A stretch of 64,000 nucleotides of DNA from NCBI RefSeq assembly GCF_001194135.2, contig NC_068984.1, positions 84,062,517-84,126,516 of the forward strand. The letters run 5' to 3'. Position numbers and translations under genes: made by a program. This document shows, one piece after another, positions 1-64,000 of the stretch. The notes beneath the pieces are model-generated. The model saw only the letters and a program-made list of their open reading frames with translations. It did no database searches and had not been told where the DNA came from. The first letter of the stretch is position 1; every line of letters starts with the position of its first letter. This DNA comes from Octopus bimaculoides (taxonomy: Eukaryota).

Positions 1-13
1 ATATATATATTTA

Positions 14-297
14 CATTATTCTATCGATATATTCTGTCGGAGTGCTAAGTTACGGAGACGTAAACACACCATCATCAGTTTCTAAGTGATTGTGGTGGGG
101 GCAAAACAAACACAGATACAAATACACACACACACACACACACATATATATAGGATAGCCAAATCCACTGATAAGGCTTTTGTCAGTCCAAGGCTATAGT
201 AGAAGACACTTGCCCAAGGTGCCACACAGTAGGACTGAACCCGGGACCATGTGGTTGGGAAGTGCAAGTTACCGAGCACACAGCCATGCCCATGCCT
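14..297 (-). mobile_element. tRNA-headed SINE family A (CORE-like), degenerate copy
   Basis: Reverse complement reads ATGGCTGTGTG...GGTTCAGTCCTAC...GGCACCTTGGGCAAGTGTCTTCTACTATAG, the same as the full copy at 48797. Confidence 0.85.
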
Positions 298-757
298 ATA
301 TATATGTATATGTATATATATACATATATATATATATACATATATATATATACATATATATATATACATATACATATATATATANNNNNNNNNNNNNNNN
401 NNNNNNNNNNNNNNNNNNNNNNNNNNNNNNNNNNNNNNNNNNNNNNNNNNNNNNNNNNNNNNNNNNNNNNNNNNNNNNNNNNNNNNNNNNNNNNNNNNNN
501 NNNNNNNNNNNNNNNNNNNNNNNNNNNNNNNNNNNNNNNNNNNNNNNNNNNNNNNNNNNNNNNNNNNNNNNNNNNNNNNNNNNNNNNNNNNNNNNNNNNN
601 NNNNNNNNNNNNNNNNNNNNNNNNNNNNNNNNNNNNNNNNNNNNNNNNNNNNNNNNNNNNNNNNNNNNNNNNNNNNNNNNNNNNNNNNNNNNNNNNNNNN
701 NNNNNNNNNNNNNNNNNNNNNNNNNNNNNNNNNNNNNNNNNNNNNNNNNNNNNNNNN

Positions 758-822
<65 letters not shown>

Positions 823-900
823 TATATATATACACATACAAATAAATATATATACAAAGATATATATATATATATATACATACAAATATGTATATAAATA
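298..900. repeat. (AT)n/(AC)n microsatellite spanning an assembly gap
   Basis: Pure dinucleotide arrays on both sides of the N run at 385-757. Confidence 0.95.
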
Positions 901-1215
901 CATAGTGCAACTAATAGAAATGAAACTAATATACATATCCATAGCGAAAGTAATTGAAATTGAAACCATATAATAGTGAAACTTTATATCACATTACAGT
1001 AGAAATGTTATTGCTTCACTTTTACACGTAATATCGAAACAGTGTAAAGAGATAAGTGATTGTTCCGGTCTCGCATTAGGCAAGAAGTTGAAAATGTTTT
1101 GGGCTCATGACTCTTCAAGGGTCCTAAGTAAGGCATGTGTAAAATTTGAATGAAATCGGTTGATTAGTTCTTGAGTTTTAGTGATGCATACACACACACA
1201 CACATATATATATAT

Positions 1216-1352
1216 GTGGGGGTGCTGAAAAGTTTCTGACTTTAAGGGTATCATGAAAGACCTGGTTGGCTATTCAACCTTCAGAGTTCTTTTGCAGGGA
1301 TTAGAAAAACTGAAGGACCACTGCAATAAGTGTGTGAATCTGAGAGAGGAAT
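1216..1352 (+). mobile_element. Truncated non-autonomous mariner (MITE)
   Basis: GGGGGTGCTGAAAAGTT terminus and transposase C-terminal remnant (LEKLKDHCNKCVNLR); same family as 31102-31318; cut by the RTE-tail copy starting at about 1353. Confidence 0.7.
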
Positions 1353-1720
1353 ATCATCATCATCAGCAGCATTTAACGTCCGTTGTCCACGCTGGTATGG
1401 GTTGGACGGTTTGACTGGGCTGGCATGCTGGAAGTTTGCGCCAGACTCCAATCTGATTTGGCATGGTTTTCTATGGTTGGATGCCCTTCCTAATGCCAAT
1501 CACTGTGGAAGTGTAATGAGTGCCTTTACGTGCCACTGACACGGGTGCCATTTGTATGACACTGGTATCTGCCATGATTGCAATTTTGCTTGACTTGAAG
1601 GGTCTTCTTCCCAAGCCAGAGGTTTTGGTCATTGCTTCCGTAAAGCCAACACTCAAAAGGAACTCGGCCACTTTGCCTCCACGAGGCCCAACACTTGAAA
1701 GGAACTCAGCCACCTCTTGT
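1353..1720 (-). mobile_element. RTE LINE 3' end / RTE-tailed repeat (family B)
   Basis: (ATC)n tail, TTTAACGTCC terminus and GGATGCCCTTCCTAA core; the minus strand includes the RTE ORF2 end remnant GFTEAMT. Confidence 0.85.
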
Positions 1721-2084
1721 ATTTTCTTCTACCCAAAGCTGGGAACTTTACAGCACCCACTTGCACGTTGACTTCTTACATTAGCTAAAAGTTACAGGAT
1801 AGGATATTTACTCGAATGAATCAAATTGCTGTAAATTACTTATTGGAACTTAGTTTTATCAACTCTGGGAGGTTGAAGGGCAAAATTCAGTTCATGTGAG
1901 TTCTGAATTCAGAATATAAAGGACTTAACTAAATAATTTTTGTCTGGTACCACTGACATTGATACTTACTCCACTACCCTAGAAAATTTAAAATATTTGT
2001 ATTCTTTACTAAGTACAAGAATTTTAAATTTTCAGGTTTAATATTACAAATACAAACTCTCTAGCTATCTATTTGCTTATCTTT

Positions 2085-2197
2085 CTCTAGATCTATATAT
2101 AATCTGCTTATCTCTGTTTCTATCTTATCTACCAGTTACTATCCACCCATCAATCAATTTACTTCTCTCTTTCCTTTCTCTCTATCAGTCCCACTCC

Positions 2198-2230
<33 letters not shown>

Positions 2231-2590
2231 TACACGCATATATATATATTCATATATATATATATATACATACACACACACACCCACACACATATATGTA
2301 TATGTATATATATATTTATATACATATATATATATAGGTGTATATATAATGTGTATATGTTTGTATATGTGTGTGTGTGTGTGCATGTGCACACACACAC
2401 ACAGATGTATATACACCCACCTCCATATTTTACTACCATACCTGTTTCCTATCAACGTTGGCCTTCCGTGATCTCTTTTGTATATATCTACGTTGTCAAG
2501 GCAACCAACTACTGCCAATCTTTTCTCTCCATTAGTTTCTATTAGTTTCTTTAAACTTGCTTTAGGCTTCCCCCACTCACTCATCCTGAC

Positions 2591-2634
<44 letters not shown>

Positions 2635-2856
2635 AACAGATAATGATAATGATGAGGATAATACACTTCAGTGTTATGATGATAATGAGGATGATGACGA
2701 GGACGATGATGATGATTAGGAGGAGGAGGAGGAGGAGAAGGAGGACAATGATGGAGAGGACGATGTTGATGATGGAAAATACATTACTCTCTGTCTCCTG
2801 CTCAAACACTATGCTTCACTATCTTTTCACTCAAGTTCATTTTCTCTCCTTTATAG

Positions 2857-2897
<41 letters not shown>

Positions 2898-3421
2898 AGC
2901 ATACACATGTAGGCTCTTGCAAATTTATCCCCTCTTTTTGTTTTTTTCAAGATGTCCTCTCCCCACATTTTCTCTCATTTTATTTCTCACTATATTGCTC
3001 TCTCAAGCACTTTTTACACACACACACACATACACACACACACACATACACACACACAATCTCACTACTTTTATTCATCACACACATTTTACTCTTTCTA
3101 TTACTCTCTCTCTCTCTCACTTTACTCTTCCACATACTCTGCTTCTCTCGCCCTCTCTCTCTCCCTCATTCATATATATACATGGTCTTGATTTCCCTCT
3201 GTATGTTCAATGTACAATAGCTTTTCTATTCAAGTGTTTCGTTTGGCTCAGGTGTACCGATTGTTATTAAACACGCATACACCTGTGCACATATGCACAC
3301 AGATACTCCATAAATACTTGGAAACTGCCACAGACACACACAAGCGCGTGCATGCACACATACACATGCATGCACATACACACACATACACACACACACA
3401 GTCAAAACACAACACAAAATA

Positions 3422-3470
<49 letters not shown>

Positions 3471-4060
3471 TACAAGGAAACAAGAAAGTAAGACATGTAT
3501 GTGTGCGTATATTTATATGTGTGAGCTAGTGTGTTTGTGTGAGTGAGAAATAACATAAGAAAGTGTGTGTGTGTGTGTGTGTAAAATAAAGTCAGAGAGA
3601 ATGAGTGTATGTGGTGTATAATGAGAGTTTGTGTATGTGTAAAGAATAAAAAATGTGCATGCGTGAAGAATAAAATGATAGCGTATATGTGTGTAAGGAA
3701 TAATACAAAAGTGTATGCATGTGTATGTATGAGGAATAATGGGAGCAAAAGTGTGTTTGTGTGCAATTTGCTGCCCCACAGCCCTAACTAAACATTGTTG
3801 GTTGGTCATTGGATAAGGTTTCCCTCATGAAATATAGACCAACTGCCGTTATTACAGCAGCAACAGGGCAAATTCTAATTAATTAGACTTCACATGGACA
3901 AGGGAATGCAAACCCCTTTCCTCCCACTTCCTTGTGACATGTGGTGGTTCTGATGGGAGAGAGAGAGAGAGAGAGAGAGTGGGGTGGGGGAGAGAGAAAA
4001 CAATGTCTTTGTGTCTCACTTTTCTTCTGTTGATATATCTTCTTTACATCACTAATTACA

Positions 4061-4098
<38 letters not shown>

Positions 4099-4174
4099 AT
4101 AGATAGCTAGGTTGACAGATAAATAGACAGATATATAGATAGGTAGGTCGGCAGATAGGTAGACAGATAGATAA

Positions 4175-4210
<36 letters not shown>
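2085..4210. repeat. Dense compound microsatellite field: (AT)n, (AC)n, (CT)n, (GAT)n/(GAG)n, (GATA)n
   Basis: Seen directly; accounts for all the low-complexity ORFs in the track here. Confidence 0.95.
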
Positions 4211-4384
4211 CACAGAGGTAAATGAAGAGGAGGTAAAAAGAAATATGAATGACACAAAATATTGCTTTATAGAAAATTTTTCATCAAAATTACAGTTTCT
4301 ATTATAATATCTGAAACCCTACTTTTATGTTGGTTTGTTTTGTTTCATTAATGTTGTGCATACTTGCATTTTGTGACTTTTCTG

Positions 4385-4850
4385 TGTCAGAGTGCTATTA
4401 CCTCTGCTGGTAACCAAGGTTTTCCTCTCAGAGTAAAGAGTAGTTTGTATGATGCAGGCTGTGAATGTGGAAGATTTGTATCAGTTAGAAAGAAATGAAG
4501 TGAGCATGCTCCACTGGATGTGCAGAGTTAGTGTGCATGAATGACAGAGCACAAATGAGCTGAGAGAAAAACTGAAAATTAGAGGAATAAGATATGAACT
4601 ACAAGAGAGAAAAATGTGCTGATACAAACTTGTGATGTGTACAGAGGATGTTAGTTGGATTCAGAAGTTCAGAGAGCTTGAAGTGGATAGAATTTGTAAA
4701 AGGGGAAAACCTAGGGAAACATAGGATAAAGTGAAAACTGATCTTAAGAAGCTGAATGAGAAGACAAATGGCCATGACAGGTTGTGGCACATAGGGTTGG
4801 AGAAGACCTGTCTACCAATGTAAACATGGTAAAATGTTTATGTAAATTGT
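4385..4850 (+). mobile_element. Degenerate RTE LINE ORF2 C-terminal fragment
   Basis: Translates with stops to LERNEVSMLHWMCRVSVHE*QSTNELREKLKIRGI...KRGKPRET, typical of an RTE RT C-terminus. Confidence 0.8.
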
Positions 4851-4868
4851 ACTGATGATTCTTTTATT

Positions 4869-5075
4869 TGTTTCTATCATTTAACTGTGGCCATGTTGGA
4901 GCACTGCCTTAAAGGGTTTTAGTTGAAGAAATTAACCTCAGGACTTATTCTTTGTAAGCCTAGTACTTATTCTGTCAGTCTCTTTTGCCGAATTGCAAAG
5001 TTATGGGAACATAAACACACCAGCACCGGTTGTCAAGCGGTGGTGGGAAGACAAACACAGACACAAAGATACACA
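4869..5075 (-). mobile_element. SINE family A, 3' half
   Basis: Matches the reverse complement of 49000-49169 (TGTGGCCATG.TGGAGCAC...AAGCCTAGTACTTATTCT). Confidence 0.85.
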
Positions 5076-5082
5076 GATCACC

Positions 5083-6360
5083 ATCATCATCATCATCATC
5101 ATTTAACGTCCACTTTCCATGCTAGCATGAGTTGGACGATTTGACTGAGGACTGGTGAACTGGATGACTGCACCAGGCTCCAATCTGATCTGGCAGAGTT
5201 TCTACAGCTGGATGCCCTTCCTAATGCCAACCACTCGGAGAGTGTAGTGGATGCTTTTACATGCCCCCAGCACGAGGGCCAGTCATGCGGTACTGGCAAC
5301 GGCCACACTCAAATGGTGGTTTTTATGTGCCACCTGCACAGGAGTCAGTCCAGTGGCACTGGCAATGACCTCGCTTGAATGTTTTGATCACGTGCCACCG
5401 GCACAAGTGCCAGTAAGGCGACACTGGTAACGATCATGCTCAAATGGTGTGATTTACATGCCACTGGCACGGAAGCCAGACAGGTGCTCTGGTAGTGATC
5501 CTGCTTGGATGGTGCTGTTAGTGCTCCACTGGCACGGGTGCCAGTCATTGAATTTGGTTCAGTTTTGATTTCACTTGCCCCAACAGCTCTTTNNNNNNNN
5601 NNNNNNNNNNNNNNNNNNNNNNNNNNNNNNNNNNNNNNNNNNNNNNCAAAGAAGGAAAGGTATGCATAAGTGGGTTGGCTACACCCCTGGTAAAGGCCAC
5701 GGGTTATGGTCTCACTTGTCTTGCTGGGTCTTCTCACACACAGCATATTTCCAAAGGTCTTGGTCAGAAGTCATTGCCTCGGTGAGGCCTAATGTTCAAA
5801 GGTCGTGCTTCACCACCTCATCCCAGGTCTACCTCCTTCACAGGCACCCTCAGCCGCTAGGCTGTGGCACTTTTTCACACAGCTATCCTCATCCATTCTC
5901 GCCAAATGACCATACCAGTGCAATCGTCTCTCTTGCACTCCACATCTGATGCTTCTTATATCCAACTTTTCTCTCAGGGTGCTTGCACTCTGTCATGTAT
6001 GCACACTGACATTACACATCCATTGAAGCATACCAGTTTCATTCTTTGCGAGCTTACGCATGTCCTCAGCAGTCACGGCCCATGTTTCACTGCCATGTAG
6101 CATAGCTGTTCATACACATGCGTCATACAGTCTGCCTNNNNNNNNNNCTGCCATGTAGCATAGCTGTTCATACACATGCGTCATACAGTCTGCCTTTTAC
6201 TCTGAGCGAGAGGCCCTTTCTCACCAGCAGAGGTAAGAGCTCTCTGAGCTTTACCCAAACTATTCTTATTCTAGCAGCTACACTTTCAGCGTACCCTCCC
6301 CCACTACTGACTTGGTCGCCTAAGTAACGGAAGCTATCAACTACTTCTAGTTTTTCTCCT
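5083..6360 (-). mobile_element. 5'-truncated RTE LINE: ORF2 C-terminus, 3' UTR with tandem hairpin units, (GAT)n tail
   Basis: Minus strand gives EVVDSFRYLGDQVSSGGG...RVKGRLYDACV...LHGSETWAV...ERRLHWYGHLARMDEDSCVKKC...WDEVVKHDL...LTEAMTSDQDLWKYAV, collinear (across a short N gap) with the family B tail. Confidence 0.92.
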
Positions 6361-8207
6361 TGGAATGTGGCAGACAGGTTTATTGTTGTAAGTAGGGTGG
6401 GGGATTACAGAGGAATAATGGAAGAGACTGGGGAAAGAGGAGGGGAACAAGTAGTGTTAGGGAGATGATGGGTAGAAGGGATCCAGTGCTATCTTACATT
6501 ACATCTTCAACATTTTATGTTTGTTTTCCATGCTGGCATGGGGTTGGCTGGCTCATCAGGATCCAGATTAGTTCTCATTGGAGTTATAGTTCCTTTAAGT
6601 CATGGGTTTACATCTTAGTTTTGGCATAGTTTTTGTGGCTGGATGTCTTTCCTAACACCAACTATTTTACAGAGTGTACTGGGTACATTATTGCAGCACC
6701 AGCACCAAAGAGGTTATCATGCTCCAGCAGGACTAAATAATCCTCTCAACTTTGTTAGGCTTTATCAGTAGTATGTACTCACAGCCAGCCACAAGTGTAG
6801 ACGAGATTTGTTAACTCTGATATACAGGAAACAATGAATAAAACATGAGTGTGTGTGTGCACATATATTATTATTATTATTATTATTGGCAGAATTGTTA
6901 GAACATCAGACAAAATACCTTGGAGTATTTAGTTATGGTTCTTTACATTCTGAGTTCAAATCCCAAAGTTTTGGAGTCAATAAAAAAGTATCAGTCAAGT
7001 GCTAGAGTTCATTTTAATTGTCTAATCTGTCTCTAAAATTTTGGTTTCATGCCTATGAAAGAAATTATAATTATGAGGTTGGTAGCTTGGCAAATAAAAT
7101 ACCCCTTGCAGTATTTAGTTATGTTCCTTTACATATTGAGTAAAATTCCACTGACCAATAAAATAAGTACCAGCCATGTACTGGGATTTAATTTTTTCTA
7201 CAATACCTTCCTCTCCTATGTTGGTAGGATAGAAATCCTTATTATTTCCATATGATTGGTGTAACAGAAAAACTACTTCACCGCATTTAGATATGTCATT
7301 TTACAATCTAGATTTCAGTACCTGTCAATTGATTGACTGTTCTTTGTTACAAAATTTTGGGGCTTTTTTTAAATTTAATCTAGGAATCTTTAGTACTATC
7401 ATAAGAGTGGTGGATTAGTAGAATCAGTAGGGAGTGGCCAACAAAATATTTAACAAATTTTGATTATGTCAATTTATCTTCTGAGTTAAAACTCTCACCA
7501 GATTCAAAATTTACCTAGCATTCTTCAGTGGGTGGGTGGAGCAGTAAAATCAGTGCGAGTCAAGTATTTGGGTTTATTTAATTGCTACATCACTCTTATA
7601 AAATGTGTGGCCTTATTCTAAGAGAGGTACAAGACCACAAATTTAGAGAGAAGGTAAAACTGAGAGTGAAACCACAGTTTTGTTACTGTGTTAGAAATAC
7701 TTATTATTTTCATATTTTAGAAACTTGAGATTGTGTACATAATATTTTGGTTTCTAGGTGGAAGATATGTGGCTTCATAGCCATATGCCCTGTGCACTAC
7801 TCTAAAGCTGATTCTCCACAACTTACCTCACAAAGACATGTCAATGAGAGAGCCTCTATATAGTTGCTCAGTGTTATATATAGCAATGAAATTTCCTTCA
7901 AACCATAACCTATTGTCTTAGAAAAAAAGAATGACATTGGATAATGTAGTCTTAGATACACAAAGTCGGAATAAAAGATGGGATGGTCACAGCTAGAACA
8001 CTTTTGATTGACGATCTGCTGGACTGAGTCCAAACAAAAAATTCACAAATTAACTGTGTTTTTAGGTATGACACTGAAATTTCTTCTATCCTTACATGGT
8101 ACAACAATCTCTTGCTAAACTCCTCACTTGTGAATTCTATTTCACTCTGACATCTTGGGTTGAAAGTTTTCATTGTAGTATGTATAGAAAGGGTTTGTAC
8201 CTACCGC

Positions 8208-8614
8208 TGACTGGCTTCCATTCCGGTGGCACATAAAAAGCACCATTTGACCGTGATCGTAACCAGCATTGCCTCACTGGCATTTGAACCGTTGGCACCT
8301 GAAAAACAACATTCAAGCAAGGTCATTGCCAGTGCCGCTGGACTGGCTCCTGTGCAGGTGGCACATAAAAAACACCATTTGAGCATGGCTGTCGCCAGTA
8401 CTGCCTGACTGGCTCTTGTGCTGGTGGCACGTAAAAGCACTCACTACACTCTCAGAGTGGTTGGCATTAGGAAGGGCATCCAGCTGTAGAAACTCTGCCA
8501 GATCAGACTAGAGCCTGGTGCAGTCACCTGGCTCGCCAGTCCTCAGTCAAACCGTCCAACCCATGCTAGCATGGAAAGCAGACGTTAAACGATGATGATG
8601 ATGATGATGATGAT
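8208..8614 (+). mobile_element. RTE 3' UTR copy (family B) with about 3-4 tandem units
   Basis: Repeated GGTGGCACATAAAA units, then GAGTGGTTGGCATTAGGAAGGGCATCC...GACGTTAAACGATGATG. Confidence 0.9.
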
Positions 8615-10530
8615 TCCATCAACTCTGATAAGTTACATGGCCCACTCATTTCCTCTTCTACATCAACAATCTGTTCATTGTCACTATTTAAATTGTTTTC
8701 TCTTAAGCAGATTATATTATCCTTCACTCCTCCTTTACTTTTCATGCACAAGTTTCATCCACACCCAACCTAGATACAACATATCAATCCTTCACTGTAT
8801 CCATGAAGAGAAGGAGACTTCAAAAACATTCTCCAAGGAAGACATGACAACCATGTCCGTGTGTACATCACAAAGACATAATTACTGCACATAACTAGGA
8901 AATAAACTTCCATCTCTCCCTCTCTAATCATTGGTCAATGCACAAAACAGTTAAAGTCTTTAGAAATGATAGGACCTGCAATTACCTATAATCTACCACA
9001 CACACATAGAAAAAGCTGTGTCTCAAAGATTAACATTTTTCTTCAGAGTCAAGTAATATTTGAAGCTGAAGTGAAATTCACAATGGAATACTGCTGCCAC
9101 ATTTGAAACTGGACTAGAGCTGTATACAAAAACATCCTAGACAGCATTTAGCTGATGGCCAAGGATTCACTTCCTCACATGCTCCAACCATTATCCCTCA
9201 GACACATGATCTCCTTACTTTCCTTCTTCTACTGTTACTACAATGGTCTTTATTCCTTAGACCTAGCTAGCTGCATACTTTCTCCAAGCTCTCCCATCAC
9301 CCACTGAGTCACCTCTCTCAAGCCCAGAACTAACAATTTTACCTTGTCTTTTCTTTAAAATTCCCTTTCTATACATGTTGACTTCCAGATGTTCAAGCTA
9401 ACGACAATCTGAGACCAGTGGTGGAGGGTCTGCAAAGGCGATGAACACTGTTCCAGCCTTCAGACAGACAGAAAAAAAAAATACTTGCATTATTATATTC
9501 TTTTATTTCTTCGTGTGTTTTTTATTCTGGTTTTATCTGATTTTGTCAAACTTCTATGTTATAGAACATAACATCAGATTTTAAGTGGTGAAAATACACA
9601 TCTATGTATATATCTATCATATATTTATATAGTCACATATACACATCTATATATCTTGTTAATTTTTATGTCCATTTTTCCAGGCTAGCCAGGGATAGAT
9701 GAATTTATTATTGAGGTATTGTTTTATGACTGGATGTTCTTACTGTCATCAACTAGTTTTTTCACTCAAGGTTATCTTAATCTACATAACCTTGAAGATG
9801 TAACCTGCTGACAAAGAAAATGACAGTAATGTCATTGCCTGTGGCTAGCAATTTTCAGAGAAGTGTAAATGTAACCAAACACATATTGAGAAGAATGGCG
9901 ATAGCAGTTTGTATCTAATGGCGGGAGGTAGTTTCACTACATATACATACATATATATATATATGTGTGAGTGTGTGTTAGATTGCTCTTAAGTGCTACT
10001 GGTTGCATGTAACTCAGTACAACCTGTTGGCAACTAAACTGGCAACACCAGCAAGAAACCCACTTGGTGAGTAGGGTGATTTCTGGTTACCCTGCAGGAT
10101 GAAAAACAAGATCCATTAAAGGGTGGATGAACTCAGAAGGATCAATGCTCATCCAATTACATGATATATATATATATATATATATATTTGCACGAGGACT
10201 TAAAAGTTTCTGGTTTGGTACCAAAGTGTACATTTAGCTTACCAGGGTGAGTTGGACTCTTAGATAACTATAATATATAACTATATATAATATGTAACTT
10301 AGATAACTGTGAAGATAACTAATCCAAGAGATGGAGAGCTCTGATAGAGAAGCCTGAGGTATGATGCTCAATGAATTTGTGGCAAACATTTACACCAACT
10401 TTCTGCTCTAAGCATTTCCAAAACTTTTGGCTGGTCCTACACACTGAAAACAAATCAACTGTGTGGGTAGTCTTAAAGCTAGGTTGTTGGATCTTCATAC
10501 ATACAGACTGACATTACACACACACACAAC

Positions 10531-10595
<65 letters not shown>

Positions 10596-11363
10596 AAGCT
10601 GTTTCTGTATTAAGAAGCAGTATACTCAGAGCTAAGAGCTTGTGCGACATCATATAGTTTCCTCAACTGTAGAGTAATGAAGGTGGACTAATAGGCTCTC
10701 TTCCTATTAAGTTAACCCTAAAGTTTTGTAAATTTCTTTTGGTATTTAGGGAACACTTCAGATTTTTTTTCAACTCATCAGTTATATAGAGGCTTTACTA
10801 TACTTGCTGAAGTTGATAGTTATATAAATAAACGAAAAGATTTAATTAGAATGACTAGAATGAATAATACGAAACTTTTTCAGAATTTCATGACTGAAGC
10901 TTCCTGGGCTTACCCACTTTAAAATGTCTCCTTTGTTGCTTCAAGAACCAGGATGGAGGACAAAAAATGCATCTGGGGACACAGGAGAGATAAGAAGCTT
11001 TAAACAGAACAGGTTATTTGTCATGACTTTTAGACCACTGCATAGATGGCTTAAATAGTATTCTTAAAGGATATGTTTATATACAACTGTCCGCATTGAC
11101 CCTAAATTTCGACTACTTCAGATAAAAGATAAAATATACAATAAACCCTTTATATTTTGGATTTAACAAACCAAATAATAATATTAGCACAGCAAAATAC
11201 TCTTACTACACTTCAAAAATTTAATAATTTTATATTGTGCAATAGTTGTCTTCAATTTCAATGGGCTTTTGGCATCAATGGACACAACTTACCTTCCTCT
11301 TTATTAGTCTGTTAAATTGAGAATTCAAAAGGGATTTTTTTTTTTACTTCATACACAAATATA

Positions 11364-12189
11364 TTGAGTTGTCACATAAATTCATTCATTTCTTTCCACT
11401 GTTATTTGAATTAACACAAAAAATATTTTTATTGTAGTGTTTTATTTTGTTTGTTTCTAAAATTTAAATAAATTTTTATCTCTTTTCAGACATATAATGA
11501 TGTAGTGCCAAGTAGAAGAATATGAGCATTTTTAGTACCTGGCTCTCTTTGCTTTCAATCAAGGTTCCAAAGCTGCTAAAGCCACTCATGACTTTTGTGT
11601 CGTGTACAGAGAAGGCACTATTACTGAAAGAACTGCACAGAAATGGTTTTCATGCTGCAAGGAGAAACTCTCTTTCACATTCTGGCCAGCTGGTTCAGTT
11701 CAATAAGGATGGATTGAATAAGGTCATCCACAAGAATCCCTGTCAATCCACTAGGGAATTGGTCCAGTAGATGGAATGCTTTCATGACACCATTGTCTGT
11801 CACATTCACTCAATGGTGCATGGGTTCTACATGCTCTGAACAAAAGAGAAACTTCAGTCCCAACATTGCTAACTTGACCCAAATGATATTCAAGAGGAAG
11901 TTCTACTGCACTCATTGTATTCTCCTGATATAGTACCTTCAGATTATTACCATTTTTGGTTATTCTCCAACAGTTTGCATTCAACAACAATGTGGAGCTA
12001 AAAACAGGGTTCAATGAATTCCTTGAGTCAAGACCTGGTGATTTCTAATGCCAAAGCATTGACAAGCTAGTGGAATGTTGGCAAAGAGTCATGAACAATG
12101 AAGGAGAATACATTAACTGATTTGTTAAAATTCTTGACCAAAATAAAGATTAAATCAAAAGGAAAAAATGAATTTATTTGACAGGCAAA
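11364..12189 (+). mobile_element. Degenerate, internally deleted mariner
   Basis: Degenerate TIRs with flanking TA; remnants LFAFNQGSKAAKA...ITERTAQKWF...HKNPCQSTREL and SPDIVPSDY...IDKLVECWQRVMNNEGEYI. Confidence 0.85.
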
Positions 12190-12802
12190 TACATCTACTA
12201 AGAAATCCTAGAAAGATCATGGGGTATTCCTCTTTAACAAATAGTCTATTACACTGGTAGAAAGTCACAAAAGTAAAGAAAAACTATTGAATGAATTAAC
12301 CCAGTACATGACTTGGTTATTGTATATGTTACCCTTAACTTTTCAACAGTCTGGTTATAACTATATCACCTTTACTGGTCTGAAGAGTGCCAGCTACAGA
12401 ACCTCTGTGATCACCCAATCTGCTAGAAATAGCAGCCAACTTTCACCAACAGCTGCTAAAAAGGAAAGGCATACATGATACATTATGCACAAAAAAGAAA
12501 GATTACTATAATTTAAATATCTTTGAGCATAGGGCTGAATAGCAACTGGTTTGTTTTAAACTTTTTGAAATTAATTACTGTAATTTCTAATGGTACGGTG
12601 AGAGGAAGATGGGAAATTACCATTACCTTTATCAAGGGTGGAAGTAAGAAACTCTGAAGTCTTAATGCTTACAAGATGCCAAAGTTCCAAGTAGTGGTGT
12701 TAAAAACTATCACTCAAGAACAGGTACAGTTCATCCAACAGACTTTCACAGATTCTGTCCACCCAGTTTCACTCAGAAGGTTTGGGTTAGCTCAAGGTTA
12801 TA

Positions 12803-14105
12803 TTAGGTTGTCAAGGAAGTTCTTGCGGAATTTTTAATTTTGGTTTTAAATGATGTATTTTCAAATTAATTTTCGTTAAATTACTTTATATATCATATAA
12901 ATTATTTTATATATCATTTTAAAGCCCATTTTTTCGCTCTATCTAATCGTGTTACTCTTTTTCTTTTTGAATAATTAGGCCATTTTTTTTCCGGAATGTT
13001 GAATACAACATGGACAAAAGGCAAATTTGCACAATTTTCTTATTCCAGTTCAAGCTAGGCTGAAAAGCTGCTGAAACAGATTGTGATATCAACAATGCAT
13101 TTGGCCCAGGAACTACTAATGAACGTACAGCACAATGATGGTTCAAGAAATTTCGTAGCGGTGAGTCTTGAAGATGATAAGTGTAGTGGTCGGCGATTGG
13201 ATGTTGACAACGATCAAATTAGAACCTTAGTGAAAGCCAATCCATGCACAACTGTTCGAGAGCTTGCTTCTGAATTAGATGTAACGTATAAGACAATTTC
13301 TAACCACTTGAAAGAGATTGGAAAAACAAAAATACTTGAGAAATGGGTGCTGCATGAATTGAGCGACAACCCCCCCCCNNNNNNNNNNCCCGCCATTTTG
13401 AAGTGTCGTCTTCCTTTCTTTTACACAACAAGAATGACCTGTTTCTCAACTGGATTGTGACTTGCGATGAAAAGTGGATTCTTTATGACAATCGGTGATG
13501 CTCAGCTCAGTGGTTAGATGCCGACTAAGCTCCACGGCACTTCTCGAAGCCAAAGTTGCACCAAAAGAAGGTCATGGTGACTGTTTTGTGGTTTGCAGCC
13601 AGTCTCATCCATCACAGATTTTTGGATCCAGGCAAAACCATTATGGCGGAGATGTACTGACAGCAAATGGATGAAATGTATAAGAAACTCCGACAACAAT
13701 AGCCAGCATTAGTCAATAGAAAAGGACCAATTCTTCTCCATGACAACGCTTGGCCGCACAACTGACCCTGCAAAAGTAGAAAGAATTGGGCTACGAAACT
13801 CCGCTTCATCTGCCATACTCACCAGACCTCGCGCCTACCAACTACCACTTTTTCAAGCATCTCGACAACTTCCTGTGTGAGAAATGATGAAAAAACCAAG
13901 ACGATGCCAAACACGCCGTCAACGACTTCATCACCACCAGAATACAGGATTTTTATGTTACTGGCATAAATAAACTTGTTTCACATTGGCAAAAGTGTAT
14001 TGATTCTGATGGTGTTTATTTCGATTAATAAAGTTTTGTTTGAGTCAAGATATGTGCATCTGAATTTAAAGGTTAAAAACCGCAAGAACTTTCTTGACAA
14101 CCTAA
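12803..14105 (+). mobile_element. Full-length Hsmar1-like mariner (cecropia subfamily), inactive
   Basis: TIRs TTAGGTTGTCAAG(G/A)AAGTTCTTGCGG at both ends, TA target duplication at 12801-12802 and 14106-14107. Confidence 0.96.
13010..14028 (+). pseudogene. Mariner transposase pseudogene
   Basis: MDKRQICTIFLFQFKLG...WVLHEL...IVTCDEKWILYDN...KPKLHQKKVMVTV...LLHDNAWPH...YSPDLAPTNYHFFKHLDNF...WQKCIDSDGVYFD*; many stops and frameshifts. Confidence 0.95.
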
Positions 14106-14683
14106 TAATAGAAGATTGTTGCTTAACTTACTGCACACTGGGATCAAATCAAGAATCACGTTTACAGAGTGAACTTTTTAATCCTGCAACTATGGCTGTA
14201 CCTGTCCTTTAAAAGTAAGGTAAAGTTACCTTCTCGAGTCATGTGACTATTAAAAGGGCTGGTCTCCATGGTGTATAAATTCCCTACCTGGATGGGACAC
14301 CAGTCCATTGCAAGATTACTCATTTTTGCCAGCTGAGTAGACTGGAACAATGTGAAATGATGTGTTTTGCTCAAAAACACATCACCTGGTCCAGGAATTG
14401 AAACAACAATCTTATGATCATGAGTCCAACACTTTAACAACCATGTGCCTTTCCTTTGCCTGCCACCTTTACGTTTGGAAAAGTAATGTTACACATCAAC
14501 CATTGAGGATGATACCTTCTGATAAAAGGAGCAACCTAATCTCTAATCTATTTTTGAATTTCATCAACCCTAAAGTTCCCATAACAATCTTACATTTTTA
14601 AGTCTTTAACTACAATAAAATTTTTTACTCATTGCAATGGTTAGATTTTACTAGAGGGTCTCAGTTTTATCCATACTCTTTAA

Positions 14684-14903
14684 TCCTTTAGCATTTAAAC
14701 CAGCCATATCTCGTCTAAATATTCTACTTGTTTTATGTTCAAACTGGCCTCTCACACCTAAAAATAAGCCTTTCTCATTCTAAAAACAAGCAATAAGATC
14801 GTCAAAATCTCAAAGCTTCAAGATAATGCATAACTGATTCAAAACAATGTGAATAAATAAGCATTACGTCTGCTAGAGTAACCCAATACTAAATACTAAA
14901 GGG
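14684..14903 (-). mobile_element. piggyBac-type MITE
   Basis: TTAA on both sides (14680-14683, 14904-14907); TIRs (T/C)CCTTTAG(C/T)ATTTA. Confidence 0.85.
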
Positions 14904-17036
14904 TTAAATAACTGCTATCATACCATTTGTTTGTCATTTTTCACTGAGATGTAGGGTTATGACACCAATCCAGGAAACTTTTCTTTATAATTTCTTCCAG
15001 CATAAATTTTTATCATTTTAAAAAGATATTTTAATATTTCTCAGTTTCATAAACACATTAATGACAGAGGTAAATTACATCTTTGAGATACCTATGCTTT
15101 CAATGATATAATGAAATTAACTATAAAGGAAAATTAATTCATAATGAAATACAAAAAAACAAAAAACAAAAACAAAACAAAACAATAAAAAGCAACAAAA
15201 CAATCTCAGAGTAGACAACATTAATCAATCCATCCTGTGCATCATATAACTGTTCTCTTTCAGTGTTCCTGATAGGTTGAAGATTTGATGTTTTCCCTTT
15301 CATCACCATATCTCAACACTCACATACCTAGAACAGTCAGTACTTAAAAGCAGTGCTTGAACATGGTCCTGTAGATAAAGCACATAGGACTTAGAAGAAG
15401 GCTGGTCCCTAGACATGGTATCACACAGGCCCATCAATGCGTGGATATACCTTCAATATATATAACCCTTGCCTAAGGGTTAAAGAGGCCCTGTACCTCA
15501 AAAGCAAGCTTGAGAAAACAGGCTGCTAGCAGAGGAAAGTGTAGATAAGACAGCAGATGACAATGGGGAATGACAGCCATATCTTTTCCAAGAAAAATCA
15601 TGAATCTCCAGACTTTGACTTGAAGTCTGGCAGTTGTCCATGTCAGTTAGTCTGCTTTCTCCAATTCATTGGAGTTTATCCAAAGAAAGGGCCATCAACT
15701 TGGGCCAGTACCTAGCATTACTGTCATTGTAGGCATTGCTGTCAGAATGCAAAGAACTGGAAGAGATAATGCGAGGTATCTTGCCTACTCCCAATAGTTC
15801 TGTCCAGGATTGGTACATCTTTATTGACCCAAAATGATGAGAGGCAAGGTTGAACATGGCAAGATTTGAACTGCAGTGAGTTGGAACAAATAATGTTCTA
15901 ACTTCTCTTCCAATTTACCAGGGAATTATATTTTACATATAATTACGTCTGTGAGAGATGATAAATTTAGTAGAGTATTGGATAAAATAAGCTTGTGATA
16001 TTGGGTTATGTCCCTTTATGTTCAGCGTTAATCTTGCTCAAGTTAACTTTACCTGACATCATTCGATCCCTCTGAAAGCAGGGACCCAGTAAGAACACGA
16101 TCCAATCACTGAAATCTATAAAAGAATATAGTTGAGGACATTTGGTTTAACATGGATTCATTGAGAATCTTTGATATGGCTGGTCATATTCATTGGCTGT
16201 GATTGAGAGCAAACTGTTACGTTTGTGAAGCAGAGCAAAGTGTAATAGAAGTGAACCAAATAAAGACAATTCAAATATTAAAAAGCAAGCAAACATTTAA
16301 ATATTTAAATTTCAGCTGTTTGAAGCTGCTTTTTAATTATGGAAACACTGATTTACAATGAAAACAGAAAATGACTGAAATTGTTAGGACAACTTTTAGG
16401 CACATCTAAGAGAAAAACATTTTATCTCTTTGTTAGTGAAGTTTGAAACCATTCCAGTTACCAGACAATTAACAGAAATGAAAATATCTTCAGATGAATA
16501 TATAAAAGATGTTTGAAATATATTTAACAAATCTTTGTATTTTACAGTGATACCAGGTGTTCTTACCTGACCAATTTACATTTAATATGAAGAAAAAAAA
16601 AAAAAAGAAAAAAAAAAAGTGGCATTCAACATGGACTTTATTTTCAGAAAAGCATAAAAGACATTCTGAGATGAAAAACAACGGTTCATATGTAACTTGG
16701 AAAGCCTAAGAGATAGTCTTGCAACTTCACCACATGAGAAATATTTCTACTTCGTTGTCAAACAAGTTGGCACCAGCATGGCCGTCACTGTTGCTAATAT
16801 GGCTTTCATTCTTCATTGTTTTAGCACATTCTGATGCTGCCAAAGCTGTCTACATCCATCTCTGTTCACACATTCTAAACTTCCCTTCACTACATCTAGG
16901 AGACAGCTTATATAATCTCCATAAAGAAATAAGCCTTCCTTTACTATATTAGTGTAGGAAGCAACAATGTAGAAGTTTACATATTAGCCTACAGTTTGCA
17001 ATGTTCAGCTTCTTTGATGATGAAAAGCATCATAAC

Positions 17037-17665
17037 TGTTATATGTTCATATATGTGTATGTGTATAGTATAGTAGTATAGTGGTACTCCATCGCTTACG
17101 ACGTCGAGGGTTCCAGTTGATCCGATCAACGGAACAGCCTGCTCGTGAAATTAATGTGCAAGTGGCTAAGCACTCCACAGACACGTATACCCTTAACGTA
17201 GTTTTCAGGGATATTCAGCGTGACAAGGCTGACCCTTTGAATTACAGGCACAACAAAAACAGGAAGTAAGAGTGAGAGAAAGTTGTGGTGAAAGAGTACA
17301 GAAGGGTTCGCCACAATCCCTTGCCAGAGCCTCATGGAGCTTTAGGTGTTTTCGCTCAATAAACACTCACAACGCCTGGTCTGGGAATCGAAACCGCGAT
17401 TCTATGACCGCGAGTCCGCTGCCCTAACCACTGGGCCATTGCGCCTCCACGTATATGTATACATATATATAAATATATCCCCATGATTAGCACTATTTTG
17501 TTATGCGCATTTAGCAGACAGTATGAACTGTGATTAAAGCGAATACACATGTATCACTCAGCTATATACATATATAAACATGCTAAATAAATAAACGCAG
17601 TCAAATCATTAACGCCTCCAATGAGTTGTTTTGTTGTCCCAACACAAAACAAAGAAGATATAACA
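17037..17665 (+). repeat. 5' LTR of outer Gypsy (interrupted by a SINE at 17068-17450)
   Basis: Starts TGTTATATGTTCATATATG and ends GAAGATATAACA; collinear with 22524-22745 once the SINE is removed. Confidence 0.88.
17068..17450 (-). mobile_element. Young tRNA-headed SINE (family D) inserted in the 5' LTR
   Basis: Minus strand: GGAGGCGCAA, A box TGGCCCAGTGG, B box GTTTCGATTCC; short TACTA-like tail; 11-bp TSD with 1 mismatch (17057-17067 and 17451-17461). Confidence 0.88.
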
Positions 17666-17676
17666 TGGTGGCAGTG
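17666..17676 (+). promoter_or_regulatory. Primer-binding site (tRNA-Leu-like)
   Basis: TGGTGGCAGTG directly after the LTR-terminal CA; complementary to a tRNA-Leu 3' end (...CGCTGCCACCA) with one mismatch. Confidence 0.75.
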
Positions 17677-17779
17677 ATAAGTACTTAATTGAAAACTGTG
17701 CCATTACAACAAAACAGGAACACAAGCCTGAACGTAAACTAATTATCGCTTTGTCTTCAGACACACACAAAAATCCCAA

Positions 17780-19624
17780 ATGGCAGCCCCTGTTGCCATA
17801 CAGATGAATTTACATCGAATTGCAGTAATCCAGACACACTCTTAGAAAAATTTGAAAGACACTTAGAGCCCAAATCAAACCACAGAATTCATAGGTATGG
17901 ATTCCAGTGCCTGAAACAAGACCTACAAGAAACAAGTGGCAACTTCCTGTCCAGACTAAAGAATGTTGCCAAGAAATGCAGATTCAAAGACAAGGACGAA
18001 AGGATTGTTGATCAACTCATATTGGGGTGTGCTCACTAAGAAGTCCAAATCCCTCATAGGTAAGGACGCTCTCCAGTTGATAGAAGCAGTAGACACTGCA
18101 AGAGCATTCGAAGTCACTACCAAACAAATGGCCTCACTTACTTTACAAACAAACGCAATAGGCAGCAGTGTAGATATTGTATCTAGACATAGGACGAAAC
18201 ACACCCACAAACAGAGAACATGCCAGTACTGTGGTACAGAGTATGAATGCAATGACCGGAGGAAATGTCCTGCATTCAGTACACACTGCAAAGCATCTAG
18301 AAAGCCCAACCAATGGAAAAAAATGCGTAGATTAACAAAATCTCACAAATACAAGCTTCAACTTTCAAAGAGGTGCGGGAAGAGAAGACAAAGAGATATA
18401 CATGTCCAACATCTGGAAGAAACACCTCATAGGAGGAATTCTTGGCAGTCGGTACAATAAATGTACATGAGATGGGAAATGACAACCAGAAAAAAAATGA
18501 GGCATATACAACAATAAAAATTCAAAAGAAGTCAGGCAAGAAACGAATAAACATTGACTTAAAGCTAAAGATTGACAGTGGAGCCCAGAGTGATATCTTA
18601 CCTGTCAACTTCTACAAAAAGATGTTCCCAGAACACATGATACAAGAGGATAAAGTCAAAGAAGGAATCCTCACACCAAATGATGTAGTCCTGACTGTAT
18701 ATGGAGGTACCCAGATTCCACAACTGGGCAAAACAACCATTACAAGGACACACAAAAGAAAAAAAATCAAGTGTTTTTTTATGCCACAAGAACAGAAGGA
18801 CCTGCAATTCTCAGATTTAATACCTGCCAAAAGCTCATCATTGTGTCAATCAACAGTGAATTGAAGACAGCCCCAAGCAGGATTGACAGAGATATGCCTA
18901 TTGAAGACTGACTGCCAATTAAAAATAAAGATGAACTAATGAGCATGTACCCAGAATGTTTTGAAGATACAGTTGGTGTTTTGAGAAGTACCAGTACCAT
19001 GTAACAGTCAAACCCATCTCGCCATGTTCCACTGGAATTAAGAAAGAAGTTAAAAGCAGAGTTGGACAAAATGGAAAAAAAAAAACAAATAATCATCAAA
19101 GTGACACAACCAACTGACTGGGTGGACTCAATTGTAATTAAGGAAAAACCTAATGGTACCCTACGAATATGCCTTGACCCCGGGGATCTGAACAACCCAT
19201 TAAAACGAGACTACTATCCAATTCCAACCCTTGAAATCTCACCATCATTAGCTGGATCTAAGATATTCAGCAAATTGGATGCCAGAAACGGGTACTGGAA
19301 TATAAAGACAGATCAAGAATCATCCCTGCTTGGATCTAAGATATTCCGCAAATTGAATGCCAGAAATGGGTATTGGAATATAAAGATAGGTCAAGAATCA
19401 TCCATGCTCACTACCTTCAACACACCATTTGGCAGATACAGATTCAACCAGCTCCCATTTGGGTTAAAGGTGAGCCAAGATGTCTTCCAACGCCAAGTAG
19501 ATGAGATCTGCCAAAGCTGCAAGGGAACTATCAAGATAGCAGACGATATCCAAGTGTATGGCAAGGATGAGGTCACACATAACTACAATCTACATGAAGC
19601 TGTAGAGAAAACACAAGTAAGTAT
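17780..19624 (+). pseudogene. Outer Gypsy gag-protease-RT (partial), disrupted
   Basis: LEKFERHLEPKSNHRIHRY...CQYCG; IDSGAQSDILP; WVDSIVIKEKPNGTLRICLDP...FSKLDARNGYW...TPFGRYRFNQLPFGL...IADDIQVYG. Breaks off at the inner LTR. Confidence 0.92.
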
Positions 19625-19890
19625 TGTTATATGGACTGTTATATTTGTTAGTTGTTCGCCTGAAGTCCAATGTTTCAATGTTGTTCTTCTGAGGTCCCTG
19701 TTTCATTGTTGTTTTGAATGACTGTGGAAGTTGAATGTTATTGATATATATGGCGAGGACAAAATTCTTGTTTCTTAATAACGAACATTTGGTGAGTGCG
19801 TTCTTTGTTTATAATTAATAAATAAATGTAATAACTAAGTTGTACAACTCGTTGTCTTTTCTCTGCGAGTCCCCCGAGAGGAATACAACA
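19625..19890 (+). repeat. 5' LTR of nested element (266 bp)
   Basis: Begins TGTTATATGG where RT homology stops, has AATAAA near 19818, ends GAATACAACA. Confidence 0.8.
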
Positions 19891-19898
19891 AAGTTTAT

Positions 19899-19917
19899 TG
19901 GCGTCGCCGATAGGATT
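19899..19917 (+). promoter_or_regulatory. Primer-binding site (tRNA-Ser-like)
   Basis: TGGCGTCGCCGATAGGATT fits the TGGCG-N7-YAGGATT pattern of tRNA-Ser 3' ends. Confidence 0.75.
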
Positions 19918-19956
19918 ACATGCATACTTTGCCGTAAAACTGTTCATCTTAATAAC

Positions 19957-21420
19957 ATGGCTGAAAAACAGACAGTAGAGCTGATAAAGTTGTTTAGGGA
20001 ACAAATGGAACAGCAAATGCAACAACATAAGAGAGATATGGACACTGTTAAAACTGTTTGGTGCTCGACAATTTGAAGGCAATTCCAGTGGCTATTTTTC
20101 AGCTGCTTTGACAAGTGTCGATTCCACCATTTGCTGCATTTGATTCAACGACAGAACTATGGCCTGATTACTGGTCAAGATTCCGCACGTTTGTGGCTGC
20201 TAATGCTGTACCTGAACAACGCATGGCACAAGTGTTCCTGACCAATCAGACCGCTACTATTTACAAGCAACTTGCTAATCTGGCTACTCAACAAAATCCG
20301 CCTAAAGATATCAACAACTTGACAATGGACGAAATTGTTGACTTCATGAAGGAACAGTTCGACCCAAAACTCTTCATTGTGAGAGAGTGTTTCAAGTTTT
20401 GGAGTGATATGCAACGGAAGCCAGGTGAAACTCTCCAGGAGCTGGCAGCACGTATACGTCAGGATGCGGCTACCTGTGATTTTCCATCGATCACCGACCC
20501 ACAGGATGAAGCTCTGAGACAGAGATTCATATATTCGGTCAACAATGAAGCGGTTTTGAAGGCGCTTTTTAAGATCAAAGACACAGAACTAGATTTTGCC
20601 CATGCTGTCCAAGTTGCCATCGAGACTGAAGATGCAGCAAAAGTTGCAAAAGAAACTGTCTACGGTTCCAAATCCAAGCAAGTCTACAAGGTCCAACAGA
20701 ACAAGAATAAGAGTCCTCAAAAGAACCATCAGCAGTCTTATTCCACAAACCAGGAGAAATGCTACTGATGTGGAAAGGCCCACAAAGTGACAGACTGTCC
20801 TTTCAAAGAATCCAAATGTCATTTTTGTGACAAAAAGGGACATTTGCAAGCGGTGTGTAGAAAAAAACATCAGCAACGCAATGGCCGCTCACAAACTCCA
20901 GTGAAAAGAATCACAAAAGCTGAGCTAGTCAAGGCGATCCTAGGTGAAGTTTCCCAAGATACACAGAGTTTGATTGTGCCAATAACAATCCAGAACAGAC
21001 TGTTCACAATGTAATTGGACACTGCCACTACAGGCAATTTTGTTTCCTTGTCAGTCTGGAAACAACTAGGAAAACCAAAGCTGCAAGATGTCAAGCATCG
21101 CTATGAATCTGCCAGCAAGCACNNNNNNNNNNAACTAGGAAAACCAAAGCTGCAAGATGTCAAGCATCGCTATGAATCTGCCAGCAAGCACGACCTGCCT
21201 GTTCTGGGAACTTTCATGGGCCAAACCAAGGATCCAACAATCGGTAAGCAGAATCTAATACCATACATTGTCACCAAGATCTCTGATCTTAATTTGCTGG
21301 GTCGAAATGCTATCCAGACTCTGGGAATTTCTGTGGACACTGCTCTAGGTTTGAAAAGCATAGACAGCCAAGCCAAGAGGGAAGGTGCTGAAGTGATATA
21401 TCCAAAGAACTCAAGTGAGC
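19957..21420 (+). pseudogene. Nested element gag-protease
   Basis: IPPFAAFDSTTELWPDYWSRF...RKPGETLQELAARIRQDAATCDF...CY*CGKAHKVTDC...CHFCDKKGHLQAVC...M*LDTATTGNFV; one early frameshift and two in-frame stops (20766, 21012). Confidence 0.9.
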
Positions 21421-21439
21421 CCTATGTTTCCCTGAATAC

Positions 21440-22300
21440 TGGGACATCCATGATGACATATCAGTAGAGAATGGAGTCCTGATGGTTGGATCCTAAATAA
21501 TTATATCCAGATCAATGAAAAAAGCGATCCTTGACAAGATCCACCAAGGGCAGCTGGGAATAGAGAAATGCAAACTCAGAGCCAAGTCAGCTGTATACTG
21601 GTAGGTATGTACAAAGACATAGAAAAGATGGTTTCTAAATGCCATGTCTGTCAAAAGTACAGTAACTCACAACAAAAAGAGGAAATGATATCCAGTGACA
21701 TTCCAAGAAGGCCACTGACGAAATCTGTTCACAGAGAACCAAGAATGGTATTTGATTATAGTCTGCTACTACTCTAAATTCCCATTTGTGAAAAAGGTGA
21801 TTGACTTGAAAGCCAAAACAATAACTTCAGTGGCTCAAGGACTGCTAGCAGAGCAAGGAATACCTGAGCAGGTGATATGTGACAATGGCACCTAATTCAC
21901 ATCTCAGGAATTAAAAAAACTAGCCAATGAGTACGAGTTCAACATCATAACCTCATCACCACACTACCCCAAAGGTCATGGATTCATAGAAAGACAGATG
22001 CAGACAGTCAGGAAAACACTAATCAAATGCGGTGAAACTAAGGAAGATCCACACCTGGCACTTCTGTCCTTATGAGCAACATCCCTGAGGGCTGACATGA
22101 AGTCCCCAGAAGAAATGCTGAATGGCAGGAAATACAAAACCACCCTGTTAACAAAGATCCAACCTCCTATTGACCAGGAAGAGACAAGGGTAAAGCTGGC
22201 ATCCACTCAAGAGCAAGATAGAAATATTATAACAAACATGCACAACTCGAGATACTTGGACGACAACATGTGCATACTCAAGATCCTCTAACCAAAATAT
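21440..22300 (+). pseudogene. Integrase, assigned to the outer element
   Basis: YWDIHDDISVENG...IHQGQLGIEKCKLRAKSAVYW...CHVCQKY...YYSKFPFV...QVICDNG...SSPHYPKGHGFIER; runs on into the outer PPT and LTR. Confidence 0.88.
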
Positions 22301-22512
22301 GAATCCCAGTACAAGTCATCAGTGGAGCTGAAACCCCAAGATCATGCATAAAGGACACTGACTTTGATAGGCAGCTGAGATGAAACAGAGCCCACATCTG
22401 CCCAACACCAAAGCTGCACATCTCAGACATCAGCACAGAGCACAACAAAGTCTACTAGATGGAGACCCAATATCTTACCACCAATTCAATACAGCTAAAA
22501 ATCTTTTTTTTT

Positions 22513-22523
22513 AGAAGAAGGGA
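22513..22523 (+). promoter_or_regulatory. Polypurine tract
   Basis: AGAAGAAGGGA directly before the TGTTACA start of the 3' LTR. Confidence 0.8.
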
Positions 22524-22745
22524 TGTTACATGTTCATATATGTGTGTATGTGTGTGTATATATATATCTATGATTAGCACTATTTTGTTATGCGCATTTA
22601 GTAGACAGTATGAACTGTGAATAAAGCAAATGTGCACGTGTATCACTCTGCTATATATAAAAATATGCTAAGTAAATAAACATGGTCAAATCATATCAAC
22701 ACCTCCAATGAGTTTTATTGTCCTAATACAAAACAAAGAAGAATG
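22524..22745 (+). repeat. 3' LTR of outer Gypsy
   Basis: TGTTACATGTTCATATATG...ATGATTAGCACTATTTTGTTATGCGCATTTAG...CAAAACAAAGAAGA; terminal bases degenerate. Confidence 0.88.
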
Positions 22746-24210
22746 AATGACCACCCTACATTTTCGCTCTGGCATAGTATACCCTGGACTACATTATCCA
22801 AAGTATCTTTTTTGTGAAATAAGGTGTGGTTTGAAGTAGATTTACCTACTATTTCTAGCTGGTCAAGTAACTATAAGAAATTCCTTTATTAGCTAATAGC
22901 AGAAGCATATAATGTACAGTATGCACTGCAGCTCTAAGCCTATGAAGGAATTTTGACACAGGTAGGGCTGATGGTGGTGGTGGTTGTCATAGTAGCAGCA
23001 CAAGCAACAGTACAGCTTCAAGAATAGCTTTTAAAAAGTAGAGAGCACAGGATTTAAGAAAATTTGAATTTTATTTTGAGACACTAATTTCCAATTACAA
23101 TTAAGGGAAGGATGCATATTTTCCCTTGGTCACCCTAACCAGAATACAAATTTAGATAATTTTTTTTATGGTGGCTCTAAGTAGATAGAGATATAAATAA
23201 TAGCATGTAAATACTATTGAGTTAGAAAACCCTTTGGATAGAAAAGTCAAAGGCTGTTCACGGAACTCTGTAAAGCTTCTATAAACCCAATATTTACATG
23301 TCATTATTTTTAACTTAATCTACTTTGAGTTCAAACATTAAAAACAAAATATTTTACGTTCTCTTAAAGTTTCTAAATTTTCATGACATAAAACAAATAT
23401 AGATATTCAATATTTGAGGAATGTTAATAGGGAAAGAATGAAAAGAACAGAAACAAACAAAACAATTAAACAAAAAAAATATTAATATTCTATATCAAGG
23501 TTGGCTTGTTCTATGAATTTAAACACACCCAGAGATGGAATAGCCAGTGTTACTGAGCTGTCATGCCAAACAAAGCAAAGACATCAGTTAAGTGTATTGG
23601 GGCAACCTTGTTTTTGGATATACTCCAAATTACTGGGGTAATCTCCATCATAGTACAATGTGAAGATTAGTGGACCTTTGTTATCCAGATACAATTTTTC
23701 AAAAGCTAAGAAATGGTCTTGGACAGAAAAAAAAGAGAAATTAATATACAAAAGAAGTAGTAATGTCTGTTAGAATTAGAGATCAAATAAGCTTGTCAGA
23801 AACTGTTATCAGAAAAAACAGCTGAATATCAGTAACAGAGGGAAGCTCAACAAGTTGCATCAACATTGTTATATTATCTGGTAGAAGACTGCCATATTGT
23901 TTTCTTCAGGTGTAACAAAATTCTGGTTAATAAAGACAATAATTCTGTGATGAAAGCTGAACCATTCTGGCTTTAGTTAATGTTTGGAACCAACATCCTC
24001 ATTATATATAACTGATATCATATGACTCCTCTCTGTACAGAAAAGTTGATTTTTTGAACTTTCCAGTTATATATTTATCTGTATGTTTGGATATTGAGCA
24101 GTGAGTTGATAGCAGTTACTTGGTACTGTTAAAAAATCTCCTGGTAGCAGTTTCACTGAGAATGTTGATGAAACTCAATTCTGATTCCAAGGCATGAATT
24201 ACTCAGTCTT

Positions 24211-24274
24211 TCATTCTTTGTATTCTAGAAATAACTTGAGGCGTCTTTGGGTTTCGAGACTAAGCCGGAAATCT
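24211..24274 (-). CDS. NDC1: NDC1 last coding exon (64 nt)
   Basis: Acceptor CTTTCTTTACAG; (L)DFRLSLETQRRLKLFLEYKE*, matching the NDC1 C-terminal motif (QKRLQQFLEFKE in human). Confidence 0.93.
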
Positions 24275-24442
24275 CTGTAAAGAAAGGAGGAAAATAATAA
24301 TAATTTCTAACTAAAACCAGAAATTTGGGGGTTGGGTATCTGAGTGAGAAAAGTTGATTTAATTGATCTAATACTTATGACAGGCACAGCTGGCTTCATC
24401 AGGATAAACTTTCATCTTAGAAAGTATAAGCATGCTCATACC

Positions 24443-24738
24443 TTGTTGGTGCTGTGCAAAAAAACACCCAGTCCACTCTGTAAAGTGGTTGGTTTGAGGA
24501 AGGGCATCCAGCCCTGAGAACTATGCCAAAACAGATCTTACTGGTGTTGGTGCCACATAAAAAGCACCCAGCACACTCCACTCTGTAAAGTGGTTGACAT
24601 TAGTAAGGGCATCCAGCTGTAAATAACCATGACAAAACAGACAGTGGAGCTTGGTGCAGTCCTCTGGCTTGTCAGCTCCTGCCAAACTGCCCAACCCATG
24701 CCAGTATGGAAGATGGACATTAAATGATGATGATGATT
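24443..24738 (+). mobile_element. RTE-tail repeat (family B), with a duplicated core
   Basis: Two AAAGTGGTTG...AAGGGCATCCAGC cores; ends GGACATTAAATGATGATG. Confidence 0.8.
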
Positions 24739-25214
24739 TTATCCAACACTCTGCTGATTCTGCTAGTCTGTCACTTTCATTAATAATTTCTAACAAAACA
24801 CAAGGGTTGTTCCAAGAGTCAGTCAGCAGATATAACAGCCAACCAAAGTCATTCAATCTGGTAGAAAAAGCAGCAATATTCCCTCAAGTCCCATTTTAAC
24901 ATCTTTAGAAAGCAGGGATACATTATACTATGTAGCCCTGGGTATACAAGACAATGAGATGGTCATGGCTGGGATGCCTTTGAATGAACCATCAAGACTT
25001 TAGAAAGGTTTACTAAAACGACTAATGCTTTCATTAGAATTATATAATTTTAATAAAACATCAAAACAAGAGCTGCATCAAATAACCAGAAGTAGTCCCA
25101 AGTATTGGTATCAAAAGAGAACATTTACTCCAGTGTTCTATATACACAGCAACCTCTTGCTTAAAGAAAAAAAAGTTCTACAGCTAAAAACTCATTAAAT
25201 ATATTTTATTTATT

Positions 25215-25540
25215 CCAGTCATTAGACTGGTCATGCTGGTGCATCACCTCAAAAGGCTTTAGTCAAATAAATTACCCCTAGTACTTATTCTATCAGTCCC
25301 TTTTACTGAACTGCTAAGTTACAAGGATGGAAACAAACCAACACCGGTTGTTAAGTAGTGATGGGGAACAAATACACACACAATAGGCTACTTTCAGTTT
25401 CTGTCTCCCAAATCCACTCCTAAGGCTTTGGTTGGCCCAAGGCTATACTAGAAGGCACTTACCCAAGGTGCCAGGCAGTGGGACTGAACCTGGAACCATG
25501 TAATAGGGAAGCAAACTTCTTACCACATAGCCATGCCTAT
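25215..25540 (-). mobile_element. SINE family A
   Basis: Near full-length reverse-strand copy with B box (GGTTCAGTCC) and CORE-like CACCTTGGGTAAGTG. Confidence 0.85.
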
Positions 25541-25930
25541 GAATTACAATCTCATTATCTGTTTGAGATTACTGAAACCTCATTACATTAACATTATTGA
25601 AGCAATTGCTTTTAAAGCCAGACAAATTCTTTTTCCATTCACAGAGAGTTGAAATTTTGCTACAGCCAATTTTCATACTATTAATTCTTTGTACTACCAT
25701 TTGGCAAAAAAATGACTTGCTTGACCATGAACTATGAAAAAAATGAAACCTATTGCTAATCAGGTAGACTGATGCAACTGTAGTTGTATTGTGCAGAGAT
25801 TTAAAAAAAGAAAAGTGTTTTATATTAAATAAAAGATCTGAACTCAAGACCTTGTGATTAGCAGTTTACTAACTTGATCTCATGTACTTTGATTATACTT
25901 TGATTTAAAAAAAGTTAGATGTTTACTTAC

Positions 25931-26085
25931 AAGACACATTTTCCAAATGTGTCAACAATTCGGTATATGGCAGACTTCAAAGCAGAACGGAAGGCATGTC
26001 GAAGAGCTAAGTCATGGGAACAGTTGACACCAGTAAGGCTTCGACGTCCAAGAGTTGATGTCAGTTTGAAATGTCTTTCCACGTT
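25931..26085 (-). CDS. NDC1: NDC1 exon 16 (155 nt, phase 0 to 2)
   Basis: NVERHFKL...LRHAFRSALKSAIYRIVDTFGKCV, matching NDC1 [21 protein letters not shown]; TTAG / GTAAGT. Confidence 0.95.
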
Positions 26086-27934
26086 CTAAGATATAAAAAA
26101 CGGGGGAAAAAAAAACTTTACAAGTTGGAAATCCAAGCAAAATAAAGTGAAGAAAATAGTGGAACCAGTTTGAAATACAAAATATCTCCATCTTCTCATG
26201 GCAAACTAACTTAATCCTTACATTTACAACTATCACATGATGTCAAGGCAAGGAGATAGTAACACACACATATATACACAAAAGGCTTCTTTCAGTTTCC
26301 ATTTACCATACCCAATTACAAGGTTCAGGGATATAGAAGACATCTGCCCAAGATGCAATACATTGGGACTGAACCCAGAACCATGTGGTTGGGAAGCAAA
26401 CATCTTACCACACACACACATAGTAGGTGCAGTATGGCTTCAGTTCACAACCATGAATCCCCAAGTCTGATTCCACTCTATGTTATATCTTGAGCAAATG
26501 TCATTTTCTATAGCCTTGGATTGACCCATAACTTGTGAGTAAAATTGGGTAGATGGAAACTGTATGGAAGACCATCAAGTGGACTGTTCCAATAATTGAA
26601 AACAAACAGCATTATACACTTCACCAAACTGATTCTATCTGAAAATCACCTTAAGGTTACACATAGCTGTGGAATGCTCAGCAACGTACATACTAGTTCA
26701 GGAGTTCAATGAACTCCTGAATTAGTATGTACATTTCTGAAATGAAAAGAACTACCACTACATATACATCATCATCATTTAGTGCCCACTTATCCATGCT
26801 TGCATGGGTTGGACAGAGTTTATTTGAGGCAGATTTTCTATGGTTGGATGCCTTTTCCAAGCAAGGTAATATCTCTACATGGCCAGTTATGTTCTCAGAA
26901 AATATTAGAAATGAATGACATTGCTTGTATGAGAGTGACACTCATTTACAACTATTACATGATGTCAAAGACAGACAGACACACAAAAAAAGTGTGCGTG
27001 TATGTGTATATATAATAATAAAAAAAGTGACAGGTTTGTTTTTATGATAAAAACAGTTTTATATTAAATTGAAAGATTACTCAATACATTTGGTAGTCTA
27101 CAAATTTATTATTCTTTAACAAGAATATTATTGACGGTGCCTTCGAAGTTTTGGCCACATATATAAACACATACATGATGGGCTTTTTAAAGTTTCCACC
27201 AACCAAATCAACTCACAAGGCTTTGATCAGTTGGGGCTATAATAAAAAAATATTTGCTGAAGGTACCATGAAGTGGAACTGAACCCAGAACCTGTCTGTG
27301 TGTGAATTCCTAAAACTCAAAAAGTACCCAACTGATTTCATTCAAATTTTACACATGCATTACTTAGGGTCCATGGGGCAAAAATTTTTCAACTTCTTGC
27401 CTAATTAGGATTCAGGAGCAGATAAACCACATTTTTAAAGCATTTTGGCAGCATTAAGGCCTGTAACTTAAGTATCCAGTCGCTTTCCTCCAAATTTGCA
27501 ACACACATTAATCAGGCTCCTCAAATTGCTATTGACTAAAAAAATTTCTNNNNNNNNNNNNNNNNNNNNNNNNNNNNNNNNNNNNNNNNNNNNNNNNNNN
27601 NNNNNNNNNNNNNNNNNNNNNNNNNNNNNNNNNNNNNNNNNNNNNNNNNNNNNNNNNNNNNNNNNNNNNNNNNNNNNNNNNNNNNNNNNNNNNNNNNNNN
27701 NNNNNNNNNNNNNNNNNNNNNNNNNNNNNNNNNNNNNNNNNNNNNNNNNNNNNNNNNNNNNNNNNNNNNNNNNNNNNNNNNNNNNNNNNNNNNNNNNNNN
27801 NNNNNNNNNNNNNNNNNNNNNNNNNNNNNNNNNNNNNNNNNNNNNNNNNNNNNNNNNNNNNNNNNNNNNNNNNNNNNNNNNNNNNNNNNNNNNNNNNNNN
27901 NNNTCCCTTCCTCATTTAGTTGGACAAATAAATA

Positions 27935-28405
27935 CAGGGTGTCCCAGAAGTAATTATGATTTAAATGAAATCGGATGCAATTTTTTAAAAAACTCACTGT
28001 TATTTGTGTTTATCATGTTTAATATGTGTTAAAAGTGTATAAATTTTGAATTTTGCTTTTCATTTTCATTCCTGTTGGACCCTTCTTATTTGTCCACAAC
28101 AGCTCTTTTTTCAATTTGGCAGCAATCATTTTCTTTACCTCCATCCCCAAGATGGAGCAATCGTTTAGCTGAGCTTAAAGAACACATTCAGTTAGCAGTG
28201 CAGGAGTTAACTCCTGAAATGCTTCAAAATGTGTTTCAGAACGCTAAGGAGAGATTTGAAGTATGCCAGGATGCAAATAGGTTGAAAATTTGCAATAAAA
28301 GTTTGACGTTAGATTTATAAATCTATTTGTTTTGGTATCATAATTAAGTAATAAACATAAAATTCAGTCAGTTTTTTAAAAATTTGCTCCATTTCATTGA
28401 AACAG
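27935..28405 (+). mobile_element. Non-autonomous Tc1-like element
   Basis: TA followed by CAGGGTGTCCCA; subterminal inverted match (AAAAAACTCACTG vs CAGTCAGTTTTTTAAAA); remnant LAELKEHIQLAVQELTPEMLQNVFQNAKERFEVC. Confidence 0.75.
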
Positions 28406-28689
28406 TTAATTCTGGTATTAATAGGATAATTTCTACATCAAAGTTCAAAAAAATTACTGCTAATAGAAAAAATTGTATAGAAAAAGGAGATTGAGTATAT
28501 CACGAAGGGTCAAATCCACATTGAAAAGGAGAATCTTTTTCATAGTTTTTGTTAGTTTTAAATGTAATTAATGAACTAATAATAACATTCAGTTAGCAGT
28601 GCAGGAGCTAACTTCTGAAATGCTTCAAAATGTGTTTCAGAATGCTAAGGAAAGATTTGAAGTATAGAGGCAACAATCATAACAGATAG

Positions 28690-29149
28690 TCACAAAGAAG
28701 AAAATGTCTAGATTCAAAATTTCCTCTCATACCTACAGATGTTCCATTTGAATTTAAGAGGTTTCAGTTTCCAGTCAAACTAAGTTTTGATATTTCAATT
28801 AACACATCTCAGAGTCAATCCCCCAAGGTAGTTGGACTTCATCTCTCTATTATATGCTTCTCCCACAGTCAGCTCTATGTTGGTTGCTCACGAGTTGGAA
28901 GCAGCACCAATTTATTCATTTGGGCACCAACAAAAAAATTACACAATGAATATTGTTTACCCTGAGGTGCTTCAAGATTCACAGATTATCAGTTCAAAAT
29001 TCTATTATCATTACAATTTGGATATTTTTAAATAAAATACAGATATTTTGAAATAATTATGAGAAGAAAAAAAAAAAATCTTCATATTTATTGTTTACTA
29101 ATCTGAATAAGAACAGCAGTAACCTGGGTAACACTGGGTAATTCAGCTA

Positions 29150-29150
<1 letters not shown>
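28690..29150 (+). mobile_element. Helitron 3' fragment (Pif1-like helicase C-terminus and terminus)
   Basis: IPTDVPFEFKRFQFPVKLSF...CFSHSQLYVGCSRVG...NIVYPEVL; 3' hairpin CCTGGGTAACACTGGG, then CTAG followed by T. Confidence 0.9.
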
Positions 29151-29190
<40 letters not shown>

Positions 29191-29334
29191 ATTAAGGAAA
29201 ATCTGCCTCAATGCAATCTTGACCCATGTAAGTATGGAAAAGTGGATGTTATGATAATGATAATCATAATGATATACATCTGACTTGGAAGAGTGTGTGA
29301 AATTGAAACAACAATAATGATGATCTTAATTTAC

Positions 29335-29435
29335 CTCAAAGAGTGATACCAAAACATTAAGTATCTCTGGTAAGTTCTGCTGTACAATACCAAGTGCATC
29401 TTCAGTGTAGGAGGCTGCTACCAATCGGGATAGAG
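29335..29435 (-). CDS. NDC1: NDC1 exon 15 (101 nt, phase 1 to 0)
   Basis: ALSRLVAASYTEDALGIVQQNLPEILNVLVSLFE, matching [25 protein letters not shown]. Confidence 0.95.
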
Positions 29436-30552
29436 CTACAATAAGACAATACAAGATATAGAATACACGTTAACATTGCCACATGTAAAAAAAGATCTTA
29501 CTGTGTAGTGGTTATGGTTGTAATGATTAGACTATTGTGGCATGTGGTTATAGTGACTAGGGTGTGTAGTGGTTATAGCTGTAATAATTGGCATTTGTTT
29601 AAACTGTATAATGGATATTGTTAGTGCCTACACGATGTAGTGGCTGTGGTTGATATAGCGAGACTCTGCTGATGTTAGATGTCAGTATAATTAACCTATA
29701 TAGCAGTGGACAATGATACAGTAACTTCATAATGGTTGTATATAATTTAGCTACACTCTGTACTGGTTGGGGTTAATATATCCAATTTTTATGGTGAGTG
29801 AGGTTAATACAGCTAACCTTTAATGTGTATAAATCCAATTAAGAGGTTAACGAAACCTTTTTTAATTTAAAATTTGTTACTAGTTCAAATATGCTTGAGG
29901 CATATTTGAAATGGTAAGAAAGCCATTCACTGTATTTTGTCATGGAGAAAATTTCTTGCTGTAGACAGAAAGCATGTAAACCCACCAAGTTAGTTCATAG
30001 TGCAGGATTCTGTATTTTTTAATACAGAATGCCTGTAAATCCTATGGTTGTTATTGATTCCTACTGTAGCATTGGTTTTTTTGCAAGTTAGTGGAGGAAG
30101 GGTAAAACAATCAGCTTTATAGGTTACCTTCTAGAGGGCTGCCAGAATAGTGAGAAAGATTCAGAAAATATTTCTGTGCAAGGCTTGAGAGATGTAACAC
30201 AGTGAAAATGATTGCTAGGTCAAGTGGGCCATGAAGTGAATTTGCCACTAGCTAATTCAGAAGACCAGAGGCCATTATACTAGCACTAGAAGCAAAGAGA
30301 GGAAAACTTACAAGTTAGTTATTGTACAATTGTTGGTGAGTGAATGAATTGTTGACAATCAGTCTAATAGCTTTATTTAGATTGTGTAGAAATCTGTATA
30401 ACAGTAGCAGCAACAATAACACTGTTTCACAGATGTAAGCAGCACTTAAGCAATAATCCAACATGGGTCTTAGCTAAGATTAATACTAATAAATGTGATA
30501 GTGGTTGAGGTAAATATTGATACAAACAAGAGGAACAAAAAAGAGCTCTTAC

Positions 30553-30667
30553 CTTCTACTGCCCAGATATGGATTTGAACTGAGGAGAATAATTTCCGAG
30601 GTGCAGCATCTGGTAGTTCTCGTAGGAAATAACCAAACACTGGCTTCTTTTTCAACACCTCTAAAAT
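30553..30667 (-). CDS. NDC1: NDC1 exon 14 (115 nt, phase 0 to 1)
   Basis: ILEVLKKKPVFGYFLRELPDAAPRKLFSSVQIHIWAVE, matching AQMHIWALEG; TTTAG / GTAAGA. Alternative acceptors at 30658 and 30660 exist. Confidence 0.92.
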
Positions 30668-31101
30668 CTAAACAAGATGGTTTATATATGCATGATATCA
30701 CAGGTCCTTTTACCTTTATTTTATAAATATTTGAAAGGCATGACCACTAAAACAATCATCCAATATATTCTAATATACCAGTAAAATAATATACAATTTT
30801 AGAGTTGTATTTGTTTGGTTAGTGATTTCAACTGAGTTTGCATGGTGAAATTGAAACAATGGTATCATTTAAAAGACACATACTATTTATTTTTGCTCTA
30901 TTTCATGATAATAGGCACAAGCATAGACAATGTGGTTATGAAATTTGCTTCACAAACACATGGTTTGGGGTTTGATCCTATTGTGTGGCACATTGGGCAG
31001 GTATTTTCTACTATAACCTTGGGTTAACTAATGCATATGCATAGAATTTAGTATATAGAAGCCGAGTGGGACTCAGCTGCATATGTGTGTGTGTGTGTGT
31101 A

Positions 31102-31318
31102 TGAGGAGGTGCTGAAAAGTTCCTGGCTTTCAGTGTATTGCAAAAGGCCTGGTTTGAGGCTCAACCTTCCGAGTTCTTTTACAGGGCTTAGAAAAACTGA
31201 AAGGTTTGCAGCAATAAGTGTGTGAATCTGAAAGGGGAATATGTTGCATAAAATCATAATTAACTGATCATCTTGCATATTTTTAACCCAAAGTCAGGAA
31301 CTTTTCAGCATGCCCTCG
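31102..31318 (+). mobile_element. Non-autonomous mariner (MITE)
   Basis: TIRs GAGGAGGTGCTGAAAAGTTCCTG and CAGGAACTTTTCAGCATGCCCTCG; internal transposase C-terminal remnant. Confidence 0.85.
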
Positions 31319-32672
31319 TGTGTTTGTGTAGGTTTATAGTAGCCAGTGTTGAGTAATCCTTTATGTCAAAGTGTAACAGTGATACGATAAATAGTGATTG
31401 ATGAAATAAATACTGGATTTGATTTAATTAACTAAAACTTCTGATGGCAGAGTGGTCCAGCACAATTGCAGTCCAATGACCAAAAAGACCAGTAAAAGAA
31501 GAGATACTATTAATAAAAATACTCTACTATAACATCTACTTCAGTTTTTCTCTCTCTGAAGATGGAATAGCCCGCTACTATATGGAAAGCCTATCTTTAC
31601 TGAGAAATGCACTTATGTGCATCTATTCTGTTAACAGCTGTAAGAGACTATCTGCACACCTTAAGTCTCTTATTTCTATGATACACTCTAGTCTAACAAC
31701 TCTGTAATTGTGTTACATAGATTCTTTGCTTTAAACTGATACCAATTGTTTGCCTGTTCATTCTTTCTTTCTTTCTTTTACTACTACTACTACACATACA
31801 TAAAAAGAATGAACCAATGATTTTCTTAAAGAAATGAGAGATCCACCGCCACTGACTTTTTCTATTTGCTTTTTCCATGCTGGCATGGCTCAGAGTCAGT
31901 ATTTTACAAACGAAAGCCATGCCTGATGCTAGACTTTACTTGTTTATGCCAAACATAAACATCACTGCTACTCAAGTGGTGTCAGGTAAGCAAGCACACA
32001 CACACACACACGATGGGCTTTCACACAGTTTCTGTGTAGAGAATTTTACTCACAAGGCAATGATCAATTTGACACTTTAACAGAAAGCACTTGCCCAATG
32101 TCCCACATAGTGGAATCGAACTTAAAATCATGTGGTTGAGAAGTGAACTTCTAAACCATTGAACCATGCTTGTGGCTAAGAAGAAAAATAAGAAATGGTT
32201 GGAATGCCTTTTATTATAACTTTGCACTCAATGATAGCCTACTTGGGGTTAAAAAACAAAAATGAATACAATGGTATATTTGTGTTTTAAATGACTATCA
32301 TTACTAACACAGTGCAATCGTATATATATTTTTTCTTTAGTTCACATATCATGTCCTGAAATAAATTAATGAAGTTATTTCTTGTATTAAAACAAGTTTT
32401 TTTTTTTTTTTACTAATTAATAGGCAAGAATAATAACCTCTCAAAATTAATTCCATTTTTTAAAAAATAAACCCTTCAAATAAATTCCTCAGTATATATA
32501 TTTATAATTTTCTTCAATACGCTTACGAACTTCCCCATCATATTCTTTATAACATTCATGCCTTCATGCATTTTAAGAGCTTATTGCAATGTAGCATCTG
32601 TTTCAGTAATAATAGTCACTTTTCCATAAGCAAGAAACTTTGGGTTTATATACTAATTGCACAATATTATAC

Positions 32673-32728
32673 CTTAGTTTGTAAGCTGACTTTTATAGGT
32701 CTTTCTTCACGGAGAGATGTACCAGTTA
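32673..32728 (-). CDS. NDC1: NDC1 exon 13 (56 nt, phase 1 to 0)
   Basis: Strong acceptor (T10 CTATCTTCAG), donor AAG/GTATAA, open frame VTGTSLREERPIKVSLQTK, phases fit; poorly conserved region. Confidence 0.7.
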
Positions 32729-32767
32729 CTGAAGATAGAAAAAAAAAAAGATATATTATATTATAAT

Positions 32768-32905
32768 ATCATCATTTAACGTCCACTCTCCATGCTGGCA
32801 TGGGTTAGACAGTTTGACTGGAGCTGATAAGCCGGAGAGCTGCACCAGGTTCCAGTCCAATTTGGCTTGGTTTCTACAACTGGATGCCCTTCCTAACACT
32901 AAATT
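32768..32905 (-). mobile_element. RTE-tail repeat (family B)
   Basis: ATCATCATTTAACGTCC...GGATGCCCTTCCTAAC. Confidence 0.85.
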
Positions 32906-33634
32906 ATATTATAATATATTATATATATATAGATGAGACATACATATGAAGAATTGCATCATGGAAGAATCATTAGCTATTAATAACAAATATAAATGTT
33001 GTCCCACATTTGAGTTATAATTATTGTCAGATTATAACAAAACAGCAAGAGTCAGAACAATGAGCATGTCCATTCTTAACACATTCCAGCAGACTGGAAT
33101 GTAAACATGGTTTCTTGATCTTGTTTGTCTCTGAGAATGAATTGTTCCTATAGATGATGTGAATAAACATCACACTTGCACCAAGTGATGTCAGTGGCTT
33201 TTCAGGTGCTAGTGTTTTGGTATAGTTGCATCTCTTCAGTGACAAACAACACCTAGTCCTTTGGAGCAAAGTTGTAACAAATGTTCCTATCAATGGAAAT
33301 CAACAACCATGCCAAAACACTGGTGTCTGATAGTCCACTGTCATTTCAATGAGTAAGTGGGTTGTTCATACACATCATCAATGGGGAGAAGTTATTCAAG
33401 ATTAACTCCACAGTGGAAGCCATGTTCATATCCAATTCTACTTGAACACATTAAAAATGGATGTGCACATAGTTATTTTGTCAGAAAATAAAAACATCTT
33501 TATTATTTTATATCAAAGTCTTTCATTGTACATCTATCAACTAGTCAATGATATTCTACATCTTTTCGCTCAGTCTTCATTGAGCACCACTTATAAATTG
33601 TTGAGGATGTTTTGGAATTTTCTTCATTTCTCTC

Positions 33635-33684
<50 letters not shown>

Positions 33685-34521
33685 GCATATATATTCACTC
33701 TCCATTGCTTTCATTTTAAACCAATGAAGAAGTCTTTACTGATACTTTATTTACTAGCACCTAAACCTCTTTCACTGCTTTAAAATCTACATATACTAAG
33801 AGCTTAATTAAATCAGATCAATTAGCATGCATAATGCACTCTTGATAGCTAATTCAATCAAATTACTGGCATGTTAATTATGTTATATTTCAATGCTCTA
33901 CTGTACAAGAAAGGATATCTTTAGATTTTAGTCAACACTGTAAATACCGAACTTTATATACATCTCTGGGAACTCGAACTCTTAGTAATAACAGGTACAT
34001 AAATAGTGTCTCTAAGGATAATTAAAGAGGGTACTTGGTTGTTGATGAAATCTCAACAGCAGGTTGAAAATTAGTCTGGCTGATGTCTCTTTTTCTGTTC
34101 ATGAAGATGCAGTACATAAAGACAAGGTGTTTACATCATTTCATACAGTGTTGGCTAAAATCTATACATATATTCTGTAATACTTTATGGCAACAAAACA
34201 CTGAAATACTAGTCAACAACAATCACCCTTTATCCATTTTTTTAGCTTTCTTTGTATGTAAATGCTTGTTGCAAGGGATTGTTAGGTGGTAGTCAAATTA
34301 TATTATTACTTATCTTTATACCATACTTTCATTCTTACACATTATCTTAAAGTTTATTCCTTCAACAATGTGTATTAGTGGATCTAACTGTTTGGAAATG
34401 CCCAAATTTGCAAAATCTACCACCATGTTAGCACTCCTCCACAATCCAATGGGTATAAAACGTAAAAGAAAGAAAAAGAAGAAAAAAGGAATAAATTAAA
34501 TAGAATGTTTAATTCCAATAC

Positions 34522-34569
34522 CTGATTCATTAAGACTCATGTGGCCCAAAGATGTTGGCTTGAGGTAGC
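34522..34569 (-). CDS. NDC1: NDC1 exon 12 (48 nt, phase 1 to 1)
   Basis: TTTTCTGTTTTTCCAG / CAG-GTATTG; RYLKPTSLGHMSLNES; phases fit; no conserved motif. Confidence 0.7.
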
Positions 34570-35125
34570 CTGGAAAAACAGAAAATCGAGTTATTAATAA
34601 AGAGTTGTAATAACAATAAGTATAGTTGTTAATCAGAAATAAGATCAGTAGAATAAATACAAGAGTTGAATCTATTTGTAACAGTACTTCTTAAAAAAGA
34701 GCGAGAAAAATAATTCCCAGAAGTTGCTTCACTTAACCTAGTTGAAAATAGAACCACATGTAATTGTGTAACTAACAATCTGAACTAGATAAGTATAGCT
34801 GAAGATCATAGATGCCGGAGATACTATGCTGAAGGTCTTAGATTAAGTTGGTGTTACCTAGGTGACATATGCTATTTGTGTAAATGTGCAAGAAATGCAA
34901 TTCTGTGTGGTAGTAAAGGTGAGGAGAATCTGTGAGTTAAAAATTCAAGACTAGCAAGTTAAGCACAATCTCTTGAACTTGCATTTGAAGGAGGGTTAAA
35001 GTATTAAAAAGTTAGAAAATTTTTCTTGGTTCTTGATATCAACATCATCAGCCAGTGTATTCAGGAGAGATAACTGAAAAGAAAGAGGTGGCTAAAATAT
35101 AGAATATAAAGTAAGTTATACTCAC

Positions 35126-35290
35126 GACTTGCAGACAGGCTTGAGTTGTGCAACCAATTAGGTGTGTTTTGCTGTGGAATGGCTGCTTGCACAAATGCAT
35201 TGTGGTTAAATTCTTGGGTAGCATCCTTTAGTTGACGTAGGTTCTCTAAACATATATGATAGATTTGGCTCCAGTTTTTGGGGTGGCACC
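35126..35290 (-). CDS. NDC1: NDC1 exon 11 (165 nt, phase 1 to 1)
   Basis: GCHPKNWSQIYHICLENL, matching GGHPHNWTAISRECLNLL; donor GTGAGT. Confidence 0.93.
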
Positions 35291-35805
35291 CTAGAAATAT
35301 GAACTTGAGAGTATGTAATAGGAATATTACTTTCAGCTAGGTGGAAAGATAATTTTCGATAGAGAAGAGTATTAAACAGCTACACACTATAAAACAACAG
35401 GACATGGGTTAGATATTTTGATAGAATTTAATGGGCTGGAGAACAATGTCTTGTTCCAAAGTCTCAGTTTCAGCATGCCTACTAAAACTGGATGCCTTTC
35501 CTACTGCCGACCTATTCACAGAGAGTACAAGGTGTGTTTTTTTTGTGGCACCAACAGTAGTGAGGTCATCTTGTAAAGTATAAAATTAAAGTGTTCTCCT
35601 GGCTAAGAGGGAGAATAGTAGAAAGGGTGAATGCTTTATGCAAGGTGTTGAGAGGTTAAAGTATGATTGGAGGAGCAGGATCAGGTTTATTGCTGTGGAG
35701 ATTCCTGGCTGCCTCATATTTTACTCCAGTGGATGAGTGTGACCAGACTAGTCACACACACAAGGAAACATGCTTAAAGATTTGAATAAAAAAAAGTGTG
35801 GAGAC

Positions 35806-35958
35806 AGAAGTGGCGTTAGGGAGGGTATCCAGCTGTAGAAACTTTGCCAGATCAGATTGAAGCCTGGTGCAGCCTCCTGGCTTGCCAGCCCTCAGTCAAA
35901 CCGTCCAAACCATGCCAGCGTGGAAAGCGGACGTTAAACGACAATGATGATGATGATG
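35806..35958 (+). mobile_element. RTE-tail repeat (family B), short
   Basis: GGCGTTAGGGAGGGTATCCAGCTG...GCGGACGTTAAACGACAATGATG. Confidence 0.88.
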
Positions 35959-35987
35959 TGTGTGTGTGTGTGTGTGTACATTATATA

Positions 35988-36746
35988 TCTAATATATAAA
36001 ACAGAGATGTCTGTGTATTCGCTTTTCACGTGAAATCGACTTCACCAAATGCTTCCATACTTGTGATGCATGAATAATTTGACCTCGGATAAATGTTAGG
36101 CTCTTCATTTGATTTTTTTTTTTTTTAAATAAATAATATTGCTTTATATTTAAGATTCACTTCTTTAAAAAGGTTCCCCAATGTCAACTTCCGGTATTGA
36201 CGTAACAACGGCAAAAAGCTTCTCTCTCTAGCTTCGCAATATTCTCTCTCACTCTCACAACACACACGTGTGTCTTTGTAAATATGTTTGTATACATTTA
36301 TGTATGTGTGTGTTTGTAAGAAACAGAGTGTGAATGAGTCAAGGGGTGTGTTGTCATATGCATCCATCATTTTTGGATGTATGTGTGCGTGTGTGTGTGA
36401 GAGACAGAGTGAGAAAGTGTTGTGTATGTAGTATTTACTCTCTCTCTCTCATACACACGCACACACACAAAGATGTATGCATATTTATGCATGTACGTAT
36501 ACATGACAACAAACCTCTCTCTCTGTCACACACACACACATCCATTTCATCTGATGTGTAATACTGTGTGTGTGTGTGTGTGTGTGCGTGGGGGGTCCAA
36601 CAATCGCCATTTATTTCAATTACTCTTGTGAGGATATTCACGTAAATCATTTGTTTCATTTAATCCCCATTTTAATTTTCGTAAAAGTTTCCAAGTACCA
36701 AAAGGCAACAATTTCATTCCTGAGCAACGCCGGGTGCCTCTGCTAG
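35988..36746 (+). mobile_element. Non-autonomous Helitron
   Basis: 5' A/TCTAATATATAAAAC, 3' hairpin CCTGAGCAACGCCGGG then CTAG/T; inserted between A and T; internal AC/CT microsatellites. Confidence 0.85.
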
Positions 36747-36779
36747 TATATATATAAAAAGAGAGAGAGGAGGGGGGTG

Positions 36780-37629
36780 GGGTGCAGTGAATATATCATT
36801 GTCTAAGTTAGGCAAAAATTAAAACAACACTGACATCTCACTTTATCAGATATATTTACCAAAATTACATAAAAATATCTTGGAATACTAAAGAGTAAAT
36901 TTATTCAATAAAATCACTATTGGCTTCAACCATGGACTCTAGACAACTTCAGAATCTCCTGCAACTCTTGTGGATGGTCTCCTTGTTTAAGTTGGTGAAT
37001 GCTGCCATAATCCTTGCCTACAAGGAGTTTTGCTGGTATCTTGCTCAACTGCATCCCACACATAATTATCAAGCGGGTAGCAGCCTGGGGAGTTAGGTCG
37101 CCAGATGTTAGGGGTGGTGTGGTCACAGAAATTGTCTGACAGCCATAACTAGATTCACTTGTTTATGTGGCATGGTGCAGAGTCCTGTTACCAGATATAG
37201 GGTCTTCTAGCAGCCACCCTCTTGACCCAGGGCAGCACTACTACCTCCTCCAGGCACTTGATATATACCTCTGTATTGAGTCTGAGGTCGATTGGGAAGA
37301 TGAATGTAGGTATAACGTTGCCATCACTAGTGATCACTCCAAACACCATGATGTTGACTGGATATACATGTTTTGGAGACACAGCAAGCCAATGGTTGTT
37401 CTGTGTGTTCATCATCTGTTCGTATTGGAGCTTTCAGTGCAAATGCCAAGCAGTACAGCAAGTCATTTCCAGATTTCTGGCAGAGTGAATTGCGTCATGG
37501 TGCTGTTTTTGTCACAGATGGTGCCCAACTGACCCTACTATATTGTGTAGTTGACAAAATCAAAAACAAACAATGCTCATATGCGAAATTAAAAATATAA
37601 AATGGAGACGATTTACCCATCGCACCGTG
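36780..37629 (-). mobile_element. Internally deleted maT (DD37D-like) Tc1/mariner element
   Basis: Remnants NIMVFGVITSDG...RLNTEVYIKCLEEV...RPYIW*QDSAPCH...ARIMAAFTNLNKETI...EANSDFIE; terminus CACGGTGCGATGGGTAAATCG. Confidence 0.85.
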
Positions 37630-37822
37630 TGTGTGTGTGTTTGTGTGTATCAAAATAATCATCTTAATGCCTACTTTTCCAAACTTAGAAGGGTCAGATG
37701 GCGTTTATTAAAGTAAATTTTCTATGGTTGGATGCCCTTCCTGTTACCAACCCCAACCTACTTCCAATATACATATATATAAATTTGAATTTAGTTAAAA
37801 ATTAAAAGTTTAAAGCTCATAC

Positions 37823-37904
37823 CTGGAAAAGTCGCACTGAAAAGAACTTGACGTCTATTGAAGGAGAATCTGGACAGTTGGAAGAGATCCAGAAAGCCGA
37901 GGTA
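37823..37904 (-). CDS. NDC1: NDC1 exon 10 (82 nt, phase 0 to 1)
   Basis: YLGFLDLFQLSRFSFNRRQVLFSATFP, matching [27 protein letters not shown]. Confidence 0.93.
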
Positions 37905-38479
37905 CTGCAGATATAACAGAAATGATAGTTATCATAAAGTCAATGAGCACGATTAGTTATAAATGTCCAACAATATCTGATAGAATTAACTACATAAATG
38001 TATGTTATGTCTATTACAGGTATGCAAAGTTGATTATCTTGCTCATTAAGTACACATCAAAGAGCCAACAGTGAAATGTCAGGAGACTTCTTTTTAAAAC
38101 TCAACTTTATTATTAACCTCACATTAGAGATGAGAAAATTTTTTTATGATATTCACAGCTAAATTACTGCCTGATCAGTCTGAGATGTGATCATCACTAG
38201 ATATCTCATTCCTGGATGTATACGGACCATTAAGTGGATATTAAGCTTACATGAAAAATAGAAGTTCCTAATTTAAATCCATTTTGAGATTACGTACACA
38301 TTCAAGAAAAGACAACTGATGACGTTTGGTAACCAAAATGTTGCAAGTTTTTAATCTCTAAAGATGAGATTATCAGTTTGAAAAATTATTTTAGGTTAAA
38401 GCGAGAGAACAACTGATCAAATGATCACGGAAACTTGTCTTTTTCAGGTGCTGAATAACATCACTCCTCCCCATGTTCC

Positions 38480-39049
38480 CTCTCATGTTCCTTTCCCAGT
38501 TTTCAGAGTTGGCACCATAAATGTAGGCACATTGAAAGATAGGCCTGGCGAGATTGTTGAGATGCTTGAATGGAGGCATTTTGATGTATGTTGCATCCAA
38601 GAGGTAAGGTGGAGAGGAGCTTCAGTCAGGTTCCTTATAGGCAAGGCACATAGGAATAAAATCTTCTGGGAAGGTAACAGTGACAGGGTAGGCGGCATGG
38701 GCATACTTCTTGCAGAGAAGTGGGTGAAGAATGTACTTTCCAGCATAGATTATTCATTAGTGACTTTAGACACCAGGCCAGAAGGATGCCAAGAAGTAAT
38801 ACCAATCTGGAAAAGAAGGATTTGGAAGCTTAAGGACCCTTCATATGGTCAGAAATTTAGGGACATCCTAATTGAGAAATTTGATGAAAGGGAGGAGGAG
38901 CTACAGACTTGTGACATAGAAGATAACTGGGAATTCCTGAGGGACAGCTTGGTGAGTGACACAAACCAATCTGTGGCTAGTACAAAGTCCCATCCAGACC
39001 TAGGGTAACATGGTGGTGGAATGATGCAGTAGACAGGGCCATTAGAGCT
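38480..39049 (+). mobile_element. RTE LINE APE endonuclease fragment (internally deleted)
   Basis: FRVGTINVGTLK...DVCCIQEVRWRG...GGMGILLAEKWV. Confidence 0.88.
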
Positions 39050-39690
39050 AGGGCAATTGTAAAGGTTTACCCCGCAAATGAAAACAAAATTTAAAAAAAG
39101 AGGGGACATTTTACAAATGCAAAAGGAAAATTTATTAGCTACTGCTTTCAAAGACAAAAGACAGATTTTATTGGTGTTGGTGCTGAGGGGAAACCCCTAG
39201 TGAATATTTGTTATAACAAATATATGGTGGGGTTGATAAATCTGACCAATATCGGGAATATTACCCAGTTGGTTGACCTGGGAAGAAATGGTGGAGGTAC
39301 ATTTTGTGGTCTTTAGTTAATTTAACTATAGTTAATCTATATATTGTCTATGTAAAAAGCCACAAGGTACCTCCACCACCAAAGGACTACAACCATTTGA
39401 AATTTCAGGTTGACATCACATCTCAGTTATGTGAGGGCTTTTCTTCCAGAAAGCACAGAACTGGGAGAAAAGCAAAATTAACTGAGGTGGATGTCAACAG
39501 AGAAAATATTGACTTTCAGAAAACCAAAAAGATAAATGGAAGAAAAAAGTTTGCAGATTGTGTTCGCTGCAAAGAAGAAAAACTGCAAAAGGGTATCAGA
39601 TTGAGACTTCGTATATGTGTTACTTTTGCAAAATGCCCTTGTGTAAAGGATGTTTTGGGCAGTTTCATGACAGAAATATGTCATAACTAT
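39050..39690 (+). pseudogene. piggyBac transposase C-terminal fragment
   Basis: LLATAFKDKRQI...YNKY..GGVDKSDQYREYY...KKWWRYI...NLYIVY and Cys-rich end CVRC...CYFCKMPLCKGCFGQFH, with frameshifts. Confidence 0.9.
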
Positions 39691-40651
39691 ATTATTTTAT
39701 CATATATTCTTTTTCATTTTATTATAAATATGTAAAAGTGAGAAATACATATTAATTTTCAGTATGTTACACACCTGTATTCACTTTTGTCTTACCTGTT
39801 AATGAGCTTTTTTTATTAGATGCATTCTATTATGTAAATGAATTCATTAAATTGTATAAGAGTACATAGCCAATGGTATATTGACTAGTAAAAGAGTTTT
39901 GTACTTTATTTTCAATGAAAATGTTTGAATGAAATATAGAGAAAGAATAATATCTTGTACCGATTACACCTGTATCTTAATTAATTCAAAGTAATGTACC
40001 TTATCTTGAAAAATGTAAAATTGTTGGCAGTTGACATCTGGGATAATTTTAGTAAAAAATCAAACAGATAAGATGTATTAAGAATATGAATTTTAGTGTT
40101 TATTCATAATGCTATTGATTTTACACCTGTCAATTAAATTTACTTGCCTATAAAAGTCAAATTTAATCAGAAAGATCAACTAAAATTACATAACCATAAA
40201 CCATTGGCATATAAGCACCCATTTACAAAATTTCAAATCCGCATGTAGAAGATTAACAAAGTTACAAGCAAACATTGTGGACACCCTACTTGAACCTGAA
40301 TAAATCAAAATTAATGTGAACAGATAAGCATTACATTTGACAAATTAATCTGAACACTAAAAGATTAATGCAAGTACTATTAAAAAGTTAACTAGAAATA
40401 CATATGTAGTGAGTAAAAAAACCTACAGTAATCAATAAAATATTTTCGACTCTGAGCAAACATGGGAGACAACTCCGAACATGATTATGTCTATTCTAAC
40501 TTCAGCTGCTGTCTGAGTTGTGATGAATTAATTGCAAAGAGAAAATACAAGATTGTATATTTATTGTTGTAGGAAAAATGAAATATTCTAGGAATTAATA
40601 ACTTTGAGGTAACATTTACATGGTGAACAAGACTTAAGCTGCTGCTGCCGC

Positions 40652-40880
40652 CACCACCAACACAACCTTTTAACGTCTGTCTTCTGTGCTGGCATAGGTT
40701 GGAAAGTTTGACAGGATATGATGTGTCAGAGGACTGCATCATGCTCATAAGTCAGCATTGGCATAGTTCCTACAGTTGGATGCGCTTCCCAACACTAATC
40801 ACTTTACAGCATGTACTGGCTACATTTTGTGGCATTACAGGGGTCACCATGTAACTTGCAAGACTAAGATTCCCCTTGGC
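40652..40880 (-). mobile_element. RTE-tail repeat (family B), diverged
   Basis: TTTTAACGTCTG...GTTGGATGCGCTTCCCAACAC. Confidence 0.75.
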
Positions 40881-41378
40881 TGAATGAGGGAGTAGCTTTA
40901 TGCTTGGAGCACTCAAGATATTTAATACCTTTACTTAAGCTTGCTCAAAACAGCTGTTACTTTGCTCCCTAGCAACTACTCACCACTCAACTTTGTCGTA
41001 AGAATGAAACTTCCACTTTTTGTCAGTCAAGCAAACTGAAGAAAGCAATGTTGTGCATCTGCCTCAAGACACCACTACAATGGATGACAATTTGAACACC
41101 TGATCAAATGGTCTGCAGTGCAGCACCTTAACTTCACAGACATTGTGACACCTAAATAATTGCAATAAGCCAAAGGAAGAACATTATATCTATGGAAAGG
41201 AAAGGAATTATCATTTGTATGTAAACAACTCAATATTATGAGGATTTGACCAAAATAATTTCTACAAGTAGAATTATACTCACCCATCCATCCGAAAACA
41301 CAAAATCCCTACAGTAACACAAGTTTGAAACAAATATTTTAAGACAAAAGGGAAAAATACATGTTATAATAAGCCAGG

Positions 41379-41410
<32 letters not shown>

Positions 41411-41415
41411 TTTAC

Positions 41416-41508
41416 CTGAATCCAAGGGTTGCTCTTGCAGCTAAGAGCATTGTGCAAACATTTATCTGATAGATGATCTAAACCAGGCTCTATACGAAAT
41501 TCATAACT
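41416..41508 (-). CDS. NDC1: NDC1 exon 9 (93 nt, phase 0 to 0)
   Basis: SYEFRIEPGLDHLSDKCLHNALSCKSNPWIQ, matching AHVFPVQPP...DECLPKVLNS; TTAG / GTAAAC. Confidence 0.92.
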
Positions 41509-42026
41509 CTAAGCAGAAAAAGAAAAAGTTAGAACAAAACTTACAAATACTGTCAAATAGACCGAAGTATTATTATAAAATCTTATCTTTCTTTCATTGC
41601 CTTTTCTAAGTTATCGGACATTTCCCATTTAACAAATTTTCACACAAATTAACTTAGTTTATATATCAACTTCAGATATTTTGTTGTGTATGTAGACTGT
41701 ACACTTATCAATTGTCAGGAAAAGGTGGTATACCATTCACATCCATAGATCCTATGGTGTAGTTTTTAGGGAGACACAGTCCTTCTAGCTACCAATCTCC
41801 TTATGGGACTAAATATCTCTATAGCTTTGATTTTCTTAATAGGTTAAAGAGAAGGGAAGGAGCAGTTGACACGGTCTTTGTAGACCCTTCCAGATGAGTA
41901 AGGTTGATGTAGTTGATACTCACCACAAACATCTGCAATTTAATGGCTCATAAGGATCAGTATCTATCCAAATCTCTCCCTGGATATGACATCCATTTAT
42001 TTAAACTAGTCAAATCAACAGAGACA

Positions 42027-42250
42027 GTGCTATTAGCAAGTATCTTCTACTATAGCCCCACATTGATCAGTGTCAGATTATACAGAAAGCTATTGCATGT
42101 GTATATCTTTGAGTGACATGTACTTGAGAAAATTGATAAACCAGAGCTTTTTAACAAAAATACCCTCTGGTATTTTTCAACCTGAGATACACTGGTGTTC
42201 CCTTGTCACTCGTACACTTGTATATGTTATGATTAATCATTGAGAATCCT
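42027..42250. repeat. Left arm of 224-bp inverted duplication
   Basis: Reverse complement of 42586-42809, with 2 mismatches found by eye. Confidence 0.95.
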
Positions 42251-42337
42251 ATAGACGAATTAATAAAATGGCTAAAATATATATTTCACAAGTTAGTAAT
42301 AATGAAATGAAAATAAAACTTTTTCTTTTTCACATAC

Positions 42338-42470
42338 CTCAGTTAAATATGTCCTTAGTAAAACGGCAGCTAAATGCCAGATGAAATACATGTAGGTTCC
42401 AAGGAAAAATGACTGCAAAAACAATTCTGGTTGAAGAAGACTCTGAACACTGGACAAATTTGTTTCTGGG
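42338..42470 (-). CDS. NDC1: NDC1 exon 8 (133 nt, phase 2 to 0)
   Basis: PETNLSSVQSLLQPELFLQSFFLGTYMYFIWHLAAVLLRTYLTE, matching PLDTVSGLLNLSLL...WILFKIYATE; TTTCTCTGCAG / GAG-GTATGT. Confidence 0.93.
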
Positions 42471-42585
42471 CTGCAGAGAAATTTGTAAGAAGGTTATTTA
42501 AGAAAAGACAAGTCTTAACTTTAAGGTAATTACTTACTCTTTTTTAATTTATCATAAAACTGTGAACAATACCATTGTTGAGTAA

Positions 42586-42809
42586 AGGATTCTCAATGAT
42601 TAATCCTAACATATACAAGTGTACGAGTGACAAGGGAACACCAGTGTATCTCAGGTTGAAAAATACCAGAGGGTATTTTTGTTAAAAAGCTCTGGTTTAT
42701 CAATTTTCTCAAGTACATGTCACTCAAAGATATACACATGCAATAGCTTTCTGTATAATCTGACACTGATCAATGTGGGGCTATAGTAGAAGATACTTGC
42801 TAATGGCAC
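42586..42809. repeat. Right arm of 224-bp inverted duplication
   Basis: Reverse complement of 42027-42250; its outer end runs on into a family A SINE head that continues to about 42877. Confidence 0.95.
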
Positions 42810-43143
42810 CACATAGTGGGATTAAAGAAAGCTATGTGTTACTGAACCATGTTTTATCACACAGCCATTCCTGCATCCAGCAAGATAAAATTTATTTTTA
42901 TGTAATAACATTTACAGTAAAATATATTGTGATAAAGATTACACTCACATGAGGATAAACAAATAAAATAGTTTCTAACACATCAGACAATACTAATTTG
43001 ATAAGGAAGGATGGAGCAGTTAATTAAATTGACCTCAGTATTTGATTGGTACAATATCAACCTCAGAAAGATGAAAAGCAAAGTTGACTTTAAGATTTGA
43101 GCTCAACTGTCATGACTGAATGTGACATGGCATAAAATCTTAC

Positions 43144-43195
43144 ACAGGCTGATGGCTGAAAGTGTTGGTGGAGAGTGTTGTTGATATTGTCAGTC
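43144..43195 (-). CDS. NDC1: NDC1 exon 7 (52 nt, phase 1 to 2)
   Basis: AG / GTAAGA; GLTISTTLSTNTFSHQP; best candidate found with the required phases and the expected leading Gly; weak sequence similarity. Confidence 0.7.
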
Positions 43196-44103
43196 CTATA
43201 CTTGACAAGTACTAACTTTATCTACCCTTATCAAAGTTACCTCCAGCTTAATTTGAACTTAAAACATGTCTTTACTAAATGCACAACAAGGTATTTACTC
43301 CCTGTCTTCACTGATTCTGTGATCCACTGCTTAAGGATGAATACATATAACATAGAAATAGAAAAATATTGGTTTCAAATTTTGTCACAAGACCAGCAAT
43401 TGGGGTGGGGATACATTAATAATATCAACTCTAGTGTCCAACTGGTTGCTTATTTTATCGACCCAGGAAGGATGAAAGGCAAAGTTGACCTCAGGGGTAT
43501 TTAAACTAACTCAGAACATAAAGTCGGAAGAAATGCCACTAAGCATTTTTACAGGCATGATAACCATTCTGTCAGCTTGCCACCTTAGAAATGGGAAAAT
43601 ATTAAAATAATGATATAATGAAGGAGGTTGTTTCAGTAAGGAGTGATTCTAGCTGGAACACATTAAATAATTGTTCTACGTACTTCCATGACCCGTGACT
43701 CCAATCTTGGCGGGGGCAATTTTTGTTACAATACCTAAATGTGAAGGTAAGATGTGAAAGTTTGCAAGGTTAGCCAATGGGAAAGAGCTTGTTACTGATG
43801 AACCAACAAGAAAGCTTCTGCACAGTTGCTCAACTTGTTAGAAGTAAAGGCCAAATATTTCTCAAACCACATCTTAGGATTTAAAAAAAGGCCACACTGA
43901 ATAATGTGGTCTGAGATTCACTATGCCTGATTTTTAAGCATGTGGAAAACAGCAAGAAGAGTTTTCCTCACATTATTTACAGTTTTATATTTTGTCAATA
44001 TGAGTTTTCAAGAGATTTTACCATTTTTAATGCCAATGTGTATTTTTTGTTAGTACAATAAGAATTACTACCAAATGTATTAACATAGTAGATGTCAGGT
44101 TGA

Positions 44104-44335
44104 AGGCGGTGAGCTGGCAGAAACGTTAGCAAGCCAGGCGAAATGCTTAGCGGTATTTCGTCTGCCGTTACGTTCTGAGTTCAAATTCCGCTGAGGTCAA
44201 TTTTGCCTTTCATCCTTTCGGGGTCGATAAATTAAGTACCAGTTACGCACTGGGGTCGATGTAATTGACTTAATCCCTTTGTCTGTCCTTGTTTGTCCCC
44301 TCTATGTTTAGCCCCATGTGGGCAATAAAGAAATA
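44104..44335 (+). mobile_element. Full-length tRNA-headed SINE family C (Meta-domain-like)
   Basis: GGCGGTGAGCTGGCAGAA head, B box GTTCAAATTCC, TTTGCCTTTCATCCTTTCGGGGTCGATAAA core; perfect 14-bp TSD AGATGTCAGGTTGA (44090-44103, 44336-44349). Confidence 0.93.
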
Positions 44336-45031
44336 AGATGTCAGGTTGATGCTGCAGTGCTGTGGTAGAGATGATATCTATCTAATTATCAACTAATTAA
44401 TCTCACTGACAAGAGTAACTTCATTCAATGAGAAAAAAAAGTTGAGGTGGTGATGCTAGAACATGATAAAAATACAGGTTAAGGAAGCCTAAGCTAACCA
44501 AAGGCTCATCAGTTAAATACTCAGACCAGTATCCTTAAATCTCATAGGATTAGACCAATTGTGGTTGTCTTAAGGATGAAGATCTTAAATAAAAGTAGAT
44601 CATTACAGATATGAAATAGGTTTCTTTCGAAAATTATAAAAAAATTGAAGATGATTATATTACCAGATTGAGAGTCGACAGAGATGAGCAGTTAAGTCTC
44701 GAGGAAGATGTCCTAATAAAGATAAGTAAAAAATAAAAAGACAGTTTAGTTGGAAATATTTCAGATTTAGTTACAATAATAGATTAATTCAATTCAGGAA
44801 TTTTTCCTTAACCCTCTTGAATGTTCATATCTTTTAAGAAGTAAGGTAGGTACAACTTAGATTTGAAAATAGTTGAAGGATTTCAGTGGACAATGGCTTA
44901 TTCTTTACCATAATGTTATTTTCCAAAGGAGGAAGAATGGTAAAATTTCCATAACCTAGATAAGAAAGATCCACTTTAGGTACATAGCAATCATTTAAGA
45001 AGTACATGGTGCGTAAAGAAGTGCCAATCTC

Positions 45032-45632
45032 TAACTGTGGAGGGAATCTGTGGTAGAGGTAGACTAAGGAAGACATAAGACGAGATGGTGAAGCATTATC
45101 TTTGAACTTTGAGCCACACAGAGGCAATGACTAGTGACTGAGACCTTTGGCAATGTGCTGTGCTTATTACTTGTCAAATCAAGTGTACCTGTGTTGGTGG
45201 CATGTAAAGAACATCTCTTGAGTGCTGGGCCTGATGGAAACAAAATGGCTGAGTCCCTCTCGAGCATTGGGCCAGATGGAGGCAAAGTGGCTGAGTTCTG
45301 TTCGAGTGTTGAGTCTCACAGAGACAATAAGCTAGACCTTTGGCATTATGTTGTGCTTGAGAAGAAAACCCATCAAGCTGAGCAAAATCGCAGTCGTGGC
45401 AGATATCAGTGTCAGGAAATTGGCACATAATGCATCACAATGGCACCTGTGCTGGTGGCACATAAAAGCACCCATTACACTCTCAGAGTGGTTGGTGTTA
45501 GGAAGGGCATCCAGCCATAGTAAAAAATGCCAAATCAGACTGGAGTCTGGTGCAACATACCAGCATCCTAGTCCAGTCAAACTTTCCAACCCATACCAGC
45601 ATGGACAACAGACGTTAAAAGATGATGATGTC
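45032..45632 (+). mobile_element. RTE LINE 3' end (ORF2 tail plus family B 3' UTR)
   Basis: CGRGRLRKT...TEAMTSD*DLW remnant, then the GGAAGGGCATCC core and GACGTTAAAAGATGATG. Confidence 0.85.
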
Positions 45633-45983
45633 GATAATGTAACTGTCTGGCCTTTAATCAATGTAACCATTAAAAGAAAACAGAGCTACTGGTCAAGAAA
45701 AATGTAAAATAGAAGACAGGCCTTAGTTTAGCTATTAGTGAATAGTAACTTGCATTGTGAAATTGAATTTCTGGGGAATTATATACATACATATATATAT
45801 AATATAATATAAGGATAAAATCTTTATAAGAATTTATCAAGTAGTCAGCGTGAAAAAACCTCATAAGGAAAAAAAAAAAAAAACCCATCATTTTTTTCCA
45901 TAAATATATATAATATAATTTATATAAGGGCATTATTATAAAATAATGCCTCACGCTTATAATAATGCCCTTATATAAATTAT

Positions 45984-46024
<41 letters not shown>

Positions 46025-46149
46025 TTTTACAAGAAGATAGGTAAGAGTCATTTTCAAGTTTCAGCCCACTAGTAGTACTCTACAAAAAATATTAAGTAAT
46101 TCTTCAGTTTAAAGTTAAATTGCTTTTACTATAACTTGAAATAAAAACA

Positions 46150-46880
46150 TTATTCTATACCAGTTGACAAAATTTCATTAGCATAGGTGGATGGCACTAC
46201 TGTATCACATGATTTCACTGTATTGTGGATCATCAGAAGCAGGAAGTCAAGCATTGAAGACCAGACAGAAAAATCAGTCAAACCTGCATAGAATAATACT
46301 GGCCAAACAGCCAGTGATGTTGTGCAAAGCCCATGAAGTGTGTATAAATTAGCTATTAGCATCATAAGCAGCCTTTGTACTGAATATTAATTATCACAGC
46401 CGACTGGCACCCATGCCAACGTCGTCTCCTTCATTGGACACGAAACTCGGCTTGCGAAGACCTGTTGGCGAAAGCAAAATCATGATGGCACCTGTGCCCA
46501 GCGTCGCCTTCCTGGCACTTGTGCCGGTGACATGTGCAAAGACATTCGAGCGAGATCGTTGCCAGTGCCGCTGGACTGGCTCCTGTGCAGGTGGCACGTA
46601 AAATACAACATTTGGAGCGTGGCTGTTGCTAGTACCGCCTGACTAGCCTTCGTGCCGGTGGCACGTAAAAGCACCCACTCCACTCTCGGAGTGGTTGGCG
46701 TTAGGAAGGGCATCCAGCTGTAGAAACTTTGCCAGATCAGATTGGAGCCTGGTGTAGCCATCTGGTTCACCAGTCCTCAGTCAAATCGTCCAACCCATGC
46801 TAGCACGGAAAGTGGATGTTAAACGATGATGATGACGATGATGAAACTAACCTGGATATGTTTTTTCATAATGCTGAAGG
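46150..46880. mobile_element. MITE copy A, interrupted by a family B insertion (46396-46845)
   Basis: 46180-46390 aligns to 46977-47180; the alignment resumes after the insertion (CTAACCTGGAT at about 46850 vs about 47195). Confidence 0.7.
46396..46845 (+). mobile_element. Young RTE 3' UTR copy (family B) with 3 tandem units
   Basis: CpG-rich, intact core CTCGGAGTGGTTGGCGTTAGGAAGGGCATCC, (GAT)n tail. Confidence 0.9.
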
Positions 46881-46924
46881 CTGAGATGAACATCCAAAAA
46901 AAATCATTTCATGTAGATAACAAA

Positions 46925-47299
46925 TGCTAAATACCATCGAAATTCTACATCGGTTAGTCCATTTTAGTCAGCACTGGCGGATGGCCTTCTTGTATCATGT
47001 GATTTCACTGTATTGTGGATCATCAGTTGTAGGAAGCCAAGCTCTGAATGCCAGGTTGAAAATCAATCAAACCTATATTTAGAATACTGGTGAAACAGCC
47101 AGTAAAGCTGAGTAAAGCTGGTGGGCTGAGCGTAAATTTGCTATTAGTGAAAAAAAGCAGCTTTTGCATTGAATATCAATTACAACAACCAACCTAACCT
47201 GGATAAGTTGTCTATACTGCATCCTGAGGCACAGTAGTGCCATCTGCCAGTGTTGACAAATTTTAGTCAAACAGTATAGAATTTTGATGCTTTTTAGCA
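46925..47299. mobile_element. MITE copy B with about 70-bp imperfect TIRs
   Basis: ATGCTAAATACCATCGAAATTCTA...GGATGGCC at the left is the reverse complement of GTGCCATC...TAGAATTTTGATGCTTTTTAGCAT at the right. Confidence 0.75.
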
Positions 47300-47450
47300 T
47301 TTGTCATCTACATGAATTTTCCAGGACATTCACTGCAGCCTATGGCATTATAAACAATACATCCAGGTTAGGTTGGATGTGCCAATTAATATTTGTCACA
47401 AAGGTTACTTCTGTAGCTAATATATGTATATATATGTATGTGTATATATA

Positions 47451-47920
47451 TACTCTTTTACTTGTTTCAGTCATTTGACTGTGGCCATGCTGGAGCACCG
47501 CCTTTAGTCGAGCAAATCGACCCCAGGACTTATTCTTTGGAAACCTAGTACTTATTCTATCGGTCTCTTTGGCCGAACCGCTAAGTTACGGGGACGTAAA
47601 CACACCACCATTGGTTGTCAAGNNNNNNNNNNNNNNNNNNNNNNNNNNNNNNNNNNNNNNNNNNNNNNNNNNNNNNNNNNNNNNNNNNNNNNNNNNNNNN
47701 NNNNNNNNNNNNNNNNNNNNNNNNNNNNNNNNNNNNNNNNNNNNNNNNNNNNNNNNNNNNNNNNNNNGCAAACACAGACACACAAACATATACACATATA
47801 TACGACAGGCTTCTTTCAGTTTCTGTCTACCAAATCCACTCACAAGGCTTTGGGGAATGAACCCGGAACCATGTGGTTGGTAAGTAAGCTACTTACCACA
47901 CAACCAATCCTGCACCTATA
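47451..47920 (-). mobile_element. Young SINE family A (with internal assembly gap)
   Basis: 3' part differs from the 48797-49169 copy at about 5 of 155 positions. Confidence 0.92.
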
Positions 47921-48166
47921 TACATATATATATATATATATATAAAAATAAAATAACAGGTCGATTAAAGATAAAAATGACAATTGCGCATTTTAGGAAA
48001 TAGTCATGGGAAAGACACAAATTTTGGTGGTAAATAGATGCATCAAAATATGTATTTAACCTGGTGTACCACCATTTTCACAATTTCATCACTTAGTATA
48101 ATGTTGCAGAATTGGGTAGTGTAGCTGCGTGTCTGAGGTAGATAAGTAATAATAAGATCAACTTAC

Positions 48167-48275
48167 CAAGAAAGTAGAATATCAGGTAAAAACCTAGCAG
48201 CTGTTTGAAAATTTGAGCAGCAGATTCAAATAATACTGGAACTAGTTGACTTTTAACTTGAAAGAACTTGGCTTG
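48167..48275 (-). CDS. NDC1: NDC1 exon 6 (109 nt, phase 0 to 1)
   Basis: QAKFFQVKSQLVPVLFESAAQIFKQLLGFYLIFYFL, matching QYKFLRFRRSL...FCILYYFL; TTTTCCAG / GTAAGT. Confidence 0.93.
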
Positions 48276-48796
48276 CTGGAAAAGATGTTAAGTGGTTTTC
48301 AAATAGATGTTTCTGGATGCATTGCAAGTGAGTAGCTATGGTCATTCATAAACGAAAGGTACATGTAAAAGTTGTCACCAGTAAGAGTATTATCAATCAA
48401 TGTCAAGTACTGGAAAGCCAAGGTAAGATTCTTGCAAGTTGAACTTATGACCCAGTTTTGACTTGGAGATAGTAACAATTTCATTTAACTTACACCATTA
48501 AAATCTTTAATGAAAGTATGAAAGCTATACATCCTCATTTCCATTTCCTATACAACAAAAGCCTTATATATGTGAAAGAAACCAATATTTATTTATTTCC
48601 TATAACTGAGATAAATAAAGTCAATTGAGATATTTATTCGTAATCAGTGGCGTCTGTCAATGGTTGATTTTGGATAGAAAAGAAACGAGAGGGGTTATGC
48701 TCATATCCTTTTCAAGGACATTACTTACATAACTGAAATAATTCAGATTGGGAATCAAAGCCAGTATGTGAGCTGTTACTAAAACTTTAATGTATA

Positions 48797-48958
48797 GGCG
48801 CAGGAGTGGCTGTGTGGTCAGTAGCTTGCTTACCAACCACATAGTTCTGGGTTCATTCCCACTGTGTGGCACCTTGGGCAAGTGTCTTCTACTATAGTCT
48901 CGGGCCGACCAAAGCCTTGTGAGTGGATTTGGTAGACAGAAACTGAAAGAAGCCCGTC

Positions 48959-48998
<40 letters not shown>

Positions 48999-49169
48999 TT
49001 GTGTGTTTACGTCCCCGTAACTTAGTGGTTCGGCAAAAGAGACCGATAGAATAAGTACTAGGCTTACAAAGAATAAGTCCTGGGGTCGATTTGCTCGACT
49101 GAAGGCGGTGCTCCAGCATGGCCACAGTCAAATGACTGAAACAAGTAAAAGAGTAAAGAGTAAAGAGTA
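48797..49169 (+). mobile_element. Full-length young SINE family A (CORE-like, OR1/OR2-like)
   Basis: A box TGGCTGTGTGG, B box GGTTCATTCC, CORE-like GGCACCTTGGGCAAGTG, internal (GT)n, (TAAAGAG)n tail. Family name tentative. Confidence 0.92.
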
Positions 49170-49335
49170 CTATGAAAAAAAAAAAAAATAATAATAGTAA
49201 AATGATAAATGTATAATAGTCTGATCTTAACGATGATAATAAATTCTATGCAGACACAGTTATGAAATATAAACTATAAAAAACAATGTAGTTAAATAGT
49301 TATTTTCAACAGAAACTCCAGTAGAATGAACTTAC

Positions 49336-49459
49336 CTGTATAATTTTGAAAGGTGTATAGTTGTACTGATTCCTATAAAACCTTAGATGGAACAACAATC
49401 CATGATAAATGGCTGCAGTCAGTAAGAAAAGTTTGTTGTCATTCAGGTAGATGGCAGGG
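49336..49459 (-). CDS. NDC1: NDC1 exon 5 (124 nt, phase 2 to 0)
   Basis: SPAIYLNDNKLFLLTAAIYHG...YNYTPFKIIQ, matching CLNEYHLFFLL...NYLPFPIIQ. Confidence 0.93.
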
Positions 49460-50345
49460 CTGGAAGAATATAACAAACTCCATTTAGATGGTGTGAGTGT
49501 ATGTGCACACATTTTGTTATTTGTTGTTGCAGTTTAACTTGGTCTGCATTGATTAAGTAGATTTATGCTCAAAAGTAATCCAGCTGCAGTTAGCCTGTCT
49601 CTCCCTCTCAGGACGCAATACATGTAGAACTAGTATTACATTAACCAATGTGTTGTTCCTTTTTGTTGAGAAGGTTGATTTGGGAAAATTTAGCTTCTAG
49701 AAAGGCTCTCTCATTGGTAAGCTACCTCATTGGCTTGTGTCATCTGTCATTATGTGGAGGTAGAAGTATAACTAAATCAAATATCAAAGCTATCTAAATC
49801 ATATTTGTGTACCAAGAATATCTTGTCCACTGGGTGAAAGCTTGTTTCTTGTAATTAATAGTGCATCAAGCCACTGAGCAAGGCACTAAACTCTTAATCT
49901 CTCAATAACTAAATAGGTATCATGAAGACGTACAGTTCACAACTGTAAACAGCAGTAGTGTCAATAAAGACTTCATAAATGCTTTGCTAATTTGCATTGT
50001 TAATTTCAAATCCTTCTCAGTATCCCCTCTTTAATCATTTTACAAAGATGATATGAAGTCTTCAGTGACAAACTAGGAAATGACTGTAGCAAAAAGAAAT
50101 GAAGAGAGTTAGTATCATAAAGATTATACTTTTCAATTCTAGAATTTATTAAATAAAGAAATTTAATGTGAGAAAATATAATAATGATGTTAATCTGTCA
50201 GTATAAAGAACCCTGCCAAAACAATCCAACTCTATCACCCTCCCTAACTAAATGAAAATTCACTGTCTTTAAAGGTTAGGAGGATGAAGAGCTAATTCTG
50301 AAACAACTGTGAAGTTCAATCCCTGATCTACAGCTTTGACCACAG

Positions 50346-50387
<42 letters not shown>

Positions 50388-51812
50388 GAATAATAACACC
50401 AGTTGAAACCTTGGTACCAACATTCCCTCTAATTTTCTATGACAAAGATATGTGTTCACAGAATGTATTTAATAAGCATAATTATTGACAAAAGTACATG
50501 CACATTGAATGAATAACAGCATAGTTATTAGATACTATATTTTAGCAACTAACCTCTTGTGCATCATTAGTTTCATTGTCTGTTGGTTACAAAATGTAAA
50601 TGTGCATGCATACACACACACACAGCTCAGAGGGAACATTGCTTGGTGCAGCTACTCTATAGTTAGTGTCAATTGGCAATGTGTAACCTACCAAAAGATG
50701 ATAAAGGCACATCTTTGGTCATAGGTCATTTCAATCAAAGTTGACCTAGAGCTAAATAAACAACAACTGTGATTTAAATAGGAACAGTAACTATAGTTCT
50801 AATTATAGAGTTGAGTGATTAGCAATTAGAAGGATATTCTGTTGTAAAAGTTTGCTTTTTATTTCAATAATGTTTCATGCTGAATATGGTTTAGTATTAT
50901 AAAGCTGACAATCTTGTAGCACTCCTGGAATTGTGATTGCCACTCTAGGACATTGGAACATACAGGTTAAAAAACAGATGGATTAGACACTTAAATCTAA
51001 GATGTTGATTCAGAATGATCCCTATTCAGTTGGTTATCAATATCATGTGCTAATCTATGATACAGCACCGAAAAATATTGTCTTCAGACAATAAGGATTA
51101 CATATTCTTCAAAGCTTCACTCCATTGCTCAGAGTAGCAATGAGTGAAACTTCAATTTCATAAATATGTGTTTGTGTGTGTGTATTAGATATATGTATGT
51201 TTTTGTTCCCAAATGAAAGAGTACTCAATACAGGATGTAGAACATTTTTATTAGGAATTAATTGATGACCAACACTTATTGTTAGATAGACTTTCATACC
51301 ATGTGATCTCATCTGGCCAATTTCAAAGTGACTTGAATGAAAGCATGTGGCATGATACTGAATAACAACTAAGTGGAAGTGAATCATCAACTGACTATTG
51401 GTCATGTGGTTAAGAAGTTTGTTACCCAATCACATGGTTTCAGGTTCAATCCCACTGCATGGCATCTTGGAGGAGTGTCTTCTACTAGAGTAGCTCTGGT
51501 AAATGGAAACTGAAAGAAGCCTGTTGTGTGAGTATATGTGTGTGTATTTCAATATATATATATCTATGTGTGAGTTAGTGTCTCCTTGCCTGGACATTGG
51601 GTGATAGTTGAAAATGACTGCCACTGTGGTGTCCTTTGTTTCCAATTTCTATAAAAACATGTCTGGTCATTGGAAATATCTTACCTGGTAATGGGAAGGG
51701 CATCTAGTCATAGAAAACCTGCCGCAACAAATTTGAGCATGAAAAAGTGTTTGTTAAAATGACGGTGTGTGTGTGTGTATGTATGTATATATATATATTT
51801 ATTTCACTTTAC

Positions 51813-51984
51813 CTATCTTCTGCACAGGGAACAGCCAGTGTGGAGAAAGAGTCCTTCATTATCCATGAAGCAAATACTGTGATGAGCATACTGGAAATGG
51901 TATAGATAAATCCCTGGAGAATATATTGGATGCGGAAGAACTCCAAGACATTATTAAGCCTGGTTGTTGATATTTGAGGAACCA
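51813..51984 (-). CDS. NDC1: NDC1 exon 4 (172 nt, phase 1 to 2)
   Basis: VVPQISTTRL...FSTLAVPCAED, matching VVPSIPCSRL...YSFLVVPC. Confidence 0.93.
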
Positions 51985-52766
51985 CTGTTTAAATGAAACA
52001 GAATATAAACAATATAAATGACATTGAAACATTGAACATGAAGTTCAACACAGGAAGAAGTCATGGGATAAAAAGGTTTATCTGCTACAGATAATTTATT
52101 AAGAAAGGATCTCTAGTTCTTCTGTAAGTTTATAGTGATATTAACTGTAAATTTTCCCCTTCTCTTCAATTGTCTTAAGGTGATATTGTGGAGTTAGCTC
52201 TGGGTCTACTGTTGTAATCATTGGACTATTTAAAAAAGGTGGAAAAAAAAAAAGACTTAGAGGAGGAGCAGTTGTTATTCTCAAAGATATCTGACCCAAA
52301 ATTTTGCAATGGCATGGACTCAACTCACAGCACACTCATGATCTGAATGGTGGTGTTAAACTAGATGACAGGTCCTTAGAGACCTAAAAATGACAACACT
52401 GTTATTCTGAGACAAACCAATACATTAGTGGTTATAACACCAAACTCTGATGGTAAAATAATGATTCTAATTTCAACCCAAAGACAAGTTGAAGGGTATC
52501 AGTAAAACCTTATATTAGGAAAATAGTCTAAAAAATGTATTTAAAAAAAAGGGCAACTCTCAAAATTTGAACAAATATTCAAAAATTACCTACAAGTCTC
52601 TAGTCTGGAGAGGAATTTCTTTCCAAGCAATCTCCCCTGATTAAACAATCAAAAATAATATATCTAATACAACTGTGTTAATGAATTTACTGATTCAGTG
52701 TTTATTAAATATCTAAAATGATTTGCCAAGTGGAAATAATGATATGACAATATTAACAGACTAAGT

Positions 52767-52982
52767 AAGGTGACGAGCTGGCAGAAATGTTAGCACACCA
52801 GGCAAAATGCTTAGAGGTATTTTGTTTGCCTTTACATTCCAAGTTCAAATTCTGCTGAGGTCAACTTTGCCTTTCATCCTTTCAGGGTTGATAAATTAAG
52901 TACCAGTTGCATACTGAGCTCATCTAATTGATTGCCCCACTCTCCCACAAAATTTCAGGCCTTGTGCCTAGAGTAGAAAGGA
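52767..52982 (+). mobile_element. SINE family C, older copy
   Basis: Same head and core as 44104; 17-bp TSD with 2 mismatches (52750-52766, 52983-52999). Confidence 0.88.
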
Positions 52983-54134
52983 ATATTAATGGACTAAGTT
53001 TTCACTGGAAACTGAATTTTGAATCCATTAATTTGTGTTTGAACATATCAGTGGTATTACTTTAGTCGTTTGGATACAACCCACCTGAGAAGATCACTTG
53101 TTTTAAGATACAAAATGGCCCATTTTAATGCACTCGTATTTAAATTAAAACTTTACATCATAATTTTATGCAAGAACTTTTAGTTATGTTCCAAATAGCA
53201 ACTTAATGCACTTGTTAATGACAAAGTTATTTTATTAAATCCATCCGAAATTTTGATTACTTTCAAAATCAATTGAACCATATAAGCAGTGTATTTCATT
53301 AAAAATATAGTCATAAAAGAGTTAATGTTGAATTTTCCCAAAAACTTAAAAACAGAGGTAGATTAAAAGTACATTACCAATAATCTGTTTCAGTCAGCAT
53401 TTCAAGTTTTATTGTACTACTAATTTCAAAGAATTTATTCAAGTTTTTCAAAATTTATATCATAGGCCAGGTGACTTACTTGATTACTTGAAAAATACTT
53501 CATAGATGAAAGCAGCTATTAAAGCCAGGTACAGCCTAAGAGGGCTATACTAATACTGTAATATTTCAAAACTTTTTTATTCTACTCATCTTTGTGTAGA
53601 TATAAACATTCACATTACAAGCACATACATACTATGTGAAAATTTTGATTACTACACAAAGACCATAGGTGAACTAAAACCCGATCAACTAACAGTAGAG
53701 TGTTTACTGATTAGGCTACTAAATTTGGTCAAAATTGTTGTTGACTAATATGGGAGTAATTCTCTAAAATATCAAAACACTTAAGACTTATACCAAATCA
53801 GCAATTTAAATGTAGGTTGAAACAAACCCCAAATTTTCATGAAACTATGTGTGCCATATTGAAGATGTTTCTGAGAAGTTGGTCACCCACCCTGTCCAAT
53901 CCTCTGTACCACCCACCTTACATTCACCTATTTGTACCTTGAGGGTATGGCCTAGTACATCTTTATTACCATACTCTCTCTTTCCAAATGGGGTAACCAT
54001 GTAGCTCCTTTACAGCAAGACACTTGTTTCTCTCCCTCTATCATAGCTTAACCTCTCATCCCCTGACACAAAGCCACCTCCCTCAATACCAATCCCCTTC
54101 TCAGTTGAGGTCTTTGTTTTGCAAGTTACTTGGT

Positions 54135-54335
54135 GATTTTGCTGGAGCTGGTTCCACACAGAAGACATGTAGTACACTCTGTAAAGTGGTTGGCATTAAG
54201 AAGAACATCCAGCCAGAGAAATCATGCCAAAGCTGACAACAAAGCTTGGCACAATACTGATTTGACATCTGTCAAACCATCCAAACCTTCCTTGCATGGA
54301 AAAACTGATGTTAAAAGGTGAATGATGATGATGAT
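54135..54335 (+). mobile_element. RTE-tail repeat (family B), diverged
   Basis: AAAGTGGTTGGCATTAAGAAGAACATCCAGCC...GATGTTAAAAGGTGAATGATG. Confidence 0.75.
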
Positions 54336-54524
54336 AGTCAAGAAATTTCTGAGACTGGCTAAATAACTGCTTAATACTGATGGGGAATTATACCTCACAG
54401 ATGTCATAGCATGACTTAGGCTTGGCATACATGGATGACCCTTCTAGTGAAAAGGAAGTTCAAATTCATGCATGCAGGTATTAGAAGTGATGAAATAACA
54501 AGGGTTTGTTGGTATGGAACTTAC

Positions 54525-54626
54525 CTGTATAGTGATGTGAATTATAGACAGCCAATATGGCATGCAGAGAGACAGCAAGTATAGTAAAACAGAGGGCTCT
54601 TAGAGTGAAATAGGCTCCAAAGTAAT
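54525..54626 (-). CDS. NDC1: NDC1 exon 3 (102 nt, phase 1 to 1)
   Basis: DYFGAYFTLRALCFTILAVSLHAILAVYNSHHYT, a TM segment ending like IFNVEFYA; TTTTTAG / CAG-GTAAGT. Confidence 0.9.
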
Positions 54627-55329
54627 CTAAAAATAACAAGATATCATGGGAAATAATTTTAGAATAATCAGTTTTGACAAGAACATAGATGTTTTATCTT
54701 CAGGACAAACAACACATAAAAATAATAGTAATAGCAGCTTCCTCAAGCCAATTCTTTCTTTCATAAAAATAAAGAAAAAGAAAAGAGAAAAAAACAAAAG
54801 AAAAAGACAAATTAAATAATTGTCCATGAGACATTGTATCTGAATCAGTAATAAACACCAACATAGGTGTAAACAATGACTTTGTTGGTAACCCTGTTTA
54901 ACTGATACAGATTTACTGGAAACTAATAGAACTGAAGAAAACATGGTTAATTCTACCCATTTCTATTCACATATTTATATGCAAGATTATGAGTTATTAA
55001 CTTGTTAGATCTGGGAAAGTTATTTGCCTAAGACAAGTGAGTTATTTAAGGAGGGGTTTCTCTCTTATCACTGCAGATTGCAAAATAGATTAGGAAATAG
55101 AAGATACAGTAGTTATTTTTGGTGTTTAATGCAGTGAGCATTAAAGACAGAAAGTTAACCCTAGTTCAGGTCCTATGCATTTTCAAAAATCCCTAATAAC
55201 AGATTGACAATATTCTTATAATTCTTTATAATGCTACATTTTTACGCCTAAATTTAACCTTTATTAAAAGTCTTTACATCAACTTAAAGCCCTGTGACAA
55301 TCAAGATAAAAAGTTGTGAGAAACTCTAA

Positions 55330-56200
55330 GTCGAAATCCTGTCAGATTTGGCCTTCTCATCTGTACCTGTTCTATGTGTTATAAAAAGGTCGGACACCAG
55401 TTTTTTTATGTTGGTTGTTTATCACGACAACAGGTCGTTGAAATGTGAGATATACTATATCTTTATTTATAATGTTTTCATTCGTAAGTTATAACGAATT
55501 TTATTGTTTATTAATTAAAAGCTATAATGATAATTTCGTTACTTATAACTTAATTATAAGTATTTATCACTAAGCATAACTCTTAGTTTAGTTTAGTTTA
55601 GTTTAGTTTAGGCTGCGTAAATGTTATGATGTATACATGATAAGACGCTGGATGAGCGTTTATTACGTGCATGTATGTTGAAGATATAGATTATATTCTT
55701 TTGACCGTTACACATAAAAAAAATACAGTTTCATTAATATACAGAAATAAATTCAACAAGTTGAAAGAAACGAGAAGTAAAAGGAATTAAGTTTCTACAT
55801 TAATTTATTATATACATATTTTTTACATTATAGATATTTAGAAACAAAGCATTTCATCGTAGAGAATTTACGACTTAAATTTATCATTAACTAGTTTCTC
55901 ATTCTAACTAATAAGGTTTCACGACAATTCAATATTGTCGGATTTGAGTATTGAACATGACATATATATTTGCCTATACTCAAAAGGGTGAGTGTCGCGG
56001 ACTTGAGTAAAACCCAACGAACACTGGAGATTTGGCCGAAAATCAGGGTTTTTATAACTACTCATACACGAATCATAGAACCGTAACCCCGTGAAAGATT
56101 TCTTCAACGAAGTTCATAATTCGTATATGGGCAGTAATTTTTAACCAATGAGAAATCAATAATTTCTCATGTTCGGGCAAACGATCTTACGTTCTCTCTC
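55330..56200. promoter_or_regulatory. CpG-retaining promoter-like island inside NDC1 intron 2
   Basis: About 29 CpG in 880 bp by hand count, against about 4 in 52400-53300; CCAAT box (AACCAATGAG, about 56143) and GC box (GGGCGGG, about 56303) nearby. Confidence 0.5.
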
Positions 56201-57574
56201 TGCCTCTATTGAGTTTGCTACACCTGTAAGGTTTACAGTATAAGCACCAGTAATATTCTGGAATAAATTTATGCAACTACATATGACTTTATAAAGGGCA
56301 GTGGGCGGGATGGCCATAGTTAGAATGTTGATCAAAGGTTTGCTCAATAAAGGCAGACCTAACTTTCTTCCATATATTTCATTGGTATTTTTCACAGAAT
56401 GTGACAGGAGTTCGTAAGATATCACCTTAAATATGCCCACATAGATTACACCAACACAAATAATACAAACACAAAGGAAATGAAATTGACAGAATATAAA
56501 ACTGCATAAAAACTGTCAGAGAAAAGAAAGAAAGACTCAGCCAAAACTAGAAAAGAGAAAATTCTGATGACCCTGAGTGACTATTAACCCACATTTTATC
56601 TGGGTAGAAAGCAGGTATAGAAGTGTGACATATCAAATCTTGACATTTTAACTAAACACCCATGAAAACAGACTTTCATAAGGTCATGACATAAGTATAT
56701 TAATAACTTCCTTTTGTTTAGATATGGGACAAAATAAATGATGAGTGACTCATGAAGTAGGTATGTCATCAAGAAAGACAATATATGAGTGTACATCACA
56801 CACACTGCATTTGTTGTAGAAGCAAGCAAATTTTATATACGCTTGCAAATTCATGAACACACACACACACAGGTGCCAGCATGACTAAGTGGTTAAGCAG
56901 TTCTACTTCCCAACCATGTAGTTTTGGGTTCCATCCTACTGTTTGGCACCTTGGGTAAAAGGTTTCTGCCGTAGTTCTTAGGTGACTGAAGCCTTGTAAG
57001 TGAATTTTGTAGACAGATGCCTACCATGTATGAGTCAGTTTATATTTCCCCTTGTCTTCAGGTGTATTCACTGGTTATAAACAATGGTGTTGTTTGCTGG
57101 CAGTTCACTGCAAAAGGGATCTTTGTAAACAAAAGGTTAATTCATAAGGTGTCATTTGTTTCCAGTTCTTTGTGTAACCATATATCTGGCCTGTTTGTTG
57201 TTTAACAGACGAGGATCTTGTTACCTTACTTGGAAACAGATGGAGATTGGCATCAGGAAAGGTATTTGGCCATGGAAAGCTATGCCCTAATGCACTCTTG
57301 TCTGACTAATGCAAGCAGAGAAAAGCAGACATTAAATGACTTTTTTTACGTGTGTGTGTGTGTGTGTGTGTGTGTGTTAGACCTCTGAACTCAGCACATT
57401 TTATTTCATTCTCTCTCTAGTTATTTACTCTTATTCCTTTCTGTTGAAGAATGTAGGCTTGAAACATAAAAGACTTCTCCATTTTTCCCAAGCATCAAAC
57501 TAATACACTTGCTTGTTGTTCTTACACTTGTCTTTGTTTTTCTATAAATTTGAACTATATATATATATGTGTGT

Positions 57575-57932
57575 AGGAGTGGCTGTGTAGTAAGTAGCTA
57601 GCTTGTTTACCAGCCACATGGTTCTGGGTTCAGTCCCACTGCGTGGCACCTTGGGTAAGTGTCTTCTACTATAGCCTCAGGCCGACCAAAGCCTTGTGAG
57701 TGGATTTGGTAGACGGTGTGTGTATATGTTTGTGTGTCTGTGTTTGTCCCCCCAACATCACTTGACAACTGATACTGGTGTGTTTACACCCCTGTAACTT
57801 AGCGGTTCAGCAAAAGAGACCGATAGAATAAGTACTAGGCTCACAAAGAATAAGTTCTGGGGTTGATTTGCTCAACTAAAGGCGGTGCTCCAGCATGGCC
57901 ACAGTCAAATAACTGAAACAAGTAAAAGAGTA
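57575..57932 (+). mobile_element. SINE family A, near full length
   Basis: Collinear with 48797-49169. Confidence 0.9.
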
Positions 57933-58762
57933 CATCCTGGTACTCAACTAAGAGTCCACCACAACTTAACAATATGTGGACATGAAGTTAGATAAATGAG
58001 CTTATTTGAGAAAAAGTGTATTACTGGAATATGGTACTAAACGCAATTGAAAACAAATAGTTTAATTACAAAATATACTATTGTTCTTTCAATATAAACA
58101 AATTTATATACCAAATATACTTTAATATACACAACCCAAGAATGTCAAAACTTTCATGCTGTAAACATGTTTCAGCATATTTATCATTATTGGATTCAAT
58201 TTCTATAGCCTCATTAATAATTTACTTATAACTAACAATTCAGTTGGGAATAAACTATAACAGCTAAAATTAAAACAAATGCTTTTGTGGAACGAACCAA
58301 TCATAAGCTGAACACTATGAAGGGAGATAAGCAAGTGCATAAGACATTTCTATTTTACAAAATTGATCTCTTGATCATTCACTAATATTCAATAATAGGA
58401 GCATTTGAAGAATGGAAATAGTCTATGATGAAGCTATTTACATTTTCAATTGTCTTTGGAATTGTATCATTGTAATACATTTATTTGTTTCTAACATAAA
58501 TATGTTTTAATGTTTCTTCAATAAACACCTTTTTAAAACTGTAAATAAGAATCTTTTGAAAGTGTTTTTTATTAATTTTCCCGAGAATATTTTGGAATTT
58601 GGAGTTTCTATCTTTCGATATAGCATTTGCTAATGTAGTTTTCATTATTTCAATCCTACCCACCCCACTCCAAATACAAATTCCCAACACATGACCACAA
58701 CAGTTCAGCCATTGTACCAATAATTGTGTAAACCCACAGAAAAAAAAAAAAAAGAAAATTAC

Positions 58763-58865
58763 CTGACAGCTGAAGAAAGTATGTTATAACAATATAAGCT
58801 AGTGAGACAATGATTGCTATGACAGAAGACCACCAAATACTGGCACCACATCGCCAACGATGCAC
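58763..58865 (-). CDS. NDC1: NDC1 exon 2 (103 nt, phase 0 to 1)
   Basis: VHRWRCGASIWWSSVIAIIVSLAYIVITYFLQLS, matching the first NDC1 TM motif VLGWRIVASIVWS; strong acceptor (poly-T...TTTTAG), donor GTAATT. Confidence 0.85.
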
Positions 58866-60339
58866 CTAAAAGCAAAAGACAAAAAAAAAAATATCCCTCT
58901 GAATTATATGTGGCTGAGTTACAAAAACAAACAAACAATTTAACACACGAACTGATTAAGCAATTTTTTTCAAGGTAATGAATAGATATAAATTTTTAAT
59001 CCTTTTGTTACCATATTTCTGTTAAAATACATTGTTTTTGTTTCAATTGATTTAGAAAATAATGAAGAATGTGGTAAAATTATCTGTTAAGATGGTGTTT
59101 AGAATAAGGAAATATTTGGCGCATGTGCGCACACACACACACACACAGACATACACATGTAGAAAACAAATTAAGAGAAAATAACTCAAAATGGGTCAGT
59201 GACATGAATTTTGAAGGGGAGTGTACTGAATGTTGTACATGATAAATTTCTAATTTTTAAAAAGTGCCTTTGCAGACAGAGGAAGTAAATAAAAGCCTAG
59301 TGGTGATTGTGACCAACTCTGAATGTTAGGGAGATAATTTCAAAAAGAATAAAAAATATTTCTTAATGAATTATCATGCTGGAAAAAAAATGACTATCTG
59401 AATTTCATTTAAAAGGCAAGGGACAAACTAGACTTCAAAACAAAAATCATTAACCATTCATTAAGAAATATTAATTTATTCAAATTATCTCCCCTACTTA
59501 TTCAGAATCGTTAAGTTTTGTTTACTAAAATTTATATAAGTTCATTATACCACTGTTTGCCATTTAGATGCTACTGATAATATTAACCTACAACAAACTT
59601 AGATATAGCTATGATGACAGTGTTTGCATTTGGCATGAGGTCAGAAGCAAGCATTCAGTGGGCCCAAGTCTTTGAACTTTGGTCATCAGCCTAGATCAAG
59701 AAGATCCATTACTTTTTATCAAAGCATTCATTTGCCAGGTGCTAGCTGCAGGTCAACTCTGATTGAGCAAACCCATGATCAAAAGCATTGTGGCCAAGTT
59801 GAGCCTGTCTTTTTATGGCTAGTTAAGGCTGTCTTTCCCAAGATGAGTGTGATTTAAAGAAGATTTGGCTGTTACCTTCAGTAGGTTGAGTTACTACACA
59901 CAGACGTTTCCTTCTAACAGATAGATACACATTTTTGATTTCAGAGGTCCTCACAATCTGGTTTTGATTGTTGGTCATTTTAGGAGTAGTTAAGGTCATT
60001 TCATTTCAATTACATTAGTTAATACTCTTTGGATAGGCATAAACACTTGGGTTTCATACTTCAAGCCTCTCCACCAAAAATATCCCATGCCTCAAGATCA
60101 TACCGAAAACAGTTTAGAAGCCAGTTTTGATTTCAAGTATGTGAAGTTATTATCACTTAAAATTACAATGCTAATACCTCTGCTGCTTCTATCTTGAGAA
60201 AAGTATGAAGAGTACAACTTCAAAGTTTCCCCTCCTCTCCCAGAGTCAATAAAGATAAGTTTATGTGCCACTGATTTTAAAGTGTCATGCAGAAGCCATC
60301 AAGACAGAACCTCTACATAATTGCTAGACCTGCTATTAA

Positions 60340-60615
60340 CCCGTTACCTACCAGTGATCTCATATGAGATCACTTAAAAATTACAAATTTCGTAATTATC
60401 CGTCAATATTTACACATATCTAACCTTTTTGCTATATCTACTAGGTATATTTCTCCGATATTCAAATGAGGTTTGCTAATTTTTCACCCAATATCTCGCT
60501 TATTTCTATTTAAAATGTTATTTTGACCATTCCAGTGTGTTTCTAAGGCTGTTTTATGCTAGAAATCAAAGTTTCATAAAAAAATTCCAGTTAATAGAAT
60601 TATGGGAGGTAATAA
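60340..60615 (+). mobile_element. Probable TTAA-type (piggyBac-like) MITE
   Basis: TTAA followed by CCCGTTACCTACC and an internal palindrome; right end degenerate and approximate. Confidence 0.5.
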
Positions 60616-61824
60616 ATAGGAGCAAAATCTCCTTCAAAGAACACAATCAAGGATAGTACATACCAAAGTACATTATTCTTGAAAATAACAGAATTACCAT
60701 GGTTTGAATGCCTTTGATCATAACTTTGCTTGTTAAGTAATGACCTGGGGCTAAACAACAAGAACAGTTACACAGAAAGAGATATTTACTTCTTAACTAT
60801 ACCAACATATTTTTCTTTAGTTTTGTTGATTTTGTGAATTATTTTCTCTTCTTTTTATTAGTTTCCAAGTAACTGATTGATAAACAAGCAAGTAACTACT
60901 GCAGGGCAGAAATAGCCAGTAACCATACAAGTTTATCATAAGCACACACACTACATATTATATTCTATGTGTCAATGATAGAATTTGTCTAAATGTAAAC
61001 AAGGCTGTGAGTGTGTACAAATATCACATATACATATATGCACACCTCACACATGCAAGTGTATATCACACACACACACACACTGAAATTAATTATTCTC
61101 ATTTGATACTTTGTAAAATGTTAAAAAAATATTTTTTCTGAGATAAAGCTTTCAAGACAGCCTTAGGAACAAGCAGTTTTTCAGTCTGGTGATTAACACT
61201 GTGGTTCTCAATCTTTTTGACTTTGTAGTGGCACACAGGAGATCAAATTATTGAGACAAAAAAATTACTAGCACACTTTACATGGAAAGTTAAAGAAACA
61301 AACTGTTATTAAAGTTTAAATTTTATGAAGAAATGTTGAAAACTATTGCTTATAATGCTATATAAATTATATGACAGCAAAATTAACAATAATGTGGTTT
61401 TCAAGACACTCAAGCATTAGACTGGAATTTCTAAACCATTTTTAATTTAATTTTTTATTATTTATTTCTAAAATTCCAGAGTACACCTAGATAGCTTTTT
61501 GATGTACCACTGCACTGTTCAAGAACCACCATTCTAGGGAATCTACTTCTATATTCTACTTATTTTGATGACCTTAGAAAGATAACAAGCTAAGTTAACT
61601 AACTAGAAGGATGAAATTAAACAGCAGTATAATATTGATTTCAAATTTTGGGACAAGGCCAACAATTTTAGTACTTATTCTATCGGCTGTGAAAGGATGA
61701 AAAGCAAAGTTGATCATAGCAAAATTTAAACTGAAAATGTGAAGACGGATGAAATACTGCTAACTATTTTGCCCAGTATTTTAACAATTTTGCCAGCTCA
61801 TTGCCTTAAACAGTGATATGATAT

Positions 61825-62172
61825 TCATCATCATCATCATCGTTTAACGTCCACTTTCCATGCTAGCATGGGTTGGACGATTTGACTGCGGACTGGTGAA
61901 ACCAGATGGCTACACCAGGCTCCAATCTGATTTGGCAGAGTTTCTACAGCTGGATGCCCTTCCTAACGCCAACCACTCCAAGAGTGTAGTAGGTGCTTTT
62001 ACGTGCCACTGGCACAAAGGCCAGTCAGGCGGTACTGGCAACGACAACGCTCAAAATGGTGTATTTTATGTGCCACCCGCACAAGAGCCAGTCCAGGGGC
62101 ACTGGCAACGATCTCACTCGAAAGTCCTTACACATGCCACGGGCACAAGTGCCAGTAAGGCGACGCTGATAG
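61825..62172 (-). mobile_element. RTE 3' UTR copy (family B) with 2-3 tandem units
   Basis: (ATC)n, TTTAACGTCC, GGATGCCCTTCCTAACG, then TTTTACGTGCCAC units. Confidence 0.9.
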
Positions 62173-63139
62173 TGACTAATACATTCAGTAGTGGATTTTC
62201 CAAGGTAAATTATGTCTCAGAGACAGTGGGACAAGAGCAGGTATCTTGCTGAAGAAATGAATACAAACCTTGCCCATCTGGGGATGGGAGGTGGGGGAGA
62301 GATATGTGAAGTCAAGGTACAAGGTGAACATGAAAGACAAAATAGGATAAACAGAAAAGGTGAATGAGTAGGTAGACGAGCTGGAGTGAGAGTAGCATAA
62401 CAAAGTGACAAAAATTACATACCATACCTACCCACCCACACACAATTTGTCCCCTGAAATGTTTGTAAACCAAAACTATTTTTCCCATAGAAAATTCATG
62501 AGGAGGCATGGTGAAAATCGAGCACTGACTTGTATGTTGATTATTTTGAGACACTGTTTATCACCCAAGACATTTTATGTTTGAAACATTGTTTGTAAAC
62601 AGAGCTTTCAATAGACATACCACACACACACGCACACAATGGGTTTTTCCACGATTTTTCTCTATCAAATACACTCACAAGGCATTTTGTAGGCTTAGGG
62701 CTACAGTAGAAGACACTGGTCTAAAACCACATGGTTCCAAAGTGAGCTTCTTAACTACACAGTCATGCCTCCACCAATATAAAGGGGAAAAAAAAAGGTA
62801 TTCCTTGTTGTGACGTAGAGTAAACTGCAATAGTTTGAGCAAGTTGTATTGCTTTTGCCGCCTAGCTTGTTTATTTTAGAAGTTTTCATGGTAATTACAT
62901 TAAAAGCAAACAACACAATGGTGAAAACAGGATCTATTGGATGTGTCATGTTAACCAACATAAAATGTAGGGCACATTTGAGCTAGGCATGAAGGTCTGG
63001 CACTACTAGTAGTAATAGTAGTAATGGTTTCTAATTTAGGTAGATGTCCAGCAATTTTGAAAGGAAGGGCTGGACTTAACTGTTACCATCAACCTTGGCC
63101 TGATTTGAACTCAGACATAGCTAAATATTGCAAGATATT

Positions 63140-63930
63140 TTGTCAGAACCTATCAACCCTGCTGAGTTGAAATCCACAGATTCTCGGAAAGAAAGGATAC
63201 AGGCAAAGTTGTGGTATTGGAAACTGGAATGTAAAAAGCTGGAAGAAATACCTCAAAGGCAGTTTTTCGTTGATGCTCTAAGGATTCTGCTAATTCACTG
63301 CTGTTATAATAATAATAATAATGGCTTGAAATTTTGGCATGAGGCCAGCAATTTTTGGGGAGGGGGCAAGTCAATTACATCAACCCCAGTGCTCAACTGG
63401 TACTTATTTTATCAACCTGAAAGGACGAAAGGCAAAGTTCATCTATGCAGAAATGCCGCTAAGCATTTTACCCAGCATGCTAATAATTTCCAGTTTGATG
63501 CCTTATATAATAATAATGATAATAATGATGATGATTTCTCATATAGGTACAAAAGCCAGAAATTTATGGGAAGGAGTCAGATGATTACATGAGTCCCAAT
63601 ATTCAATTGACATTTATTTTATAGGCTGGAAGGAAATGAACTCACAACATAGACATGTATTTAAATACCATATGGCATTTTTCTAATTCTCTAACAACCT
63701 CCACCTGGCTAATGATGATAATACTTTTTACTATAAGGCTTGAAATTTTGGTACAGCAAACTAGTTGATTACACTGACCCCAGTTCTTGACTGGCACTAA
63801 TTTTATCTACCCTGAAAAGATGTAAGGCATAGTCAACTGAGGTGGAATTTGAACTCAGAATGTAAAGCCAGAAGAAATGCTGCTAAACATTTTGTTCAGT
63901 ATGCCAAACAATTCTGCCAGCTCACTATGC
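63140..63930 (-). mobile_element. Cluster of degenerate family C-like SINEs
   Basis: Repeated GAAAGG..GAAAGGCAAAGT and AATGCCGCTAAGCATTTT motifs in reverse orientation. Confidence 0.7.
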
Positions 63931-64000
63931 AGTGGCTCACATGACTTCTGATCTTAACTGATTAGAAGTGTTATAATGTACAGGTTTTGTTCTGGTATAA

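What the first reader, a model, noticed from the sequence alone, without database searches (positions are those of the whole stretch)
42027..42809. Near-perfect 224-bp inverted duplication encloses NDC1 exon 8
Seen: 42027-42250 and 42586-42809 are reverse complements with 2 mismatches. The 335-bp loop holds exon 8 (133 nt) with its acceptor tract and donor; the arms end 87 and 115 nt from the exon. The arms are mostly unique intronic sequence and stop partway through a SINE that continues only beyond the right arm, so the left arm is a recent templated inverted copy, not a transposon TIR. Established: reverse-complementary intron flanks promote back-splicing and exon skipping, long perfect dsRNA is an ADAR and Dicer substrate, and coleoid cephalopods edit RNA heavily. 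Inference: a newly born RNA-structure switch in an essential nucleoporin. Skipping 133 nt frameshifts the mRNA (likely NMD), and editing of the stem could loosen it and restore inclusion.
Basis: partly seen in the sequence, partly recalled or inferred. Interest (0 to 1): 0.8.

Follow-up and report, generated by a model that had tools for sequence, protein, structure and literature searches.

The report
Octopus-specific inverted copy flanking NDC1 exon 8
In the California two-spot octopus, a single DNA-copying slip pasted a 220-base backwards copy of nearby intron sequence next to exon 8 of the nuclear-pore gene NDC1; this made a near-perfect hairpin around the exon that two sister octopus species lack, and nothing yet shows that it changes how the gene is read.

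Summary
Arms 42027-42250 and 42586-42809 are reverse complements with 2 mismatches. They enclose a 335-nt loop holding a 133-nt minus-strand exon (42338-42470), which is exon 8 of NDC1.

The window is Octopus bimaculoides (GCA_001194135.2, CM046604.1).

The orthologous loci of O. vulgaris and O. sinensis, both built from long reads, contain the right arm and its old SINE relic but have a clean empty site where the left arm sits. The junctions show 3-nt and 1-nt microhomology and loss of one base. There is no target-site duplication, tail or terminal repeat. Both arms share 12 substitutions and a 7-bp indel relative to the sister species, and each arm has one private change.

The left arm is therefore a lineage-specific, microhomology-mediated templated inverted insertion (template switch, MMBIR type). 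It is not a transposon and is unlikely to be an assembly artefact.

All seven annotated NDC1 isoforms in three Octopus species include exon 8. The exon is short for circularisation, and the repeat has been tolerated long enough to pick up changes. Skipping exon 8 would create an immediate TGA stop.

This is a clean example of a known mutational process, of moderate interest.

The parts
42027..42250 (.). Left arm: the derived, O. bimaculoides-specific inverted copy. It lies in intron 8 of NDC1, at +88 to +311 from the exon 8 donor. The unambiguous inserted bases are 42030-42249.
   Evidence: It is absent at the orthologous site of O. vulgaris (L001 44703/44704) and O. sinensis (L002 43136/43137). 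It is 99% reverse-complementary to 42586-42809.
42586..42809 (.). Right arm: the template. It lies in intron 7, at -116 to -339 from the exon 8 acceptor, in its original context.
   Evidence: It is present, collinear with its flanks, in O. vulgaris (L001 44149-44365) and O. sinensis (L002 42578-42797), and the SINE relic runs uninterrupted across its outer edge.
42338..42470 (-). NDC1 exon 8, 133 nt, encoding (C)PETNLSSVQSLLQPELFLQSFFLGTYMYFIWHLAAVLLRTYLTE. It starts with 1 nt that completes a codon and ends in phase 0.
   Evidence: It has AG/GT boundaries. It matches Pfam Ndc1_Nup at E 9.7e-4, positions 233-272, and Xenopus NDC1 7wkk_N residues 245-285. It is 100% identical to O. bimaculoides NDC1.
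42471..42585 (-). Last 115 nt of intron 7 (pyrimidine tract and acceptor), inside the loop.
   Evidence: Read from the sequence; 96.5% identical to O. vulgaris.
42251..42337 (-). First 87 nt of intron 8 (donor GTATGT...), inside the loop.
   Evidence: Read from the sequence; 94.3% identical to O. vulgaris.
42027..42029 (.). Outer junction microhomology GTG, shared by the ancestral target (...CAGAGACAGTG|A|TACAG...) and the template (...TGTG|GTGCCATT...).
   Evidence: Junction comparison of O. bimaculoides, O. vulgaris and O. sinensis.
42250..42250 (.). Inner junction microhomology T. One ancestral base (A, between GTG and TAC) was lost in the event.
   Evidence: The joined O. bimaculoides flanks align collinearly to O. 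vulgaris with a single 1-nt gap.
42725..42878 (-). Old, decayed tRNA-derived SINE relic (head). Its 5' part (42810-42878) lies outside the right arm and its remainder lies inside it. The inner limit near 42725 was judged by eye.
   Evidence: 72-81% matches to other SINE copies in the window, alignment of 12 copies, and presence at the same place in O. vulgaris and O. sinensis.
44664..44712 (-). NDC1 exon 7 (49 nt), ending ...ATCTG.
41416..41508 (-). NDC1 exon 9 (93 nt), starting AGTTATG. Joining exon 7 to exon 9 gives TG|A, a stop codon.

Best explanation
A single replication or repair error on the O. bimaculoides lineage inserted about 220 bp into intron 8 of NDC1. [quoted passage not shown] A 3' DNA end at the site 87 nt downstream of exon 8 annealed through 3 nt (GTG) to the opposite strand about 780 bp away in intron 7. 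It copied 220 nt, consisting of part of an old SINE relic plus adjacent single-copy intron, and returned to its original template through 1 nt (T), losing one base. This is a microhomology-mediated template switch (MMBIR / FoSTeS / templated-insertion type). It instantly created a 224-bp, 99% complementary inverted repeat around exon 8. Shown: the insertion, its local inverted template, the junctions, its absence in two sister species, and its later persistence. Inferred: in the pre-mRNA the two arms pair into a long duplex with exon 8 and both its splice sites in a 335-nt loop. Such a duplex is the kind that ADAR enzymes edit heavily, and it could divert a minority of transcripts to exon 8 skipping (immediate TGA, probably degraded) or, less likely, to a 133-nt circle. 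The main product stays the normal exon-8-containing mRNA, and the element is most likely a tolerated neutral or slightly deleterious by-product, not an evolved switch.
For: The window is identical to O. bimaculoides CM046604.1, and its NDC1 is 100% identical to the species' RefSeq proteins. The empty site is present in both O. vulgaris OX597817.1 and O. sinensis CM016862.1: window 42250 joins directly to 42032, while the left arm matches only the reverse complement of the right-arm orthologue. The O. bimaculoides flanks joined in silico align to O. vulgaris with a 1-nt gap only. The junctions have GTG and T microhomology, with no TSD, no A-tail and no TIR. [quoted passage not shown] Both arms share 12 substitutions and a 7-bp indel relative to O. 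vulgaris/O. sinensis. There is one private change per arm: at 42230 the left arm keeps the ancestral T while the right arm has mutated, and at 42031 the left arm is derived. The copy was therefore made late and has since evolved on its own. The arm interior is single-copy in the window. Of 16 O. bimaculoides-specific indels of 200 bp or more in this locus, this is the only local near-identical copy. The O. bimaculoides vs O. vulgaris/O. sinensis split is put at about 34 Mya (PMC10700109); arm divergence of 0.9% against 5.5% between species gives very roughly 3-6 My. On the RNA side: predicted folding of -466 kcal/mol, z = -45; all annotated isoforms keep exon 8; 30-40-nt inverted repeats suffice for circularisation, but short exons and over-stable hairpins perform poorly (PMC4201285).
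Against: No reads, long or short, and no RNA data could be examined. The left arm therefore rests on one short-read-derived assembly, and every RNA-level consequence is inference. O. vulgaris and O. sinensis are sister species (about 2.5 My apart) and count as one outgroup lineage. The next outgroup, Argonauta, has unalignable introns, so polarity rests on parsimony and on the 99% arm identity. One junction has only 1 nt of microhomology. The event (220 nt copied, template 336-780 bp away) is several times larger than the templated insertions usually catalogued (10-100 nt, template within 100 bp). The exact pathway (replication-fork switch, break repair by MMBIR, or polymerase-theta-type synthesis) cannot be told from sequence.
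Confidence: 0.8

Rival explanations
1. One reading: the new hairpin is a working RNA-structure switch. Pairing of the arms loops out exon 8, causing skipping (frameshift, NMD) or back-splicing. ADAR editing of the stem loosens it and restores inclusion, so NDC1 output is tuned.
For: The geometry is right: the arms are in the two flanking introns, all exon 8 splice signals are in the loop, and the predicted duplex is very stable. Skipping gives an immediate TGA. Inverted intronic repeats promote circularisation (PMC4201285). From general knowledge, exons placed in hairpin loops can be skipped (Solnick 1985) and cephalopods edit RNA heavily.
Against: There are no expression data of any kind. All 7 annotated isoforms in 3 species include exon 8. 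The element arose by a random copying error in an essential gene and is absent from sister species that manage without it. The exon is 133 nt, and exons of 400 nt or less circularised poorly while stronger hairpins sometimes inhibited circle formation. Exon 6 also has inverted SINE flanks, so this architecture is common here.
Confidence: 0.07
2. Assembly artefact: the left arm does not exist in the animal and was created when the short-read assembly, which carries N gaps in the window, was built or gap-filled.
For: The window comes from a fragmented Illumina-based assembly, with 7 N runs in 64 kb and 713,915 contigs (PMC10700109). The only O. bimaculoides locus retrievable (L003) is the same sequence as the window, so there is no independent copy.
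Against: The left arm is not a verbatim copy of the right arm. At 42230 it carries the ancestral base still seen in O. vulgaris and O. sinensis, while the right arm has changed. Both junctions are clean, with microhomology and a 1-nt loss typical of a biological event. The nearest N run is at 47623, 4.8 kb away. Assemblers usually collapse or break at near-identical repeats instead of inventing an inverted copy with unique junctions.
Confidence: 0.07
3. The inverted repeat is ancestral. The O. vulgaris/O. sinensis lineage precisely deleted the left arm, and gene conversion kept the O. bimaculoides arms identical.
For: Only one outgroup lineage is available, so polarity is not formally proven. 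Inverted repeats can be homogenised by template switching (PMC8604942 abstract).
Against: This needs a deletion whose ends coincide to the base with the limits of arm homology, plus sustained conversion over about 34 My. It also leaves unexplained why the left arm ends in the middle of a SINE head.
Confidence: 0.04
4. Mobile element: the arms are the terminal inverted repeats of a foldback or MITE-like transposon, or two independent insertions of one SINE subfamily.
For: The genome is SINE-rich, and other inverted SINE pairs exist nearby. The left arm begins inside the SINE head, which superficially resembles a 5'-truncated retrocopy.
Against: The 'internal' part is a conserved NDC1 exon, and the right arm pre-exists in the sister species. 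There is no TSD, tail or TIR at the left arm, and a base was lost instead. The arm interior has no other copy in the window. The right-arm SINE head is old and decayed, with its box-B region and CpGs eroded, yet the left arm shares every one of those decays. Rfam gives no match.
Confidence: 0.02

Closest known systems
Microhomology-mediated templated inverted insertions (MMBIR 'MMB-TI'; FoSTeS; short template-switch mutations of Loytynoja & Goldman)
   Same: The insertion is the reverse complement of a nearby template on the same chromosome. Microhomology is present at both junctions, there is no TSD, and one event creates a perfect hairpin (PMC8421209; PMC5453318, PMC8794818 and PMC10710096).
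   Different: The scale differs: 220 nt copied from 336-780 bp away, against the usual 10-100 nt with a template within about 100 bp. It is a fixed or at least old germline event that encloses a coding exon. One junction has only 1 nt of microhomology.
Inverted Alu/SINE pairs flanking circularised or skipped exons (Jeck 2013; Zhang 2014; Liang & Wilusz 2014)
   Same: Reverse-complementary sequences in the two introns flanking an exon are predicted to bring its splice sites together (PMC4201285).
   Different: The arms are not two transposon insertions but one local copy. They are 99% instead of about 80-90% complementary. The enclosed exon is only 133 nt, unfavourable for circles in that study. 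No back-splice or skipping evidence exists here.
Experimental 'exon in a hairpin loop' skipping (Solnick 1985; Solnick & Lee 1987; recalled from memory, not read here)
   Same: An internal exon with both splice sites sits in the loop of a long intronic stem.
   Different: Those were engineered constructs. In vivo effects depended on stem length and transcription kinetics. This is a natural allele with unknown effect.
Hairpin-RNA (hpRNA) endo-siRNA loci of Drosophila, and ADAR-hyperedited intronic inverted repeats
   Same: A long, near-perfect intramolecular dsRNA is born by inverted duplication.
   Different: The arms here are intronic, have no other target in the window, and no small-RNA or editing data are available.
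Foldback / MITE transposons
   Same: Two long inverted arms separated by a short spacer.
   Different: There is no TSD and no additional copies, the spacer is a conserved host exon, and one arm pre-exists in sister species.

Membership tests
NDC1 (nucleoporin, Pfam PF09531 Ndc1_Nup) | Protein homology over the whole domain, with collinear exons on one strand | tested here: met
   tblastn maps 14 HSPs in order on the minus strand, 58859 to 24214. The assembled 537 aa are 100% identical to O. bimaculoides NDC1-like proteins, whose cluster carries PF09531. Exon 8 alone hits PF09531 at E 9.7e-4.
Templated inverted insertion by template switching (MMBIR/FoSTeS type) | The inserted sequence is the reverse complement of a nearby sequence on the same molecule | tested here: met
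   222 of 224 nt are complementary, and the template lies 336-780 bp away.
Templated inverted insertion by template switching (MMBIR/FoSTeS type) | Derived state: the insertion is absent at the orthologous site of relatives while the template is present | tested here: met
   [quoted passage not shown] Only one outgroup lineage is available.
Templated inverted insertion by template switching (MMBIR/FoSTeS type) | Microhomology at both switch points | tested here: met
   GTG (3 nt) at the outer junction and T (1 nt) at the inner junction, with 1 nt lost. The 1-nt case is weak.
Templated inverted insertion by template switching (MMBIR/FoSTeS type) | Usual size range (10-100 nt, template within about 100 bp) | tested here: not met
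   220 nt, with the template 336-780 bp away. The range is a search convention, not a mechanistic limit (PMC8421209).
Transposable element (foldback/MITE, or SINE retrocopy) for the left arm | Target-site duplication; terminal repeats or a 3' tail; multiple dispersed copies | tested here: not met
   No TSD (a base is lost), no tail and no TIR. There is no other copy of the arm interior in 64 kb. A genome-wide copy count is not testable with these tools.
Inverted-repeat-driven circRNA / exon-skipping locus | Complementary sequences in both flanking introns able to pair | tested here: met
Inverted-repeat-driven circRNA / exon-skipping locus | Back-splice (8-8) or skip (7-9) junctions in RNA | not testable with these tools
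The annotated isoforms all include exon 8.
ADAR hyper-editing substrate / endo-siRNA hairpin | Clustered A-to-G mismatches in RNA reads; 21-23-nt small RNAs from the arms | not testable with these tools
   No RNA data are available. Only the long duplex prerequisite is met.

The most novel reading that the evidence does not exclude
The hairpin, only a few million years old, already matters. In O. bimaculoides but not in O. vulgaris, a measurable and editing-dependent fraction of NDC1 pre-mRNA skips or circularises exon 8, or the 224-bp duplex is diced into small RNAs. That would be a natural before-and-after pair of species for watching a one-step mutation create RNA-structure-based regulation of an essential nucleoporin.
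Probability: 0.07. Interest if true: 0.65.

Novelty: new member of a known kind. Interest (0 to 1): 0.33.

Why it matters
It is an unusually clean and unusually large natural example of a template-switch mutation creating a long, perfect RNA hairpin in one step. The ancestral empty site is preserved in two sister species, and both junctions are readable to the base. Because the hairpin encloses an exon of an essential gene in an animal with very active RNA editing, the O. bimaculoides / O. vulgaris pair is a ready-made natural experiment. It can show whether a 224-bp intronic duplex affects splicing, circle formation, editing or small-RNA production. If nothing happens, as is most likely, that is still useful: it would show that cells tolerate such a structure around a constitutive exon.

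Tried and rejected
I did not try to reach run-derived data by another route.

(2) A first homologue search with the 44-aa exon peptide found no candidate, although a 43/44-identical Octopus protein is in the collection. This was a word-index miss, not absence.

The exhaustive HMMER search with the exon peptide gave one hit, a decapodiform NDC1 (P0001), which unlocked the gene model by tblastn.

(4) I considered that the insertion split a conserved intronic element, since 41800-42026 is 96.9% identical to O. vulgaris. I rejected this: a 50-nt sliding profile shows 92-98% is the ordinary substitution-level identity of these introns, and the lower figures come from indels.

(5) Argonauta hians as a deeper outgroup: the introns are unalignable and there is no inverted repeat, so it says nothing about the arms.

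(6) Rfam at a permissive threshold over 41500-43300 gave no match.

(7) The look-up of P0014 was not on record. P0009 returned the same assembly as the window, so it adds no independent support.

(8) A SINE retrocopy origin of the left arm (5' truncation) was considered and rejected: no TSD or tail, and the decay of the right-arm relic is shared base for base.

Full report
OBSERVATION

The window holds an inverted repeat with arms 42027-42253 / 42583-42809 (227 nt, 99% complementary). Base by base, 42027-42250 pairs with 42586-42809 with two mismatches, at 42031/42805 and 42230/42606. The next mismatch, at 42251/42585, marks the end of homology. Self-BLAST gives E = 4e-112, and the arm interior has no other copy in the window. 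As RNA, the minus strand 41977-42859 folds into one long stem at -466 kcal/mol, against -185 +/- 6 for shuffles, z = -45.

THE EXON AND THE GENE

- The loop contains a minus-strand exon, 42338-42470. It is 133 nt long and bounded by ...TTCTCTGCAG| and |GTATGTGAAA. It lies 87 nt from the left arm and 115 nt from the right arm.
- Its peptide alone weakly matches Pfam Ndc1_Nup (E 9.7e-4, positions 233-272 of 607). Its best match among solved structures is Xenopus NDC1, residues 245-285.
- An exhaustive HMMER search returned one hit, a 571-aa NDC1. tblastn with that protein laid out 14 collinear pieces on the minus strand from 58859 to 24214.
- The spliced translation is 100% identical to the O. 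bimaculoides 'nucleoporin NDC1-like' proteins. It is 98% identical to the O. vulgaris / O. sinensis protein.
- The window is identical to GCA_001194135.2 chromosome CM046604.1.
- Exons 2 to 7 precede this exon in the window, and exon 1 lies outside it, so 'exon 8' is correct.
- Exon 7 ends ...ATC TG and exon 9 starts A GTT. Skipping exon 8 therefore produces an immediate TGA.

WHAT THE ARMS ARE MADE OF

The window carries at least a dozen copies of a roughly 360-nt tRNA-derived SINE. Only the outer part of the arm matches this family, at 72-81%. On the right that match runs on beyond the arm to about 42878, while on the left it stops at 42027 in the middle of the SINE head. By eye, about 85-100 of the 224 nt are SINE-derived. 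The remaining 125-140 nt have no other copy in the window. The relic is old: its box-B region and its CpGs are eroded.

COMPARATIVE TEST

I fetched the orthologous NDC1 loci of O. vulgaris (L001, OX597817.1) and O. sinensis (L002, CM016862.1).

- In both species, the sequence from window 43051 down to 42250 (SINE relic, right arm, exon 8, first 87 nt of intron 8) is collinear. It is followed directly by the sequence that in O. bimaculoides resumes at 42032.
- The left arm finds only the reverse complement of the right-arm orthologue.
- On the + strand the ancestral site reads ...CAGAGACAGTG-A-TACAGATGAATT...
- O. bimaculoides reads ...CAGAGACAGTG|CTATTAGC...GAGAATCC|TATAGACGAATT...
- The template reads ...TATGTG|GTGCCATTAGC...GAGAATCCT|TTACTC....
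- The junctions therefore share 3 nt (GTG) and 1 nt (T) with the template, and one base (A) was lost. There is no target-site duplication, tail or terminal repeat.
- The O. bimaculoides flanks joined in silico align to O. vulgaris with a single 1-nt gap.

Within the 224 aligned columns, both arms differ from O. vulgaris/O. sinensis in the same way at 12 substitutions and a 7-bp indel. Each arm has one private difference. At 42031 the left arm is derived. At 42230/42606 the left arm keeps the ancestral T and the right arm has changed.

WHAT IT IS

[quoted passage not shown] They also match the template-switch mutations shown to create perfect RNA hairpins in one step (PMC5453318, PMC8794818, PMC10710096).

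The present event is larger than those usually catalogued: 220 nt copied from 336-780 bp away. Of 16 O. bimaculoides-specific indels of 200 bp or more across this locus, the others are SINEs or other repeats, or have no other copy in the window. This is the only local near-identical copy.

Arm divergence is 2/224, against 12/217 between species. The species split is put at about 34 Mya (PMC10700109). This suggests an age of a few million years, with very wide error. The 42031 difference sits next to a junction and may be a copying error made during the event.

RIVAL EXPLANATIONS

- Assembly artefact. This cannot be excluded without reads, and the assembly is short-read based. It is unlikely, however. 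The left arm carries an ancestral base that the right arm has lost, both junctions look biological, and the nearest gap is 4.8 kb away.
- Ancestral repeat with precise loss in the O. vulgaris lineage. This needs a deletion that coincides with the homology limits plus long-term gene conversion.
- Transposon origin. This fails on TSD, copy number and the pre-existence of one arm.
- Deeper outgroup. Argonauta hians has unalignable introns and no inverted repeat, so it is uninformative.

FUNCTION

Everything at the RNA level is inference. The geometry would allow a long duplex that loops out exon 8 with all its splice signals, because the arms lie in introns 7 and 8 and both splice sites are in the loop. 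Inverted repeats of 30-40 nt suffice to promote back-splicing.

Several points argue against a strong effect:
- In the same minigene study, exons of 400 nt or less circularised poorly, and more stable hairpins sometimes inhibited circle formation (PMC4201285).
- All seven annotated isoforms in three Octopus species contain exon 8.
- The structure has persisted long enough for both arms to change.
- Exon 6 of the same gene (48167-48275) is itself flanked by two young, O. bimaculoides-specific SINEs in opposite orientation, 92-96% complementary.

My best estimate is that the duplex forms in part of the transcripts and is probably edited. It may cause low-level skipping, giving TGA and probable decay. 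It is a tolerated by-product and not an evolved switch. I put the probability of a regulated switch at about 0.07.

VERDICT

The origin inference is strongly supported by new comparative evidence. The functional inference is untested. This is a new, large and very clean member of a known class of mutation. It is of moderate interest, mainly as a natural two-species experiment on what a perfect intronic hairpin does to a constitutive exon.

Noticed in passing
window 47451-47920 and 48793-49155 (exon 6 at 48167-48275): NDC1 exon 6 (109 nt) is flanked by two young copies of the octopus SINE in opposite orientation, 92-96% complementary, with an N gap at 47623-47767 inside one copy. Both are absent from O. 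sinensis, and the intron-5 copy is also absent from O. vulgaris. A second exon of the same gene therefore has inverted-repeat flanks, this time made by ordinary SINE insertions.
   Followed up: partly
L004 (Argonauta hians BAAFZT010000053.1) 7758-8223: In Argonauta the last roughly 25 nt of exon 8 plus its 5' splice site (ACATACCTCACTGAG|GTAGGTATT) are repeated about six times in tandem, with a period of about 73 nt, through intron 8 (72-95% identity). This gives a row of potential decoy donor sites. The whole gene is compact there: 14 kb, against about 55 kb in Octopus.
   Followed up: partly
window 37101-37355, minus strand: Open frames resembling a Tc1/mariner-type DDE transposase (...NIMVFGVITSDGNVIPTFIF... 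and ...DNFCDHTTPNIWRPNSPG...) lie inside NDC1 intron 10. The identification was by eye only.
   Followed up: no
window 5077-5383 and 8308-8614: A second long inverted pair (307 nt, 90% complementary, 2.9 kb apart) lies downstream of NDC1. The arms match a repeat family also present at 46498-46844 and 61825-62168, so this is probably two insertions of one element.
   Followed up: no
window 43051-44530: A 1.48-kb block of intron 7 just upstream of the SINE relic is absent from both O. vulgaris and O. sinensis. It contains two copies of another repeat in opposite orientation (43365-43587 and 44103-44268, related to 52766-52987).
   Followed up: no
tool behaviour: The word-indexed protein search returned 'no candidate' for the 44-aa exon 8 peptide, although a protein identical at 43 of 44 residues (O. 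vulgaris/O. sinensis NDC1, P0002) is in the collection. Short queries can therefore give false negatives.
   Followed up: yes
window 385-757, 5593-5646, 27550-27903, 47623-47767 and three 10-N runs: Seven N gaps in 64 kb mark this as a scaffolded short-read assembly. None is within 4.8 kb of the inverted repeat.
   Followed up: yes
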